From contig JACPAV010000002.1 of NCBI GenBank assembly GCA_016180645.1, forward strand, positions 1 to 64,000: a DNA stretch of 64,000 nucleotides, written 5' to 3'. This stretch comes from Nitrospirota bacterium (GTDB taxonomy: Bacteria > JACPQY01). Below the pieces are notes generated by a model that saw nothing but the letters and a program-made list of their open reading frames with translations, was not told the DNA's origin and searched no databases. Of this stretch, positions 1 to 64,000 are shown one piece after another. The position numbers and the translations under genes were made by a program. Position 1 is the first letter of the stretch; every line of letters starts with the position of its first letter.

Positions 1-738
1 GAGGGCACCCCAAAGGTGACCCTCGCCTACCGCGACGTTCTCGCGAAGTTGCGTGAGGCGCTTTCCATGACCGGCGCGGATGTGGAAAACGTCCTCAAGA
101 AAATGGCCGGGATGCGACAATTGACCGTCGAGGCGCCGTCAAAAACCACCGACCGGATGATCACCATCGAGAACCCGGAGAAATTCCTTGAGAATGTGAA
201 GGGCATCGTCAAGGAAATGGATTCCTCGGTGACCCAAGGGTTCAAACAGGAGCAGGAGCTCATCGACATCCAGACCTTCTCTCAACTCGTCGGCACCGAG
301 GCCGAGAAAGTCTACAAGAAGATCATGTCGAAGGACGTGCCCGAAACCATCTTTTTCTTCCGCCGGAGCGAGGCCCTTCGCTGGGCGCAGGAAAAGGGCA
401 AGGACTTTTTCGACAAGACGACAAAGAGGCTGAAAAAGATCGAGGAGCTTGAGGGCATCAACGACGTGATCTACGTGGACAATGAGACCCTGCGGCAGGT
501 GCTCGGCTCAACGGACATCATCAAGCTCTGCAAGGTCATCAAGCACGCGGAGGAAGACGCGAAGAAGAAGCTCCTCACCAACCTCTCGGACCGCATGTCC
601 AAGATGGTAAATGAGCAGATGCCGAACATCGAAGAGGTGGACGAGGTCGAGATCGCCGACATCGAGGAGAACATCATCGGGCAGATCAAGGCAATGAAGA
701 AAGCGTCTGTGGCGGGCGCACCTCCGCCGGCGGCTTGA
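1..738 (+). CDS. FliG C-terminal-domain-containing protein, probably 5'-truncated by the window edge
   Basis: Frame is open from base 1. The C-terminal ~90 aa (DVIYVDNETLRQVLGSTDIIKLCKVIKHAEEDAKKKLLTNLSDRMSKMVNEQ...EIADIEENIIGQIKAM) follow the FliG_C pattern (LDD..IQ.VLR.VD...LA.ALK.A....K.KI..NMS.R). It lies directly upstream of motA/motB. The upstream part does not look like the FliG middle domain. Confidence 0.6.
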   Translation, partial: EGTPKVTLAYRDVLAKLREALSMTGADVENVLKKMAGMRQLTVEAPSKTTDRMITIENPEKFLENVKGIVKEMDSSVTQGFKQEQELIDIQTFSQLVGTEAEKVYKKIMSKDVPETIFFFRRSEALRWAQEKGKDFFDKTTKRLKKIEELEGINDVIYVDNETLRQVLGSTDIIKLCKVIKHAEEDAKKKLLTNLSDRMSKMVNEQMPNIEEVDEVEIADIEENIIGQIKAMKKASVAGAPPPAA

Positions 739-782
739 GAAACGGCGCCCCGTTGTCCGTCCGTCTGAGATAAGGCTCGCCC

Positions 783-1607
783 GTGAACATTGCCACTCTT
801 CTCGGGATGGGGGCCGGAATGGGCATCCTGGTCTGGTCGCTCTTCGCGTCCACCCCACAGGTCGGCGTCTTCTTTAACATCCCCAGCATCGGTATCGTTC
901 TGGGCGGCACGATCGGCGCCATGTTCGTTTCCTTTCCCATGGCGGACGTGGTCCGAAGTTTGAAAGTGGCGGGCGCTGTATTCAGGCAGGAGGATCTGCC
1001 GATCGGCACGTACATCGACCAGATTGTGGAACTCTCCAAGCAGGTATTTGCGAAGGGCACGATGAAGATGGGCTCCGCTTTGGAAGGGCAGGAAAACGAG
1101 TTCTTGAAGGACGGACTTCAAATGCTCGTGGACCAGCGGCCCATCGACAAGATCCGGGAATACATGCAGGCATCGATGCAAACCATGTACGACCAGGGGA
1201 AGGGCGAGGCCGCGATATTCAAATCGTTGGCGAACTATGCTCCGGCGTTCGGCCTCCTCGGAACGCTGATCGGCCTCATCGCCATGCTCCAGGGGTTGGG
1301 CGCCGAGGGAGGCGGGCTGGGCACAATCGGAACGGGCATGGCCGTCTCGCTGATCACAACCTTTTACGGCGTCATGCTTGCCAACATGATTTTCCTCCCG
1401 ATCGCCACGAAATACGACAAGCGTATCGAACAGCGCACGGTCCTCATGAATGTCATCATGGAAGGATTGACGCTCCTTGCAACCCGGCAACCGCCGGATT
1501 TGGTGCGCGACCGGCTCAAAGCCTACCTGCCGATGGGCAAGTGGGGCGGCGTGAAGTCGGCGGCCGGCCAGAAGCCCGCCGGCAGCGAGACAAAGGAAAA
1601 GGCCTGA
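783..1607 (+). CDS. motA: Flagellar-type stator A subunit (MotA/PomA family)
   Basis: Four TM segments; motifs FLKDGLQMLVD, APAFGLLGTLIGLIAML, GMAVSLITTFYGVMLAN; followed by motB. Confidence 0.93.
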   Translation: MNIATLLGMGAGMGILVWSLFASTPQVGVFFNIPSIGIVLGGTIGAMFVSFPMADVVRSLKVAGAVFRQEDLPIGTYIDQIVELSKQVFAKGTMKMGSALEGQENEFLKDGLQMLVDQRPIDKIREYMQASMQTMYDQGKGEAAIFKSLANYAPAFGLLGTLIGLIAMLQGLGAEGGGLGTIGTGMAVSLITTFYGVMLANMIFLPIATKYDKRIEQRTVLMNVIMEGLTLLATRQPPDLVRDRLKAYLPMGKWGGVKSAAGQKPAGSETKEKA

Positions 1608-1631
1608 TCTTCCGCCTCGGCGGAGGCCACC

Positions 1632-2393
1632 ATGCCGCTCCCACGAAAGGCCGGTGGAGGTGACGAAGGCGCCGGCTGGCTCGCCAGCTTCGGCGACCTC
1701 GTCACCAATCTCATGGTGTTCTTCGTCATGCTCATCTCCATTTCCACGATCGACGAGAAGAAACTGAAGGCCATCGCCGGCGCCATCCAGGATGAAATCG
1801 GGGGGATCGAAATCCCCGAGCGGGCCATTACCGAGGATCTCATTGAAGACGTCAACCGGCTCATCTCTCTCTCCCACTTGGAGGACGTCATCACCGTGAC
1901 CGTGACGCCGGACGGCATCCTCCTCTCCGCCAAGGGATCGGCCTTCTTCGCCCCCGGCAGCGCGGACCTCCTTCCTGAAGCCCGGGAGAAATTCACCGTC
2001 ATTGTGGAGGGACTGGTCAAAATTCCATACCACATCGAAGTGATCGGGCACTCCGATACCGTTCCCATCCACACGGAGCAGTTCCCCTCCAACTGGGAGC
2101 TCTCGGGGGCCCGCGCCACGAATCTGGTTCGATACTTCATCGAAAAAGGATTCGCCCCAAATCGAATCCGGGGAATCGCCGCCGCGGATACGCGTCCGGT
2201 AGCCCCGGACTACAAGGAAGATGGAACGCCTCTTCCGGATAACCAGGCAAAGAATCGCCGCATCGACATCATGATTTTCTCCACCAAGGAGCCGGCGGAA
2301 TCCAAACCGACGGCTCCGGCCGGGGAGGCCTCCGAGGAAGAACCCACTTCTGAGGGAGAACCCGCGGCGGAAGAGGCACCGGCTGAGGAATAG
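1632..2393 (+). CDS. motB: Stator B subunit (MotB/PomB family) with OmpA-like peptidoglycan-binding domain and acidic tail
   Basis: WLASFGDLVTNLMVFFVML TM segment with the conserved Asp; GHSD...FPSNWELSGARA...NRRIDI OmpA-like motifs. Confidence 0.93.
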   Translation: MPLPRKAGGGDEGAGWLASFGDLVTNLMVFFVMLISISTIDEKKLKAIAGAIQDEIGGIEIPERAITEDLIEDVNRLISLSHLEDVITVTVTPDGILLSAKGSAFFAPGSADLLPEAREKFTVIVEGLVKIPYHIEVIGHSDTVPIHTEQFPSNWELSGARATNLVRYFIEKGFAPNRIRGIAAADTRPVAPDYKEDGTPLPDNQAKNRRIDIMIFSTKEPAESKPTAPAGEASEEEPTSEGEPAAEEAPAEE

Positions 2394-2461
2394 GCTGCCA
2401 ACCATTCGCCCCGTTCAGCATCATGTGTTGATCCCGGGTATTCGTCGCTCCCCCTCAAACC

Positions 2462-2518
2462 TGGTAGCCGCAGGCTTTAGCCTGCGTCCAAGACGCACCC
2501 TAAAGGATGCGCCTACCA
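2462..2518. repeat. GTAG-type REP-like double hairpin, family A copy 1
   Basis: tggtagccgcaggctttagcctgcg...cgcaccctaaaggatgcgcctacca; a related copy lies on the minus strand at 56005-56059. Confidence 0.75.
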
Positions 2519-2528
2519 AGACACCCGC

Positions 2529-4748
2529 ATGAGCAAGTCCGAAAATCGCGCGGGAGACGTCTGGGGCGGCGTGGCCGCCACGCTCGTGGCGCTTCCTTCC
2601 TCCATCGCCTACGGCGTGGTCATGTTCTCGGCGATAGGCGCCGCCTTCGCCGCGCAGGGCGCGCTGGCGGGGGTGATCGGTGCCATCGCGCTCGGCATCC
2701 TCGCGCCGCTCTTCGGCGGCACGCCCCGGCTCATCACTTCACCTTCGGCGCCTGCCGCCGCCGTGGTCGCCGCCACCGCCGCCGAGTTTTATCAGGCCCT
2801 CTCGCCGGGGACCGATCCCGCCGGTATATCCGCCGTCCTGCTCCTCCTCGCCATCACGGGGGTTGCTACGGGAATCCTTCAGCTCGCCATCGGGGCCGTG
2901 GGCGGCGGGAAACTGATGAAGTACATCCCCTACCCCGTGGTGGCCGGGTTCCTGAGCGGGGTCGCCATCGTCATATTCACGGGGCAAATCCCCAAGTTCT
3001 TCGGATTTCCCAAATCGGCTGGGTTGTGGGGCGGCCTCACCCAGCCGGACCTCTGGCGCTGGCCGGGAATCGTCGTGGGACTCATCACCATCGGTGGGAT
3101 GGTCGTGGCCCCCAAGATTACCCGTCGACTCCCGGCTGTCATTATCGCCCTTCTCGGCGGAATAGGCGCCTATTTCGCGATCGCATTCCTCGTCGATCCG
3201 ACCCTGTTGAGCCTGACCGACAATCACTTGGTCATCGGACCCGTCGGCGGCCGCGAGGCCCTCTCCGTCTCCAGCCTCGTCGGCCGATGGAGCGCCGTTA
3301 CACAGCTCGCTCTTCCCCAACTCAAGCTTGTCTTTCTTCCGGCACTCACAATGGCCATCCTGCTCTCCCTCGACACGCTGAAGACCTGCGTCATCGTCGA
3401 CGCGCTGACCCGATCCCGAAGCAATGCGAACCGGGAGCTGATCGGCCAGGGGATCGGCAACGTGGCCTCCGGACTGATCGGGGGCGCGCCCGGCTCCGGA
3501 ACGATGGGGGCCACGCTCATCAACCTCAGCAGCGGGGCAAAAACCCGTTTCTCCGGACTGGTGGAGGGAGTACTCGTCCTCGTAGTCTTCCTGCTGTTCG
3601 CTCGCTGGGTGTCGTGGATTCCCCTCGCCGCCCTCGCAGGCATCCTCCTCGTGGTCGCCTATCGCATGGTCGATCGCGACAGCTTCCACCTGCTGAAAAA
3701 CAAGTCCACCCGTCTCGACTTCGTTGTCGTGGCGGTGGTGGCCGTCGTGACCGTAAGCGTGGATCTGGTCACCGCCGAGGCGGTCGGACTCGGCATTGCA
3801 ATTCTGCTCTTTCTCCGGGAACAAATCCGCGAGCCCATCGTCCGCCGGAAGACGACCGGGGATCACACGTTTTCAAAAAAACGCCGCGTCCCTTCCGAAG
3901 CGGCCATCCTTGAGAAGAAGGGGGAACAAACCGCCATTTACGAACTTGTGGGAAGCCTCTTCTTCGGAACCACGGACCATCTCTACACCGAGTTGGAATC
4001 GGATCTCCGAACGAAGACATTCGTGATCCTCGACATGCGCTCGGTCCGATCGGTCGACGTGACGGCCGCTCACAAGCTGGACCAAATCGAGGCCCAGCTC
4101 ACCGAGCGCGGGGCCTTCCTGGTCTTTGCCGGGCTGTCACATCATCTTCCGACAGAGCAGAACCTCCAGGCATTTTTCGCCGAAGTCGGTCTCAACAAAC
4201 CTTCGCGGAACGTGAAAATGTTCGAAGAATTGAGCGAGGCGTTGGAATGGGTGGAGGATCGTATCCTGGAAGAGGAAGGCGTTCGAAAGGCGACGACGGA
4301 GCCCCCGTTGACGCTCGGCCAGTTCGACCTGCTGCACGGCCTTGATGCGGCCGACGTCAAAGAAGTCGAGGCATTGGCGGCGACAAAGTCGTTCGTCCCA
4401 AGGAGCAAGATTTTCAGCCGGGGGGACAAAGGGGATGAGGTCTTCCTGATCCGATCCGGTGAGGTGCGGATCAACCTCCCGCTCGAAGGCGGCGAACACC
4501 ATCACCTGGCGACATTTGCGCGCGGCGATTTCTTCGGCGATATGTCTTTCCTCGACCATGCAGACCGATCGGCCGACGCCGTCACCAGCTCTGCCACCGA
4601 ACTTTATGTCTTGTCCCGGGCCCAGTTCGATGCCTTTGCCCTCCGCCACCCGCTGGTGGCCAAGCGAGTGATTGCCCGGCTCGCGCGCGCCCTGTCCATC
4701 CGCCTCCGGCAGACGGACACCGAACTCCGCGCCCTCGAAGAAGCCTGA
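2529..4748 (+). CDS. SulP/SLC26 anion transporter with STAS and cyclic-nucleotide-binding domains
   Basis: GG..ATLVALPSSIAYG, IPYPVVAGF, NRELIGQGIGN; STAS (GSLFFGTT...VILDMRSVRSVDVTA); C-terminal cNMP domain (GDFFGDMSFLD...RSADA). Confidence 0.92.
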   Translation: MSKSENRAGDVWGGVAATLVALPSSIAYGVVMFSAIGAAFAAQGALAGVIGAIALGILAPLFGGTPRLITSPSAPAAAVVAATAAEFYQALSPGTDPAGISAVLLLLAITGVATGILQLAIGAVGGGKLMKYIPYPVVAGFLSGVAIVIFTGQIPKFFGFPKSAGLWGGLTQPDLWRWPGIVVGLITIGGMVVAPKITRRLPAVIIALLGGIGAYFAIAFLVDPTLLSLTDNHLVIGPVGGREALSVSSLVGRWSAVTQLALPQLKLVFLPALTMAILLSLDTLKTCVIVDALTRSRSNANRELIGQGIGNVASGLIGGAPGSGTMGATLINLSSGAKTRFSGLVEGVLVLVVFLLFARWVSWIPLAALAGILLVVAYRMVDRDSFHLLKNKSTRLDFVVVAVVAVVTVSVDLVTAEAVGLGIAILLFLREQIREPIVRRKTTGDHTFSKKRRVPSEAAILEKKGEQTAIYELVGSLFFGTTDHLYTELESDLRTKTFVILDMRSVRSVDVTAAHKLDQIEAQLTERGAFLVFAGLSHHLPTEQNLQAFFAEVGLNKPSRNVKMFEELSEALEWVEDRILEEEGVRKATTEPPLTLGQFDLLHGLDAADVKEVEALAATKSFVPRSKIFSRGDKGDEVFLIRSGEVRINLPLEGGEHHHLATFARGDFFGDMSFLDHADRSADAVTSSATELYVLSRAQFDAFALRHPLVAKRVIARLARALSIRLRQTDTELRALEEA

Positions 4749-5173
4749 ACCCTTCGTGGGGCTTTGACCCATTCGCGTGGTTATTTACCACGAATTTCGT
4801 CTTCTTTCCCATGGTAATTTGATTACATTGGCAACACGTTAATATTACATATATTTCCAAAGATTCGGGATTGTCATGTGTAGCGCCCCGCCTTCAGTGG
4901 CCTATCATCGTGGCCGGCCCGGAGGTCGGGGTACCGCACCTTCCATGGCTGGCATCCAGCCAGTCGCGGGGCGGCTTTGCCATCCTGGCGCCGTCCTCCG
5001 TGGTTCTATTTGCTCGGCCTCATCGGTCTGGTCGTTGCGCTCCGCACGGTCGGTGTGAGTTTGAGCGAAGCGGCCGAGCGCGGAATCGTCTTCGCTTCTT
5101 CCCCGATGAGGTCGGCGAGGCTCCTCCCAACCACCGGCCCTACCGGGCTCCGGGGGTAGCAGGGCCGGCGCGC

Positions 5174-6607
5174 TCAGGACTTCGGTTTCTGAAACACAGA
5201 GCCGCCGAGAATTTCCCTGTACACTTCGACTTCGGCGGCGTTTTTCAGAAGGATCGCTTCCGGCCCTTCCCCAAAGGCCTCCACCTCCGCACGCATTCCA
5301 TCCATCAGCGTGGCACAGGCGGCCAGGAACGGTGCCGCGTAGGAATGCGAGGCCGTCCCCCTGAGCTTCCGCCATCCCTCGATCGCTTCATCCACCTTTC
5401 CGACCAGATAGGGTAGCAGCGGAAGGAGGGCCGCAGCCAAGGGCCCGTATTTCTCCGATCGGGTCCCTTCCGAAAGCAATCGGCACGCCGTGGCGATGCG
5501 CCGTCCGAAGGCCGGGTCCCCCATCGAGGGAGCCTGCCACCGCCACACAAGGGCCTGCCGCAACAGGCCGCGGCCTAGAAGGAATTTGTGCTCCGGGCGG
5601 TTTCTCACCGGCAACCCCCTTCGCTCAATCAGATCCTGAAGGGCCGGGGCAATCATCTCCGCACGCGCCTCGGGTGTGTGCTGTTCAACCACGCGCCGCC
5701 ATCCGCGATAGGCAATCGCCAATCGTTCCTCTCCGTGCCGGAGATACCGTTCAATCCGATCCATGGCGTCGGCCGCGTCGGCATGCCGGTAGGCGACGAA
5801 ATCCTCTCCTTCTTCAAACAACGCGCGGACGGAGGGTGCCGGCGAATCGCACAGCAGCATCGCGCCGCACCCCATGGCCTCGAAGACCCGGAAATTGGGG
5901 GCATCGACGACGGATTCAGAGCTCTGCCTCTGCGCCGGCGGAGGCGCAGTTTCATTGATCACGATTTTCGAAGAAGGATAGACGGATTCGAACTCCCCCG
6001 CGCCCACATGCAGGCGATACCGGGTACCCACCTTCGAGAGCAGCTCTTGGAAGAACCGGTGGCGCTCCGGGTGCAGGCGGACGTCCCAATTCCCGACGAA
6101 TGCGACGTCGATGGGGCGTTCACGCCCCGGATCAAACGAGGAGACCCGCTCGCGGGCGCCTTTGTAGTACAAGGGACAATAGGCGACATCGTTCGTCGAT
6201 CCCCTCCGAATGAAATATTCCACGGAGCCCTGGGTATCCAAGTAGACACGGTCGAACACGTGCGAGAAGTCCCATGCCCAGGAATTGAGATGGAAATGCG
6301 TGTCGTGGAAATAGGCCACGGAGGGGATCCCCAAGTGGTCGAGATCAAGGAGCGAATCGCAGAGGGCCCACCCGTGGAGGAAGAAAGCCACGGGGCGATC
6401 CTGCCCCTTCCCCACGGACTCCAGGATGGAGGGCAGATGATAGTTGGCCAGGGTGGCCGGGGCGGCCTGAATCTGGAGGTAGGCGATTCGATAGAACTTT
6501 TCCAGCGCGCGGGAAAGATCGTCCGGCCAGAAAGCCCAAAGGAGTACGGGCTTGGAAGCGGGCCTGTGGGCGGCTGACGAGGTCAAGTCGTTCCCATTGA
6601 CCCCCAA
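5174..6607 (-). CDS. CgeB-like glycosyltransferase (Glyco_trans_1_2 type); start uncertain
   Basis: RPIDVAFVGN, YPSSKIVINE, NFRVFEAMGCGAMLL, ERLAIAYRGWRRVVEQHT..AR. Confidence 0.75.
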   Translation of the reverse strand: MGVNGNDLTSSAAHRPASKPVLLWAFWPDDLSRALEKFYRIAYLQIQAAPATLANYHLPSILESVGKGQDRPVAFFLHGWALCDSLLDLDHLGIPSVAYFHDTHFHLNSWAWDFSHVFDRVYLDTQGSVEYFIRRGSTNDVAYCPLYYKGARERVSSFDPGRERPIDVAFVGNWDVRLHPERHRFFQELLSKVGTRYRLHVGAGEFESVYPSSKIVINETAPPPAQRQSSESVVDAPNFRVFEAMGCGAMLLCDSPAPSVRALFEEGEDFVAYRHADAADAMDRIERYLRHGEERLAIAYRGWRRVVEQHTPEARAEMIAPALQDLIERRGLPVRNRPEHKFLLGRGLLRQALVWRWQAPSMGDPAFGRRIATACRLLSEGTRSEKYGPLAAALLPLLPYLVGKVDEAIEGWRKLRGTASHSYAAPFLAACATLMDGMRAEVEAFGEGPEAILLKNAAEVEVYREILGGSVFQKPKS

Positions 6608-6610
6608 GCC

Positions 6611-7183
6611 CTACACGACCGGGTCCACGTCCATCAGGCGGGCGGGCGGACCGGCCGGAGGGGCCTTCGTCTCCTGGCAGGCTTGGAATAGACCCTTCGG
6701 GGTGAAGAAAGCAAAATGGGTATCGGGGCCGAGTGACACCATGTCGCCGTCCGTCAGGGGCTTCTGTTCCCGAGGGGCGAGCCGCTTCCCGTTCAAGAAC
6801 GTTCCATTGGTTGAGGTCATCTCGACGAGATTGGCCGTCCCCGCCGCAGGACCCGCCAGGAGATACGCGTGATGTTTGGAAATCGTACTGGCCGCAATCG
6901 GGAGGTCGCAATCCTCTCCCCGTCCCACAAACACGCGGTCGCCCGCAATGAACGCCCCGGTTTCCTTGCGAACCACCTTGAAGACTTCGCATTTCGGATC
7001 GGGACGGAAGGTCGAACGAGATACGCCCAAGCTCGCCCGCTCTTGGTATGCGGTGCGGGCGGCCAACTTCGAAGCCACCACTTCGCGCGGCACTCTCACA
7101 AGAAACGGGTGCTTGAACTCGGCAAGCACCTGCTCCTCGGACTTTCCCGTCAGCGCTTGTTTGTAGGTTGCCAGTGTATCCAT
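6611..7183 (-). CDS. FHA-domain protein
   Basis: VGR...CDL.I...TISKHHA...STNGTFLNG...L.DGD.VSLG FHA signature. Confidence 0.9.
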   Translation of the reverse strand: MDTLATYKQALTGKSEEQVLAEFKHPFLVRVPREVVASKLAARTAYQERASLGVSRSTFRPDPKCEVFKVVRKETGAFIAGDRVFVGRGEDCDLPIAASTISKHHAYLLAGPAAGTANLVEMTSTNGTFLNGKRLAPREQKPLTDGDMVSLGPDTHFAFFTPKGLFQACQETKAPPAGPPARLMDVDPVV

Positions 7184-7213
7184 GGGCCTCCCGATCCGTG
7201 TTCCGTTACCAGA

Positions 7214-8959
7214 CTACTTGACCTCCTTCAAGCCCACGAGGGTGTAGCCGACGCTCAACGTGGATGAGGCAGACGCGCATCCGGACTCGAGGCTGCCAGG
7301 ATTTCCTGAGAGGGACCATCCCGATCCACTGGCTCCACCTGCATCGGCACAGAGCACTTTTGCCGTGCCGGCGGTTCCCACGGCGCTCAGTCTACTGAAC
7401 CCCGAGATGATGGCGACTTTGTTGTACGCCTGAAAATTGAGCTTTCCGTCCGGATCCGCCCCGATGTAAAAGAATTGAATGTTGTTGTTGGTGGACACAT
7501 TGACGTCTGTCGCCTTGGTCACCATCGGCCTTGCATCCACCGCGTAGATCGTTTTGGCGGCGTCCTCTTTGATGGAGTAGAGCTCGAGGCGGAAATCCAT
7601 CTTGGGGAGGTTGAGGACGTAGGTTTCCCGCAGGACCGTCTCGCTCACTTTGTGGGGCACCGGCGCGAGGCGGGCGGGCGTGGGCGTGATCGCGTTTCCG
7701 TTCTCGTCCCTGACCGGCTCCTGGCCATCGGCCGGAGTCTGCCCATACAGAAAGCCCTCGGGGTTCAAGACCAGGTCCAAGACAAACTGCACTTTGTTTT
7801 CCAAATCGGCCTGGGTGATCGTGAATGCCTTCTGGAATCTGAAGACACCCTTGGTGAGGCTCTGTCGAACGATCATCTCCTGGGAAGATCCCGGTGTGCC
7901 CGCCAGATTGTCCGGCTGCGTAAAGAAAACCGAACTCGTCCCCGTGCCGCTCTGGAGGATCACCGGGCCATCCTTGGTCACCAGCGTTCGACCATCGTTC
8001 ATGGTGAGTTCGGCGTTGATCTTGGCGGCGGGCGCGTCTTCGACGATCGCCCAGACGTAGTCGCCGGCCACACAGGATGAGCCGGTCCCGGAACCTTCTG
8101 TTCGACCATCGTCCCGAGTTCCTTCCGTTGATCCCGTTGTCTCCTTCGGGCAGTCGCCGGGGCAGACGAAAGGGTACTCGCCTTTGTCCTTCTCGCACAC
8201 CCCGTTGTTGTTGCAGTATCCGCTCTGAGTCTGCCTTTCGGGGGCCGCAGTTGTGGTGCAGGGCGCCAGCTCGGTCTTGATGTTCTGAAGCCTATTTAGA
8301 TCATTGGGGTCGATGACGCTCACGAACTTCGCGTCGTCCGCCTTGGCGTTGTCACCGTTGTAGTTCTCCCAGTAACTCAGGCCCTTGGAGGTTTGTTCGG
8401 GATCCATATGCAGGATGATGCAGTTCCTGAATGCGTTGTTGATTTGGTGCCCCGACCCTCCCACCGTGGCCCCCTCCTCCTTGCAGATCAGAATGCGCAG
8501 AACGTAGGCCCGCAGGGATTTGATCTGGGCTCCGAGGGACTGGCCCTGCACCTTGGAACTTGAGGATTGCCGCCGCGGCAACGCCTCTTCGAAGGCTCCA
8601 GACCCGACCCAATCCCAGAAGCGGGGGGGCGCGCCGGGAAGAGGCTCGAGAGTCGCGTTACGGACATTGGTTGTGATGAGGGCCTTGGTCGGGATGACGA
8701 CCGGTTCGGGCGGTTTCGTCACCGGCGGTTCAGGCGGCTTCACGACGGGAGGCGGCTCGGTCTTGGTTGTATCGGTTTGCGTGGTCGTTGAGGTCGGTTG
8801 CGTAGTCGGCGCGGCCGGCTCCTCAGCTGGCGCGCTTGGCGTTGTGGTCTGCGTCGTTTTCGGCTCGCTTCCTCCACAACCGCCGGGCGATGCAGCCACA
8901 TTGAAGACAAACAAGGTAACCAATATTCCGATGGGAGCAATCCAACGCTTGGTGCTCAT
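7214..8959 (-). CDS. Secreted/lipoprotein paralogue C of the PGGCGG/LEPLPGAPPR family (unknown function)
   Basis: Signal peptide, then ASPGGCGG, a Thr/Pro linker, NVRNATLEPLPGAPPR and a Cys-rich module. Clearly homologous along its length to 10370-12070 (e.g. NDGRTLV..GPV.L, KDD.AKTIYAVD, IISGF.RL). RBS aaagga upstream. Confidence 0.85.
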   Translation of the reverse strand: MSTKRWIAPIGILVTLFVFNVAASPGGCGGSEPKTTQTTTPSAPAEEPAAPTTQPTSTTTQTDTTKTEPPPVVKPPEPPVTKPPEPVVIPTKALITTNVRNATLEPLPGAPPRFWDWVGSGAFEEALPRRQSSSSKVQGQSLGAQIKSLRAYVLRILICKEEGATVGGSGHQINNAFRNCIILHMDPEQTSKGLSYWENYNGDNAKADDAKFVSVIDPNDLNRLQNIKTELAPCTTTAAPERQTQSGYCNNNGVCEKDKGEYPFVCPGDCPKETTGSTEGTRDDGRTEGSGTGSSCVAGDYVWAIVEDAPAAKINAELTMNDGRTLVTKDGPVILQSGTGTSSVFFTQPDNLAGTPGSSQEMIVRQSLTKGVFRFQKAFTITQADLENKVQFVLDLVLNPEGFLYGQTPADGQEPVRDENGNAITPTPARLAPVPHKVSETVLRETYVLNLPKMDFRLELYSIKEDAAKTIYAVDARPMVTKATDVNVSTNNNIQFFYIGADPDGKLNFQAYNKVAIISGFSRLSAVGTAGTAKVLCADAGGASGSGWSLSGNPGSLESGCASASSTLSVGYTLVGLKEVK

Positions 8960-8980
8960 GGTGTCCTTCCTTTCGGTCGG

Positions 8981-10366
8981 CTAAGGCTGGCTGTCAGCCA
9001 GCGAGACTTCGTTGAAGGTCAGTGGAGAAAGACTTTCAAACCAGACATCCCCTGCGGTGAAGCGCGGTCCGGCCGGATGCATGAGAAAGTCCAGATCCTC
9101 TGCTTTCATGACGCGAAGGCCGGAATTGCCGGAGCAGTCCCCTGAGCCGGAGCAGGAGGCGACGGCGGAATAGTTCGAAGGGTTGAGGAGCAAGTCGGCA
9201 GTACCCGAATTGATGTCCTTGTACCCGATACCCTTGAAGCCGGCCGCCGGATTTCCCCGGATGGTGTGAAGGAGAGTGGAATCTCCGATCTTGTGCTTGT
9301 ACAGATTCCCCACCGCGCCTTGGTAATCCGTCACCTGACTGAAGACTCCATCTGAATTGACGGTTCCGGCAATCCGAACCCTCGCATGTCGGTTGTAGGC
9401 GGTTTGGACGTTTTCGTCCGGTTGGGGATTGTCGTAGTCCTGATTCTTCTGTTCATATCGAAGAACGCCCATCTGGGTATCAAGATGAAACGTGTAGGCG
9501 TCATTCTTGTCGCTCTCCTTGATGAATCTACCCGCACCCACTGCAAGCCCTTCTCCGTCTTTGAGCAGGAGCTGAAGGTTCAGTGATTCGCCCTGGATGA
9601 CGGTAACAATCTGAAGGCTTCGATCCCAGGCTCCCGTCTTGCCAAACGCAGAGGGTGAGGAGGCGGTGATGGTGACCTGGATCGGCTGGGCGGGAAAATT
9701 GGGGACAAAATTATCCGGGAAGCATTCGGAGTCGGCGGGGTTGACGGTGGCCGTTCGCGATGAGCCATTGTAGGTCAGGTCGGGCACGGCCTTTTCCGCA
9801 AGGCACACGAAGCCGCGGGTTAGGAGCATCCGGCCCAGGGGACTTTCCGGCCCCGTGCCGGGTTGCTTTAGAACGCAATAAAACAGCGCCGGCGCGTATT
9901 TCGGGTCAAGGTCCGGGAGCGGAATTCCCGAAGCATCCAGCGGCGATGCGCCATCCGTGCACGTCGGTTCGAGTTGGACCGGATATCGGAACATGCCGGG
10001 CAACGAGGCGCGAGGGGGCGCGCCCGGGAGGGGCTCCAGCGAGGCGCCACGCGCGGTGCTTCCTCCGATCAGACTCGACCCGCCGGCGGTCATGGAGGTC
10101 GTCACCGCGTTCGTCACTTTCAAGAGCACGTCGCTCGCCTTCGAGGGCTTTGGGGGCGCTACGGAGGTCGTCCCGGTAGTCGGGGTCGTTGGAGTCGTCG
10201 CTTCGGGAATAGCGGCTTGATCGCTGCCGGTGGTCGCCGTGGACGTGCCGGTCGCCGTGGCGGGCGAGCTCTCCTTCTCGCTTCCCCCGCATCCGCCGGG
10301 TCCTGCTGCAACCCCAATGGCGAAAACGCCGGACAGGAGAAGGCCTGTTGTGAAAGTTTTTCGCAT
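8981..10366 (-). CDS. Secreted/lipoprotein paralogue B of the PGGCGG/LEPLPGAPPR family (different C-terminal body)
   Basis: Signal peptide, AGPGGCGGSEKESSPATAT, Thr-rich linker, SLEPLPGAPPR; 3-nt gap to the upstream gene. Confidence 0.85.
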   Translation of the reverse strand: MRKTFTTGLLLSGVFAIGVAAGPGGCGGSEKESSPATATGTSTATTGSDQAAIPEATTPTTPTTGTTSVAPPKPSKASDVLLKVTNAVTTSMTAGGSSLIGGSTARGASLEPLPGAPPRASLPGMFRYPVQLEPTCTDGASPLDASGIPLPDLDPKYAPALFYCVLKQPGTGPESPLGRMLLTRGFVCLAEKAVPDLTYNGSSRTATVNPADSECFPDNFVPNFPAQPIQVTITASSPSAFGKTGAWDRSLQIVTVIQGESLNLQLLLKDGEGLAVGAGRFIKESDKNDAYTFHLDTQMGVLRYEQKNQDYDNPQPDENVQTAYNRHARVRIAGTVNSDGVFSQVTDYQGAVGNLYKHKIGDSTLLHTIRGNPAAGFKGIGYKDINSGTADLLLNPSNYSAVASCSGSGDCSGNSGLRVMKAEDLDFLMHPAGPRFTAGDVWFESLSPLTFNEVSLADSQP

Positions 10367-10369
10367 AAC

Positions 10370-12070
10370 CTATTTGATCTCCTTCATGGTAACCAATGTG
10401 TAGCTGGTATCTATCGTTGACGCCAGTGAAGCGCAACCGGCCGCGGGAGTGCCGCCGACACCGGCCAGATTCCATCCTGTACCTTCTCCGGAGGCGGTCA
10501 AGTCACTACAAATAACTTTGGCCTTCCCTGTCGCCCCTTCGGCTGCCAGCCTCGTGAATCCGGAGATGATCGGGGTTTTCAGAGGGTTCTGGAAATCGAT
10601 CTTATCATCCGCGTTCGGCACCACATAGGAGATGGCCGTGTCGGCCAGTGCGGCGGTGGTATCCTTTGTGGCGATCACTCGAAGATCCACGGCATAGATG
10701 GTCTTCGCCGGGTCATCCTTGACAGAGTACAAATCCAACCTGGCATTGTAGGTCGGTAGCGTGAACAGATAGCTCTCAAGAACAGTGTTTGAGCTACCTC
10801 GGCGCGGCACCGGGCCCACACGTAGGTTCGAGACAAAAATGCTGTTGCCGCTCAGGTCTTGCATCTGGGCCAAACCGAAGGGGGGGTTGCGGTAGCCTTG
10901 GAGAAGGCCGGCGGGGTTGAATATAATGTCGAGTGTAAACTGGGCTTGGCTGTCTAGGTCCGCCTGTGAAATCGTGAACGGCGACTGGAATTTGAAGATG
11001 CCTCCCACGTAGGAGGACACGGCGACTTCCTGTGAGGACCCGGAGGTTCCTTCAAGGTTCTCCACCGTAACGATCGTCCATGGAGTTCCTGCTCCAGCTT
11101 CACGAAGCGTTACCGGGCCTTCCCTGCTCACCAGTGTGCGCCCATCATTCAGGATCAACTCCCCGTTGACCTTTACGAACGGGGCTACCTGGAACACACC
11201 GTACACATACGACTTGGCCGCCGCACCCGCCGCCGATGTCGTCCCTCCCACTGAACAATCCTGGGGACAGTTGGCTTCATTTTCCCCGAGTGGCGCTTCG
11301 CATGTGCGGTTGAGATTGCAGGGGCCCGGCTGAGGTCCACTGATCAATGTCCCCATGTTCAGCCCACTGTTTAGGTCCACCGGGATGTTCTGCAACTTGG
11401 CGGCGAGATCCTTCGCATCCATGAGGTTGACAAAATTCCCCGAGTCGGCCTTTGCCTGATCGACCGTGTAGGAGCTGCTTGCGGCGAGTGAACCGCCGGG
11501 TTCCGGGGCCTTGTAGAGTTGGAAACAATTCGTGCTTTCCTGAAACAAATTCCCTCCGCCTCCGGGGCCGTTGAGTTGGTAGCCCTGCTCATTGCAAATG
11601 GCGACGCGAAGGAGATAAACCTTGAAAGATTTCAGTTGGGACGCCGTGGACTGACCGACGATCTGGGCTGAAGTCATCTGGAGCCGAATCGGGCTCTCAA
11701 GAAAGAACCCCGGCAGTTTCGAGAGTCTTTCGGAAGCCCGAAACGAGCCTCCGGCGTCACCGGTACCGAATAGGATCGTTCGGGGTGGCGCTCCGGGAAG
11801 CGGCTCCAGCGTGGCATTCCGAACATTAAGCGTCAGTGTCGCCTTCTTGGCTGAGATTGCAGGCGGCTGGTCCGTGGTGGAGTCGGATGTCCCACCCGGC
11901 AATTGCCCGGGCTTCGTTGGATCCGTCGGTTGGGTGGTGGGCTGAGTCGCCGTGGCGGGCGTGCTCTCTTTCTCTCCACCGCCGCAGCCGCCGGGGGAGG
12001 CGGACGCGCCGAAGGCCAGCGTGAGGGCCAGCCCGGCCGTGACCATGAGGTGCTTTTGGTTCTTCATCAT
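10370..12070 (-). CDS. Secreted/lipoprotein paralogue A of the PGGCGG/LEPLPGAPPR family
   Basis: Signal peptide, ASPGGCGGGEKESTPATAT, NVRNATLEPLPGAPPR, Cys-rich module; C-terminus YTLVTMKEIK matches YTLVGLKEVK of 7214-8959. Confidence 0.85.
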   Translation of the reverse strand: MMKNQKHLMVTAGLALTLAFGASASPGGCGGGEKESTPATATQPTTQPTDPTKPGQLPGGTSDSTTDQPPAISAKKATLTLNVRNATLEPLPGAPPRTILFGTGDAGGSFRASERLSKLPGFFLESPIRLQMTSAQIVGQSTASQLKSFKVYLLRVAICNEQGYQLNGPGGGGNLFQESTNCFQLYKAPEPGGSLAASSSYTVDQAKADSGNFVNLMDAKDLAAKLQNIPVDLNSGLNMGTLISGPQPGPCNLNRTCEAPLGENEANCPQDCSVGGTTSAAGAAAKSYVYGVFQVAPFVKVNGELILNDGRTLVSREGPVTLREAGAGTPWTIVTVENLEGTSGSSQEVAVSSYVGGIFKFQSPFTISQADLDSQAQFTLDIIFNPAGLLQGYRNPPFGLAQMQDLSGNSIFVSNLRVGPVPRRGSSNTVLESYLFTLPTYNARLDLYSVKDDPAKTIYAVDLRVIATKDTTAALADTAISYVVPNADDKIDFQNPLKTPIISGFTRLAAEGATGKAKVICSDLTASGEGTGWNLAGVGGTPAAGCASLASTIDTSYTLVTMKEIK

Positions 12071-12085
12071 AGTGCTCCGATCCCG

Positions 12086-12262
12086 TTATGGAATGTTGAA
12101 GATGAGGATGCGATTGGCGGTATTGTCAGCGGCGTAAAGGCGGCCGTTGGCGCCGTCGTATGCCAGCCCCTTGACCCCGCCGCAAGCGAAGACAAGCAGC
12201 GCCAGCGCCGGAGGCCGCAACAGCCGGGAAACCCTTCGACCGATTCCAATATTAGTTCTCAT
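12086..12262 (-). CDS. 58-aa lipoprotein-signal peptide fused to a single NHL/beta-propeller blade (possible internally deleted remnant)
   Basis: RBS aggagggaga before ATG 12262; MRTNIGIGRRVSRLLRPPALALLVFAC-GG-VKGLAYDGANGRLYAADNTANRILIFNIP. Confidence 0.6.
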   Translation of the reverse strand: MRTNIGIGRRVSRLLRPPALALLVFACGGVKGLAYDGANGRLYAADNTANRILIFNIP

Positions 12263-12385
12263 GTCTCCCTCCTGAGCACATTGTGACACCTGAACTCTGG
12301 GGCTGATGGATCTCGTCCGAATTGAGGCTACAGCCGGTTTGCCCTCCACATTCCGTCCGAGCTTGACGCGCATGGTACCCACCTT

Positions 12386-12646
12386 TCACTCCGGCTTCAA
12401 TGGATGATGGCGCTCAGCATTTGATCCTGCCCCGAGAACGGGGTCTGTTCCCCGGCCACGTGATGCGTCCTGCCGCCAAGAGGGTTCCGCCGGCAGGAAC
12501 GCCCTTCGAATCCCGACCGGAGAAGGGGACGTTTGGACGACCCCGCCTGATCGGTTGCCGCTCGCCGCTGCACATCCGGTTGAGAAGGCGGTGAGCAATC
12601 CCATGAGCACGAGCAGGAACGCCGAGATCCACGTGGCGGGACGCAT
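12386..12646 (-). CDS. Small putative lipoprotein, hypothetical
   Basis: MRPATWISAFLLVLMGLLTAFSTGC signal with Cys; gaggtg RBS overlapping the end of the upstream kinase gene. Confidence 0.45.
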   Translation of the reverse strand: MRPATWISAFLLVLMGLLTAFSTGCAAASGNRSGGVVQTSPSPVGIRRAFLPAEPSWRQDASRGRGTDPVLGAGSNAERHHPLKPE

Positions 12647-12656
12647 GGTTTTCACC

Positions 12657-14072
12657 TCAGCACGCCATCCCATCGCGCTCGCGGGTCTTCTCGGCGGAAC
12701 CTGCGCCATTCGCTCGCGTTCGGGCATCAAGAGCTTCTCGGACCTTCAGCGCCAAGCCGTCGAGTGTGAAAGGTTTCTGGATGAAATCGGCACCTGGGGT
12801 GCGGTTGCCGTTCGAGGCCATACGGCGCTCCGTGTAGCCAGACATGTAGAGCACCCGGATCTCCGGAAGTTTTTCGCGCAATCGCTGAACCACTTCGATG
12901 CCGCCCATGCGGGGCATGACCATGTCCGTGATCAAGAGATGGACCGGCCCGTTGTGCGATTCCAGCGCCCTGAAGGCCTCGATTCCGTCGGCCGCCTCGA
13001 TAACGGTGTAGCCGGTGGCCGTGAGGAATCGCGCCGCGAGATCTCGGACCATTCGTTCGTCCTCCACGAGGAGGATGGTTTCCGTGGCCGATTCTGCCGG
13101 CTTCTGTTTCGCCTCCACCCCGCACGGCGCGCCCCCCGCCGACGCGCGAGGGAAAAACACTTTGAAGGTCGCCCCGCGATCCGGCTCACTGTAAACGGAC
13201 ACGTGCCCGCCGCACTGCTTTGCAATTCCATACACGGTGGCCAGTCCCAAACCGGTGCCCTCCCCCTTCGCCTTGGTGGTGAAGAACGGTTCGAACACCC
13301 GCGAGAGGGTCTCACCATCCATCCCATGCCCCGTATCGCTCACCGCCAGCATGACATGGAGTCCCGGCTTCGCCTCGGGATGCTGAGACACGTAGGCTGA
13401 GTCGAACTCGACGTTCTGGGTCTCGATCGAGATGCGGCCTCCCATCGGCATCGCATCGCGCGCATTCACCGCGAGGTTCATGAGAACCTGCTCCACCTGG
13501 CTGGGGTCTGCATGGATCTTTCCGATGCCGGCCCCCAAGCCGACCTCAATGGCGATGTCCTCCCCTACAAGGCTCCGGAGAAGTTTGCTCATGTTCTCGA
13601 CGATGACGTTGAGATCGATGACCTCGGCGTGGACCGACTGTTGGCGGCTGAAGGTGAGAAGCTGGCGCGTGAGGGCCGCAGCGCGTTCGGCAGATCGGAC
13701 GATCTGCTGAACTTCAAGCCGAACCGGATCGTCCGACGGTAGACGGCGCATGACGAACTGGCCGTGTCCTAGGATGACCGTCAGGAGATTGTTGAAGTCG
13801 TGTGCGATCCCGCCCGCCAGCCGCCCGATCGCCTCCATCTTTTGGGATTGCCGGCGTCGTTTCTCATATTGATTCTTCTCGCCGTCCCCAGAGCAACGCG
13901 GCGCGGGGCGGTGCCGCTCTTCACGCACGTTCCTTTCACCGTCCCCGCAGCGGAGCGGAGCGGGACGTCTCCTCTCCTCCAGTTTCGATCCCATGCTTCC
14001 ACCCTTGTCCGCCGCGGCGGACTTGCGGGTGAAATCACCTTTCGACGTTTCCGTGTTTCTGAACGTGGCCAT
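12657..14072 (-). CDS. Cytoplasmic hybrid histidine kinase/response regulator (CckA-like HisKA-HATPase-REC) without a recognisable sensor domain
   Basis: H-box AGGIAHDFNNLL, N-box QVLMNLAVNARDAM, DTGHGM, FEPFFTTK, GTGLGL; REC ILLVEDE...LLITDMVMP...FIQKPF; RBS gagggggt before ATG. Confidence 0.93.
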   Translation of the reverse strand: MATFRNTETSKGDFTRKSAAADKGGSMGSKLEERRRPAPLRCGDGERNVREERHRPAPRCSGDGEKNQYEKRRRQSQKMEAIGRLAGGIAHDFNNLLTVILGHGQFVMRRLPSDDPVRLEVQQIVRSAERAAALTRQLLTFSRQQSVHAEVIDLNVIVENMSKLLRSLVGEDIAIEVGLGAGIGKIHADPSQVEQVLMNLAVNARDAMPMGGRISIETQNVEFDSAYVSQHPEAKPGLHVMLAVSDTGHGMDGETLSRVFEPFFTTKAKGEGTGLGLATVYGIAKQCGGHVSVYSEPDRGATFKVFFPRASAGGAPCGVEAKQKPAESATETILLVEDERMVRDLAARFLTATGYTVIEAADGIEAFRALESHNGPVHLLITDMVMPRMGGIEVVQRLREKLPEIRVLYMSGYTERRMASNGNRTPGADFIQKPFTLDGLALKVREALDARTRANGAGSAEKTRERDGMAC

Positions 14073-14126
14073 ACCCCCTCAAGAGCAAGCGTCAGGCCAA
14101 ACGCTCCCGACCTGCGAACTGCATGG

Positions 14127-14146
14127 ATAATATAGTTATGTATTAT
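14127..14146. promoter_or_regulatory. AT-rich inverted repeat ATAATA-N8-TATTAT in a divergent promoter region
   Basis: Seen directly between the divergent kinase genes; operator role is inferred. Confidence 0.35.
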
Positions 14147-14225
14147 ACTTATACGAACACGGCGACCACCGGTTTCCGCGTTACGCGTGGTTGTTTGTCA
14201 CGTCACGTGGCGATTTGCACCGTGC

Positions 14226-17200
14226 ATGAATTCCGATATACTCCTGCGCGTGCCCGACAAAATCCTGGGAAGGCTTGAAATCCTCCAGACTCTGGGTGAG
14301 GGCCAGTTCGGCCGCGTTCACAGGGCGTTCGATCACGTACTGAACAAGGAAGTCGCCGTGAAGGAGTTCTTCAGAATGGACCTGGAGAAGGCCGACACCT
14401 CCTTCCAAACAGAGATGAAGGTTCTCGCCCACCTCCACCATCCCGCCCTGCTCAAGGTGTACGACCTGCTGGTGGACGATACGACCGGTTCGCACTTCCT
14501 CACGGAAGAACTGATCGCCGGGCGAGATGCGTCGAAGGTTCTCAAGGAGGCCGATTGGGAAATTCGATGGCAGCTCTTCGCCCAGCTCCTCCAGGGTCTC
14601 GAATACCTTCATCAGCGCGGAATCATTCATCTCGATATCAAGCCGCCCAACGTGCTCGTCAGTGCCCCCGCGCACGAAGGAGGCATTCCCCAGGCCCGAA
14701 TCCTCGACTTCGGGGTCGCCGACGAAATCGGAAAGTTCGACAAGAAGGGACTGATCGCCGGGACGTTTCCGTACATGGCGCCCGAAGTGGTCCGCGGTGA
14801 TCACATCGACGGGCGGGCCGATCTCTACTCACTCGGCATGATGTTCTTCGAAGTCTTCAAAAGGCCTTCTCCTTTGCCCGATGGCCCGGCCGGCGAATGG
14901 CCCGGCGGCGGCGAAGCGGGAGGGACGGTGGCCGCGGACGCGAGCGATATCGCCCCAAGCACGGAAGCTCTCATTCAGGAGACGCTTAACCGAACCGCAC
15001 CGCTTCGGACGGATTTCCAAGACGACGTACCCGAAAGCTTTCGAGAAGTCCTGATCACCCTACTCGATCCCAACCCGCGGCGCCGGTTCTGGTCCGCCAA
15101 CGATGTCATCCGCCGCCTTAACGCGCGGGTGGGACGCCGCTTCCTCCTCGAACCGGGACGTCTCCGCATTCCGGACAAGGCCACGGCCGTGCTCTCCGGA
15201 CGAGCGGAGGAATTCAAGGAGGTCGTCGGTTGGATGGAGCAGTTCCAGAAGACGGACGCCACACTATTCTTGGGGGTCATCGAGGGCCGCGCTCAGAGCG
15301 GCAAGTCGGCCGTCCTCGAGGAGGTTCGTCGCTGGGCGGAACTCGCCGATCGATTCGTCGTAAGCCTTCGCGGACCCTCCGAGGGACCTGCCGAACTTTT
15401 CATGAGACTGATGCACGATTCGGACGTCAAGGACCTCGAACCTCTTGCCCCATTCCTCAAGGCCCTTCTCCCGGCCCGTTTCGGGAGCGCGGAAGATCCT
15501 CCGGAACTGGAAACCCGCCCCGAGCTCCTCAAAGCGAGGGTATTGGAGAAGCATGCCGAGGCTCTCGCTCTGCTCCTGAAGAAACGACCGGTCATTCTGC
15601 TCGTGGACGACGTGGATCAGAAGAAGGATCTGGCGGAACTTCTGACGTTCCTCGGACGGGTGCTCCACGAGGCCGCAACCGCATCGGCACCCCCGGGCAA
15701 GATGAAAACGTTCCTTCTGATGACCGCTTCCGCCTCCGAGGGTTTGATGGTCGATCCGAAGCCTTCGCACACCCTGACGCTGAAAAACTGGTCGAAGCCT
15801 ACGGCATTGGCGGTGCTGAACACTCTCCTGGCGGTTGAGCATGTGCCGGAAAAGCTCCTTCAGAAATTAATGGAGAAGACCGAGGGAATGCCCGGGCTCC
15901 TCGTGGAATACGTCCGGCTCCTCGTGAATGAGGTCCTGAAGCCGGGGGAAGACATCGAGGGCCAGCTCGATGCCCTCGATTGGCGGAATCTCGACGCCAG
16001 CCTCGACCTGGCGGCGTGGTATCAGGGAGACGTCGAACGACTCGACAACCAGGAAAGATCGATCCTCCGCTGGCTGAGTCTCACTTCATTGGAATTGGCC
16101 GCCGAAGACCTTGAACTTCTGGATCCTCCCCTCGTGGGACAGGCCGCAGCCGCCATTCGGAAGCTCCAGGATCTTGGCTGGGTCCGGCAGGGACCCAGCG
16201 GCTACCAACTTTCGAGCGAACTGAGACGGGAGGCCTCGTATCGGGAGATTCCACCCGCCGACGAATTTCGAATGCGTCTCCTCCTTGGAGAGAAATGGGA
16301 GGACCTCTCGTTGTCCCGGTTCGACAGACAGGGCGAGTCGGAGGGCGTCGGGCTCGAACGGGCGCACCAGTTCTTCCTGGGCGGCGACTCCGCCCGGGCC
16401 TTCGCTCTCGCCAAGCCCGAGATCCAACTCATGCTCAAGCTCAACCGGCCCGAACCCGTCGTGCAATTCCTGAGTTCACACGACATCCCAGCCCAGGCGT
16501 TGCCGGAAGAACCCCGCCGCCAGTATCGGAAATTCCTCGCGCAGGCCTTCCTGCAAACCGCGAACTTCCCGGGAGCCACCGAAGGGTACGGCGAGCTGCT
16601 TTCCGAGTCGCAGGAGCCGAGGGAGCGGGCGGAGCTGGCCGTCGCCTTGGCGCGGGCTCACCGGTACGGCGGACAGCTTAAGGAAGCGGCGGAGACGATC
16701 CGCCAGGCGCGGGCGCAGATGGATGAGACTTCCCCCTTTGTACCCAACCTGGACTCTCTGCTGGCTGACATCCTCGTGGAGCACGCCCGTTATGACGAGG
16801 CGGCCGGTATTGCCCAGCCGTACCTCACGGGCGGGCGCCCCTGTCACGTCGAGGAAGCCCTCGCCTTCCGACATGCCGTGGCCAAGGTCCATTTCTATCA
16901 TGGCCGCATAGAGGAGGCGATCGAACTCTCGAAGCTGAACGTGACGGAAAGTCAGCGTTCGGGACGGCCCAGCCGGCATGCCCTCGCCCTCAACATGCTG
17001 GGCGCGGCCTATCTCAAACAGGGAAACATCGCCGAGGCCACGCCTCTCTTCCACTCCTGCTCCGCCATTAGCGCCGAAATCGGCGATCTCCGAACGATGG
17101 CGCTGGCGTGCGTCAACCTCGGGATGTGCTACCACGAAACCGGCGATCTCGAAGCGTCGATCAAGTACCACGAGAAGGCCGCCGCGATGTTCCGACGGAT

Positions 17201-19580
17201 TTCCGACCGGTCCTACGAGGCCCGGCTCCTGTACAACCTGGGTCAACTCCGGCGGGAGGCCGGCGATTTTGAGGCCGCGGAAGACGTGCTGGCGGATGCC
17301 ACGCGGCTGACCCAGGAGCTCCACATGGCCCACATCCAGGCCAAAATCCGGCTGGAGAGATCGGATTGTTTCCGCGCCCGCGGCCTGTTCGCTCGGGCCG
17401 CCGAGGAATGCGCGTCGGCCGAAACGATCTTCCGGGATCTCAATATCCCGGCGGAAATTCTGGCCGCGCGACTCAAGCGCATCGAGATCACGATCGATGC
17501 CGGGGAACCGGGCGCGGAATCCGCCGCGTCAACCGAGTTGGCTGAATGCGAGAAGGACCCTCTCCTGCACGAGTCGCCGATCCTCGACATCAAGGCGCTC
17601 TACGTCAAGGGACGCCTGGTTTCCAAAAGAAGCCCCGCCCAGGCCCGCAAACTTCTCGAACAAGCCATGACCAAGTTGGAGGCCATGCCCGGACCGGACC
17701 CAGAGCTCAAGCAGCGGATCAGCGATGCGTTCCGCCACGCCACGCCGGGATCGGAATCTCCCGCGGAGGAACATCGGCCGATCGAACCCATGAAGGAGGA
17801 ACGCGAAATGCCCGAGAGGACACAAACACTGCCGGTCGCATCCGCTCCGCCCCCACGCGACTACCCGGCGACCGTCGTTGCAGCCACCCCTGCCGCATCC
17901 GATCTCCCGCGCCCGGCCGCCCCGCTCCGGCGGCGAAGCGATATCGAAAGCTTGTCGCTGCTGGAGGTCGTGCGGAAGATCAATTCGCCGCTGGATGTGC
18001 AAGACGTCCTCGTTGAGATCGTCGATTCCCTCGTCGGCTTCATGGATGCGGAACGGGGATTTCTGCTCCTCGTGGAGGAAGACAAGCTTGCTGTGCGGGT
18101 CGCCCGGTCGAAGGAGAAGAAAGACGTTCGCGATCCGGCCGAAAGTTTCAGCCTCAGCATCGCGCAGGAATCTTTGGATCAGGCCAAGCCCATTATCACC
18201 CTCGATGCGGCCAAAGACCCACGCTTCAAGGAAGCCGCCAGCGTCGGTCAGCTCCAGCTCAAGTCGGCGGTCTCGGTGCCCCTCTTCATGAAAGGCGAGG
18301 CGCTTGGAGCGATTTATCTCGACACTCGGCTCAAGACCGGCCGGTTCACGGAGCAGGACGTGCCGATGCTCTCCGCCCTTGCGGAGCTGGCCGCCCTGGC
18401 GATCTTCCGCGCCCAGCTCATTGCTCAGAACGTGCGCGACCAGCGCGAACTCCGCCGAAGTTTGAAAGAGACCAAGGAGACGAAGCAAAAAGTCGATCAG
18501 TTGAATACTGAGTTGGAGAATTCGAACAGGAAGCTTCAGGAGACGGTCCAGCACCAGGAGGAGGAACTGACCAGCGCCCAACGCCGTCTCCAGGACCTCG
18601 TTCACGATGAACAGCCAAAATACAAGTACGAGCGCATCGTGGGGAACAGTCCGGGCATGCGGCAGGTTCTGCTTCAGCTCGACCGGGCCGTGGAGATGCG
18701 CGTTCCCGTGCTCCTCGTCGGAAAGAGCGGCACAGGGAAGGAACTCATGGCCCGCGCCATCCATTACAATTCGCCGTCGAAGGACCAGCCTTTCGTGGCG
18801 GTCAATTGCACGGCGATTCCGCAGGAGCTTGTGGAATCCGAACTCTTCGGCCACGTCCGGGGCGCCTTTACGGGAGCCGACCGCGACAAGCCGGGGTTGT
18901 TCGAAACGGCTGAGGGCGGCGCCCTGTTTCTGGATGAGATCGGCGATGTCCCTCTCGCGATTCAGGCAAAACTCTTGCGTGTGCTCCAAGAAAGCACAGT
19001 CAGACGGGTCGGTGGCAACACCGAGAAGAAGGTGGATGTGCGCGTCATCGCCGCCACGAATGTCGACCTCAAAGATCTGGTCGCTCAGAAGAAGTTCCGC
19101 GAGGATTTGTACTACCGACTCCGAGTGTTCCGCATCAGCATCCCTCCGCTGCGCGAAAGGCGGGAGGACATTCAGGGCCTCACCGAATATTTCTTGAAGG
19201 AAATCGCCCGCCAGTACCGCGTGCCGGCCAAAACGCTGTCGAAAGCGGCGCTGCGCTTGCTGGTCGGTTACGACTGGCCGGGGAATGTTCGAGAATTGGA
19301 GAACACACTGCGAAGCGCCTTCGTCCTGAGCAAGAACAGGGAGATACAGGTCGAGGATCTTCGCCAGATGGAGGAGCTTTTCGGCGAGGGAGGCCCGGCG
19401 CCCGTTCGGGAAGGGCTCGGCCTTCGCGAAGCCCTCCTCGAATTTCAGAAGAACAGGATTGAGAATGCGCTTCGGCGACACGATGGAAGCGTCACCGAGG
19501 CCGCCAAGGAACTCCAGGTCGACCGCTCCCAGCTCTCCCACTGGATCCGCAAGTTCAAACTGGCTGACAAAAGCAACTAG
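14226..19580 (+). CDS. Ser/Thr kinase - P-loop ATPase - TPR - GAF - sigma-54 activator (AAA+) - Fis HTH fusion
   Basis: Kinase [34 protein letters not shown]-loop GRAQSGKS with [11 protein letters not shown]-like helices; GAF (AERGFLLL...SAVSVPLF...GAIYLD); [51 protein letters not shown]-terminal HTH. Confidence 0.93.
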
Positions 19581-19600
19581 GGTGACAGCCTGCTCAACTT
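19581..19600 (+). repeat. Degenerate left arm of the GGTGACAGTATACTCTATT inverted-repeat element
   Basis: ggtgacagcctgctcaactt is 15/20 identical to ggtgacagtatactctattt at 32317-32336. Confidence 0.5.
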
Positions 19601-19623
19601 GAAGCAAGCAGCGTGTTCCGATG

Positions 19624-20778
19624 TCAGAGCATCTGGGCCGTGGATTGGGCCCGATCCGATCTCCGCCCATTGCCGCTGAAGCGGTCTTTCAGTTTCAAGA
19701 AAGGTTTCTCCCAAACGTGGTAGGAGGCCGCTGCGGTGAGGAAGGCCAACCCCAGGTTTACGGGGAACCTCCGCCACCCTTCGGTTCCGAGAAACCACTG
19801 TTTGTCGTAGAGAAAAATCTGCTGCCAGATGTAGAGACTGTATGAAAGGACGCCAATGTAAACCATCACCCTGTGGTTCAGAAAACGATAGGTCAAGTCG
19901 TCTCTGACGGACACGACGCTCAGCATGAGATAGGCTGCACTCAGAGCGATCAGAGTGCCGCCGAAAGGCAACACGATAATGCCCAGCTTTCCGTTGTAGG
20001 ACAGCGTTGAGACTCCCCACATCAGGCACACCGCCGTGATTCGGAGCGCCGGGTGCTTGAACAGAGCATGGTGGAGCCACTCTGGGTTGCGGTGCAATTT
20101 GACGGCGAACACGGCGCCGATCATCAGCGCATCGGCCTGGCCCAAGAAACCGCCCAGAAGGTACACGTTGAGAGATGGGATCTTGTACGTCAGTACGCGT
20201 GAGAGGGGAGCCCAAAGAATAAGAAGGGCGCTGATTCGCATAATGGCTTTTTCCGAACCTCCCAAGACCCAGGGCCAAAAGAGGTAGAATTGCTCCTCCA
20301 CGCCCAGCGACCAGAGATGACCCACCAGCCATGTGCCACCGACGAAGTTCACCGTATAGGTCAGCGCGTGTATGAATAGTGTTCCCGGGATGGGGGTGCC
20401 GATGTGGGTATTGAGCAAGAAGATGACGGCAACATAAAGGTAATGGACGGGAAAAATGCGGAGGAAGCGGCGCACGTAAAACCTGGGGATGCTGGCCCGA
20501 CCCCTTCCCCCCGATTTCTCCCTGAGAAGCAGGGTTGTGATCAGAAACCCACTGATGACAAAGAAGATCATCACGCCCAGGTTGCCCCCCGAAACAAAGC
20601 GAAGAATGCGGCCGGCCCACTCCGGGGTGCCGTTGGCATGGGCCAGATGCAAGGCGATAACGAGGAGGATGGATACGGCACGCAGGCCGTTCAAGGAAGG
20701 GATGGTGTTCACTGATGTTTTCGATTCAGCTCCCGTTTGTTCCCCGCACATTGCTCCGATGGATGGGCTTGGAACCAC
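19624..20778 (-). CDS. Acyltransferase family 3 (OafA/YrhL-like membrane O-acyltransferase); start uncertain
   Basis: IPSLNGLRAVSILLVIALH, GVMIFFVISGFLIT, FYVRRFLRIFP, HLWSLGVEEQFYLFWP, GVLSYSLYIWQ, SYHVWEKP. Confidence 0.93.
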   Translation of the reverse strand: MVPSPSIGAMCGEQTGAESKTSVNTIPSLNGLRAVSILLVIALHLAHANGTPEWAGRILRFVSGGNLGVMIFFVISGFLITTLLLREKSGGRGRASIPRFYVRRFLRIFPVHYLYVAVIFLLNTHIGTPIPGTLFIHALTYTVNFVGGTWLVGHLWSLGVEEQFYLFWPWVLGGSEKAIMRISALLILWAPLSRVLTYKIPSLNVYLLGGFLGQADALMIGAVFAVKLHRNPEWLHHALFKHPALRITAVCLMWGVSTLSYNGKLGIIVLPFGGTLIALSAAYLMLSVVSVRDDLTYRFLNHRVMVYIGVLSYSLYIWQQIFLYDKQWFLGTEGWRRFPVNLGLAFLTAAASYHVWEKPFLKLKDRFSGNGRRSDRAQSTAQML

Positions 20779-20801
20779 AGTGACCGCAGGCTCGACGGGG
20801 T

Positions 20802-20824
20802 GTAATAGAGTATACTGTCACCGA
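20802..20824 (+). repeat. Right arm of the GGTGACAGTATACTCTATT inverted-repeat element
   Basis: gtaatagagtatactgtcaccga, 23/23 identical to 32341-32363. Confidence 0.85.
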
Positions 20825-21715
20825 TTATGAAATGACGGTGCGATTGCGGCCGGAGTTCTTGGCCTGGTAGAGGGCGCCGTCCGCCTTCTTGATGAACTCC
20901 TCGGAGGGAAGCAGGGTTTCCGCATCGATGACGTATCCGCCCACGCTCATGGTCACGGGAATCCGGTGCGGCTCGAAGATGAAGAGATGGTTCATCACGC
21001 TTTCGCGGATTTTTTCCGCCATGGACCAGGCATGCTGGGAGTCCAACCGGGCCGCCAGCACACTGAACTCCTCTCCCCCGTACCGCGCAAAGAGGTCCTC
21101 TTTGCGCACGCACGAGCGGGCGACGGACGCCACGCCCTGAAGGACTTGATCCCCTGCCACGTGGCCGAATTGATCGTTGACCTTCTTGAAATGATCCACG
21201 TCCATCATGAGCAGTGCCAGCGGTTGTTTGGTCCGTTTCGTTTCGCTGAGCTTCACTTCCAATTGGTCGAGAAAAAACCGCTTGTTGAAGACGTCCGTGA
21301 GGCCATCGCGCGTGGCCATCCGGTACATTTCGTCCACGCAGGAGGCCTCCACGTCGTCGGCGAGAAAGAACTTCACGGCGGTGGCGCCGATGTGGATCCG
21401 GTCCCCATCCTTCAGGGCCATCTCGTCCACCCTCGCCCCGTTCACATACGTTCCGTTCGTGCTCCCCACGTCCCGCACGCGGACTCCGCCCGTTTCCATG
21501 ATGATCTCCGCGTGGTGGCGTGACACACTATCATCCGTCGGAAACCGGATCTCCATGTCCGTGCCGCGGCCCAGTCTTGTTCGGCCGGCGGCGATGTCCA
21601 GCCGCGTCCCTCGAAGCTCGCCGGTGAGAACGAACAAGCACGCCTTCTTCGCCTCACCGGCGCCCGCGGGCGACGTGGCGCGCCGGGTGGTTCGTTGCGT
21701 CGTTCGCTCGGTCAT
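20825..21715 (-). CDS. FHA-domain diguanylate cyclase
   Basis: FHA (LGRG...SVSRHHA...STNGTYVNG); DGLTDVFNKR, DVDHFKKVNDQFGHVAGD, ARYGGEEF, ADGALYQAK. Confidence 0.93.
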   Translation of the reverse strand: MTERTTQRTTRRATSPAGAGEAKKACLFVLTGELRGTRLDIAAGRTRLGRGTDMEIRFPTDDSVSRHHAEIIMETGGVRVRDVGSTNGTYVNGARVDEMALKDGDRIHIGATAVKFFLADDVEASCVDEMYRMATRDGLTDVFNKRFFLDQLEVKLSETKRTKQPLALLMMDVDHFKKVNDQFGHVAGDQVLQGVASVARSCVRKEDLFARYGGEEFSVLAARLDSQHAWSMAEKIRESVMNHLFIFEPHRIPVTMSVGGYVIDAETLLPSEEFIKKADGALYQAKNSGRNRTVIS

Positions 21716-21771
21716 GAATCGAGAGCTACGTTACCGCCGCCCCCGGCCGACTTCAAGTAGGCGCCTGGAGC

Positions 21772-22266
21772 TTATAGGGTGACTTCGAGAAGCGATGAGA
21801 TCGCGGAGGACTTCCCCGCGATGATCCAGTATCTCCCCGGCAAATCCGGAGCTGTGAGCGTGTACGTTTCCTTGAAACTGCCGATCACCTGGATACAGAT
21901 TTCACCCTTGTCGATCATCACGGGGTTCAGGAAGATGGAGCATCCGTCACGTTTCTCCTCCATGCGCGAGAGCTTGTAGCAAGGAGTGGGAAGGCTTCCC
22001 TCGATCGTGACGTACACCGGCTGGCCCGGTCCGGCCGAGGCCGGCTGGAGCGAAATGGCCGACGGGGTCGCAGCCGATTCGGCAAGGCCGGGTACCGTGG
22101 TTGGGAGGGCCGGGTCTGCACAAGCAGATGGGGTCGGGGGGGGTGGTGGTGCGGCCCCGGACTCCTTGTCCGAATCGCTGCACGAAGGCGAGGCCAGGAA
22201 AAAGAAGGCGAGAAGCAGTCCCGCTCCTCTTCGCGGATGTCTGGCAATCGAGAGATTGAGTTTCAT
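21772..22266 (-). CDS. Hypothetical lipoprotein (Pro-rich linker, small Cys-containing beta domain)
   Basis: Hydrophobic signal ending SPSC; G.LPTPCY...CIQVIGSF; start overlaps the dipeptidase stop. Confidence 0.65.
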   Translation of the reverse strand: MKLNLSIARHPRRGAGLLLAFFFLASPSCSDSDKESGAAPPPPPTPSACADPALPTTVPGLAESAATPSAISLQPASAGPGQPVYVTIEGSLPTPCYKLSRMEEKRDGCSIFLNPVMIDKGEICIQVIGSFKETYTLTAPDLPGRYWIIAGKSSAISSLLEVTL

Positions 22267-23270
22267 GTCGCTCCCGGCCAGTGGCGTTCCAGGTAGCCCA
22301 TCGCGTTGTCGAAGAGAATCTTCCTTGCGACCGACTCGCCGTAGCGCTTCACAAGAGCGTCGTGGAGCCGCGGCATGCCGGAGATGTCGCCAATTTCACG
22401 AAGGGTCATCGTCCCGCTCATGTCACTGCCAATGCTCACCGTATTCTCACCGCCCAGGGACAGCCAGTGGTCGATGTGTCCGGTCACATCCTCCATCCGG
22501 CCCCACACGGCGGTCCGGCGAAGATAGTGGGGGTAAAGTATGATTCCCATCAGACCCCCCTTCTTGATCATCTCGCGACTCTGCTCGTCCGACAGATTCC
22601 GTGAGTGGCCGCAGACCGTGCGGCAGGCCCCATGGGAAAAGATGGGAGGTTTTCTCGCCTGCTCAAGCATGTCCCAAAATCCCGTCTCGGAGGCGTGGGC
22701 GACATCGACGATCATCCCCTGATCCTCCAATGTTCTCAGGAGTTCCCGACCGAACGGGCGAAGGCCGCGATTCGAGGAGAAGGCACCGGTGAGAAACGTG
22801 TCCCCCACGGGCGTATTGATGAAATGAACCATGGTGACGTAGAAGATGCCCTTTGACTTGAAATAGGCGACGTTCTCCAGATCGTTCCCAATGTGGTGGC
22901 CGCCTTCAAGGGCCAGGATTGCCGCGGTGCGTCCCGATTGAATGATCGGCTGGATTTCCGATGGAGTCTTCGCGTGAGCGAGGACATCCGAGTGAGCGGA
23001 CACCCAGGTTTCGAAGACCCTGATTTGCGCCTTGGCATTCTCGAAGCAGTTCGAACGGGGCAATCGATTGAAGGCGTACACACAGAAGGTGATGAGCTTC
23101 ACCCCGCTCGCCTTGATTCCCGGGATGTCGATGTGCGTGCCGATGGGGCCCCAGGGGAGAAACAAGGGATGCGGCTGCGGCGTCGCCAATTTCTTCCGGT
23201 AGTAGTACATCGGGATCAGCGCGTGCGTGTGCAGATCGGCCATCGGGAGGAGATCCATGGTGTGGTCCAA
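22263..23270 (-). CDS. Membrane dipeptidase family (peptidase M19)
   Basis: DLHTH, LALEGG, IVDVAH, FSHG...RNLSDEQ, IGSD. Confidence 0.88.
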   Translation of the reverse strand: MDHTMDLLPMADLHTHALIPMYYYRKKLATPQPHPLFLPWGPIGTHIDIPGIKASGVKLITFCVYAFNRLPRSNCFENAKAQIRVFETWVSAHSDVLAHAKTPSEIQPIIQSGRTAAILALEGGHHIGNDLENVAYFKSKGIFYVTMVHFINTPVGDTFLTGAFSSNRGLRPFGRELLRTLEDQGMIVDVAHASETGFWDMLEQARKPPIFSHGACRTVCGHSRNLSDEQSREMIKKGGLMGIILYPHYLRRTAVWGRMEDVTGHIDHWLSLGGENTVSIGSDMSGTMTLREIGDISGMPRLHDALVKRYGESVARKILFDNAMGYLERHWPGAT

Positions 23271-23307
23271 TACTAGTCAGTCTCGTCAGAATCTCAACCC
23301 GCTGCCC

Positions 23308-24228
23308 CTACCGGTGCGCGTCAAAGTCGTCGAGCGAGCCGCTGTCTTTCTTCTCAGGAGGTTTCTTGCCATCGCCTTCTTCCTCCAGCCCTGCTTCCAA
23401 GCGGATTCCCACGCTGACCGTGAGGCCCTGATGAACATAGACATCATCAAACGGGACCATCGCGGCGGCCACGACACCCAGCCACGGCGCCGGGCGGGCC
23501 TCCACTCCCGCAAGGGCCAACGGGAGCGATTGTTCCCTCAGCTTGGGCGCATAGCACTCGCCGGCAGTGTCAACGCAGTTCGGCTCGAACCCAAGATTTC
23601 GGACCACGCCCCGCACTCCGGCCCCTCCAAAGGGGAGGAACTTTCCGAGATGCCCGTGGAGGATGAACTCGATGTGGCCCAAGATTTCGGTATCCACACC
23701 ATTGCCCACCAAGCTCCACTCCGAAGTCTTCAACTCGTAGACGGAATAGGGGATCGCCTGCCAATCGAAGCCCACCCCCACCGATCCCCCAACGCTTTTC
23801 ATCTCTTTCCTCAGGTGCAGGAAGGGGCCGAATCCGTGCGGCTTGTCGCGACTTGCCACCGCGGGAACATCGTCATAGTTACGAACCGCGCCGGCACGGC
23901 TTCCGAATATGTAGCTCACGCCGATCGACAGCCACTCGAGCGGCATGGCGTAAGGAGAAACCTCGCCCATGCGCGCGGCCACGCGCACCCCGGCATCACC
24001 CGGGCGCCCCACGCCCGCCGTCTGCAAGTCGGCCAGGCCGGGGGAGGCCGCCGCCCGAACTCCGACGGCCCTCTTGTGCCCGGCGTGCCCCGAATCCAGT
24101 GGGAGCACGGCCGGTGGGACCAAAGCGACTCGACGGATGTTCCGTACCGTTGGTTCACACGAAGCGGAGAAGATCAGCGCAGGAAGCACACCCCCGGAGA
24201 TCAGAGCCCTCCAACCCATCCTTTTCAT
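23308..24228 (-). CDS. Hypothetical lipoprotein with alternating beta-strand pattern (possible outer-membrane protein)
   Basis: Signal ending SASC; amphipathic strands such as LALAGVEARPAPWLGVVA and LTVSVGIRL; same strand and adjacent to 24243-25508. Confidence 0.55.
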   Translation of the reverse strand: MKRMGWRALISGGVLPALIFSASCEPTVRNIRRVALVPPAVLPLDSGHAGHKRAVGVRAAASPGLADLQTAGVGRPGDAGVRVAARMGEVSPYAMPLEWLSIGVSYIFGSRAGAVRNYDDVPAVASRDKPHGFGPFLHLRKEMKSVGGSVGVGFDWQAIPYSVYELKTSEWSLVGNGVDTEILGHIEFILHGHLGKFLPFGGAGVRGVVRNLGFEPNCVDTAGECYAPKLREQSLPLALAGVEARPAPWLGVVAAAMVPFDDVYVHQGLTVSVGIRLEAGLEEEGDGKKPPEKKDSGSLDDFDAHR

Positions 24229-24242
24229 CGTACGCCTCTCTG

Positions 24243-25508
24243 TCAAAACCTCAATCCCATCCCGGCCAGAAGGGTGCTGAACGAACCCTTGTCTTCGGAC
24301 GCGATGGAGCCGCTGCCCTCCACCTTGAAATCGAAGCTGATGAACTCAAAGAGCGGCGTTGCCGCATACACAAAAAGGTTCTTGATGGGAAATGCACGCA
24401 GGCCCACCATCGCTTGAAAATCGAGGATCGTGCTTTTCGTCCTGACCCCTTCGAATTCGGAGGACATCAGGATGCCGTCGAGTCCCACTTCCAAAATCGG
24501 GGCCACCACGTCCGCGATGGAGATCATCATCCCGCCGCCTGCGCGGAAGAGCTGAGGCTTCACGTCTTTGTCCGAAAAATCATACCCGTAGCCCAGGCCA
24601 TAGAAGAAGCCGCCCTTGGGCCCTCCTGCCGCAACGGTCGTCTTCCCGACAAACCCGCCGAAAACCCCTTTTTTCTCCATGAAGAAAGCCGGCGACCCAC
24701 CCCGAAGAACCTTGAAATGCGAGAGCGAAAGAGAACCCATCGCGTCTTTCTCACCCAGCTTGTAGACGAAACCTCCCCGGAAGGCGTGGTCCGGCGTTCG
24801 GCGGCTTCTCCCCTCTCCCCATCCCGTGAGGCCGGCATCGAATCCGAAGGCAAAGGTCCCGCCGCCTGCGAAGCCGTTGGGGTCGGTGCCTTCTTCGAGC
24901 AATCCCTGACGCTCGATCCCGCCCTGTTGCAGCGGCGTCCAGAAGAAAACATCCGCCGGACCGAACCCCACGGCCAGCCGCAGGCCGCTGGTCCAATCAC
25001 CCTTCGGGTCCTGCACGTCACCCTCCGTGATGATTTCCGGCAAGACGGGATTCAGAACCCGACTGTAGTCCACCGCCAACTCGAAGCCCTTTCTGGGCAA
25101 GACGATGGGTAGGGCCCGATCCCACAGCGAGACCCGCCGCCTTTTGGAAGTCGTGGAGGCGCCCGCACCTGATCCGGTGGTGCCGACGACCACAAGGATG
25201 TAGGCGGAATGGGCTTCATCCAGTGTGGCGGGATCCTCGGTCAGTTTCAGTGCTCGCGCGAGCGCCACACATTCGGCCCCCGCGGGATCCTTGCAGAAAA
25301 GTTTGTCTCCCGCAATGGGCTTCTTCGGCGTGCCCACGCGGTATTTCTTCAACCCATTTTCCTTCAGAATCCTGGCGATCCAAGGAAGGCGGTCTCCGCC
25401 GGATCCATCGAGAACAAGCACGTCGGGAGGCTCCTCGCTCTCCGCTCTGAGGCCCGATGGGTCCAGGCTCATCACCCCCGCAAGGAGAATCGCTACCGTT
25501 CGGCGCAC
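24243..25508 (-). CDS. Secreted protein: LytR_C-like N-terminal domain plus probable beta-barrel
   Basis: Signal peptide; DVLVLDGSG...IARILKENG...LARAL...ILVVVG resembles LytR_C; C-terminal strands end in GMGLRF. Confidence 0.55.
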   Translation of the reverse strand: MRRTVAILLAGVMSLDPSGLRAESEEPPDVLVLDGSGGDRLPWIARILKENGLKKYRVGTPKKPIAGDKLFCKDPAGAECVALARALKLTEDPATLDEAHSAYILVVVGTTGSGAGASTTSKRRRVSLWDRALPIVLPRKGFELAVDYSRVLNPVLPEIITEGDVQDPKGDWTSGLRLAVGFGPADVFFWTPLQQGGIERQGLLEEGTDPNGFAGGGTFAFGFDAGLTGWGEGRSRRTPDHAFRGGFVYKLGEKDAMGSLSLSHFKVLRGGSPAFFMEKKGVFGGFVGKTTVAAGGPKGGFFYGLGYGYDFSDKDVKPQLFRAGGGMMISIADVVAPILEVGLDGILMSSEFEGVRTKSTILDFQAMVGLRAFPIKNLFVYAATPLFEFISFDFKVEGSGSIASEDKGSFSTLLAGMGLRF

Positions 25509-25549
25509 GATGCAGTATGATACGCCGCGGACGGGAAAACAGACAGCGC

Positions 25550-26956
25550 ATGCGAAAATCCAAAGTCCTCCTCTCATTCATCCTGATCCTGTGTCTCGCT
25601 TCGTGCGCGAAGCGGGCGACCCTCGTCCGCTATTCCGATTCGGAAGGCGGACTGACCGTTGTTCGGAATGTCCGGGTCTTCCCCGCCACCGGCGCCGATG
25701 CCCTGCCCGGACACGATGTGTGGGTGGTCAACGGCGTCATCGAAGTCGTCCTGCCCACCGGACGCACTCCGCCGCCCGTGGGAGCACAAATCGTGGACGG
25801 GACGGGCAAGACTCTGCTGCCGGGGCTGATCGACGTGCACGTTCATGTCGAGGGAAGCCCTCGGCCCGCATGGGATATGGGCCTCCCGAATCCTCGGACG
25901 AACGTTCGGCAACTCCTATACGCCGGCGTTACCACCGCCTTCGATTTGGGCGGTCCGCTCAAACTCCTTGGAAAACTTCGTGCCGATATCGAAAAGGGAA
26001 GTCTGCCGGGTCCGGACCTGTATTACTCGGGTCCCCACGTTGCCATCAAGAACGGCCATCCGGCGGCGATGGTCTCGATGATCGTGCCCGGCCCGTTCGA
26101 CCGCATGGTCCGTCCACACGTCTCCTTCGAAGTCGAATCGGAGAAGGACATTGATGCGGCGCTGGCGGAAATTCGAAAGCTGGGTGGATATTTGGTGAAG
26201 GTGACCGAGGATGAAATTCCACTGGGTGCGCCCATGCTCCCGCCGGCACTTCTCGCACATGCTGTTCGCCAGGCCCACGAGATGGGTTTCAAGGTCGCCG
26301 CGCACATCGGCAGCAACGCCAACGCCCTTGCGGCCGTGGACGCCGGCGTGGACATGCTCGTCCACAATGTCTATCGTGAGGTTCTGATGCCGGACACGGC
26401 GGAGCGGATTCGCCAGGCCGGCGTGGCGGTCGCTCCCACCATCGGAGTGTTCCATTCCATCGATCTTCTCGCGTACGAAGGACCGGACACATGGCCCCTG
26501 ATGATTCAAATGGTCGAGCCGGAAGTTCTTGAGGCGCTCCGAAACCGGCCGAAGGAATGGGAACTGAAGGAGATCCGGCCATGGCTCGCGGCCGTGCACG
26601 CCAATCGCGAACAACGGTTCCGCAATGCCGCGATGCTGCGCGAACACGGCGTGACACTCCTGGTCGGGAGTGATTCGGCCAATATGGGGTGGCCGGCCGG
26701 CGCCGCGATTCATCGGGAGATGGATTACCTCGTGCGGGCGGGATACACGCCCTCGGAAGTGCTGACCGCCGCCACACGGAACAATGCGCGTGCGATGGGC
26801 CTCACGGATCGGGGCACAATTGAGCCGGGAAAACGCGCCGACCTTCTGCTGGTCGAGGGCGATCCCACTCAAGACATTGAAGCGGTCCACCGCATCGCCG
26901 CGGTGCTGGCGGCCGGTCGGGAAATCGCACGGGGTGTCCCTTCCCCCCGGCCATGA
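25550..26956 (+). CDS. Amidohydrolase-family metallohydrolase, lipoprotein
   Basis: Lipobox LASC; DGTGKTLLPGLIDVHVH, KVAAH, LVGSDS, GTIEPGKRADLLLV.GDP. Confidence 0.9.
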   Translation: MRKSKVLLSFILILCLASCAKRATLVRYSDSEGGLTVVRNVRVFPATGADALPGHDVWVVNGVIEVVLPTGRTPPPVGAQIVDGTGKTLLPGLIDVHVHVEGSPRPAWDMGLPNPRTNVRQLLYAGVTTAFDLGGPLKLLGKLRADIEKGSLPGPDLYYSGPHVAIKNGHPAAMVSMIVPGPFDRMVRPHVSFEVESEKDIDAALAEIRKLGGYLVKVTEDEIPLGAPMLPPALLAHAVRQAHEMGFKVAAHIGSNANALAAVDAGVDMLVHNVYREVLMPDTAERIRQAGVAVAPTIGVFHSIDLLAYEGPDTWPLMIQMVEPEVLEALRNRPKEWELKEIRPWLAAVHANREQRFRNAAMLREHGVTLLVGSDSANMGWPAGAAIHREMDYLVRAGYTPSEVLTAATRNNARAMGLTDRGTIEPGKRADLLLVEGDPTQDIEAVHRIAAVLAAGREIARGVPSPRP

Positions 26957-27198
26957 GCGTCACTCGCCTCTGGAAATGGCGGCAGATTCCGGCGCTGATA
27001 TTTTGGCTTGCGGTCTTCGCGTGGAGAATTCGGCGACGCGATTGGTTCCGACGGTTCCCGTTTCTCCCGATTCCTCCCGGAGGGTATCTTCGGTGGCGAA
27101 TGGAGCTGGCGTACGGGCCCTACCCTGTCGGGCGCGGCAACCGGCTGATCGACATTTTCAACTTCGCCTACGCTCTCCGCCAATTCGAGCGGATGTAG
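26953..27198 (+). CDS. Small hypothetical protein
   Basis: ATGA overlap with the amidohydrolase stop; W.R.PFLP.P...Y..WR...AYG pattern looks protein-like. Confidence 0.55.
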   Translation: MSVTRLWKWRQIPALIFWLAVFAWRIRRRDWFRRFPFLPIPPGGYLRWRMELAYGPYPVGRGNRLIDIFNFAYALRQFERM

Positions 27199-27284
27199 CC
27201 CCGGCCGGTCTCTTCGAAAAGAGTGTCAAGATAGCAATGTCTGACCCCTATGTCCTGTCTCTTTTCATGACCCCTGTGTCTCCC

Positions 27285-27352
27285 CTCATGGTTCGACTGG
27301 CTCACCACGAGCGGACAACTTGCCGCTCGTCCTGAGCGTGTCGAAGGACGAG
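27285..27352. repeat. REP-like double hairpin (GTTCGAC.GGCTCACCACGAGCGG / CCGCTCGTCCTGAGC.TGTCGAAGG)
   Basis: Two inverted units; related single hairpins at 28212-28251 and 40482-40507. Confidence 0.65.
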
Positions 27353-27402
27353 ACTGCATTGGCAATGCGGGCATAATTGACCCGCCTCAGCCTTGCGCAT
27401 CC

Positions 27403-27819
27403 TCAGTCCGCTTGAGGCGGATCGGAGGCCCGCTCCATCTGGCCGGGGCCGGGGCTGAGTATTCCCATCGAACCCATGGCGGGACCTGGGTCCCTCACCG
27501 ACGCAAGCATCCAGACCGTAAAAGCAAGCACGAAGAAAGCGATCAGGAGATCGATCCGGTTCAGGCCCGGAAAGAACCTCCCGCAGTAGGCGCAGGTGTA
27601 GCCGAAATGGAAGGGTGAAACGGGCATGTGGCATCGGCTGCATGCTCTTTCTCTCCGGACGCCGCTCTTCCGCACCCTCAAATGGGATCGCGCCGGGGCC
27701 ATGGCGACAGCGCGGATTCGGCGGATCAGCCGCCCCCCGGAGAAAACCGCAGCACTTCGAATTCTTACTTTCACGCCCTCACTCCCATGGTCGTTAGTTA
27801 CTCCGCGCAAGAATTTCAA
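27403..27819 (-). CDS. Hypothetical small zinc-ribbon membrane protein; real start probably further downstream
   Basis: CSRC...CAYC followed by one TM helix (LLIAFFVLAFTVWMLASV). Confidence 0.45.
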   Translation of the reverse strand: MKFLRGVTNDHGSEGVKVRIRSAAVFSGGRLIRRIRAVAMAPARSHLRVRKSGVRRERACSRCHMPVSPFHFGYTCAYCGRFFPGLNRIDLLIAFFVLAFTVWMLASVRDPGPAMGSMGILSPGPGQMERASDPPQAD

Positions 27820-28042
27820 AAAAAACGCAAGCGATTTGGGCTTCGACTCGTCTCGCGCCGCTTATCCCCTCCTCATTTCAGAGACCCAATACGCCATCAT
27901 TCCAAGCAGGGGAAATGTTCCATGGGCGCCTTTCGCCCGCAATGGGCACTTTCCCTACCATTAGGGGGGGAAATCACCCCGTCACTGAATGCGGGGGCGG
28001 CTTCGGTCAGAGGAAATGCAACGGAAAATCAACTGGGAGTGT

Positions 28043-28203
28043 GTCTGGAGTTACTGAATTTCCCTCGTGCCCAACGGGGCGTGAGCATTCGGACCGCGAC
28101 CGCCTCATTGAGGCTAAGCCTCGATAGCCGCCATTGAGGCCTAGCCTCGGAACTTGAGCGAGTCTGCCGGGACCTTGCCGCGGAAAATCAGTAATCTCCA
28201 GAC
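28043..28203. repeat. ~160-bp element with terminal inverted repeats and two internal tandem hairpins (MITE-like or structured RNA)
   Basis: gtctggagttactgaatttcc pairs with ggaaaatcagtaatctccagac; internal cattgaggc(taa/cta)gcctcg occurs twice. Confidence 0.55.
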
Positions 28204-28308
28204 CCAATACCCCTCCGTTTATCCTGAGCGCCGTCGAAGGACGAACGGAGGCCATCCCAACAGTCTCCCAGGAAAAAGCGGCTGTTCGGGAAGGGATCGT
28301 CGCAACGG

Positions 28309-29268
28309 CTACTCCTCTTCCTCGTCCTCCTCGAACTCCTCCTCATCCTCCTCCCTCGGAGCCGGCTTCTTGGGTTCCTCCTTCGGTTTCACCGCCGAGG
28401 GGGGGGGAGCCTGGCCGGCCAGCCAGTTTTTCAAGTCGCCCAGCGCCGGACCCAACGCGCCCTGCGCGCATCGCTCGCTCAGCGTCGTCACTTCGGAGAG
28501 GAGAGACGAATATTTCGACTGCTTCTCGCCCATCGTGGAGTTCAAGTCTGTCTGGATGCGCCCCACCTCGGTCACGAGTTTGACCACGCGCCCGAGAGTC
28601 TCCGGCGAATTCTCGCATCCAGCCGAAGCTCCCGAAGCGGCCTTCGCGGGGACAGAACCTGCAGGCGTGGGGCCAAGCATCGTCGCCGTGAATTCGGCTT
28701 CGATGTCCATGGACGTCATGCCGACCAATTGGGGAGGCGTGAGCAGCCAGTAGACCCTGCCGCCTTTGATCTGCTTCGGCCCGAACGGCATCGTCCCGTT
28801 TTTCAACATCCGGGCGGAGCGAGCCGGACCCGGCAATTCCAATGTCAACTTGTACATTCCAGGTTTGGAGGATTGGGCGGACAACACCTGCAGATCCTGA
28901 CCGGCGGTCCAGTGCACCACCTGGTCGGGCGTCCAACTTCTTGCAAGTTTCAGCTTGTAGGATCGGCCCGTCCGCCCCGGCTCCGCCGACACCTGAAATC
29001 CCCCTCCCGGCGCCACCCCCGCCGCCATCCAGGTTCCATCGTGGGCCAGGTTGTACAGTCGCCCTTTTTGCCCTCGCACGGGGGCGATGGAAACGCTCTG
29101 GAGGGCCGCCTCGAACGGATCGACCAAGCTGGACACATCGGTCTGGAGGTACATCGAGTATTTCGACCGCCAGCTCGTGTCGAAGGATATCGTTTCGAAT
29201 ACGTCGAAGCAGGAGGTCAGAAGCGCACTCGCTCCCGCCGCCACAAGAATTGAACGTAGTTTTCCCAT
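28309..29268 (-). CDS. Hypothetical lipoprotein with acidic C-terminal tail
   Basis: MGKLRSILVAAGASALLTSC lipobox; ends EEDEEEFEEDEEEE. Confidence 0.7.
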   Translation of the reverse strand: MGKLRSILVAAGASALLTSCFDVFETISFDTSWRSKYSMYLQTDVSSLVDPFEAALQSVSIAPVRGQKGRLYNLAHDGTWMAAGVAPGGGFQVSAEPGRTGRSYKLKLARSWTPDQVVHWTAGQDLQVLSAQSSKPGMYKLTLELPGPARSARMLKNGTMPFGPKQIKGGRVYWLLTPPQLVGMTSMDIEAEFTATMLGPTPAGSVPAKAASGASAGCENSPETLGRVVKLVTEVGRIQTDLNSTMGEKQSKYSSLLSEVTTLSERCAQGALGPALGDLKNWLAGQAPPPSAVKPKEEPKKPAPREEDEEEFEEDEEEE

Positions 29269-29451
29269 GCCCCTAAAGTGCCGCACAAAGGTCCCACCGT
29301 CAAGCGCTGAAAACGGGAGATTCTACTTTCTTGTTTCTGCCACGCAGCCGGTCGAACGGAGAGCGAAAAGGTGGAAGGTCCCCGTTTCCGAGGTCGGATT
29401 GTTGAAATGCGCCATCGTTTGTGGTACCAACCGCGCAAAAAGGAGGAATCG

Positions 29452-29742
29452 ATGAAGATATTGAAAACGCTCGGCGCGGCAACTTTGCTGGCCGGGCTGG
29501 CCGTGGCAACGCCCGCGTGCCAATCCAAGCAGCTTCAGCAGAAGATCTCGGGACTCGAGCAGGAAAAGCAGACGCTCGCGCAGGAAAAGACCGACTTGAG
29601 CAACAAGGCGGCTCAACTCACCGAGCAAGTCAACTCGCTCCAGAATCAAGTGACCGCGCTTACCCAGGAGCGGGACACTCTCCAGAAGCAGGCAGCAGAC
29701 ATGCAGGCGCACGCTTCGAAGGGGAAAGGCAAGAAGAAGTAA
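29452..29742 (+). CDS. Small coiled-coil lipoprotein with Lys-rich C-terminus
   Basis: RBS aggagg; signal ending TPAC; continuous heptad pattern; ends SKGKGKKK. Confidence 0.8.
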   Translation: MKILKTLGAATLLAGLAVATPACQSKQLQQKISGLEQEKQTLAQEKTDLSNKAAQLTEQVNSLQNQVTALTQERDTLQKQAADMQAHASKGKGKKK

Positions 29743-29839
29743 GAGCCTCTAACAGAATGCCGATTCGTAGGGGAGCATCTTCAGATGCTCCCTCTTGTCG
29801 GGAGGGTCTGAAGACCCTCCCCTACGCATTCTGCTAGAC
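29741..29839. repeat. 99-bp REP-doublet/MITE-like element, family B copy 1
   Basis: acagaatgc...gtaggggagcatcttcagatgctccc...gggagggtctgaagaccctcccctac...gcattctg; 97/99 identical to 63503-63601. Confidence 0.9.
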
Positions 29840-29945
29840 GCACTAAGATCGACATCGTCGTTCGCACGACGAAAGAATTGCGCGGGCACGAGCCGTTCAG
29901 GCCGTGCCCGTTTTCTTCTTCGGCAGAAGGATTCTAGAGAATTCA

Positions 29946-32321
29946 ATGTCTGACCCCGAATCCCTTGCCGACCCTGTTTGCGGCATGATCGTGGAGCCCG
30001 CTACAGCGGCGGGGTCGCACGTTCACAAAGGGGCGACCTACTATTTCTGCAACCCCCGCTGCCTCGACCAATTCCGCTCCAACCCCGAAAAATATATTTC
30101 TGCGGCGCCATCGACTGAGCGCACTCCGGATTCCCCATCCCCCGCGTCACACCTCCCTCCCCCCGTCTCTCGCCTCGCGCCTCACGCCTCTCGCCCCACG
30201 GAATACACCTGCCCCATGCACCCGGAGGTCCGTCAGAAGGGGCCGGGATCGTGCCCGCTCTGCGGGATGGCCCTTGAACCGGTGGAAATCGCGGCGGAAG
30301 AGGAAGCCAATCCCGAACTTCAAACCATGACCCTGAGGTTCTGGATCGGCCTGGCTTTCACGCTTCCCCTTTTCCTCCTATCGATGTCCGACCTCATTCC
30401 CGGCCAACCCGTTCAGCATGGAGTTGCTCCTTCAATCCTGGCTTGGATTCAGATGGGACTGGCAACACCAGTCGTCCTGTGGGGTGGAGCGCCGTTCTTC
30501 GCGCGCGGCTGGGCATCCATCCGCCGCCGAAGCCCCAACATGTTCACGCTCATCGCCACCGGCACGGGCGTCGCCTACGTGTACAGCGTCGCCGCCTCCG
30601 CCTACCCCTCGGCCCTTCCCGTAAGTTTCCGCGGCCACATGGGGGAAACGCCGGTGTACTTCGAATCGGCGGCCGTCATCGTCACGCTCGTCCTCCTCGG
30701 CCAGGTGCTGGAACTCCGCGCCCGCAGCCGAACCGGTCAGGCCATTCGATCCCTGTTGGCCCTCGCTCCCAAAACCGCGCGGATCGTTCGCGAGGACGGC
30801 CGGGAAGAGGACGTCCCGTTGGAACAGATCCAGCGGGGTGATCGACTCCGTGTCCGTCCCGGAGAAAAAGTCCCCGTGGACGGGACCGTTGTCGAAGGGA
30901 CCAGCTCGGTGGACGAATCGATGGTGACGGGCGAACCGATTCCCGTCGAAAAGAAAGCGGGCGATCGCGTCACCGGCGCCACGATCAATGGAACGGGATC
31001 GTTCGTGATGACGGCCGAACGCGTGGGAAGGGAGACCTTGCTCGCTCAAATCGTGCGAATGGTATCCGACGCCCAGAGAAGCCGCGCGCCGATTCAGAAA
31101 TTGGCGGACCAGGTTTCCTCCTATTTCGTGCCGGCCGTGGTCGCCGCCTCCGCCCTCACGTTCGCCGTGTGGGCGATGATCGGCCCGGAACCTCGTCTCG
31201 CCTACGCGCTCGTCAACGCCGTCGCCGTTTTGATCATTGCCTGCCCCTGCGCCCTGGGCCTCGCCACACCGATGTCCATTATGGTGGGCACGGGGCGCGG
31301 CGCCGGCACCGGCGTGCTTTTCAAGAATGCCGAAGCCCTCGAGATCCTGGAAAAAGTGGACACGCTCGTTGTGGACAAGACCGGCACGCTCACCGAGGGG
31401 AAACCGCGGCTGATGTCCATTTCCCCCCGCGCCGGGCTCGATGAGGCGGAACTCCTTCGCCTCTCGGCCGGCCTCGAACGCGGAAGCGAACATCCTTTGG
31501 CCGCGGCGATCATCGCAGGCGCGGAAGTTCGGAAGATTCCCCTCGGCGAGGTCACCGGTTTCATCTCCTTCATCGGCAAGGGAGTCAGCGGGACGGTTGG
31601 AGGCCGCCATGTGGCGCTTGGAAACGCGCGACTCTTTGAAGACCTCCGCATCGATCTTACGCCGTGGTCGTCGGAAGCCGACAAATTGCGGGCGACCGGC
31701 CAGACGGTCATGTTTGTCGCCGTGGACGGCCGGGCGTCGGGACTCCTGGGCGTCGCGGACCCCATCAAGGCATCGACCCCCGAGGCGATCCGGTCCCTAC
31801 GCGAAGAAGGCATCGAGGTGGTCATGCTGACCGGTGACACCCAGTCCACCGCCCAGACCGTGGCCGCTCAACTGGGGCTCACGCACGTGGAGGCCGAGGT
31901 GCTGCCGGAGGCGAAGAGACAGATCGTGAACCGGTTGCAGGAGGAAGGGCGCGTCGTCGCCATGGCGGGCGATGGCATAAACGATGCCCCGGCGCTGGCC
32001 CAGGCCCACGTGGGGATCGCCATGGGAACGGGGACGGACGTGGCGATTCAGAGCGCCGGGGTGACCCTCGTCAAAGGAGACCTGAGGGGGATCATGCGCG
32101 CCCGGCGACTGAGCCGGGCTACAATGAAAAACATCCGGCAGAATCTGTTCTGGGCGTTCGCCTATAACGCGCTCGGCGTCCCACTCGCCGCAGGCGTCCT
32201 CTACCCGGTCTTCGGCCTGCTCCTATCTCCCATGATCGCCAGCGCTGCCATGAGCCTCAGCTCCGTCTCCGTGATCACCAACGCCCTCCGCCTCCGCAAG
32301 GTAAGCCTGCATATTCGGTGA
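29946..32321 (+). CDS. copA: Cu(I)/Ag(I)-translocating P1B-type ATPase with YHS and heavy-metal-binding domains
   Basis: DPVCGM...YYFC (YHS), YTCPMHPE...[49 protein letters not shown]. Confidence 0.95.
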
Positions 32322-32363
32322 CAGTATACTCTATTTCATCGTAATAGAGTATACTGTCACCGA
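32315..32363. repeat. Perfect 21-bp inverted repeat with 7-nt loop between convergent genes (possible bidirectional terminator; intact form of the element at 19581/20802)
   Basis: tcggtgacagtatactctatt-tcatcgt-aatagagtatactgtcaccga; supplies the copA stop codon. Confidence 0.85.
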
Positions 32364-32393
32364 GTATTCCTGAACGAGTAGGCTGAAGCCTGC

Positions 32394-34184
32394 CTACTTC
32401 GGAAGGAGGCCCTTCTTGCGGGAGCGGGCGAGGAGGGACTGGAGTTCGGAGGCGGGGAGCGGGCGGCTGAAGAGATAGCCCTGGGCCAGTTCGCAGCCTT
32501 TGGCGCGGAGGAATTCAAACTGTTCCTTCGTTTCCACGCCCTCGGCCACCATTTTCATTCCCAGATTGTGCGTGAGCGAGAGCACGGTTGCCGCGATCGC
32601 CGCATCGCTGGCATCGCGCACCAGGTCCGCCACAAACGATTTGTCCAGTTTCAGGGCATCCGCCGGAAAATCCTTGAGATACTCCAGCGACGAATAGCCC
32701 GTTCCGAAATCGTCGATGGCGATTCGGAGGCCGGTCTTCTTCAATTCCTTGAGAAGCACGATGGTGTCCTGCACCCTGTGCATGGCGGTGCTCTCCGTGA
32801 TTTCCACTTCCAGGCTCGATGCGGGCAGGCCGGTGTCTTTGAGGGTGCGGGAGAGGAGTTCAGAGACATTCACATCCTGGAACTGGCGGGCCGACAGATT
32901 CACCGACACACGAAGATCACGCCAGCCGGCCTCATGCCATTTGCGCACCTGCGCGCAGGCGGTTCGGAGAACCCACTCGCCGATGGGGATGATCAACCCC
33001 GTCTGCTCGGCCACAGGAATGAAATCGATGGGGAACACGAGCCCCAAGTCCGGATGTTCCCAGCGGGCCAGCGCCTCGACCCCCACGATTCTGCCGGTTG
33101 AAAGATCCACCATCGGCTGGTAGTGCACGGCAAACTCGTTTCGCTCCAAGGCCCTTCGGAGCTGATTTTCCAGGAGGAGCCGCTCAAACGCCGCCACATT
33201 CATCGAAGAGGCGTAGAACTGGTACATATTGCGTCCACGCTCCTTCGCCCGATGCAAAGCCGTGTCCGCATTCTTCAAAAGTGTCTGTGCGTTCTTCCCA
33301 TCCGACGGGTAGAGGGCGATCCCGATGCTGGTCGTGATGTGGAGTTCCTGCCGGCGGAACTTGATGGGCGGGTGAAGCGATTTCAGCACGCGCTCGGACA
33401 ACTGAGCCACAAATTGAGCTCCCGGAACCTGGGGGAGCAGCAGAACATACTCGTCGCCCCCGAGGCGGGCGAGCGTGTCACCTTCGGAAATCTGTTTTCG
33501 AAGGCGGCTGGCTACGGTGGTGAGCACCTTGTCTCCCGCCGAATGGCCGAGCGTGGCGTTGATGTTCTTGAACCGGTCCAGATCGAAACAGAGGAGCGCA
33601 AGCATGAATTTGCTCCGGGCGGCCTGCGACAGCGCTACTTCCAATCGGTCTTCGAACAGCATCCGGTTCGGGAGACCCGTCAGGGAATCGTGGTACGCCA
33701 CGTGGAGCAGTTCCGTTTCGGCCTGGCGCCGGGCGGTGACGTCCGAAGCCACCCCCAGCATGCCTGTCACCTCGCCCGATCCGTTTCGGATCGGCATGTA
33801 CCGGGTTTCGAAAATGCGTCCAGCGCCCGGTCCGCCGCCGACCTCCACGGACTCTTCAAAATCTTCGCCGGCAAGCGCCCTCTTGATGTTCTCCTGAATT
33901 TTCGGATCGCCCTTGTAAACCTCGTAGGCGGAGTGCCCCACTACCTCCCCAGCCTCCAGCCCGAGGGCACTGAGGCCCTTTCCCTCTGAAAGTGTGAAAA
34001 CACCTTTGCGGTCCACCGCAAAAAGTATGATGGGAGCATGCGAAAGCGCCTGGCGGAAGTATTCGCCGTTCGGGCGCGGCGGGGCAGGGTGTTGGTGATC
34101 GGTTGCAGGGGCCTTGCGACGAGTTGCCGCCGGCCATGGCCTGGCATGCTTTCGGGATGCCCTCCTGCTCCGTTGAACCTGCAT
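32394..34184 (-). CDS. PAS-GGDEF-EAL c-di-GMP enzyme
   Basis: PAS; HDSLTGLPNR, DLDRFK, RLGGDEY; YQP, VEALARW, EITES, IDDFGTGYSSL, AEGVET, QGYLFSRP. Start set downstream of a TTGTAT-17-TAGAAT promoter at 34198-34226. Confidence 0.92.
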   Translation of the reverse strand: MQVQRSRRASRKHARPWPAATRRKAPATDHQHPAPPRPNGEYFRQALSHAPIILFAVDRKGVFTLSEGKGLSALGLEAGEVVGHSAYEVYKGDPKIQENIKRALAGEDFEESVEVGGGPGAGRIFETRYMPIRNGSGEVTGMLGVASDVTARRQAETELLHVAYHDSLTGLPNRMLFEDRLEVALSQAARSKFMLALLCFDLDRFKNINATLGHSAGDKVLTTVASRLRKQISEGDTLARLGGDEYVLLLPQVPGAQFVAQLSERVLKSLHPPIKFRRQELHITTSIGIALYPSDGKNAQTLLKNADTALHRAKERGRNMYQFYASSMNVAAFERLLLENQLRRALERNEFAVHYQPMVDLSTGRIVGVEALARWEHPDLGLVFPIDFIPVAEQTGLIIPIGEWVLRTACAQVRKWHEAGWRDLRVSVNLSARQFQDVNVSELLSRTLKDTGLPASSLEVEITESTAMHRVQDTIVLLKELKKTGLRIAIDDFGTGYSSLEYLKDFPADALKLDKSFVADLVRDASDAAIAATVLSLTHNLGMKMVAEGVETKEQFEFLRAKGCELAQGYLFSRPLPASELQSLLARSRKKGLLPK

Positions 34185-34346
34185 GGAATCAAACCGCATT
34201 CTAAAGTGGGAACCCGTCGAATACAATCGAATTTCACTCTGCCCTTGCCGTGCTTTCGCCGCCCTTCCTTGGGCGGCCCTGGCCGCGGCAAGGACCGCAC
34301 CATCCATGGCTGGTAACGGTTTGCCTTTGGGCCCCACAGAGCTACA

Positions 34347-34715
34347 GTGAGCAGAATGGCGAAGGGAAAATGGTTTGGGGCGGGACTGGCCGCTTCGATC
34401 GGCGCGGCTGTGGCGGCGTCGCTCTGCTGCCTCGGGCCAACGCTCGTCATCGCCGCGGGAGGAATCGTGACAGCGGCCTTCGGCGGGGTGTTCGAATGGT
34501 TCCAGGCGTGGAGGCCGGTCTTCACCGCGATTTCGCTCGGCTTTCTGGGTTTGGGCTATTGGTACGTTTTCAGGTCCACGCCGCCGCCCGATGCGGATTG
34601 TGATAAGGGCGTATGTACGCCTCGAAATCCAGTTAACAAGACCCTTCTGTCCATTCTGACGCTGGTGGTGGCCGTATTGATCACCGCCCCATACTGGCTG
34701 ACGTGGGTGAGCTGA
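34347..34715 (+). CDS. MerT-like heavy-metal transport membrane protein
   Basis: Three TM segments, ASLCCLGP and a cytoplasmic C...C pair (DCDKGVC). Confidence 0.85.
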   Translation: MSRMAKGKWFGAGLAASIGAAVAASLCCLGPTLVIAAGGIVTAAFGGVFEWFQAWRPVFTAISLGFLGLGYWYVFRSTPPPDADCDKGVCTPRNPVNKTLLSILTLVVAVLITAPYWLTWVS

Positions 34716-34741
34716 TTTTACTCAAAGAAAGGAGCAAGAAT

Positions 34742-35032
34742 ATGAAACAGGGACTCATCATTTTCGCTTTGATCGCCGCGGTCTTCGCGGGGGCGGCCCA
34801 GGGCGCGTTCGCCGCGGAAAAATCGTGCACACTGGAAGTCGCCGGAATGACGTGCGACTCCTGCGTGAAGCACGTGCAGGATGCGCTGAAGAAAGTGGAT
34901 GGAGTCAAGACCTCGAACGTTGATATCAAAGGAAAATCCGCGAGCGTGGTCTTCTTGGACGACAAGACCTCGCCTGAGAAACTGGCGGATGCCGTGACGA
35001 AAGCGGGCTACGAAGCGAAAGTCAAGAAATAG
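34742..35032 (+). CDS. Periplasmic HMA-domain metal-binding protein (MerP-like)
   Basis: RBS aaggag; signal peptide ending AFA; GMTCDSC motif. Confidence 0.9.
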   Translation: MKQGLIIFALIAAVFAGAAQGAFAAEKSCTLEVAGMTCDSCVKHVQDALKKVDGVKTSNVDIKGKSASVVFLDDKTSPEKLADAVTKAGYEAKVKK

Positions 35033-35047
35033 GCGGTCGATTCCCCA

Positions 35048-35962
35048 TCACCGCTGCCGGATCCAATCCGAATCGGCAGCCGCGGCATAGCGCGACCGGA
35101 TCAGACGGGTGAGATCCTTCGTCCGGGGATCCCCGGGGTATCCCGATGCCACAGGAATGCCCCCTTCCAAACCGAAATGCCGGTTCTCCGCCAGCATGAA
35201 CAGCTCTCGGACGTACTTCCCAACGATCGAGGCCATCGCGACCGGTGCATATCCGGCGTCCGCATCTCGAACGAAGCGAAATTCCCTGCCGTCGGAAAAC
35301 CGGTATGAGGATTCCTCCGGCTTCTCCTTCATCGATTCCCACGGAGGAATCAGGGCCAACCGCTCCGCCCGGTACTTCGTCAGGAACGGGGTGTATCTCC
35401 GTGTGCCCCCCACTTTTCCGAAAACGTACTTGTCCCCCGGTGGTCCGTAGATCACCAAATCCATAAAGAGGGAGAAATCGCAGTAGGCCTTGCTCCCCCG
35501 CGCCGGGATCAGTTCGTTGAACGTTCGAGGCGGAAGGATCGCGATGGCAATTCCCCGGACTCTCCAGCGATTCAATTCTTCGAGTCCCTTGCTTTGCAAA
35601 GCCCCCCTTGACGACCAGAGTGAGAGTTTCATGCCCTCTGCGCAGTCTCCGAGCATGCCCGCTACTTCCGGCCCGGCCCGTTCGCACAGGGCTTCAAACT
35701 TCAGCAGGGCGAACCGATCCACGAGCCCGCGCAGGGATGTCGGCCGATGGCCGGCCGCAGCCAGAATTTCGAGCGCCGCGGATTCGCCACGCGCGTAGGC
35801 CGCCGGCCGGCGGTGGAACACTTTCTTGCTGTCGCGCACGAGCAATTCATTTCCAGTGAGACGGGCGGATTTCAGATCGGGAACCTCCACGGCGACCGCG
35901 GTGGCGACCAGCGGACCGAGTTTCGGTCCGTATCCGTTTTCGTCGATGCCGACGAGAATCAC
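35048..35962 (-). CDS. Ribonuclease HII-like protein (atypical)
   Basis: GIDENGYGP.LGPLV, RDSKK, DAD..Y.PVAMASIVGK..RE, SGYP.DP.T. Confidence 0.75.
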   Translation of the reverse strand: MILVGIDENGYGPKLGPLVATAVAVEVPDLKSARLTGNELLVRDSKKVFHRRPAAYARGESAALEILAAAGHRPTSLRGLVDRFALLKFEALCERAGPEVAGMLGDCAEGMKLSLWSSRGALQSKGLEELNRWRVRGIAIAILPPRTFNELIPARGSKAYCDFSLFMDLVIYGPPGDKYVFGKVGGTRRYTPFLTKYRAERLALIPPWESMKEKPEESSYRFSDGREFRFVRDADAGYAPVAMASIVGKYVRELFMLAENRHFGLEGGIPVASGYPGDPRTKDLTRLIRSRYAAAADSDWIRQR

Positions 35963-35966
35963 GAGT

Positions 35967-36067
35967 AGCGGTCAGCAATCAGCTTTCAGCGGTCAGCTTC
36001 GGGTGGGCAATGCGAGGAACAATGGGCGCTGAAACGGCTGAAAGCTGACGGCTGAGTGCTGATCGCT
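35967..36067. repeat. Inverted heptamer tandem array (TCAGCNN)n...(GCTGANN)n
   Basis: agcggtc agcaatc agctttc agcggtc ... gctgaaa gctgacg gctgagt gctgatc. Confidence 0.8.
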
Positions 36068-36072
36068 TGTCG

Positions 36073-36753
36073 TCACACCGTCCAGCTTTTCTGCTTCACG
36101 GACATGTCCAACTGGCGGGCGTATTTCTGGAGCATGCCGGAGATCAGCCGGATTCGGGCAATGAAGAAGTTGTAGCTGGCGGCGGCCGGGATCGCGGCGA
36201 ACAGTCCGACGGCGGTCGCGACAAGCGACTCTGCGATACCGGGCGCCACCGCGGCGAGGCTGGCGGAACCCATCTGCGCGATGCCCCGGAAGGAATTCAT
36301 GATCCCCCAAACGGTGCCAAAGAGCCCGATGAACGGCGCCGTGCTCCCGATCGTGGCCAGATAAATCAGATTCTCTTCCAGGCGCCGCACTTCCTGGTCC
36401 ACAAACTCACGCGACTGGCGGTTCACCTCCTCCTCCATCCGGTCCTTGTAGGTAAACTCGGCCTCGGGATGAGGATGTTTTTGTTCGAAGAATTTCTCCT
36501 GGTCAAGGAAGGTGCACGCGTCCTTCAAAAGCGCGGCGATATTCGAGGTCTTGAGTTTGCTCGTCGCACGATACTGCGCATCGATCTCGGAGACATGTTC
36601 GATGGCCTTCCAGAATTCGGCGTTCGCCCGGCTGATTTCGTTGAACTGCCGATGCTTCATCACGATGATCGCCCACGACGCCACGGAGAGCAGGACCAGC
36701 ACGAGGAGGACGAGCTTGACGATCAGACTGCCTGAAGCAATAAATCCCAACAT
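36073..36753 (-). CDS. tolQ: TolQ/ExbB-family proton channel protein
   Basis: LSVASWAII..K, LATIGSTAPFIGLFGTVWGIMNSF, SLAAVAPGIAESLVATAVGLFAAIPA...YN. Confidence 0.85.
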   Translation of the reverse strand: MLGFIASGSLIVKLVLLVLVLLSVASWAIIVMKHRQFNEISRANAEFWKAIEHVSEIDAQYRATSKLKTSNIAALLKDACTFLDQEKFFEQKHPHPEAEFTYKDRMEEEVNRQSREFVDQEVRRLEENLIYLATIGSTAPFIGLFGTVWGIMNSFRGIAQMGSASLAAVAPGIAESLVATAVGLFAAIPAAASYNFFIARIRLISGMLQKYARQLDMSVKQKSWTV

Positions 36754-36768
36754 GTTGAGTGTGCGCGC

Positions 36769-36819
36769 AATCTATCATCGGTCCAACGCATTGACAACCC
36801 TTCCCTTTTCACCTACGAT
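36769..36819. promoter_or_regulatory. Overlapping divergent sigma-70-like promoters
   Basis: Plus strand: TTGACA(36791)-17-TACGAT(36814). Minus strand: TTGTCA(36797)-17-TAGATT(36774). Confidence 0.6.
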
Positions 36820-36828
36820 CCGTACCTT

Positions 36829-37056
36829 GTGGAGCACAACACGGTGCTTGGGAGCCGGAACGTAGAGGACGTCGCCGCCCAAAATCCGGAGCTTAGGCAG
36901 TTGCTCGATGAACACCGGGTGCTGGACGGAAAGCTCGATCAGTATGCCCAGCGACCCTACCTCACTTCCTTGGAGGAAATTGAGGTCAAGACCTTGAAAC
37001 GGGAGAAACTGCTTAAGAAGGATAAGATCGAGGCGATTCTCTCGCGTTACCGCTAG
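36829..37056 (+). CDS. DUF465/YdcH-like small coiled-coil protein
   Basis: L.DEHR.LD.KL...EI.VK.LKREKL..KDKI; upstream of ilvB. Confidence 0.8.
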   Translation: MEHNTVLGSRNVEDVAAQNPELRQLLDEHRVLDGKLDQYAQRPYLTSLEEIEVKTLKREKLLKKDKIEAILSRYR

Positions 37057-37166
37057 CAAGGACTCGCATCAGGCGCTGAGATCAAGGGGGCACGGGATCG
37101 CCCCGAGTGCCCGTTTATCATTTTGCTCAGATGCTGCGCTGCGTAGCACGAGCTCACGGAGTCGAC

Positions 37167-38876
37167 ATGAAAGGTGCGGACATTTTCCTGGAGTGTCTCA
37201 AACGTGAGGGGGTGGACATCCTGTTCGGCCTCCCCGGCGGAGTCACGCTCGACATCTACGACAGCCTTTACGACTGCGAAGGCCTGCGGCACATCCTGAC
37301 CCGGCACGAGCAAGGCGCCGTTCACATGGCTGAAGGCTACGCCAAGGCGTCCGGCAAAGTCGGTGTGGCCCTCGTCACGTCGGGCCCCGGCGCCACCAAC
37401 GCCGTGACCGGAATCGCCGACGCCTACATGGACTCCGTGCCACTCGTCTGTTTCACCGGTCAGGTGAACACCTACATGATCGGGAACGACGCCTTCCAGG
37501 AGGCCGACACGCTCGGCATCACCCGGTCCTGCACCAAGCACAACTATCTCATCAAGAACGTGAAGGATTTCCCCCGGATCGTGCGCGAGGCGTTTTACAT
37601 TGCCCGGACGGGCCGGCCCGGTCCCGTGGTGGTGGACATCCCCAAGGACGTATCGAGGGCGGATGCCGAATTCGTCTGGCCCGAAACCGTGGGACTCCGT
37701 GGATACAAGCCGACCATCGAGGGCCATATCGGCCAGGTGAGACAGGCGCTGAAAGCGATCCTCGGCTCCAGCCGCCCGCTCCTCTACGTCGGGGGGGGGG
37801 CGATCAGCGCCGATGCGTCGGACGCCGTGATCCGTTTTGCGGAGAAGCTGAACATTCCGGTCACCGTGACGCTCATGGGCCTCGGCGCCTATCCCGCCTC
37901 CGGCCCCTGTTACGTCGGCCCGCTGGGCATGCACGGCTACTACAATTGCAACATGGCGATCTCGGATTGCGACTGCCTCTTTGCCATCGGGCCGCGATTT
38001 GACGACCGCGTGACCGGCAAGACGGACGAATTTTCGCTCAAGAGCGTGAAAATTCACATCGACGTGGACCCCACCTCCATCAGCAAGAATGTCCCCACCC
38101 AGATCCCTATCGTGGGCCAAATCGGGCGCGTGATCGAACAGATGTACGAAGAGCTGGCCAAGACCGATCCGAAGGTCATCGAGGCGTTCAAGAAACGCAT
38201 CAAGCCGTGGTGGAACCAGATCGCCCAGTGGGAGAAGCAGAATCCTCTCTGTTTCAAGGCATCCACCAACGGAAAGGTGAAGCCCCAGTTCGCCATCCAG
38301 AAGCTCTGGGAAGTCACGAAAGGTGATGCGGTGGTGGCGACGGACGTGGGCCAGCACCAGATGTGGGCGATGCAATACTACCGAGTGAACCATCCGAGAC
38401 ATTTCCTCACCTCCGGCGGACTCGGCACGATGGGCTTCGGCCTTCCGGCCGCCATCGGCGCGCAGTTCGCCAAGCCGGACAAACTGGTCGTCTGCATTTC
38501 CGGCGACGGCAGCCTGCAGATGAACATCCAGGAGCTGGTGGTGGCCGTGGAGCACAAGCTCCCGATCAAGGTCATGCTCATCAACAATGGCGCGCACGGG
38601 ATGGTCACCCAATGGCAGCGGTTTTTCTACAAACGGCGGTACTCTGCCTCTCAATTCATGCAGCCGGATTGGGTGAAACTGGCGGACGCCTACGGCGCCC
38701 GCGGACTGCGGGTGGAGAAACCGGAGGACATGGAGGCCGGGATCCGCGAAATGCTCAAGGTGAGCGGACCCGTGCTCCTGGACGTGAAAGTGGATCCGGA
38801 GGAGGACGTTTTTCCGATGGTGCCGGCCGGCGGCGCGGTGAATAAGATGATCCTTCCGGAATCGCCTCTCTCCTGA
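37167..38876 (+). CDS. ilvB: Acetolactate synthase large subunit
   Basis: RHEQGAVHMAEGYA, TSGPGATN, AFQEAD, TDVGQHQMW, GGLGTMGFGLP, GDGSLQMN. Confidence 0.97.
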   Translation: MKGADIFLECLKREGVDILFGLPGGVTLDIYDSLYDCEGLRHILTRHEQGAVHMAEGYAKASGKVGVALVTSGPGATNAVTGIADAYMDSVPLVCFTGQVNTYMIGNDAFQEADTLGITRSCTKHNYLIKNVKDFPRIVREAFYIARTGRPGPVVVDIPKDVSRADAEFVWPETVGLRGYKPTIEGHIGQVRQALKAILGSSRPLLYVGGGAISADASDAVIRFAEKLNIPVTVTLMGLGAYPASGPCYVGPLGMHGYYNCNMAISDCDCLFAIGPRFDDRVTGKTDEFSLKSVKIHIDVDPTSISKNVPTQIPIVGQIGRVIEQMYEELAKTDPKVIEAFKKRIKPWWNQIAQWEKQNPLCFKASTNGKVKPQFAIQKLWEVTKGDAVVATDVGQHQMWAMQYYRVNHPRHFLTSGGLGTMGFGLPAAIGAQFAKPDKLVVCISGDGSLQMNIQELVVAVEHKLPIKVMLINNGAHGMVTQWQRFFYKRRYSASQFMQPDWVKLADAYGARGLRVEKPEDMEAGIREMLKVSGPVLLDVKVDPEEDVFPMVPAGGAVNKMILPESPLS

Positions 38877-38888
38877 CAGGAAACGACG

Positions 38889-39404
38889 ATGAAACATACC
38901 ATTTCCGCGCTGGTCGAGAATGAATTCGGCGTCCTCGCCCGCGTGGCCAACATGTTCGCCGCGCGGGGATACAACATCGAATGCCTGACCGTGGCCGAAA
39001 CGCTGGACCCCACCGTGTCCCACATGACCATTGTGACGAGCGGGGACGACAAGATCATCGAGCAGATCCTGAAGCAGCTTAACAAGCTCATCAACGTCAT
39101 TAAGGTCTCGGACGTGACGGAGACGGACCACGTGGAGCGGGAGCTGGTCCTCATCAAAGTGGCGGCGGAGGGCGACCGGAGGGCGGAGGCCCTTCGGTTG
39201 GTGGAAATCTTCCGCGCGAAGGTGGTGGACGTGTCTCCGGACAGTCTGATGATCGAGATCACGGGCGACGAAAACAAGCTCCGCGCCGTCATCGAGCTGT
39301 TCAAGAACCTGGGGATTCGTGAAATCGTCCGGACCGGGAAGGTGGCCATGCAGCGATCCCAGAAGACCAAAGCGGCGCGCAAGCCCGTCGAAGAAGCCGC
39401 GTGA
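38889..39404 (+). CDS. ilvN: Acetolactate synthase small (regulatory) subunit
   Basis: [35 protein letters not shown]. Confidence 0.96.
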
Positions 39405-39427
39405 TAATCTGAAAGGACCGAATTGAC

Positions 39428-40444
39428 GTGAAAATCCACTACGAAAAAGATGCTCAACTGAAATTTCTGAAGAACAAGAAAGTGGCCATCATCGGCTATG
39501 GGAGCCAAGGCCATGCGCACGCGTTGAATCTGAAGGACAGCGGGATCGACGTGCGCGTCGGCCTCGCCGCCGGAAGCCCTTCCCGTGTGAAGGCCGAGAA
39601 AGCAGGCCTTCGCGTTACCGACAACAAGCAGGCGGCGAAGGAGGCGGAAATCGTCATGATGCTCACGCCCGATGAGCGGAGCGCGGCAATTTACACGGAA
39701 GACATCGCCCCGAACCTCGAAGCGGGCGACTACCTCGCTTTCGGCCACGGCTTCAACATCCACTTCGGACAGATTACGCCGCCGGAGAACATCAACGTCT
39801 TCATGGTGGCGCCGAAAGGGCCGGGCCACCTCGTCCGTCATGAATTCCAAAGCGGGAACGGCGTGCCGGTGCTGGTCGCCATTCATCAGGATCCGTCGAA
39901 GGATACGAAGAATGTCGCCCTCGCGTACGCGAAAGCGATCGGGGGCACGAGAGCCGGCGCAATCGAAACCACGTTTCGCGACGAGACCGAAACCGACCTC
40001 TTTGGAGAACAGGTGGTCCTCTGCGGCGGACTCACCGCCCTCATGCAGGCGGGATACGACACGCTGGTCGAGGCCGGCTACCCTCCCGAAATGGCCTACT
40101 TCGAGTGCATCCACGAGGTGAAACTGATTGTGGACCTCATCTACGAAGGCGGGATCTCTAACATGCGTTATTCGGTCTCCACCACGGCCAAGTATGGCGA
40201 CGTCACGCGCGGTCCCCGCATCGTCACCGAGGAGACGAAAGCCGAAATGAAGAAAATCCTCGGCGAGATTCAGTCCGCCTCGTTCGCGCGGGAGTGGATC
40301 CTCGAGAATCGCGCCGGCCGGCCCGTTTACAACGCCCTTCTCAAGAAGGGTGAGGCCCACCCCGCTGAACAGGTCGGCGCCTCGCTCCGTAAGATGATGC
40401 CGTGGATCGAACGGAGCAAGAAGGTGGACAAGACGAAGAATTGA
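39428..40444 (+). CDS. ilvC: Ketol-acid reductoisomerase
   Basis: [49 protein letters not shown]. Confidence 0.98.
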
Positions 40445-40481
40445 CCGGCCATGTCGGTCCACGTCCTTCCTCTCATGGGCG

Positions 40482-40507
40482 GTCATCCTGAGCGAAGCGA
40501 AGGATCT
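40482..40507. repeat. Short REP-like hairpin gtcatcctgagcgaagcgaaggatct
   Basis: Hairpin related to the cctgagc..cgaagga units at 27330 and 28220. Confidence 0.55.
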
Positions 40508-40533
40508 ACGCCACCCGTAGCCAAGTGTCATTG

Positions 40534-41265
40534 ATGGCATCAGACAGCAGCGTCGTCGCCTCCGTTCACCTGCCGACCCGCCGCCTTCCCCTCGCGAAGG
40601 AAGGATGGCCGTTCATCCTCCCGTTCGTGGCGCTCGGCGGAATTCTCATGGTGTGGACCCCTTGGGGTGCCCTGGCCTTCGCCCCGGCCCTCTTCTCGAT
40701 CTGGTTCTTCCGCGATCCTCGCCGCATTCCCCCCGAAGGCGACGCCCTCCTGGTCTCCCCGGCGGATGGGCGGGTCGTCCTGATCCAGCCCATACACGAG
40801 CCGCTCTTTCTCAAGCGGAATTGCACGCGCGTCAGCATCTTCATGTCGCCGATGAACGTGCATGTGAACCGGATGCCGCGCGCGGGCCAAGTGAAGAACG
40901 TGCGATATTCCGAAGGGCGATTCCACGTGGCCAGCAAGGAGATCGCCTCGAAGGACAACGAGCAGAACGCGATCCACGTCCGATGCGATGACGGCAGTGA
41001 ATTCATGCTGGTCCAGATCGCGGGCATCCTCGCGCGGCGAATCATCTGCGATGTCCGCCCCGGCCAGCAGCCCCGGACGGCCGACCGCATCGGCCTCATC
41101 CGATTCGGCTCCCGCGTGGACCTCTACCTGCCGGACGATTTCGAACCCTGCGTCTCCGTCGGCCAGAAAGTAGCGGCCGGTACGACCGTTGTGGCGACGC
41201 AAGAACCCAATGACCCTTCATCTCGTCGTCCCCGGAACGGAGTGGAGGGGGCCTCCCGGCGGTAG
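40534..41265 (+). CDS. psd: Phosphatidylserine decarboxylase (short type) with a repeat-derived C-terminal extension
   Basis: WFFRDP.R, SPADG, SIFMSP.NVHVNR, QIAG..ARRI, IRFGSRVD. Confidence 0.95.
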   Translation: MASDSSVVASVHLPTRRLPLAKEGWPFILPFVALGGILMVWTPWGALAFAPALFSIWFFRDPRRIPPEGDALLVSPADGRVVLIQPIHEPLFLKRNCTRVSIFMSPMNVHVNRMPRAGQVKNVRYSEGRFHVASKEIASKDNEQNAIHVRCDDGSEFMLVQIAGILARRIICDVRPGQQPRTADRIGLIRFGSRVDLYLPDDFEPCVSVGQKVAAGTTVVATQEPNDPSSRRPRNGVEGASRR

Positions 41266-41429
41266 GCGGAGGCCGTGACGCAACGCATCAGTGACGCCAC
41301 ATTCCAATTATTCCAGCCACTTACGTCATTTCGGGCTGGACGGGAGAACACGCAGCATGTAGAGTTCGGAAAAATCAGTAGGAGGGATCACCATCAACCC
41401 ATGGAAGGGTGTGGGATAGGTGAGGTTGG

Positions 41430-42827
41430 TTGATGGGCAACGCCAGAAGGCCCGATGTATCAAGGGGAGAAGCCGCGAAGGCGACCCGTTCGCTACTTCC
41501 AGCGCTCGCTATTGCCCTCCCGCTGATTATTCCGTTTCTCGATGGATGCGGGGGCAAGCACAGGAATAAGTCCAATTCAGAGGCCGCCCCAGCAACTGTC
41601 TTCACTTCCGAAGCCCCCAACCCGCAACGGGCACGCGAGTACCAGCAGTTCACACAAGAAAATCCCGGCGCATGGACGGCCCTTTGGTCGAAATCTACTG
41701 AGAATCTGACCGCCCTGATCTCTCATGAGGGATACAAGAGAAGGAAATCTGGACGATTTACAATTCAACGGAGTGCCTCCTCTCCGAGAAGGCATCTCCG
41801 TTCACGCTCTCGGCCGGCCAAGGCTCCTCCATCAGACAAAGGTAAGGACCCTCCACCCGGGCAAGAGAAAGACAAGCAGAAGGATGATAAAGGCAACGAA
41901 CAGGGTGGGGGGAACAGACCTCCGAATGCCGGCGGCGGCTCTGGCTCGTCCACCTCGGGCAAACCCGACGAACCGCCTGATTCAGCGAACTCCGATCAGC
42001 CCGCCGACGCATCAAGCGGGGCCGATTCTGAGGCCAGTGGGGACAAGCCGCCTGTTGAGGTCGAGCAGGTCGGCTTCATTGCCTCGGGACCCAAACAAAA
42101 AGCAGTTCTTCTCTCGTTCGATGCTTCCGAGCCGGCGGTCTCCCCGAACAATGATGGAGTAAAAGACCGCACCAACTTATCCTTTGCCTTTGCGCTCAGA
42201 ACCACCGATGGCCTGAATGCCCTGGATCACCATTCTCCAAAAGCCGATGAGAAGAAGTTTTTCCTGGATTGGACGGTAGCCCTGTCGCAAAACGGCGCCG
42301 CCCTGCGGACTTTCCAGGCACGGGTCCCCGTCCAGCCGCCTCTTTCTGATTGTGTCTCAGTCGTGGGTCTACAGCAGGAGAAAGACGAGAGCCAGAGCGG
42401 CATCGAGAGCGATGGAACGGACGAAGGCGGGTGTCACTTCGTGAGACTGAAAGCACAGACTGAGTGGGACGCAACGGACGATGCGGGCGCCGTCATGACA
42501 GACGGGAATTACGAAACCGTCGTCTCCGCCGTCTTCGTCCGGGAAGACATCCTGGGCAACGGGGAGATGAAAGCCAAAACGGTGGACAGCCTTTCTACTG
42601 TTTCTGCGAGTGTAAAAGTCGATACGGTACCACCCGCCATCTCTCTCCTTCCGGAAAACAACTTGATCACCAGCGACCGGTTCCTACCCATAGCCGTGAA
42701 CGTTTCAGACCCGCTTTCCGGCATCGACCAGTCGTCCATGATGCTGACGTTGGATGGAGCGGACCTACTGAAGGGTCTTGCCATGTCCGATGGAGAATTT
42801 ACGTTCGTCCCCCCCCGAGCCGTATGA
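41430..42827 (+). CDS. 5' part of a large frameshifted surface metalloprotease gene (lipoprotein signal, low-complexity linker, FlgD/Ig-like domains)
   Basis: Signal ending LDGC-GG; SPNNDGVKD; DTVPP...SDPLSGIDQSS...LDG Ig-like domain interrupted at the C8 run 42809-42816. Confidence 0.65.
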   Translation: MMGNARRPDVSRGEAAKATRSLLPALAIALPLIIPFLDGCGGKHRNKSNSEAAPATVFTSEAPNPQRAREYQQFTQENPGAWTALWSKSTENLTALISHEGYKRRKSGRFTIQRSASSPRRHLRSRSRPAKAPPSDKGKDPPPGQEKDKQKDDKGNEQGGGNRPPNAGGGSGSSTSGKPDEPPDSANSDQPADASSGADSEASGDKPPVEVEQVGFIASGPKQKAVLLSFDASEPAVSPNNDGVKDRTNLSFAFALRTTDGLNALDHHSPKADEKKFFLDWTVALSQNGAALRTFQARVPVQPPLSDCVSVVGLQQEKDESQSGIESDGTDEGGCHFVRLKAQTEWDATDDAGAVMTDGNYETVVSAVFVREDILGNGEMKAKTVDSLSTVSASVKVDTVPPAISLLPENNLITSDRFLPIAVNVSDPLSGIDQSSMMLTLDGADLLKGLAMSDGEFTFVPPRAV

Positions 42828-45759
42828 ACGCGGTGTGCACGCCGTCTACGTGTTTCTCCGTGACATCGCCGGAAATCCCGCTGACATGGGATCCCGCTTC
42901 TCCATATTTCTTCAAGAAGAACAACAAACGCTGGACGGCGTAAACGCAATCTTGGAAGAATCCGCCCCGCTGTTCGGCTTTGAGGATAGGATGGAATCTC
43001 TTCAGTTGGATGGTTTTGTTGAGGGGGAGGAGTCCAAAGTGTTTTCGTTTGAACAAGCGACAAACGGTGTCCCCGTCATTGGTGCCGGAATTCGAGTGGA
43101 AGTAGCCGTTAACGACGAGCCAGTAGCAGTGCTGGGGAGTTTCTTCCCGGAAGCAGAGGCAATTCCCCTTGCTCCGAGCGTGCCTCGTGATTTGGCTCAG
43201 GCTGTGGCCCTCAATGCGGTGGGGATACCCCAGAGCGAGGCTCCGCAAGGCAGTTTCGAAGAGCTCGCCATTCTTCCGGGAGAGATCCCCACTCTCGTTT
43301 GGCTGGTGGTCCTTCAAGGCGACGAGCCTTCCTCCATTCTCCCTCCCGCGAACGGTCAACCGTCGGCCCTCAGCAAGACGTTGCTTGTAAATGCCCTGAC
43401 AGGTGAGATCGAAGACAGTTTCGACAACGCCGTGAACCAGTCCGCTGTCGCCGGACGAGGCAACGTGTTCACGGACGCGCCGATTACAGACGACTGGGCT
43501 ACTTTCTTCACTGACCCCCGGCCACGCGGGTTGAGCGTGTATGCGGCAAGGGATTTGAATCACATGTCAAGCGATCCCGCAGGTTGCCTGTTCGGCACTT
43601 TCGCGAATGTGCGGGACGGTTGCGTGACAGATTCGAAGGGAACATTCCTATCGGGCAATCCGGTCTGCCGTGCTGACCGTCAATTTTTCTTCAACATCTT
43701 TCAAAGCGCTAGTCCCGGGGCTGCGGTTCTGGATCCTGAGGACAGGCGCATCGACGCGGCTTCGGCCTACTGGCAAGCAGATGAGTTCTCAACCCGGCTT
43801 TTTACCGAGCACGGCTATCAAATTCAACTTCCAAAAGTTGAAGCAAATCAAGTGACCGTATGTGTCAATGCGTTCAATGATCTCAACGCGGAGGCTGTAC
43901 CGGTGCGACTAGGCGGCGTCCGCGCCAAGGGAACCGGCCTCCGAGATATTCGCTTGGAAATGGGATCGGGCCCTGCTGTCCTCATCGCTACCCAGACGGC
44001 AACGATCCCACCTCAAGCCGTTCACATCAACGGGGATATCACGAGAAATCCCGATGTCTTGTTTCATGAATTCTCCCACGGGATTCTGTTTACAAAAGGC
44101 ATCCTCGCACCGTGGGCCACAATTCATTTGGCTTTTCATGAAGGGTTCTCCGACTTCCTACCAGCGAGCATGACGAATGATCCTAGTATCGGGGAATGGT
44201 TGCAACCCCTGTACTTCCGTACAGCCAATAATTTCGCGAAGGAAGGCGAAGTCTCCACCGAGGCACACGCATTTGGTACAGTGTTTTCCGGGGCCATGTG
44301 GGATCTGCGACTTCGGCTCACCACTAAGTACTTGGGATTCCTGGGAACGTTCGAGGCAGCTAGACGACGCGTGGAAAGATTCGCGCTCGACTCAGCGAAT
44401 CTCGTCGTCGTCAATCCAAAAGCACCGCCAAGCTTCTCCGTCATCCTCCCCGCCTTGCTGGCCAAGGAGGCCTCCTTTCGCATCTACATAAAATCCATTG
44501 GTGGACAGGAGATAACGCTTAACAACGAGGTCAAGGCGGCGTTTGCCAAGCACCACGTCAAGTTGGAGGACCGCATTGCAGTGGTAATTCCTGAGACACT
44601 CCCTGTCGGCTCTCCCATTGATTTGGCAAGCGTGCTGGACAAGGAAACTTCGTTCGTGGTGTACAGCGGGAGCAATCCGAGGGCGACCGTCGAATTCGAA
44701 ACTCCTTCCAGAGGTATCTGCTACAGCGAGACGATTGATACGTTTTCCACTTTCGGAGTCGCCCATCGGCACAGAACGTATGAGATGCCAGAGGAAGTCT
44801 ATCGAAAATGTTTTACCGATTGGTTTAGCGGAGTTTTTGCTACGGAACCAAAGACCGCGGAAAAGCTGGTTTTCCGGGTTCGTACGTTTGATCCGAACCA
44901 GCCTGGGACAACTCGGGTTTCGGATGCGGACTCACCGGCGCAATTCCTCATAGTAAGGCCCCTGTACTGTGGCGATGCTTCATGCTCTGCGGAGGCTGGA
45001 GAGGATTGCCTCGTGTGTTCGGCTGACTGTGGCTCTTGCTGCCCTAACAATATCTGTGATTCCCACGAAAGCTGCCTGAGCTGTTCGCAAGATTGTGGAG
45101 CCTGCCCGCCTCCCCCGCCGCCGCCTCCCCCTCCTCCACCCCCCCCACCGCCACCCCCCGCAGCCAACCGGTGTCCCGATGTATTCTTCGCGGCCCCTGG
45201 TTTCGGAACACCACCCGAAAAATGGTGTTGCCTGCTCCTGGTGGCTCAGGGCACAGACGGTCAAGTGGTGCGTGATCCAGACGGAGACCCCGTCACATGC
45301 ACTTGGTCGGCGACGGGGGGCACCATCAACGGCAACACATGCGCGACAGATTGGGTTACTCCAGAGGTGAATGGAACGACGAACCACACGGTCTGCGTCG
45401 GTGTGACAGACGGTCAGTGTCCGGTCGACGTAACCTGCACTGTGCTTCCGGTCCAGGAAACAGACCCGGTACCACCCCCTGGACCTCCCCCTCCGCCGAA
45501 AGACTGCAGCGTACCCTGCACTTTTTGCCTCCTTACGGGCATTGGCTGCATATCGTGTGGACTTTGTATCTTTGACCCCGAGCCCGAACCAGATATCGAC
45601 TTGCTGTGTCGTGGTGATTCGCTCTGCCATTCATGCATGAATGAGGTTCAGCCGTCGTGTGATGCCATGTATAAAGATGTTGATTGCAGGAAGGCCATGT
45701 ACGCGACGCCAGAGTGCAGGGCCGCGCTCCAGCTTCCCCCGCTGCCTTGGGAAGAGTGA
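42817..45759 (+). CDS. 3' part of the frameshifted gene: FTP/PepSY-like propeptide, M4/M36-like zinc metalloprotease, Cys-rich repeats, poly-Pro, Ig/PKD-like domain
   Basis: FEQATNGVPVIGA, LVNALTGEI, DVLFHEFSHG, FHEGFSDF, EAHAFGTVFSGAMWDLR, DPDGDPVTCTWSATGG. Confidence 0.75.
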   Translation, partial: EPYERGVHAVYVFLRDIAGNPADMGSRFSIFLQEEQQTLDGVNAILEESAPLFGFEDRMESLQLDGFVEGEESKVFSFEQATNGVPVIGAGIRVEVAVNDEPVAVLGSFFPEAEAIPLAPSVPRDLAQAVALNAVGIPQSEAPQGSFEELAILPGEIPTLVWLVVLQGDEPSSILPPANGQPSALSKTLLVNALTGEIEDSFDNAVNQSAVAGRGNVFTDAPITDDWATFFTDPRPRGLSVYAARDLNHMSSDPAGCLFGTFANVRDGCVTDSKGTFLSGNPVCRADRQFFFNIFQSASPGAAVLDPEDRRIDAASAYWQADEFSTRLFTEHGYQIQLPKVEANQVTVCVNAFNDLNAEAVPVRLGGVRAKGTGLRDIRLEMGSGPAVLIATQTATIPPQAVHINGDITRNPDVLFHEFSHGILFTKGILAPWATIHLAFHEGFSDFLPASMTNDPSIGEWLQPLYFRTANNFAKEGEVSTEAHAFGTVFSGAMWDLRLRLTTKYLGFLGTFEAARRRVERFALDSANLVVVNPKAPPSFSVILPALLAKEASFRIYIKSIGGQEITLNNEVKAAFAKHHVKLEDRIAVVIPETLPVGSPIDLASVLDKETSFVVYSGSNPRATVEFETPSRGICYSETIDTFSTFGVAHRHRTYEMPEEVYRKCFTDWFSGVFATEPKTAEKLVFRVRTFDPNQPGTTRVSDADSPAQFLIVRPLYCGDASCSAEAGEDCLVCSADCGSCCPNNICDSHESCLSCSQDCGACPPPPPPPPPPPPPPPPPPAANRCPDVFFAAPGFGTPPEKWCCLLLVAQGTDGQVVRDPDGDPVTCTWSATGGTINGNTCATDWVTPEVNGTTNHTVCVGVTDGQCPVDVTCTVLPVQETDPVPPPGPPPPPKDCSVPCTFCLLTGIGCISCGLCIFDPEPEPDIDLLCRGDSLCHSCMNEVQPSCDAMYKDVDCRKAMYATPECRAALQLPPLPWEE

Positions 45760-46406
45760 TGGCAGCATCAACGATCTCTCCACATCTTGCATCCGTGTGT
45801 CTGGCCGCCGTCCTGGCCGGCGACCTATGCGCCTCGTGTGCCAACGCCTCACCTCGGAACACAAACGCGGCGGTGGAATCAGTCCAGACCAATCCCTCTG
45901 ACATTGCCTATGCGAGTACCGCTCGGGCAGACGATGCCGTCGGCGATAGCCCTCTACCTCCTTCGCCGAAAGGAGGCGGGAATTCCAAGCTCTCTCCTTG
46001 TTCTTCCTCGTTTGTGCCGGGGGTGACGCCCTTTCTAGTCATTGAAGCTGGCGGGTGCATCTCGGGTTGTCTCACCCGGGTTGAGATCCGTTCTCAGGGT
46101 GGTTACATCATGGAACGCCGGTCCGGGGGGGTCACCCAGAAACGTGAAGGTAAGTTCAGCACGGAGGATATTTCAGAGTTTCGCCAGTACATGTCACGCT
46201 TGCGTTTTGAAGATTTGTTCGTTGATTTCGATATTTCCATCGCGGGTCAAAGTCCCGACCGCCCCACCTTAACCTTGGTCGTCCGCTCTCCGGATGCGTG
46301 CTTTGTGGGTTCCAATGATTTCGACAGTGCTGCCCCCCCCTCCTCCGACTCTGCACTGGCCATGGCGGTCTTGGCGAGGGTCGGGACGGATCGTTGTGGG
46401 TGCTGA
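45759..46406 (+). CDS. Hypothetical secreted protein, possibly emfourin/DUF6438-like protease inhibitor
   Basis: TGATG overlap with the protease stop; GGCISGC..RVEI...G...EGK...E...F...L.FEDL...PD.PT.TL.V pattern. Confidence 0.5.
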   Translation: MAASTISPHLASVCLAAVLAGDLCASCANASPRNTNAAVESVQTNPSDIAYASTARADDAVGDSPLPPSPKGGGNSKLSPCSSSFVPGVTPFLVIEAGGCISGCLTRVEIRSQGGYIMERRSGGVTQKREGKFSTEDISEFRQYMSRLRFEDLFVDFDISIAGQSPDRPTLTLVVRSPDACFVGSNDFDSAAPPSSDSALAMAVLARVGTDRCGC

Positions 46407-46441
46407 GCGCCGGTAGCCGCTGGCCGGCGGCGCGAATCCAC

Positions 46442-46500
46442 ATGGCGAATCAGATCGCCGTCCCCGAGGCGAAGCGGAGCGGGGTGGCGTGATTCGCCAT
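46442..46500. repeat. REP-like hairpin at the right end of the psd/pssA insertion
   Basis: atggcgaatca...tgattcgccat 11-bp arms enclosing tcgccgtccccgaggcgaagcggagcgggg. Confidence 0.6.
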
Positions 46501-46501
46501 T

Positions 46502-46531
46502 TTGCAAAAGTTCCGCCAAGTGGCTTACAAT
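46502..46531 (+). promoter_or_regulatory. Sigma-70-like promoter for pssA-leuA (probably leaderless)
   Basis: TTGCAA-18-TACAAT, 7 nt before ATG 46539. Confidence 0.5.
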
Positions 46532-46538
46532 GACATTT

Positions 46539-47333
46539 ATGGTTGAACCGGCAAGAATTGTTCGTCTGGACGGGTTGAGGAAGGGCATTTACCTCCTGCC
46601 CAATCTGTTGACTACCTTCAGCCTGTTCTCAGGCTTCTACTCGATCGTGGCCACGTTCCAGGGAAATCATCTCAACGCGGCCATCGCCATTCTCGTGTCG
46701 GCCTTCTTCGACGCGTCGGACGGCAAGGTGGCGCGCCTCACGCACACCACGAGTCGATTCGGCGTCGAATACGACTCCCTGGCCGACCTCGTCGCCTTCG
46801 GTGTCGCCCCGGCGTTCCTGATTTACCACTGGGCGCTCGGTCCCTGGGGACGGTTGGGCTGGCTGGCGGCGTTCCTTTTCATGGCCTGTGGCGCGTTGCG
46901 CCTCGCGCGGTTCAACGTCCAGTTCGATTCGGTGGAGCATAAGTGGTTCACCGGTCTGCCCATCCCCGGCGCGGCAGCCATGGTCGCTTCGACTTACCTG
47001 CTCTACAATTTCCTTGGGAAAGAGGTACTCGACAGCCGGAAGTTCGTCTTCCTGGCGATGGCCTACCTCCTCGCCCTCTTGATGGTCAGCACCATCCGCT
47101 ACCCGAGCTTCAAGGAAGTGGAATTCATCCAGAAAAAACCCATTCGCTGGCTGGCCCTCTTCGTCCTCGCCATCACGTTCGTGGTGTGGCAACCCGAACC
47201 GACGTTCTTCGTCGGCATGTTGACCTACGTCTGCACCGGACCGGTCGGCGCGATCATCCGCAAAGTCAAGGGCCTGCGCGAACCGCAGGAAGAAGACCTC
47301 AAAGAGATCGAGGACGCCGGCGATGTGTTTTGA
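46539..47333 (+). CDS. pssA: CDP-diacylglycerol--serine O-phosphatidyltransferase
   Basis: LLPNLLT, DASDGKVAR...S.FGVEYDSLADLVAFGVAPA, ALRLARFN, F.GLP.P. Confidence 0.96.
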   Translation: MVEPARIVRLDGLRKGIYLLPNLLTTFSLFSGFYSIVATFQGNHLNAAIAILVSAFFDASDGKVARLTHTTSRFGVEYDSLADLVAFGVAPAFLIYHWALGPWGRLGWLAAFLFMACGALRLARFNVQFDSVEHKWFTGLPIPGAAAMVASTYLLYNFLGKEVLDSRKFVFLAMAYLLALLMVSTIRYPSFKEVEFIQKKPIRWLALFVLAITFVVWQPEPTFFVGMLTYVCTGPVGAIIRKVKGLREPQEEDLKEIEDAGDVF

Positions 47334-47336
47334 GGA

Positions 47337-47407
47337 CAGCGTTCAGCGATCAGCACTCAGCAATCAGCTCCTGCGGGCTGAAGGCTGATAGCTGACACCT
47401 GACAGCT
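47337..47407. repeat. Inverted heptamer tandem array (same family as 35967-36067)
   Basis: cagcgtt cagcgat cagcact cagcaat cagct ... gctgaag gctgata gctgaca cctgaca gct. Confidence 0.8.
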
Positions 47408-47415
47408 ATTCTCCA

Positions 47416-48963
47416 ATGACAAATAAGGTTCTGATCTTCGACACCACCCTCCGGGACGGCGAGCAGTCTCCAGGCTTCTCCATGAATATTACCGAGAAAC
47501 TCCGGATGGCCAAACAGCTCGCCAAGCTCAAGGTGGACATTATCGAGGCCGGTTTTCCCATTTCGTCGGATGGAGACTTCGAATCGGTCCGCGAAATCGC
47601 GCAGAAGGTGAGGGGACCCGTCATTTGCGGCCTCGCCCGCACGAACGATGCGGACATCGAACGGGCCGCCGAAGCTCTGAAGGGCGCACCGCGGCGCCGC
47701 ATCCACACCTTCATCGCCACGAGCGAGATCCACATGAAGTACAAGCTCAAGAAATCGGAGCGCGAAGTGCTGGAATCGGCCATCCGGGCCGTGAAGCTCG
47801 CCCGAAAGCACACGGACGACGTCGAGTTCTCCGCCGAGGACGCCACGCGAAGTGACCCCGATTTCCTCTGCGAAATCTTCTCCGCGGTCATCGCCGCGGG
47901 CGCGACCACGATCAACATCCCCGATACCGTGGGCTACACGGTGCCGGAGGAATACTTCTCACTCGTTAAGAAACTCCAAAAGGGCGTAAAAGGCATCGGG
48001 AAAGTCGTCATCTCCGTGCACTGCCACAACGATCAGGGCCTCGGCGTGGCCAACTCCCTCACGGCCGTGTCGCTCGGGGCCCGGCAGGTGGAATGCACCA
48101 TCAACGGCATCGGCGAACGCGCCGGCAACGCCGCCATGGAAGAAATCGTCATGACGCTGACGAACCGGAAGGACATCTACGGGCTCGATACGAACATCGA
48201 CACGACCCAGATCTTTCCCACGAGCCGCCTGCTCACCCAGATCACGGGCATCGGCGTCCAGCCCAACAAGGCCGTGGTGGGCCGCAATGCCTTCGCGCAC
48301 GAGGCCGGCATCCACCAGGACGGCGTCCTCAAGAAGCCGCTCACCTACGAAATCATGACGCCCCAATCGATCGGCCTATCCTCCAACTCGCTGGTCCTCG
48401 GCAAGCACTCCGGACGGCACGCGCTCAAGGTGCGGCTGGCCGAACTGGGATACGAAATGACCGAGGAACAATTCGCGCGGGCATTCAAAGAATTCAAGGA
48501 GCTGGCCGACAAGAAGAAGGAGGTCTTCGATGAGGACATCGAGGCCCTCCTGCACGACCGGGTGTTCGACATCGGCGAGACGTATGCGCTGGTCTCCCTC
48601 CATGTGTCCAGCGGCACGGATTCCACGCCGACCGCAGCCGTGGAACTCGAAATCGGCGGGAAACGGGTCGAGCGCCAATCCACCGGGGACGGACAGATCG
48701 ACGCGGCATTCAAGGCCATCGCCGAACTGACCGGAACAAAGTCGGAACTGACCGAGTTTCAGACGAAAGCCGTGACGGGCGGAACGGACGCGCAAGGCGA
48801 CGTCATCGTCAAGATCAAGGACGAGGGATTCGAAGTCACGGGACGCGGAACGCACACGGATGTCGTCCTGGCCAGCGCCAAGGCCTACGTGCATGCCCTC
48901 AACAAACTGGAGTACCACAAGAAGAGAGTCCAACAGCGCAGGGAACTCCTCAAAGGGGTATGA
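47416..48963 (+). CDS. leuA: 2-isopropylmalate synthase
   Basis: IFDTTLRDGEQSPG, INIPDTVGY, HCHND.G, NGIGERAGN, AFAHEAGIHQDG, LGKHSGRHA, regulatory domain. Confidence 0.98.
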   Translation: MTNKVLIFDTTLRDGEQSPGFSMNITEKLRMAKQLAKLKVDIIEAGFPISSDGDFESVREIAQKVRGPVICGLARTNDADIERAAEALKGAPRRRIHTFIATSEIHMKYKLKKSEREVLESAIRAVKLARKHTDDVEFSAEDATRSDPDFLCEIFSAVIAAGATTINIPDTVGYTVPEEYFSLVKKLQKGVKGIGKVVISVHCHNDQGLGVANSLTAVSLGARQVECTINGIGERAGNAAMEEIVMTLTNRKDIYGLDTNIDTTQIFPTSRLLTQITGIGVQPNKAVVGRNAFAHEAGIHQDGVLKKPLTYEIMTPQSIGLSSNSLVLGKHSGRHALKVRLAELGYEMTEEQFARAFKEFKELADKKKEVFDEDIEALLHDRVFDIGETYALVSLHVSSGTDSTPTAAVELEIGGKRVERQSTGDGQIDAAFKAIAELTGTKSELTEFQTKAVTGGTDAQGDVIVKIKDEGFEVTGRGTHTDVVLASAKAYVHALNKLEYHKKRVQQRRELLKGV

Positions 48964-48967
48964 CCAC

Positions 48968-49288
48968 ATGATTCCCGAAACCTTTGAAGCGAACGGAATC
49001 CGATGGGGATTCTGCTTCCTCATGGCGGATGCCCGCCTCTCCAGTGAGGAACGGCTCTCCCTCGTGCAACATGCCGCTACGATGTTCTTCAATGACGAGA
49101 AGGAAAGGATCCTCGACCTTCAGGCCTTCAGCGGCTGGATTCGCACGAACAACGAACACGACGTGGTCGGCAATTTCGGAGGGCGCCGTTACGACGCCGA
49201 GCTCGAAACTCCGAAGGGCAAGGTGGCCGTCCGCTTCCTGATCAAGGAACTCACGCAGAAACTTCCTCTCGGCTTCTCCAAGAACTGA
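48968..49288 (+). CDS. Hypothetical protein (106 aa)
   Basis: ATG 4 nt after the leuA stop; codon usage like that of its neighbours. Confidence 0.65.
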   Translation: MIPETFEANGIRWGFCFLMADARLSSEERLSLVQHAATMFFNDEKERILDLQAFSGWIRTNNEHDVVGNFGGRRYDAELETPKGKVAVRFLIKELTQKLPLGFSKN

Positions 49289-49441
49289 CGACCGCCAACG
49301 GGCGCAATCAGTTCGTGCTTGAAAATCGTCCCTCGGGCACTACCATGGGCGCAGGAAACTCAAGATGACCCCACCACCTGCAACCGGACGCTGTGCGTCC
49401 GAGATCCTGAGCCGCCTCCGGCGGCTGTTGGAGGTGGTGGG

Positions 49442-50848
49442 GTGACCCCTCTTGGCAAGGCGCGTCTTCCGGACTTTCCAGGGCTGAGATACCTCATCGG
49501 TCCCGGTCTCGTCTGGATGGCACTCGCCCAGGGTAGCGGCGAACTCGTCTGGTGGCCCTACATCGTAACCAAGTACGGCCTCGGTTTCCTCTTCCTCCTG
49601 ATCCCCGCCTGCCTCCTTCAACTTCCGCTGAACTTCGAAATCGGGCGGTATACCGTCATGACCGGCGAGGGTCTCTTCCGTGGGTTCCTCCGCATGAACC
49701 GAACCTTCGGCCTGATCCTCTACGTCCTCTTCATCCTTTCCTTCCTGTGGTTCGGGGCCTTCGCCTCCGCGGGCGGCACCGCCATTGCCGAATTGACCCA
49801 ATTCCCACCCGGATGGTCCGCGAAAGGACGAACGCTCTTCTGGGGCGAATTCTCGATCCTTGTTTTCTTCTCCGGTCTCCTCTTCGCAAAGGTTGTCTAT
49901 CGGCTCATCGAGTGGGTCATGAAAATCGTGGCCATAGGCACGCTGATCGGGATGGTCATTGCCTGCATGCACCCGGATGTGGTGAAGGTCTGGCTCGACG
50001 TCTTCAAAGGGCTTTTCATCCCCTCACCGCTCGCCCGCCCATGGGATCCTGCGGATGCGGAGAAGTTGCTGACGGCCATCACGTTCGCAGGCCTCGGGGG
50101 ATTCTGGACCACGTTCTATTCCTACTGGATCAAGGAGAAGAAGGTCGGCATGGCCGCACATGGCACTCAGCTTCTCGGGTTGCGGGCTGGGGCAAAATCG
50201 CTTTCGCTCGGCGGAGGCCAAGTTCCGGACATGGACTCCCACCTGATCGAGAACGCCGACCGTTGGAGCTACTACGTAATCGTCGACAGCCTCGTCGGAA
50301 TCATCGGCAACCTCATCACCACGGTCCTGACGTGCCTCCTCGCCTACGCCCTCCTGCACCCCAAGGGCATCCTGCCGGACGGATACCAGCTTGCCGTGGT
50401 CCAGGCTGAATTCTTCGAAGCCTCCTGGGGGGTGGTCGGACGCGTCCTGTTTCTCTTTGTTGCCGGCGCCTTCCTGGCTGATACGTGGCTGGCCACGGCC
50501 GATTCCGTCGCCCGGATCCACGTGGATGTGCTCAGCGTGATCTGGAAGAAAGCGGAAAACCTCGGACCCCAGAAACTGTACTACACGATGATCACCCTCC
50601 TCACCCTGATCACCGGCATTACGATGCTGTTCGACCAGCCCGGGCGATTGATTCTCCTCAGCGCCCTCATCGGCTTCGTGGGGACGGTCACGTACACCGG
50701 GGGGCTCGTCTTCCTCAACCATCGATTCCTTAAGGATCAAATGTTGGAAGACATCCGGCCGGGGAACGGAAGCCTGATCGCCCTTTGCGTGGCGTGGGCC
50801 GCGTATGGGGCTCTGATGGTCATCTATTTGAAGGTGAAGTTCTTCTAG
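49442..50848 (+). CDS. Nramp/YcsG-like APC-superfamily transporter; start uncertain
   Basis: IGPGLVWMALAQGSGELVWWP, EIGRYT..TGE, about 11 TM segments. Confidence 0.8.
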   Translation: MTPLGKARLPDFPGLRYLIGPGLVWMALAQGSGELVWWPYIVTKYGLGFLFLLIPACLLQLPLNFEIGRYTVMTGEGLFRGFLRMNRTFGLILYVLFILSFLWFGAFASAGGTAIAELTQFPPGWSAKGRTLFWGEFSILVFFSGLLFAKVVYRLIEWVMKIVAIGTLIGMVIACMHPDVVKVWLDVFKGLFIPSPLARPWDPADAEKLLTAITFAGLGGFWTTFYSYWIKEKKVGMAAHGTQLLGLRAGAKSLSLGGGQVPDMDSHLIENADRWSYYVIVDSLVGIIGNLITTVLTCLLAYALLHPKGILPDGYQLAVVQAEFFEASWGVVGRVLFLFVAGAFLADTWLATADSVARIHVDVLSVIWKKAENLGPQKLYYTMITLLTLITGITMLFDQPGRLILLSALIGFVGTVTYTGGLVFLNHRFLKDQMLEDIRPGNGSLIALCVAWAAYGALMVIYLKVKFF

Positions 50849-50851
50849 GCC

Positions 50852-52117
50852 GTGATCCGGTTCGAACTCGATCGGCCCGCTGAATTATCAACTACCATGC
50901 CCCGTGCCCAGGAGGGTACGGGGCCATGCAATGTTGCCGCGCCAGGGACGGCGCGGCATGGACCATGGCCTGACCCCCGTGGGGGGGGGGCGAGGACGGG
51001 ACGGATGGAAACGCCTCACGGGACCGTGGAGACGCCGGTGTTCTGCCCGGTGGCCTCGCAAGGCACGATCAAGGCGATGACGCCCGAAGAGGTCCAGGAC
51101 CTCGGTGGACAGGCGATCCTCTCGAACACGTACCACCTCTACCTCCGCCCCGGGCAGGAAACGATCCGAAAACATGGCGGCCTGCACGCCTTCATGAACT
51201 GGTCTGGAGCCATCATTACCGACAGCGGCGGGTATCAGGTCTTCAGCCTCGCGAATTTGAAGAAAGTGCGCGACGACGGTGTTGAATTCCAATCCCACAT
51301 CGATGGCAGCCGGCACACCTTCACTCCGGAATTGGCCGTGCGCGTTCAGGAGGCGCTCGGCTCGGATGTCATGATGGTGCTCGATGAATGCCCGCCCTAT
51401 CCCTGCTCCCCGGAACAACTGCGGGAGGCGGTTCGGCGCACCACCGAATGGGCGCGCCGATGCAAGTCGGCGCGGGGATCCCATGACGATTCCACTCGCC
51501 GTCTCCGGAACGGAGTGGAGGGGGCCGCCCGGCAGACCGATCAGGCGCTATTCGGAATCGTTCAGGGCGGGATCGACGCCGATCTCAGACGGGCATCCGC
51601 CGAATCACTGGTTGAAATCGGGTTTGACGGCTACGCGCTCGGCGGGCTCTCCGTCGGCGAGCCCAAAACGGCCATGCTGGAGACGGTGGAAGCGACGCTC
51701 CCCCATCTCCCGATCCCCTCTCCACGCTACCTCATGGGCGTCGGCGCCCCGGAAGACATCATCGAATCGATTCATCGTGGCATCGATATCTTCGATTGCA
51801 TTATTCCGACGCGGCACGCCCGGACCGGCATCCTCTACGGCCACACCGGACCCGTGAAAATCATGCACCAACGATACCGGGAGGATTCCAGCCCCATCGA
51901 CCCGGGGTGTGGCTGCTACGCCTGCCGGCACTTCTCGCGCAGCTACCTCCGGCACCTCCATGCCGCAAAGGAAATTCTCGCCGCCCGCCTCGGCACAATC
52001 CACAACCTCCATTTCTACTTTTCGCTCCTGCGCGAATCGAGGGAAGCCATCCGCCAAGGGGCATGGCCCGCCTTCCGCACCCGTTTTCTGGCCGCCTACG
52101 ACCCCTCAGGGGGCTGA
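50852..52117 (+). CDS. tgt: tRNA-guanine transglycosylase with two in-frame insertions
   Basis: ARTG...TPHG.VETPVF, NTYHL.LRPG, TDSGGYQVFSL, FGIVQGG, GGLSVGE, YLMGVG, FDC..PTR, C.C..C...H zinc site. Confidence 0.97.
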   Translation: MIRFELDRPAELSTTMPRAQEGTGPCNVAAPGTARHGPWPDPRGGGARTGRMETPHGTVETPVFCPVASQGTIKAMTPEEVQDLGGQAILSNTYHLYLRPGQETIRKHGGLHAFMNWSGAIITDSGGYQVFSLANLKKVRDDGVEFQSHIDGSRHTFTPELAVRVQEALGSDVMMVLDECPPYPCSPEQLREAVRRTTEWARRCKSARGSHDDSTRRLRNGVEGAARQTDQALFGIVQGGIDADLRRASAESLVEIGFDGYALGGLSVGEPKTAMLETVEATLPHLPIPSPRYLMGVGAPEDIIESIHRGIDIFDCIIPTRHARTGILYGHTGPVKIMHQRYREDSSPIDPGCGCYACRHFSRSYLRHLHAAKEILAARLGTIHNLHFYFSLLRESREAIRQGAWPAFRTRFLAAYDPSGG

Positions 52118-53068
52118 GTCCTCAGCTTGGGTGGCCTCTTCCTTTGGGTCGGGAGAGGTTGGCGGCTCCGGCGGACTCGCTTCCGATTGCGGCGGCTCAG
52201 CGCCCTCAGTCCCATTCCCTGGCACTCCAAGCTCAGGAATTTCAGGCGGGACCTCCTCCGCCTCCTCGACCTCCGCATCGATCTCCTCCTCCGCTTCGGT
52301 ATCGACCACCGGCGGCTCCACGGCAACGGGTTCTTCAACCGCGGGCATCTCCTCCGATGGTTTGGGCGCCGGCAGCCAGCGGAGGCGGCGCATCCGCTGG
52401 AGGATAATCTCCTGCCGCTTCGACACTCCCCGCGGATTTTTGTCCGGCTGCAACCGGAAGGGATTCGGCAGCATGGCGGCGAGCAGCGCGCCGTCTTCCG
52501 CTGACAGGTCCGAACTGGATTTCCCAAGGTAGCGCTTCGACGCGGCCTCTATCCCGAATACTCCCGGCCCCCACTCCGCCACGTTCAGGTACAACTCCAG
52601 GATCCGATCTTTCGTGAGCGACCGCTCCAGTCGAATAGTGAGAATCGCCTCCTCGGCCTTGCGCCAGATGGACTTCCGCGGGCTGAGCCAGAGATTCTTG
52701 GCCAGTTGTTGGGAGATCGTGCTCGCCCCGCGCGCCCATTTCTTCTTTTTCCAATCCCTTTCCATCGCTTCCTTTATTTCGTGAAAATCGAATCCCTCGT
52801 GGCTGTAGAACGCGGCATCCTCCGCGGCGAGCACGGCGTGCCGCGCCGGTCGCGACACCTGCCGCAAGGGAACCCAGGATTGCGTCACCCTCCATGTCCG
52901 TCCGGCCTTCCGGGCCTGCTTCTCGCGCACCGCCATCCAATGCGTTCTTTTCGGGTTCGTCGAATTGAAACCGGACAGGCTCGGCGCGCGCCTGAACGTA
53001 TCGGCTGCCAGCGCGAGAACGACGAGCGCAACAGCCAAGCCGAGGCGAACCCAAAAACGCCGCATCAT
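52106..53068 (-). CDS. mtgA: Monofunctional peptidoglycan transglycosylase with acidic/Pro-rich tail
   Basis: AAEDAAFYSHEGFD, RGASTISQQLAKNL, RKAEE, KDRILELYLN..EWG, LAAMLPNP. Confidence 0.93.
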   Translation of the reverse strand: MMRRFWVRLGLAVALVVLALAADTFRRAPSLSGFNSTNPKRTHWMAVREKQARKAGRTWRVTQSWVPLRQVSRPARHAVLAAEDAAFYSHEGFDFHEIKEAMERDWKKKKWARGASTISQQLAKNLWLSPRKSIWRKAEEAILTIRLERSLTKDRILELYLNVAEWGPGVFGIEAASKRYLGKSSSDLSAEDGALLAAMLPNPFRLQPDKNPRGVSKRQEIILQRMRRLRWLPAPKPSEEMPAVEEPVAVEPPVVDTEAEEEIDAEVEEAEEVPPEIPELGVPGNGTEGAEPPQSEASPPEPPTSPDPKEEATQAEDSAP

Positions 53069-53107
53069 TCGTGAAAGGTCACGCAAGCTGTGATATGAAG
53101 GGCCGCG

Positions 53108-54307
53108 GTGAAAAACAATCGATCGACCATCCTGCTCATGCTCTTCCTGGGAGCCGTGAGTGTCGCATGGTTGGGCGTACGCTTCGCGGGCATACACCTC
53201 CCCACGCCGTGGAACGCCCTCTTTCCCGGAGCCGCCATTGTTTGCGCGGCGTTCATGCTTTCGTGGTGCACCGAACTGGCCGAGCTGGACCTGCCCCGAT
53301 CGGTGGCAGTGATCCTCCTCGCCCTGGTGGCCGTTCTTCCGGAATATGCGGTGGACATTTATTTTGCGTGGCAGGCGGGAAAGAACCCGCAATACGTGCC
53401 CTACACTCTAGCGAACATGAGCGGCGGGAATCAACTCCTGATCGGGCTCGGGTGGACGTCTGTCGTGATCTTCTTCTGCCTCAAGACCCGGCGCCGCGCC
53501 GTCAGGGTCGAGCCCGGCTATCGGCTGGAGATGTTCTTTCTCCTTGCCGCCACGGTCTACTCGTTCATCCTCCCCCTCAAACGCACACTCTCCCTGTGGG
53601 ACTCCGCGGTGTTCATCGCGATGTTCGCGGCCTACGTCCGCCTCGCCATGAAGGCGGAGCACGAGGAGCCCGATCTTATCGGTCCAGCCGCCATGCTCGC
53701 CCAGCTCCCGCGCGGATTGCGGAGACTCTTTACGTACGGTGGATTCGTGTTTGCCGCCCTCGTCATCCTCTTTTCCGCCGAGCCGTTTGCAGAGGGACTT
53801 CTGGAGATGGGCCGCCATGCGGGCATCGATGAATTCATCCTCGTTCAATGGCTGGCTCCCTTGGCCAGCGAGAGTCCGGAGTTCATCGTCGCGATCCTCT
53901 TCGCGGCGCGCGGCAAGCCTCAGCTCGGCCTCGGCGCCCTCATCTCCTCCAAGATCAATCAGTGGACGCTCCTCGTCGGCATGCTCCCCATCGCGTACAG
54001 CGCCTCGATCGGCGCCCCCTCGGCCCTCCACCTCGACGACCGGCAGATCGCCGAGCTGACCGTCACCTCCGCCCAATCCTTCTTCGCGATGACGATCCTC
54101 GCCGATCTCTCGTTCGGGTTATGGGAGGCCGTCCTCGTTGCGGTCATTTTCCTCAGCCACCTCCCCTTCACCAGCGAGACCGGCCGATACATCTACGCGG
54201 GCGCGTACTTGCTCTTCAGCATGAACATGATCATCGCGAAATCGGAAAACCGGGCGGGGATCCGGGCGATGTGGAGCCACGCGCGTGAAACGTGGAGGTT
54301 GAAGTAG
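53108..54307 (+). CDS. Ca2+/cation antiporter (Na_Ca_ex superfamily)
   Basis: Two alpha-repeats: AVLPEYAVD...ANMSGGN and PLASESPEF...SSKINQWTLL. Confidence 0.88.
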   Translation: MKNNRSTILLMLFLGAVSVAWLGVRFAGIHLPTPWNALFPGAAIVCAAFMLSWCTELAELDLPRSVAVILLALVAVLPEYAVDIYFAWQAGKNPQYVPYTLANMSGGNQLLIGLGWTSVVIFFCLKTRRRAVRVEPGYRLEMFFLLAATVYSFILPLKRTLSLWDSAVFIAMFAAYVRLAMKAEHEEPDLIGPAAMLAQLPRGLRRLFTYGGFVFAALVILFSAEPFAEGLLEMGRHAGIDEFILVQWLAPLASESPEFIVAILFAARGKPQLGLGALISSKINQWTLLVGMLPIAYSASIGAPSALHLDDRQIAELTVTSAQSFFAMTILADLSFGLWEAVLVAVIFLSHLPFTSETGRYIYAGAYLLFSMNMIIAKSENRAGIRAMWSHARETWRLK

Positions 54308-54362
54308 AATAGCGGGCCGTCCAACGCCGGGACCACATGGGGTTTTCCAAGAACGCCCTGTG

Positions 54363-54422
54363 CGTAGGGGAGCATCTTTAGATGCTCCCTTTTGCCGGGA
54401 GGGTCTGAAGACCCTCCCCTAC
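54363..54422. repeat. REP doublet, family B core copy
   Basis: cgtaggggagcatctttagatgctccc...gggagggtctgaagaccctcccctac between convergent genes. Confidence 0.85.
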
Positions 54423-54427
54423 TGGAA

Positions 54428-55750
54428 CTACTGGAAGGGAACCGGGGGGCGGGCGATCGTCGCGACCTTCGGGGCGTCCTCGAGTCTCGCGAGATAAACT
54501 TCCTTTTGCCGGTCGAACTCCCTGCGATACTTCTGGGCGACGGGGATTCCGGGCGGAAACTTGACGCGCTGCGGATTCACGTATCGCCCGGCAATTTTCA
54601 GCATGTAATGCAGATGGGGCCCGGTGGTGAGGCCGCTCGATCCGACGTAACCGATAACCTGCTGCTGTCTCACGCGCGCTCCCACTCGGATGCCCCGCGC
54701 CATCCGGGAAAGATGGCTGTACGATGTCACATATTGATTGGCGTGACGGACGATCACCGTCCGCCCGGCGGGGCCCTTCCACCCGGAGTAGATCACCTGG
54801 CCGTCGGCCACGCTCCACACGGGCGTGCCCGGCCTCGCGCCGTAGTCGATGGCATAGTGGGGCCGGCCGCGGCGCAGTACCGGATGGAACCGCCAACTCG
54901 TAAATCCGGACGTGATGTAGTCGTACCGGAGCGGGGATCGAAGGAACGCCTTCCTCATGGAGCGACCTTCGGGCGAGTAATAACCCTCGATGCCCTCCGG
55001 TGACTGGTAGTAGACGGCCGTGTGGGTGCCGAAACTGCTCTCATACTTGCCGCTCAGAATCTTGCCGTAGCCGAAGAACCGGCCGTCTTTGTATTTCTTC
55101 TCGACGAGCACGGAGAATCGGTCTCCCTTTCTCGTGCCCGTGCTGAAGTCGAAGTCCCACGCGAAAACATTCACGAAGAGGCTTGCCAACTGCGCGCTTT
55201 CGCCCATGGCCAGGATCGTCTGGTAAACCGTTTGGTCCACCTCTCCATAGATGAGAGATTCCACGGATTCCAACCGGAACTCCCGCTTGCCCGAAACCAA
55301 CCCGTCCTCATGCCGTTCGACATAGAAGACATTCAATGGATCCGCGAGATAATCGAACGCGATGAGACTCTTGTCCTGCGTCTGCACCAGCCGGAATTCA
55401 TCGCCGGCTTTTACGCGGCGCACGTCGTAGCTCTTGTTGATCTCACCGACGACATTGTTCGCTTCCTGCCGGGGAAGACCCTTGTCCACCAGCGCCTGGA
55501 AAAGTGTGGAGCCGGGCTTGACTCGACCGGTTACCGTGGCTGTGGGAATTCCCGCCACATCGATTCTCGTAGACAGCCCTTTGGTGGCCGGACTCATGAC
55601 CGCGCGGGTTTCCGACTTCTTCTGCGTGAAAAGATAGGAAAGAGTGACGGCAAGAAAGACGATGAAAAGCTTCAGAACGGTGCTTGTGCGGACTTGCCCG
55701 AATTTGGCAGTCTTTTTCTCAGGAAACCCAGCCGGATTCTCCGTCACCAT
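54428..55750 (-). CDS. M23 peptidoglycan DD-endopeptidase (MepM/Csd3-like)
   Basis: N-terminal TM; FLRSPL, R.HPV, HYAIDYGA..GTPV, Y.HLS, TGPHLHY. Confidence 0.92.
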   Translation of the reverse strand: MVTENPAGFPEKKTAKFGQVRTSTVLKLFIVFLAVTLSYLFTQKKSETRAVMSPATKGLSTRIDVAGIPTATVTGRVKPGSTLFQALVDKGLPRQEANNVVGEINKSYDVRRVKAGDEFRLVQTQDKSLIAFDYLADPLNVFYVERHEDGLVSGKREFRLESVESLIYGEVDQTVYQTILAMGESAQLASLFVNVFAWDFDFSTGTRKGDRFSVLVEKKYKDGRFFGYGKILSGKYESSFGTHTAVYYQSPEGIEGYYSPEGRSMRKAFLRSPLRYDYITSGFTSWRFHPVLRRGRPHYAIDYGARPGTPVWSVADGQVIYSGWKGPAGRTVIVRHANQYVTSYSHLSRMARGIRVGARVRQQQVIGYVGSSGLTTGPHLHYMLKIAGRYVNPQRVKFPPGIPVAQKYRREFDRQKEVYLARLEDAPKVATIARPPVPFQ

Positions 55751-56004
55751 GATATTGTGACTTGCGAGGTATTTACCTGTCAAGTAAAAAATGCCTTTTT
55801 GGCCACATGGGATGTCCACTCCTCGCGGCTACTTGTGGCGCACCCGTTTCCGGCACGAATGCAAGCGAAGGAGGGAAAGAGCGATGCCCAAGGGGCTCTT
55901 ACGAATTGGATTCGCGTACGAACTTACCGCAGTGGTGAAGGGATTAGGTCTCAGCGATTGCCTCGATCGGGCAGACCGTCTACGTTGAGTGTGTCACGTT
56001 GCTA

Positions 56005-56059
56005 GATGGCCGGGGGCTTTAGCCCGCGCACTGGACGCAGCCTAAAGGCTGCGGCTACC
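56005..56059. repeat. GTAG-type REP-like double hairpin, family A copy 2
   Basis: Minus strand reads ggtagccgcagcctttaggctgcgtccagtgcgcgggctaaagccc, matching 2463 onward. Confidence 0.75.
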
Positions 56060-56117
56060 CAGAACCATCTCCACGAACCCCTCTCCCCTCCGCCTGACGA
56101 TCGCTCCAACTGCCCTC

Positions 56118-56309
56118 TCAGGCAGCCAGGGATTCGCTTTCGCCGTTGCTTTCTTCTCGAACGGTTTTGCGAGACCGAAAACGCTGCACGAACCACTTGG
56201 GAAGGATCCGCCTTTTCCGGCTTGAATCCCACCAGAAATACCCAACCAACAGAGTGGTGTAGGCAAACATGGCGCTGAACATCAGACCCATGTTATCCCA
56301 TGACCACAT
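56118..56309 (-). CDS. Small single-TM protein (63 aa)
   Basis: RBS aaagggggc; upstream TTGACA-17-AAATAT; hydrophobic N-terminus, basic stretch, C-terminal SLAA. Confidence 0.55.
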   Translation of the reverse strand: MWSWDNMGLMFSAMFAYTTLLVGYFWWDSSRKRRILPKWFVQRFRSRKTVREESNGESESLAA

Positions 56310-56615
56310 GTGAGCCCCCTTTCTTATCTAGGATGTCCATGCGGACATATTTGCATATCACGCGTGATCTGTCAAGCGACGTATATCACAATTCACAGGT
56401 GCGACTGATCAGGGTGTTTTGGGGGTCAGGAAAGTCCGGGATATGTGATCATGTGGTCATGGAATCAGGGGGTCATCTGGAGGAGACGACCCATCGAGGT
56501 TCATCGCTCCCTATGGATCGCCCGGTCAAGTACTCCCCTCATGAATGACGGCGAATTTGACCAATGCGCCAAACCAGCCGAAAATGCGGTCGTGTCTTCG
56601 AATATCGCGCTTCCC

Positions 56616-58292
56616 ATGAACGCCATGATCAAGGCTACATTCCTCGCCGCGGTTCTACTCATCGCGGGTTCGAATCGCGAAGCGGGAGCCGCTCCCACCA
56701 TGGACGAACTCGTCCAGCAGTTCGAGGCCCAGATCGATGCCTGGGACGTCGCGGCCGCATCGTCCACCCTCAAGACTCTGGATGCTTCCGCGACGCCGGA
56801 ACATCAGGCCTCACTCCGAAGTCTAAGGTCCATCCTCGCGTTCTATTCCGGCGACTACCGGCAGGCTCGTTCCCTTCTCGATCAGGCGCGCGACCCGGAG
56901 CAGATCAAGGACGGAGGATTCTCCCTCGCCGAGGTCATCCGCAAGACGGAGGAGGCCTTTCGAGAATCGCCCCAGACCCGATTCGGACACTTTGAGGCAC
57001 GATACAAACCGGGGGTGGACGTCGTTCTCGTGGGCGATCTTTTCGCCGAGTTGGAAGACGCCTATCGCTTCTTTGAAAAACTTCTCGGCTTCAGTCCCGA
57101 CGCGCCGATCCGAGTCGAGGTGTTCTCGGACTACGACGCCTTCCGCCACGCCACCACGCTGACCGAAAAGGATCTCGAAGTCTCGGGAGCGGTTGGCGTA
57201 TGCAAATTCAACAAGCTCATGGTGCTGAGTCCCCGGCTGCTCCTCCGTGGCTACCGATACCTCAACACCGCCGTGCACGAGTACGTGCATTTCCTCGTCT
57301 ATCACCTCACCCGCAACAATGCGCCCGTCTGGCTGCACGAAGGCATCGCCTCGTATCTCGAAGACCTGTTCGATCGCGAGCGTGGATCGAAGAATCCGGG
57401 CGCCATCGGGCCGGATGCGTTCCGCTCGCGATTGCAACCTTCGAGCGAAACCCTGCTCGCCACCGCCGTCCAGAACAACACGCTGATCCCGTATTCCCGG
57501 ATGCACCCCTCCCTCGTGAAATTGGATACGCGGGAGGAAGTGGCCCTCGCGTTCGCCCAAGTTCAGGTGGCCGTGGAATTTTTGATGACGCGCACCGAGG
57601 GCAAGGGGCTGGGTCGCCTCCTCAAGGCATTGGGCGAGGGAAAGGAACTCTCCGCAGCACTTCAGCAGGTGGTGGGCCTCGATCTAACTTCCTTTGAGCT
57701 GGCCGTGAAGGAATCGCTCTTGCAGCGTGGACTCAAGGCGATCCCCGGGATGGAAGCGCCCAGTCTCACACTCAAGAGGGACGGATCGACGGGGACGGAC
57801 GAGGATCTCGAATGGCGGGAGGTGGAGCACAAGCAGGCACGGGAGTTCACCCGTTTGGGCGATCTGCTCAAGAGCCGGAGCCAGTTCCCCGCTGCCGTGA
57901 TCGAATATCAAAAGGCGCGCGAAAAGGAATCCTACTCGGCCATCATTCTGAACAAGCTGGGGCAATCCCAGCTTCTCGCCGGTCAGCCGGGGGACGCCAT
58001 TCGGACGCTGGAGGAATGCCGCGAGTTGTATCCCGACTTCTCGACGACCTACTACGCACTGGGCGAAGCCCATCTGGCCGGGAACGACATCGAGAAGGCG
58101 GTGACGAGCTACGTCGAAGTCACCCGGATCAACCCGTTCCATACGGTGGCGTGGCAGCGGTTGGCGGATCTGTTCGCCAAGACGGGCCGGAAGGACGAGG
58201 CACAACGCGCATCTGAGAAGCTTCGTATCTTATCCGCTGCGGATCGCGCGCCCGCCGCGGATCGTGGTTCCTCGAGGCCGGCCAAGCGTTGA
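56616..58292 (+). CDS. Secreted TPR protein with peptidase MA-like (HEXXH) domain
   Basis: Signal peptide; AVHEYVH...APVWLHEGIASY.E; C-terminal TPRs. Confidence 0.85.
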   Translation: MNAMIKATFLAAVLLIAGSNREAGAAPTMDELVQQFEAQIDAWDVAAASSTLKTLDASATPEHQASLRSLRSILAFYSGDYRQARSLLDQARDPEQIKDGGFSLAEVIRKTEEAFRESPQTRFGHFEARYKPGVDVVLVGDLFAELEDAYRFFEKLLGFSPDAPIRVEVFSDYDAFRHATTLTEKDLEVSGAVGVCKFNKLMVLSPRLLLRGYRYLNTAVHEYVHFLVYHLTRNNAPVWLHEGIASYLEDLFDRERGSKNPGAIGPDAFRSRLQPSSETLLATAVQNNTLIPYSRMHPSLVKLDTREEVALAFAQVQVAVEFLMTRTEGKGLGRLLKALGEGKELSAALQQVVGLDLTSFELAVKESLLQRGLKAIPGMEAPSLTLKRDGSTGTDEDLEWREVEHKQAREFTRLGDLLKSRSQFPAAVIEYQKAREKESYSAIILNKLGQSQLLAGQPGDAIRTLEECRELYPDFSTTYYALGEAHLAGNDIEKAVTSYVEVTRINPFHTVAWQRLADLFAKTGRKDEAQRASEKLRILSAADRAPAADRGSSRPAKR

Positions 58293-58314
58293 GAAGACCG
58301 GGCAAATGTGATAG

Positions 58315-59400
58315 GTGAGCCGCATGTCCCAGTCCGCCATGCCCGCTGAAGGTTCAGTCCGCCCGGAGGCGTCGAGTCCATCGGCCGCCGATTCCGAGGA
58401 ATTGGTAGGCCGGCTCCGGCAGAAGAAAGACCGAATTCTGGCGGAGGTGGAAAAAGTCATTCTCGGCCAGCGGGAAGTGATGGATCTCCTGCTCACGGCG
58501 GTTTTCTCACGCGGTCATTCCTTGTTCGTCGGCGTGCCCGGTCTGGCGAAAACGCTCATGGTCAATACGCTCGCCCAAGTCATGGATCTCCGGTTTCAGC
58601 GCATTCAATTCACGCCGGACCTCATGCCCTCCGACATCACCGGCACGGAGGTCCTGGAGGAGGACGTGACGGTGGGAAAACGGGTATTCCGCTTCATCCG
58701 CGGCCCCATCTTCACGAACATTCTGCTCGCGGACGAGATCAACCGCACCCCCCCCAAAACCCAGGCCGCGCTCCTTCAAGCCATGCAGGAGTTCAAAGTC
58801 ACGGCCGGTGGAGAAACGTATCCCATCGAACAGCCGTTCCTGGTGTTCGCCACCCAGAATCCCATCGAGCAGGAAGGCACGTACCCTCTGCCTGAAGCCC
58901 AGCTCGACCGCTTCATGCTCCACATCGACGTGCTCTATCCCTCCACGGAAACCGAGATGGAAATCGTGAAAGCCACAACCGGTCAGAGTGCGCCGGAGCT
59001 GCAGAAAGTGATCAGCCTGCCCGAAGTCCTGGATCTCCAGAACCTGGTCCGGCGGGTGCCGGTGCCGGATCACACGGTGGAATATGCCGTGCGGCTGGTG
59101 GCTCACACACGGCCGGACGGCAAGATCAACCGGGGGAATGGGAAGCACGAGATGCGGTCTCTCAGCTATGTGAACGAATGGGTCAGTTGGGGCGCCAGTC
59201 CCCGCGCCAGTCAGTACCTCATCGTGGGCGCCAAGGCACGGGCACTCCTCGATGGCCGCCCGTATGCGGCGATCGAGGACGTGCGAGCACTCGCCATGCC
59301 GGTGCTCAAGCACCGCATCATTTTGAACTTCAAGGCGGAAGCCGAAGGGGTTCGAAGCGAGACGCTCATCCAGAGAATTCTGGATGAGGTGAAGAGCTAG
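58315..59400 (+). CDS. moxR: MoxR-family AAA+ ATPase
   Basis: GVPGLAKT, RIQFTPDLMPSDITG, LLADEINRTPPKTQAALL, ATQNPIEQEGTYPLPEAQLDRF. Confidence 0.95.
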   Translation: MSRMSQSAMPAEGSVRPEASSPSAADSEELVGRLRQKKDRILAEVEKVILGQREVMDLLLTAVFSRGHSLFVGVPGLAKTLMVNTLAQVMDLRFQRIQFTPDLMPSDITGTEVLEEDVTVGKRVFRFIRGPIFTNILLADEINRTPPKTQAALLQAMQEFKVTAGGETYPIEQPFLVFATQNPIEQEGTYPLPEAQLDRFMLHIDVLYPSTETEMEIVKATTGQSAPELQKVISLPEVLDLQNLVRRVPVPDHTVEYAVRLVAHTRPDGKINRGNGKHEMRSLSYVNEWVSWGASPRASQYLIVGAKARALLDGRPYAAIEDVRALAMPVLKHRIILNFKAEAEGVRSETLIQRILDEVKS

Positions 59401-59417
59401 GCCGTTGTCAGCTTTCA

Positions 59418-59474
59418 GTAGGGGAGCAGCCTTGGCTGCTCCCGATGAGGGAGGACCTGAAGGTCCTCCTCTAC
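59418..59474. repeat. REP doublet, diverged family B copy
   Basis: gtaggggagcagccttggctgctccc...gggaggacctgaaggtcctcctctac. Confidence 0.75.
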
Positions 59475-59512
59475 GAAGCTGAACACTTTCCTACTGATGG
59501 TTGAATGCTTGC

Positions 59513-61687
59513 CTAATTGCTGAAGACGATCTTTTCCGTGAGGGTGTTTTCTTTCCGGTCCTTGACCTTGATGACCAGCGTGTGTTCGCCCTGACCGGGC
59601 ACGGGAAGCGTTACGTCGAACTTCTCCGCGTTCGAGTCCGCGATTCGATCGACCGGATAGACCAGCTCCCACTCCTGCGAATCCAGCGCCACCTCGGCGG
59701 CATCCACGGCCGTGGTCCGGTCCACCGTTTCGAATTCGATGCGCACGCCATTGGCGCCCACGGCGTGCTTGAGCGACCGGATTTCCGGGGGCGTGTTATC
59801 GATTTCGATCGGAGACGACACCACTTCTCCGGTGAGGGCCTGATCCCGCGGATTGCTCGCGCGGTCGCCGGCTATGATCTTCACGAAGTACACGCCGTCC
59901 GGGACAACGGAAATGTCCCACCGGTAGGTGGGGCGGGTCCAATCTTTCTGGATTTCCTTCCAGGCTGATTCCTCCTGACCCCGCATCAGGAGATCGTAGG
60001 TCAGGTTATCGCCGTCCGGATCCGAGGCCTTCCAGGAAAGATCGAGAAAACTGATTTTGGCCGCTTCCGGTTGGGGCGGCATGCCCGGCTGGAGCCCCGG
60101 CGTAAATCCCTGGGCGGGGGACCCACCGGCGCCCGGCGAGGCCGCCCCCCCCCCGATTTGAGCCCGCACGGATCTCGTCGGCTGGACTTCCTTCACGGAG
60201 AGGCCCTGAATTTGCGGAGCGGCGTTTTTGGTCAGGTAATTGGCGCGAACTTGCAGGAGGGAGACCGGCTCCTTCGATTTCTCGAATTCGACTTTCCATT
60301 GGAAGAATCGGGCGGGAGCCAGCGACGTCTGGCCGTTCTTCAACAAGGTCCAATCGGACCAATCCTCCCCCGGGCGCTCCGTGTTTCCCCCGCGAACCGA
60401 AAATCTCAGTCCCTTTTCCACCCGATGGGGACGGCTGCGCCATTCGACCTTGCCCCAATACGATACGCGTTGCGCATCGAAGGCCTCCGAAAAGTACGCC
60501 CCCTTGGACGCGGGCTCACCCCCGACTCGGTACACGGCTGAACCATGACTGGTAATCACGGACCAGCCTTGGGAATCGAGAGGGAGGATGGCCACGACTT
60601 CCTCCTCCTGCCCTTGGAAGATCAAACTCTTGGAGAATTCGGGACCCGACATGCCGAGGAGCCTCGCCTTCCCTCCCCCAAGGCCCAGGACGACCTCGGA
60701 ACCGGCGGCGGAGAGCGCAAAGGGCAGGTCGTCGCCATCCCAGATCGGAAACACGAAACCATCGGGGTCGATCCGGACCACTTGGTGTTTTTTGGGCGTG
60801 CTTTTCGATCCCGCGTTCCATCGGCGGGTCTCGGTGGGACTCGGTTCACCCAGGATGTCCTCCGCATCGGACGCATTCGTCGCCGACCCGGACGAAACTG
60901 ATTTCGAACCTCCGGCGGCACCCGACCGGAGGCCTACCAGCGCCGCATAGAGTGAGCCTTTGGAGTCCTGGGCCAGGGCGCGAACTTCTTCGCGATCCGA
61001 ATCGAGGATAACGGAACGCTTTCCCTTGGCCGGAACACGGTAGATCCGACCCGGCCCGGAGCAGCCGACGATCAGGGATCCGTCGGCCTGCGGGACGAGC
61101 GTGGAGACGTGGTCCTCCTTCCCCTCGAACACGAGCTGGGAATCCCCCTTGGAGGTCACCCGGTAGAGCTTCGCCGGCGAGCCCGTGCCGATCCACACAC
61201 CTCCATCGGGGGCGGGTCGCATCGCCCACACATACGATTCCGCAGGATCAAAGACGACTGTGCCCTCCGCCTTCTCCCCTTTTCCGAGCGGAACGCGATA
61301 CACCTTTCCATCCGGGCTCGATCCCGCCCAAAGCTCCCCTGACGTCAACGCCACCGCATAGACGAAGGGATCGGGCGCCTTGAAAATCAACGAGGAGGAG
61401 CCGTCCGCACCAACCCTCCAAACCTCACCTTGATCGCCTCCCGAAAGGTAGACCGTCTGAGATTTCGGATCGGCCGCGGCGGCCCACACCTGAGGCATTT
61501 TCAATTCGGCGATCCGGCGCACGTCCCGCCCAAGGCGAAGTTCACCGTCTTCCGTGATCTCGACCGATTCGACCTCGCCGCCCAGGAAGTCCTGGAAACT
61601 TTCGAGGACCCATTTTTGCGGCTCCGCGGCGAAGGCCGACCGACCCAGAAAGACAAACAAAACGGAAAATACCGAAAGCTTGTTCAA
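59513..61687 (-). CDS. Secreted beta-propeller protein with C-terminal Ig/FN3-like domains
   Basis: Signal ending AFA; repeated W..T...GK.YRV blades; W.ASDPDGDNL.Y, PDGVY, IDNTPP. Confidence 0.75.
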   Translation of the reverse strand: MNKLSVFSVLFVFLGRSAFAAEPQKWVLESFQDFLGGEVESVEITEDGELRLGRDVRRIAELKMPQVWAAAADPKSQTVYLSGGDQGEVWRVGADGSSSLIFKAPDPFVYAVALTSGELWAGSSPDGKVYRVPLGKGEKAEGTVVFDPAESYVWAMRPAPDGGVWIGTGSPAKLYRVTSKGDSQLVFEGKEDHVSTLVPQADGSLIVGCSGPGRIYRVPAKGKRSVILDSDREEVRALAQDSKGSLYAALVGLRSGAAGGSKSVSSGSATNASDAEDILGEPSPTETRRWNAGSKSTPKKHQVVRIDPDGFVFPIWDGDDLPFALSAAGSEVVLGLGGGKARLLGMSGPEFSKSLIFQGQEEEVVAILPLDSQGWSVITSHGSAVYRVGGEPASKGAYFSEAFDAQRVSYWGKVEWRSRPHRVEKGLRFSVRGGNTERPGEDWSDWTLLKNGQTSLAPARFFQWKVEFEKSKEPVSLLQVRANYLTKNAAPQIQGLSVKEVQPTRSVRAQIGGGAASPGAGGSPAQGFTPGLQPGMPPQPEAAKISFLDLSWKASDPDGDNLTYDLLMRGQEESAWKEIQKDWTRPTYRWDISVVPDGVYFVKIIAGDRASNPRDQALTGEVVSSPIEIDNTPPEIRSLKHAVGANGVRIEFETVDRTTAVDAAEVALDSQEWELVYPVDRIADSNAEKFDVTLPVPGQGEHTLVIKVKDRKENTLTEKIVFSN

Positions 61688-61696
61688 ACCGTCACC

Positions 61697-63481
61697 TCAT
61701 TTCAGGGAGGACTGCACGTGAAGGAGGAGCTCTTTCTCACCGCGAACGTAGAAGGCCGTTTTCACCGACTCTTGCTTGATCACGGATCCGGTCACGATGG
61801 GCGCCTCGGTCCGATCGCGATCGGATTGAAGGAGTTCATATACCGAGGGTGGAAGATTCTCCAGGCGGCGTCCGCCGGTGCGCACCCCGGAGGAAGCCCG
61901 CTCGAGGCGAACGTAGATCTGGCGGGCATCGTAGGTCTTTCTGAGCTGGATTAGAATGGACGGGAGGGTGGATCCGGCCTCGCCGATCCCGGTCCAATCG
62001 GAGCGTTCGGCGGCCAGGGCATCGGTCACCCGAAGCGTGTAGTCGCCCGGTTCGATGTCGGCGGGCAGGGTGAACGGATGGGTCAATTCGCTTCGCCCCT
62101 TCCTTCCCGCGCGAAGGACGATTTCCAGTGGAAGCTTTTCCCCCGCTCGCACGTCAGAACGAGGCATGCGGATTCGGTCCAGCACGGCCGACTGATCCCC
62201 CTTGTTCGCCTGCACGTTCAGCTCGATTCCCTGCACGCGGAGGGGCTTGTAGGGGTTGCGGAGAAGCCAGCCGATGGTTTGGGAGACATCGCCGACGACA
62301 TCGGTAAGCGCGAAGTCGCCCGACCGGAAGATTTCCACCGGCACCGCTTCTTCCCCCTCGATCCGAATCGCGCCGCGGGCGTCGATCGTGACGGGGCTCG
62401 ACATCCCGGTGCTGAGCATGATGAGGTTCCCCACCGTCATCTGCAATAGCGCCGGGGTCAGCACGATGTGCTCCACGACGTCGAAATGGTAGGTCTGGCC
62501 GCCGTTGACGGTGACCCGCACTTTCACCGTCGGCGCGGATCGCCGCAGGAGGCCGACGATGCCGGTCGACTGGTCCCGCGTCCACGCCCCGACCGTTTCA
62601 CCGTCGGACGTAATCTTGTACGAAAGGGCCTGGCCGGGCACGACGGTGAGCACCCGCGAGGGGGCCAAGGGAAAATTGACGTCGCCACCCCACATGAACG
62701 GATGGCCGAAGGCGAGAATTCGATCTTTGTCGATGAAGGTCAGCGTACCCGACGCGCTCATGCTGATGTCGCCGGAGACGAGCCGGGCCGAGATGGAGGA
62801 ACCGGGTTCAAGATTCCCCCCCCCCGCGCCGTCCGACCCGGATCCGGCGAGCACCGGGTAGAAGCCGAGCCTCTCGAAATCACCACGGAACAACCGGAGA
62901 ATTTCGGGGTGAAAGCCGCTCATCGCCAAGGGCGTTTCGATGGGAATCACGCCTCCCGGATCAAAGACCCCTTTTCCCGTGGCCGTCGCCGCGGGTGCGT
63001 TCCGCTCCTGGATTTCCTGGGGAGGCAGCGGCCGAATTAGCCCGGGAGTCGCAGTGGGCTCGGCGGCGCCCGGCTCGGCCATACCTTCAAACAGGTCCAG
63101 CATGTCCTGGATCGGTGTGATGCCGGCGATGGGCCTCCGGGGAAACGCCCCGAACCGATACGCGAGCGCGCCGACGAGCTTGCCCTCGATGTAGACCGGA
63201 CTGCCGCTCATGCCGGCGATGACCCCCGCTTCATCCACCGCCTTGCCGCTCACCTCGGCCAGAATCAAACTGCGTTTGGGAGCGTAGTTTCGAAGAACAT
63301 CGATCACTTCGACTTGGAATTCCTCGATGGCGGTGCCTTTGAAAACGGTTTTGCCCACCCCCTTCATGCCGGGTTTGACTTGGTCGAGCGGAAAAATGGG
63401 CTCGGCGGTGCCAGCCCAAGCGGAAAGCCATGAGCCATGAGCCAGGAAGACACAGAGACACGCGATCCACTTGTACCTCAT
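61697..63481 (-). CDS. SpoIVB peptidase S55-domain protein
   Basis: GMKGVGKTVF.G...EEF.VEV, AGVIAGMSGSPVYIEGKLVGA, AFGHPF. Confidence 0.88.
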   Translation of the reverse strand: MRYKWIACLCVFLAHGSWLSAWAGTAEPIFPLDQVKPGMKGVGKTVFKGTAIEEFQVEVIDVLRNYAPKRSLILAEVSGKAVDEAGVIAGMSGSPVYIEGKLVGALAYRFGAFPRRPIAGITPIQDMLDLFEGMAEPGAAEPTATPGLIRPLPPQEIQERNAPAATATGKGVFDPGGVIPIETPLAMSGFHPEILRLFRGDFERLGFYPVLAGSGSDGAGGGNLEPGSSISARLVSGDISMSASGTLTFIDKDRILAFGHPFMWGGDVNFPLAPSRVLTVVPGQALSYKITSDGETVGAWTRDQSTGIVGLLRRSAPTVKVRVTVNGGQTYHFDVVEHIVLTPALLQMTVGNLIMLSTGMSSPVTIDARGAIRIEGEEAVPVEIFRSGDFALTDVVGDVSQTIGWLLRNPYKPLRVQGIELNVQANKGDQSAVLDRIRMPRSDVRAGEKLPLEIVLRAGRKGRSELTHPFTLPADIEPGDYTLRVTDALAAERSDWTGIGEAGSTLPSILIQLRKTYDARQIYVRLERASSGVRTGGRRLENLPPSVYELLQSDRDRTEAPIVTGSVIKQESVKTAFYVRGEKELLLHVQSSLK

Positions 63482-63502
63482 CGCTTTTTCCTCATCGCTA
63501 CC

Positions 63503-63601
63503 AAGAGCCTCTGACAGAATGCCGATTCGTAGGGGAGCATCTTCAGATGCTCCCTCTTGTCGGGAGGGTCTGAAGACCCTCCCCTACGCATTCTGTTAGA
63601 C
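63503..63601. repeat. 99-bp REP-doublet/MITE-like element, family B copy 2
   Basis: 97/99 identical to 29741-29839. Confidence 0.9.
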
Positions 63602-63620
63602 ATGTAGAATCCGCCCTTCG

Positions 63621-64000
63621 ATGGCTTACGATGTGATCGTTGTTGGGGCCGGGCACGCCGGGTGCGAAGCCGCGCTTGCGGCGGCGCGAATGGACTGCTC
63701 CACGCTGCTGGTAACGCTCTCGCGGGAGGCCATCGCCCGGATGAGCTGCAACCCGTCCATCGGCGGAATCGGAAAAGGCCACCTCGTGAAGGAAATCGAC
63801 GCGTTGGGCGGCGAGATGGGCCGGAACACGGACAAGGCCGGGATTCAGTTCCGGCGGCTCAACATGAGCAAAGGCCCCGCCGTTCGCGGCACCCGCGCGC
63901 AGTGCGACCGCGGTCTCTATCACCTCTTCATGCGCCGGACGATCGAATCCCAGCCCGGGCTGACCGTGGTCGAGACTTCCGCCGAAGGTTTCCTCTTGCG
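63621..64000 (+). CDS. mnmG: tRNA uridine-5-carboxymethylaminomethyl modification enzyme, 3'-truncated by the window edge
   Basis: My translation: [23 protein letters not shown]...[24 protein letters not shown]...[18 protein letters not shown]. Confidence 0.97.

Follow-up and report, generated by a model that had tools for sequence, protein, structure and literature searches.

The window, that is the whole stretch of 64,000 nucleotides of a Nitrospirota bacterium that was analysed, carries on its minus strand three tandem genes separated by intergenic gaps of 3 and 21 nt: A2 (10370-12070), an open reading frame for a 566-aa lipoprotein precursor of family A with the codon of its lipobox Cys29 at 11984-11986; B1 (8981-10366), for a 461-aa precursor of family B (Cys26 codon at 10289-10291); and A1 (7214-8959), for a 581-aa precursor of family A (Cys28 codon at 8876-8878). 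Largely as the earlier note had described, each of the three combines a signal peptide, the sequence A(S/G)PGGCGG(S/G/T)E, a Thr/Pro stretch and the exact decapeptide LEPLPGAPPR, encoded at 11780-11809 in A2, at 10010-10039 in B1 and at 8621-8650 in A1; the genome-wide pattern search that it had recommended brought to light a fourth carrier, B2, a lipoprotein of family B (579/597 aa) encoded on the plus strand of contig C13, with its motif at C13:73855-73884.

An FHA-domain protein of 190 aa (6611-7183, minus strand; Pfam FHA, E 5.7e-15) is encoded on the same strand 30 nt downstream of A1 and, on the basis of this spacing, is a possible co-transcribed regulator; 3 nt further downstream lies the gene of a glycosyltransferase-like protein (5174-6607, minus strand; Glyco_trans_1_2, E 5.4e-24), a possible operon member whose connection with glycosylation of the stalks would be speculative. 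On the other side, a small minus-strand ORF of 58 aa (12086-12262), in which a lipobox LVFAC and one repeat-like segment can be read from the sequence, ends 15 nt upstream of A2 and may be a gene remnant; the longer ORF 12086-12382 has no Pfam match at E<=0.001. A scan for promoters and terminators remained at chance level, and a scan with a sigma-54 consensus gave 24 matches against 22 expected, none of them upstream of A2. The sequencing runs listed comprise four DNA runs, all from one groundwater study, and no RNA run.

The leaders of all four carriers are built alike, with a signal peptide, the lipobox A(S/G)PGG-Cys and then GG(S/G/T)E; their sequences show the basic n-region and the hydrophobic h-region of a lipoprotein signal, the Cys that closes the lipobox being reached within about 15-35 residues, and the genome encodes Lgt and two LspA proteins. 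An AXA-type signal peptidase I site (VAA/ASA) may nevertheless lie just upstream of the Cys, an alternative to the lipobox reading that has to be kept in mind. Between the Cys and the motif extends a Thr/Pro-rich stalk of 58 residues in A2 and 75 in A1 (range over the four carriers, 58-158). The PGGC box, with P-G-G at -3 to -1, is rare in the genome, for which a crude prediction yields about 190 lipoproteins with LAGC, FAGC and LASC as the common boxes; this rarity, the presence of two LspA genes and the fact that the lipobox region and the motif form two separate islands of conservation shared by just four proteins are consistent with the idea that the motif and the unusual PGG-Cys-GG(S/G/T)E region together route these lipoproteins to a dedicated path, in which they might, for instance, be flipped to the cell surface or handled by the second LspA paralogue. 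The logic would be akin to that of the lipoprotein export signal (LES) on the surface lipoproteins of Bacteroidota, which is likewise a short conserved peptide in an N-terminal unstructured lipoprotein region read by envelope machinery. The LES, however, is a patch of negative charge at positions +2 to +5 relative to the lipidated Cys, where the known lipoprotein sorting signals lie in general, whereas the motif described here is Pro-rich, ends in Arg and stands 58-158 residues away from the Cys; a dedicated transporter gene, moreover, adjoins neither the window locus nor the B2 locus, so that such a sorting role appears improbable.

An invariant peptide in four genes

LEPLPGAPPR occurs exactly four times in a six-frame scan of the 4.7-Mb genome, in A1, A2, B1 and B2, and every copy is preceded by a signal peptide, PGGCGG and a stalk. 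The conserved region runs upstream of the decapeptide to give the 15-residue pattern [VA]RxA[TS]LEPLPGAPPR; in A2 (11780-11824) and A1 (8621-8665) the extended motif is VRNATLEPLPGAPPR, in B1 (10010-10054) it is ARGASLEPLPGAPPR, all on the minus strand, and a motif-spanning stretch reads RNATLEPLPGAPPRFWDW. Conservation tapers towards the N-terminus (R-x-A-T/S) and ends abruptly at the Arg, the next residue being F114 in A1, A120 in B1, T98 in A2 and a W in B2. The motif lies within residues 88-119 in A1, A2 and B1 (proteins of 461-581 aa) and at 187-196 in B2; it is followed not by a transmembrane helix but by the folded body.

The 30 nucleotides encoding the decapeptide differ at 5-8 positions in each of the six pairs, all of them synonymous third-codon positions with zero replacements, which argues, as the earlier note had maintained, that it is the peptide that is under selection; the flanking stalks, unlike the invariant motif, cannot be aligned between carriers. 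Its identity is thus, judged from the codons, a matter of peptide-level selection and neither of recent gene conversion nor of a DNA element. The motif also falls outside named families, as had been suspected: neither Pfam nor NCBIfam has a family to which these proteins belong (at E<=1, Pfam gives none for A1 or B1 and a sub-threshold DUF7507 for A2; in NCBIfam nothing exceeds the curated cut-off, a single 10-bit row for B1 being at chance level), Pfam searches with the Cys-rich insert and with the bodies alone are negative, and the string was not found in the literature searched. Two modification sites were considered and rejected, namely an N-glycosylation sequon (NAT in A1 and A2, where B1 and B2 have GAS/SAT) and a formylglycine-type site, C/S-x-P-x-R, for a radical SAM enzyme; the latter is ruled out by Gly where Cys or Ser is required and by the radical SAM gene itself, which adjoins B2 and is thus a neighbour at only one of the two loci.

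A degenerate DNA pattern of the decapeptide, run against 61 genomes, matched the window's genome only; with up to one mismatch the motif was found in one of the two genomes of the phylum, and the other (G001, 84% complete) contains no motif, no homologue of family A or B and no Peptidase_C25. In contig collections, which may omit records very near the window's genome, the pattern hit 15 loci in metagenome_contigs and 6 in genome_contigs; since it also admits Phe and Ser codons, 7 of these 21 loci do not encode the exact peptide, and the 14 that do so in some frame are all devoid of a signal peptide, lipobox or stalk upstream. Most of these 14 are, by eye, Arg/Pro-rich off-frame readings of GC-rich DNA, and at one (L019) the motif sits inside what looks like a cytoplasmic enzyme. 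A word-based search of 5.8 billion proteins with residues 86-130 of A1, covering protein lengths of 319-1017, returned seven candidates, only the query itself reaching E<=10. On these searches, LEPLPGAPPR is lineage-specific.

Bodies of families A and B

The claim that the motif behaves as a portable signal is borne out by the two bodies that carry it, which have no detectable relation to each other (hhalign probability 12.7%). In family A, A1 and A2 are 42% identical overall, and a whole-length search recovers these two proteins only; a body-only search adds P0105 (both searches refer to one length class, fused or split forms lying outside it), a protein colinear with the family A body that has the lipobox Cys but neither stalk nor motif. 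The Atlas look-up of P0105 gave scores <=0.85, to be read as leads only; A1 has no entry in the Atlas, and its model, derived from a two-sequence alignment, is unusable (pLDDT 32). The C-terminal likeness of A1 and A2 (YTLVGLKEVK/YTLVTMKEIK), to which the earlier note had drawn attention, is real, and it is kept in the motif-less P0105 as well, which makes this strand ordinary fold structure.

Family B is larger, a search with B1 yielding 101 proteins at E<=1e-3 (query included) and 44 at E<=1e-10; its profile has no match in 400 other sampled genomes. B1 and B2 are 38% identical. Elsewhere its members are uncharacterised lipoproteins of about 400 aa with no Pfam family, the commonest phyla in the Atlas rows being Bdellovibrionota and Pseudomonadota. 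The lipobox Cys is at least 90% conserved across the family, and C136, C164, C188 and C215 are kept without exception in 60 sequences; B1 and B2 share these features with their relatives, together with the N-terminal helix. What sets them apart is a PGGC lipobox, a Thr/Pro stalk and the inserted motif, all confined to B1, B2 and P0046, the last being a fragment (80% identical) of a relative of B2; these are the 3 motif-bearing members among the 60 aligned, the other 57 having a variable loop in place of the motif.

The predicted model of B1 (mean pLDDT 83.5) consists of three helices (77-95, 157-167 and 176-193) and one large curved antiparallel sheet, with about 12 long strands. Residues 103-126, which include the motif, form a loop that connects a confident helix with the body and has pLDDT <50, a low value that is partly expected because most alignment rows are gapped there. 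The short amphipathic strand that had been proposed for the middle protein (DVLLKVTNAVTTSM) belongs instead to helix 77-95, which is predicted with a block pLDDT of about 87-95 and is conserved across the wider family B. The motif of B1 is inserted into a loop that varies within family B, outside the conserved fold. In sequence searches of the PDB, the profiles of families A and B gave nothing below E 0.2; with the B1 model, Foldseek found no match in the PDB at E<=0.001, and a wide search with VIA reached at best Z 9.6, to porin/TonB-type barrels.

The motif might also need no partner and be a structural hinge, a rigid Pro-rich junction that caps the stalk, acts in cis and is inherited with a recombining leader; indeed, the leaders are alike across families, the A1-B2 comparison giving z 8.1 for the signal peptide and z 5.2 for the stalk with 0 of 300 shuffles reaching the score, a similarity which implies that N-terminal modules either move from gene to gene or become homogenised among them. 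In family B, however, the motif comes after the N-terminal helix that belongs to the family itself and hence is not just a piece of a swapped leader, and a mere spacer would not stay invariant over 10-15 residues beside an unalignable stalk; the hinge is accordingly very unlikely.

A docking role is less easily set aside: an extended, polyproline-type peptide would bind one receptor, which could be an outer-membrane protein, a component of the S-layer or matrix, or an operon partner, assembling the stalked lipoproteins into a surface complex without cleavage. The 10-15 invariant, Pro-rich residues would suit it, PGAPPR fitting the PxxPxR consensus of SH3 class II ligands, as would the exposed, low-confidence loop of the B1 model, the three carriers encoded in tandem and the upstream helix of B1, which stays in the fold and is better suited to docking than to release. 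On the other hand, no candidate receptor was found, the fourth carrier is encoded elsewhere, and an abrupt end at Arg would be less typical of docking peptides. Docking, whichever of these receptors might serve, is on balance unlikely.

Gingipain-family peptidases and a comparison with type V pilins

The genome encodes two giant proteins of 2311 and 2316 aa whose C-terminal parts are Peptidase_C25 domains (E 1e-84 and 2e-81), a family found in none of 14 control genomes. Both domains align with gingipain R, its GHG His, its Cys and its S1 Asp163 all being matched. The C25 domain is equally similar to PorU, a sortase-like enzyme, and to gingipain R. One of the giants has a near-threshold MYXO-CTERM tail, which suggests that it may be anchored at the surface. 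The C25 genes, at C31:78389-85330 and C47:1475-8458, are 66 kb distant or on a different contig, and the joint presence of motif and C25 comes down to one genome with everything against one incomplete genome (G001) with nothing.

The earlier note had proposed a surface filament like type V pili, in which the precursors would be cut after Arg, a groove would open and the C-terminal strand of the next subunit would fill it. There are real points of resemblance to the type V pilins (FimA/Mfa1), which, according to PMC9046445, are matured by Rgp/Kgp from lipoprotein precursors: the carriers too are lipoprotein precursors, their invariant basic residue comes just after an N-terminal secondary-structure element, C25 peptidases of the gingipain family are encoded in the same genome, and family A has a conserved C-terminal strand. 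That strand, however, is kept in the motif-less P0105, and in B1 the N-terminal element is a helix, not a strand, within a predicted architecture of helices and one large sheet that does not look pilin-like. No FimA, Mfa or other pilin family was recognised in the proteins or the genome (PF06321, P_gingi_FimA, and PF13149, Mfa_like_1, give nothing in the whole genome, the Bacteroides control being positive), and pilin chains are absent from the Foldseek list and from the 50 VIA rows for the B1 model. A complex prediction with two copies of B1 120-461 gave a score of 0.03 (mark 0.42), which speaks neither for nor against this model. The long Thr/Pro stalk and the invariant decapeptide are not pilin features, and the host belongs to a different, two-species phylum. 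Since families A and B both have motif-less, ordinary lipoprotein relatives, their bodies are not built around a cleave-and-polymerise cycle. The type V pilus reading is not supported and can be considered extremely unlikely; what stands of the earlier proposal is the portable, peptide-selected signal on lipoprotein precursors, for which a protease or sorting site is still a candidate reading.

A proposed recognition element

The reading that we prefer, with a probability of about one half, is that the motif serves as a short linear element by which one trans-acting factor of the envelope, common to the four carriers, recognises them. A1, A2, B1 and B2 would then be envelope lipoproteins constructed on a single lineage-specific N-terminal module composed of three parts: a Sec/SPII signal peptide with its unusual lipobox and the GG(S/G/T)E that follows; a Thr/Pro spacer that would keep the folded body off the lipid anchor; and, at the entrance of the body and in neither of the two folds, the 15-residue linear motif.

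As to what the factor does, we infer that it may be a protease: because conservation stops abruptly at the Arg and the genome encodes the two C25 giants, cleavage after the invariant Arg is the leading mechanism, tentative and less than probable as it is. LEPLPGAPPR would fill the non-primed subsites of a surface Arg-specific peptidase, for which the two C25 giants are the candidates, and the endoproteolytic cut would fall directly after the Arg, nicking the bodies or detaching them from the lipidated stalk; a taper followed by an abrupt end at Arg is indeed the pattern that would be expected of protease recognition on the non-primed side. Ten invariant residues, however, exceed what most proteases need, and a docking peptide fits them equally well; furthermore, as the helix upstream of the motif in B1 is a confident, family-wide part of the fold, a cut after Arg119 alone would not free the body. 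The more specific proposal of an undescribed pathway, in which the C25 giants would process the stalked lipoproteins after Arg by a gingipain-type maturation or a PorU-like transpeptidation outside Bacteroidota, is improbable.

Among known systems, the recognition element that we propose recalls the sorting signals of sortases, exosortases and myxosortases (LPXTG, PEP-CTERM and MYXO-CTERM), in which exported proteins of one genome that have nothing else in common carry a short, near-invariant peptide, read by a dedicated processing enzyme, as may be the case here; those signals, however, stand at the C-terminus, ahead of a membrane helix and a basic tail, whereas the motif described here is N-terminal-proximal and its cognate enzyme is at most a candidate. 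The short envelope peptide signals recognised earlier (the lipobox, LPXTG, PEP-CTERM, LES and the type V pilin sites) each revealed dedicated machinery. If the motif were only a local docking tag, its interest would be confined to the lineage; if the C25 pathway were true, the bodies would be released or re-anchored at the cell surface. An invariant motif added to two unrelated lipoprotein families in a two-species lineage may offer a handle on the machinery of an uncultured groundwater phylum.

Four copies of an invariant decapeptide

The three tandem genes encode lipoprotein precursors of two families and lie on the minus strand in the order A2 (family A; 10370-12070, an ORF of 566 aa), B1 (family B; 8981-10366, 461 aa) and A1 (family A; 7214-8959, 581 aa), with intergenic gaps of 3 and 21 nt. 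In each product a hydrophobic signal and the sequence A(S/G)PGGCGG(S/G/T)E lead into a stretch rich in Thr and Pro, after which comes the 10-mer LEPLPGAPPR, exactly where the earlier note had located it in these exported proteins. A six-frame scan of the whole source genome (4.7 Mb, 97% complete, 65 contigs) yields four exact copies, the fourth belonging to B2, a family B lipoprotein (579/597 aa) on contig C13 that has the same PGGCGG lipobox region and a stalk interrupted by a Big_2 Ig-like domain; PGGCGG in a signal-peptide context is found in this genome only in A1, A2, B1 and B2. The conserved stretch includes five further upstream residues ([VA]-R-x-A-[TS]-LEPLPGAPPR); conservation declines gradually in that direction and stops abruptly at the Arg, the next residue being F, A, T or W, and the stalks, which span 58, 75, 83 and 158 residues from the Cys to the motif, for the most part cannot be aligned. 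Within the 30-nt core, five to eight sites differ in each of the six pairs, all of them synonymous third positions, which rules out recent gene conversion or a DNA-level element as the cause of the identity; the peptide-level selection already proposed is borne out, the codon pattern indicating purifying selection on the motif peptide. The observation itself is confirmed, leaves no statistical ambiguity and extends a little beyond what was first reported.

The DNA pattern of the motif has no match outside the source genome among 61 genomes; in collections of metagenome and genome contigs it occurs at 21 loci, none in an exported-lipoprotein context, and a word-indexed search of 5.8 billion proteins with the motif region returned seven candidates, with only the query at E<=10. 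The genome set that was searched contains just two species of the phylum, and in the genome of the other one (84% complete) neither the motif nor a homologue of family A or family B was found; a text search of roughly 8.4 million papers did not find the motif strings. The DNA is present in four sequencing runs, all from one groundwater study.

Downstream of the A2-B1-A1 run, on the same strand, are an FHA-domain gene (6611-7183) and a Glyco_trans_1_2 gene (5174-6607); upstream lies a hybrid histidine kinase gene (12657-14072, minus strand), separated from A2 by two small minus-strand ORFs with lipobox-like signals (LVFAC, 12086-12262; FSTGC, 12386-12646), the former of which contains one GLAYDGANGRLYAADNTANRILIF segment resembling a single beta-propeller repeat and may be a gene remnant. 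Divergent from the kinase-lipoprotein gene run is a single ORF of 1797 aa (14187-19580, plus strand) with Ser/Thr protein kinase, AAA_16 NTPase, TPR, GAF, sigma-54 activator and HTH_8 domains; with an FHA-GGDEF fusion protein encoded a few genes away (20825-21715, minus strand), FHA domains occur twice within 15 kb of the Ser/Thr kinase.

Two scaffolds and a shared N-terminal region

A1 and A2 are 42% identical, the body of B2 is 38% identical to B1, and the profiles of the two families show no relation (hhalign probability 12.7%), so that B1 does, as the earlier note held, keep the motif on an unrelated body. Family B is sizeable and uncharacterised. An exhaustive HMMER search with B1 gives 101 proteins at E<=1e-3 (query included), 44 of them at E<=1e-10; no Pfam family covers these lipoproteins, and the nearest Atlas clusters come most commonly from Pseudomonadota and Bdellovibrionota. 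Across 60 aligned sequences the lipid Cys reaches at least 90% conservation, and four more Cys never vary; the motif is carried only by B1, B2 and P0046 (a fragment sharing 80% identity with B2), and at its site the other 57 members have a variable loop, flanked by the conserved helix of the N-terminus and the first of the invariant Cys. Family A has an orphan appearance in a whole-length search; a body-only search finds P0105, a 430-aa lipoprotein (E 3e-17, 28% identity) colinear with A1 and A2 down to the C-terminal CASAS...Y-x-x-V strand. P0105 has neither stalk nor Cys-rich insert, and it lacks the motif, of which just 'APR' aligns. Since both bodies have motif-less relatives, the same N-terminal add-on was placed, in one lineage, on two different, older lipoprotein scaffolds. 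The Cys-rich mini-insert (C-x5-C-E-x3-G-E-x4-C-P-x-D-C; 8108-8257, minus strand, in A1, with its counterpart in A2) has no Pfam match; a similar stretch occurs in a 1289-aa ORF (C47:68778-68900).

The genome encodes one Lgt and two paralogues of LspA, the signal peptidase II (C17:205152-205580 and C13:36242-36667). P-G-G at positions -3 to -1 is unusual for this genome, in which LAGC, FAGC and LASC are the common boxes among about 190 crudely predicted lipoproteins, and an AXA site just upstream would also permit processing by signal peptidase I; lipidation is favoured by the Cys, which is conserved in both wider families. Thr/Ser/Pro-rich stalks are a frequent feature of these predicted lipoproteins, so that the stalk is a house style and only the motif special. 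The signal peptide and stalk of A1 are closest to those of B2 (z 8.1 and 5.2; none of 300 shuffles reaches the score), and A2 pairs with B1 over the 18 residues that follow the Cys and again immediately beyond the motif, the two having in common GGCGG(G/S)EKES(T/S)PATAT and, after the motif, an S-LPG-x-F segment (z 3.6). Such similarity across the family boundary points to exchange or homogenisation of the N-terminal module between genes of the two families, and suggests that leaders recombined between unrelated lipoprotein genes (7214-12070; C13:73300-75039), which fits the portability proposed earlier; lying downstream of family B's own helix, the motif is not merely part of a swapped leader. 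Directly upstream of B2 is a gene for a 298-aa radical SAM protein (C13:72220-73116, plus strand; L036:10221-11117) that weakly resembles SPASM peptide maturases (ScmE is the best match, at E 1.7e-18 and well short of its cut-off); near the cluster in the window there is no gene of this kind.

Predicted structure and the type V pilus analogy

In the AlphaFold2 model of B1 (60-row alignment, mean pLDDT 83.5), the signal and stalk (residues 1-70) are of low confidence, and DVLLKVTNA, formerly read as a short amphipathic strand, is modelled instead as part of a confident helix (77-95). Residues 103-126, including the motif (110-119), have pLDDT below 50, which is partly expected because most alignment rows are gapped there; the low confidence is still consistent with an exposed linear element. 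In the body (about 130-461) there are two more long helices and some twelve long strands in antiparallel arrangement; Foldseek gives no PDB match at E<=0.001, and an independent fold search gives partial alignments to porins and TonB-dependent barrels (best Z 9.6), which indicates a large curved sheet and no named family. The model of A1 (pLDDT 32) is unusable.

PMC9046445 describes type V pilins as lipoprotein precursors that the gingipains Rgp or Kgp mature at the outer membrane and that then polymerise. The surface-filament system of this kind put forward in the earlier note finds no support: Pfam recognises no pilin family in A1, B1 or A2, FimA and Mfa_like_1 are absent from the whole genome (a Bacteroides control being positive), and B1, as predicted, does not have a pilin-like architecture. 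The strand conserved at the C-terminus of A1 and A2 is real; its retention in the motif-less P0105 marks it as ordinary fold structure. A type V-like filament is the least probable of the readings weighed here.

The analogy has one echo, in that the genome encodes two paralogous giants (a 2311/2316-aa pair; C31:78389-85330, on the contig whose positions 1-64000 form the window but outside it, L039, and C47:1475-8458, L040, both plus strand) whose sole recognised Pfam domain is a C-terminal Peptidase_C25, of the gingipain family (E about 1e-80), preceded by some 1800 residues without any family. Peptidase_C25 occurs in none of 14 control genomes. The domains score equally against PorU and gingipain R, and align with the latter at the GHG histidine, the catalytic Cys and one Asp, which we take to be the S1 Asp163. 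Both proteins close with a Gly/Cys motif followed by a hydrophobic helix and a tail rich in Arg, that of the C47 protein being MYXO-CTERM-like near threshold (19.3 bits, cut-off 20).

Possible roles of the motif

We give a probability of about one half to the view that the motif is a short linear element recognised in trans by a single envelope factor, because 10 to 15 residues are invariant outside both conserved folds, conservation stops at the Arg, and the motif is limited to four proteins that also share the unusual lipobox region. Ranked first among the options, if tentatively, is endoproteolysis after the motif Arg; simple release by such a cut is opposed by the helix upstream of the motif, which belongs to the B1 fold, so that, without displacement of that helix, cleavage would nick the protein and not free it. 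A non-covalent docking peptide comes second, as a somewhat less likely possibility, and a sorting signal, third, is doubtful; a purely structural hinge is improbable and has, with the type V-like filament, the least support. The earlier protease or sorting site reading survives as a hypothesis, with C25 as a concrete candidate enzyme; C25 was not found in the other, 84% complete genome of the phylum, and the co-occurrence of motif and C25, which compares one genome with one other, is no more than a lead. The finding varies a known theme, that of peptide signals in lipoprotein tethers, in a form restricted to one lineage.
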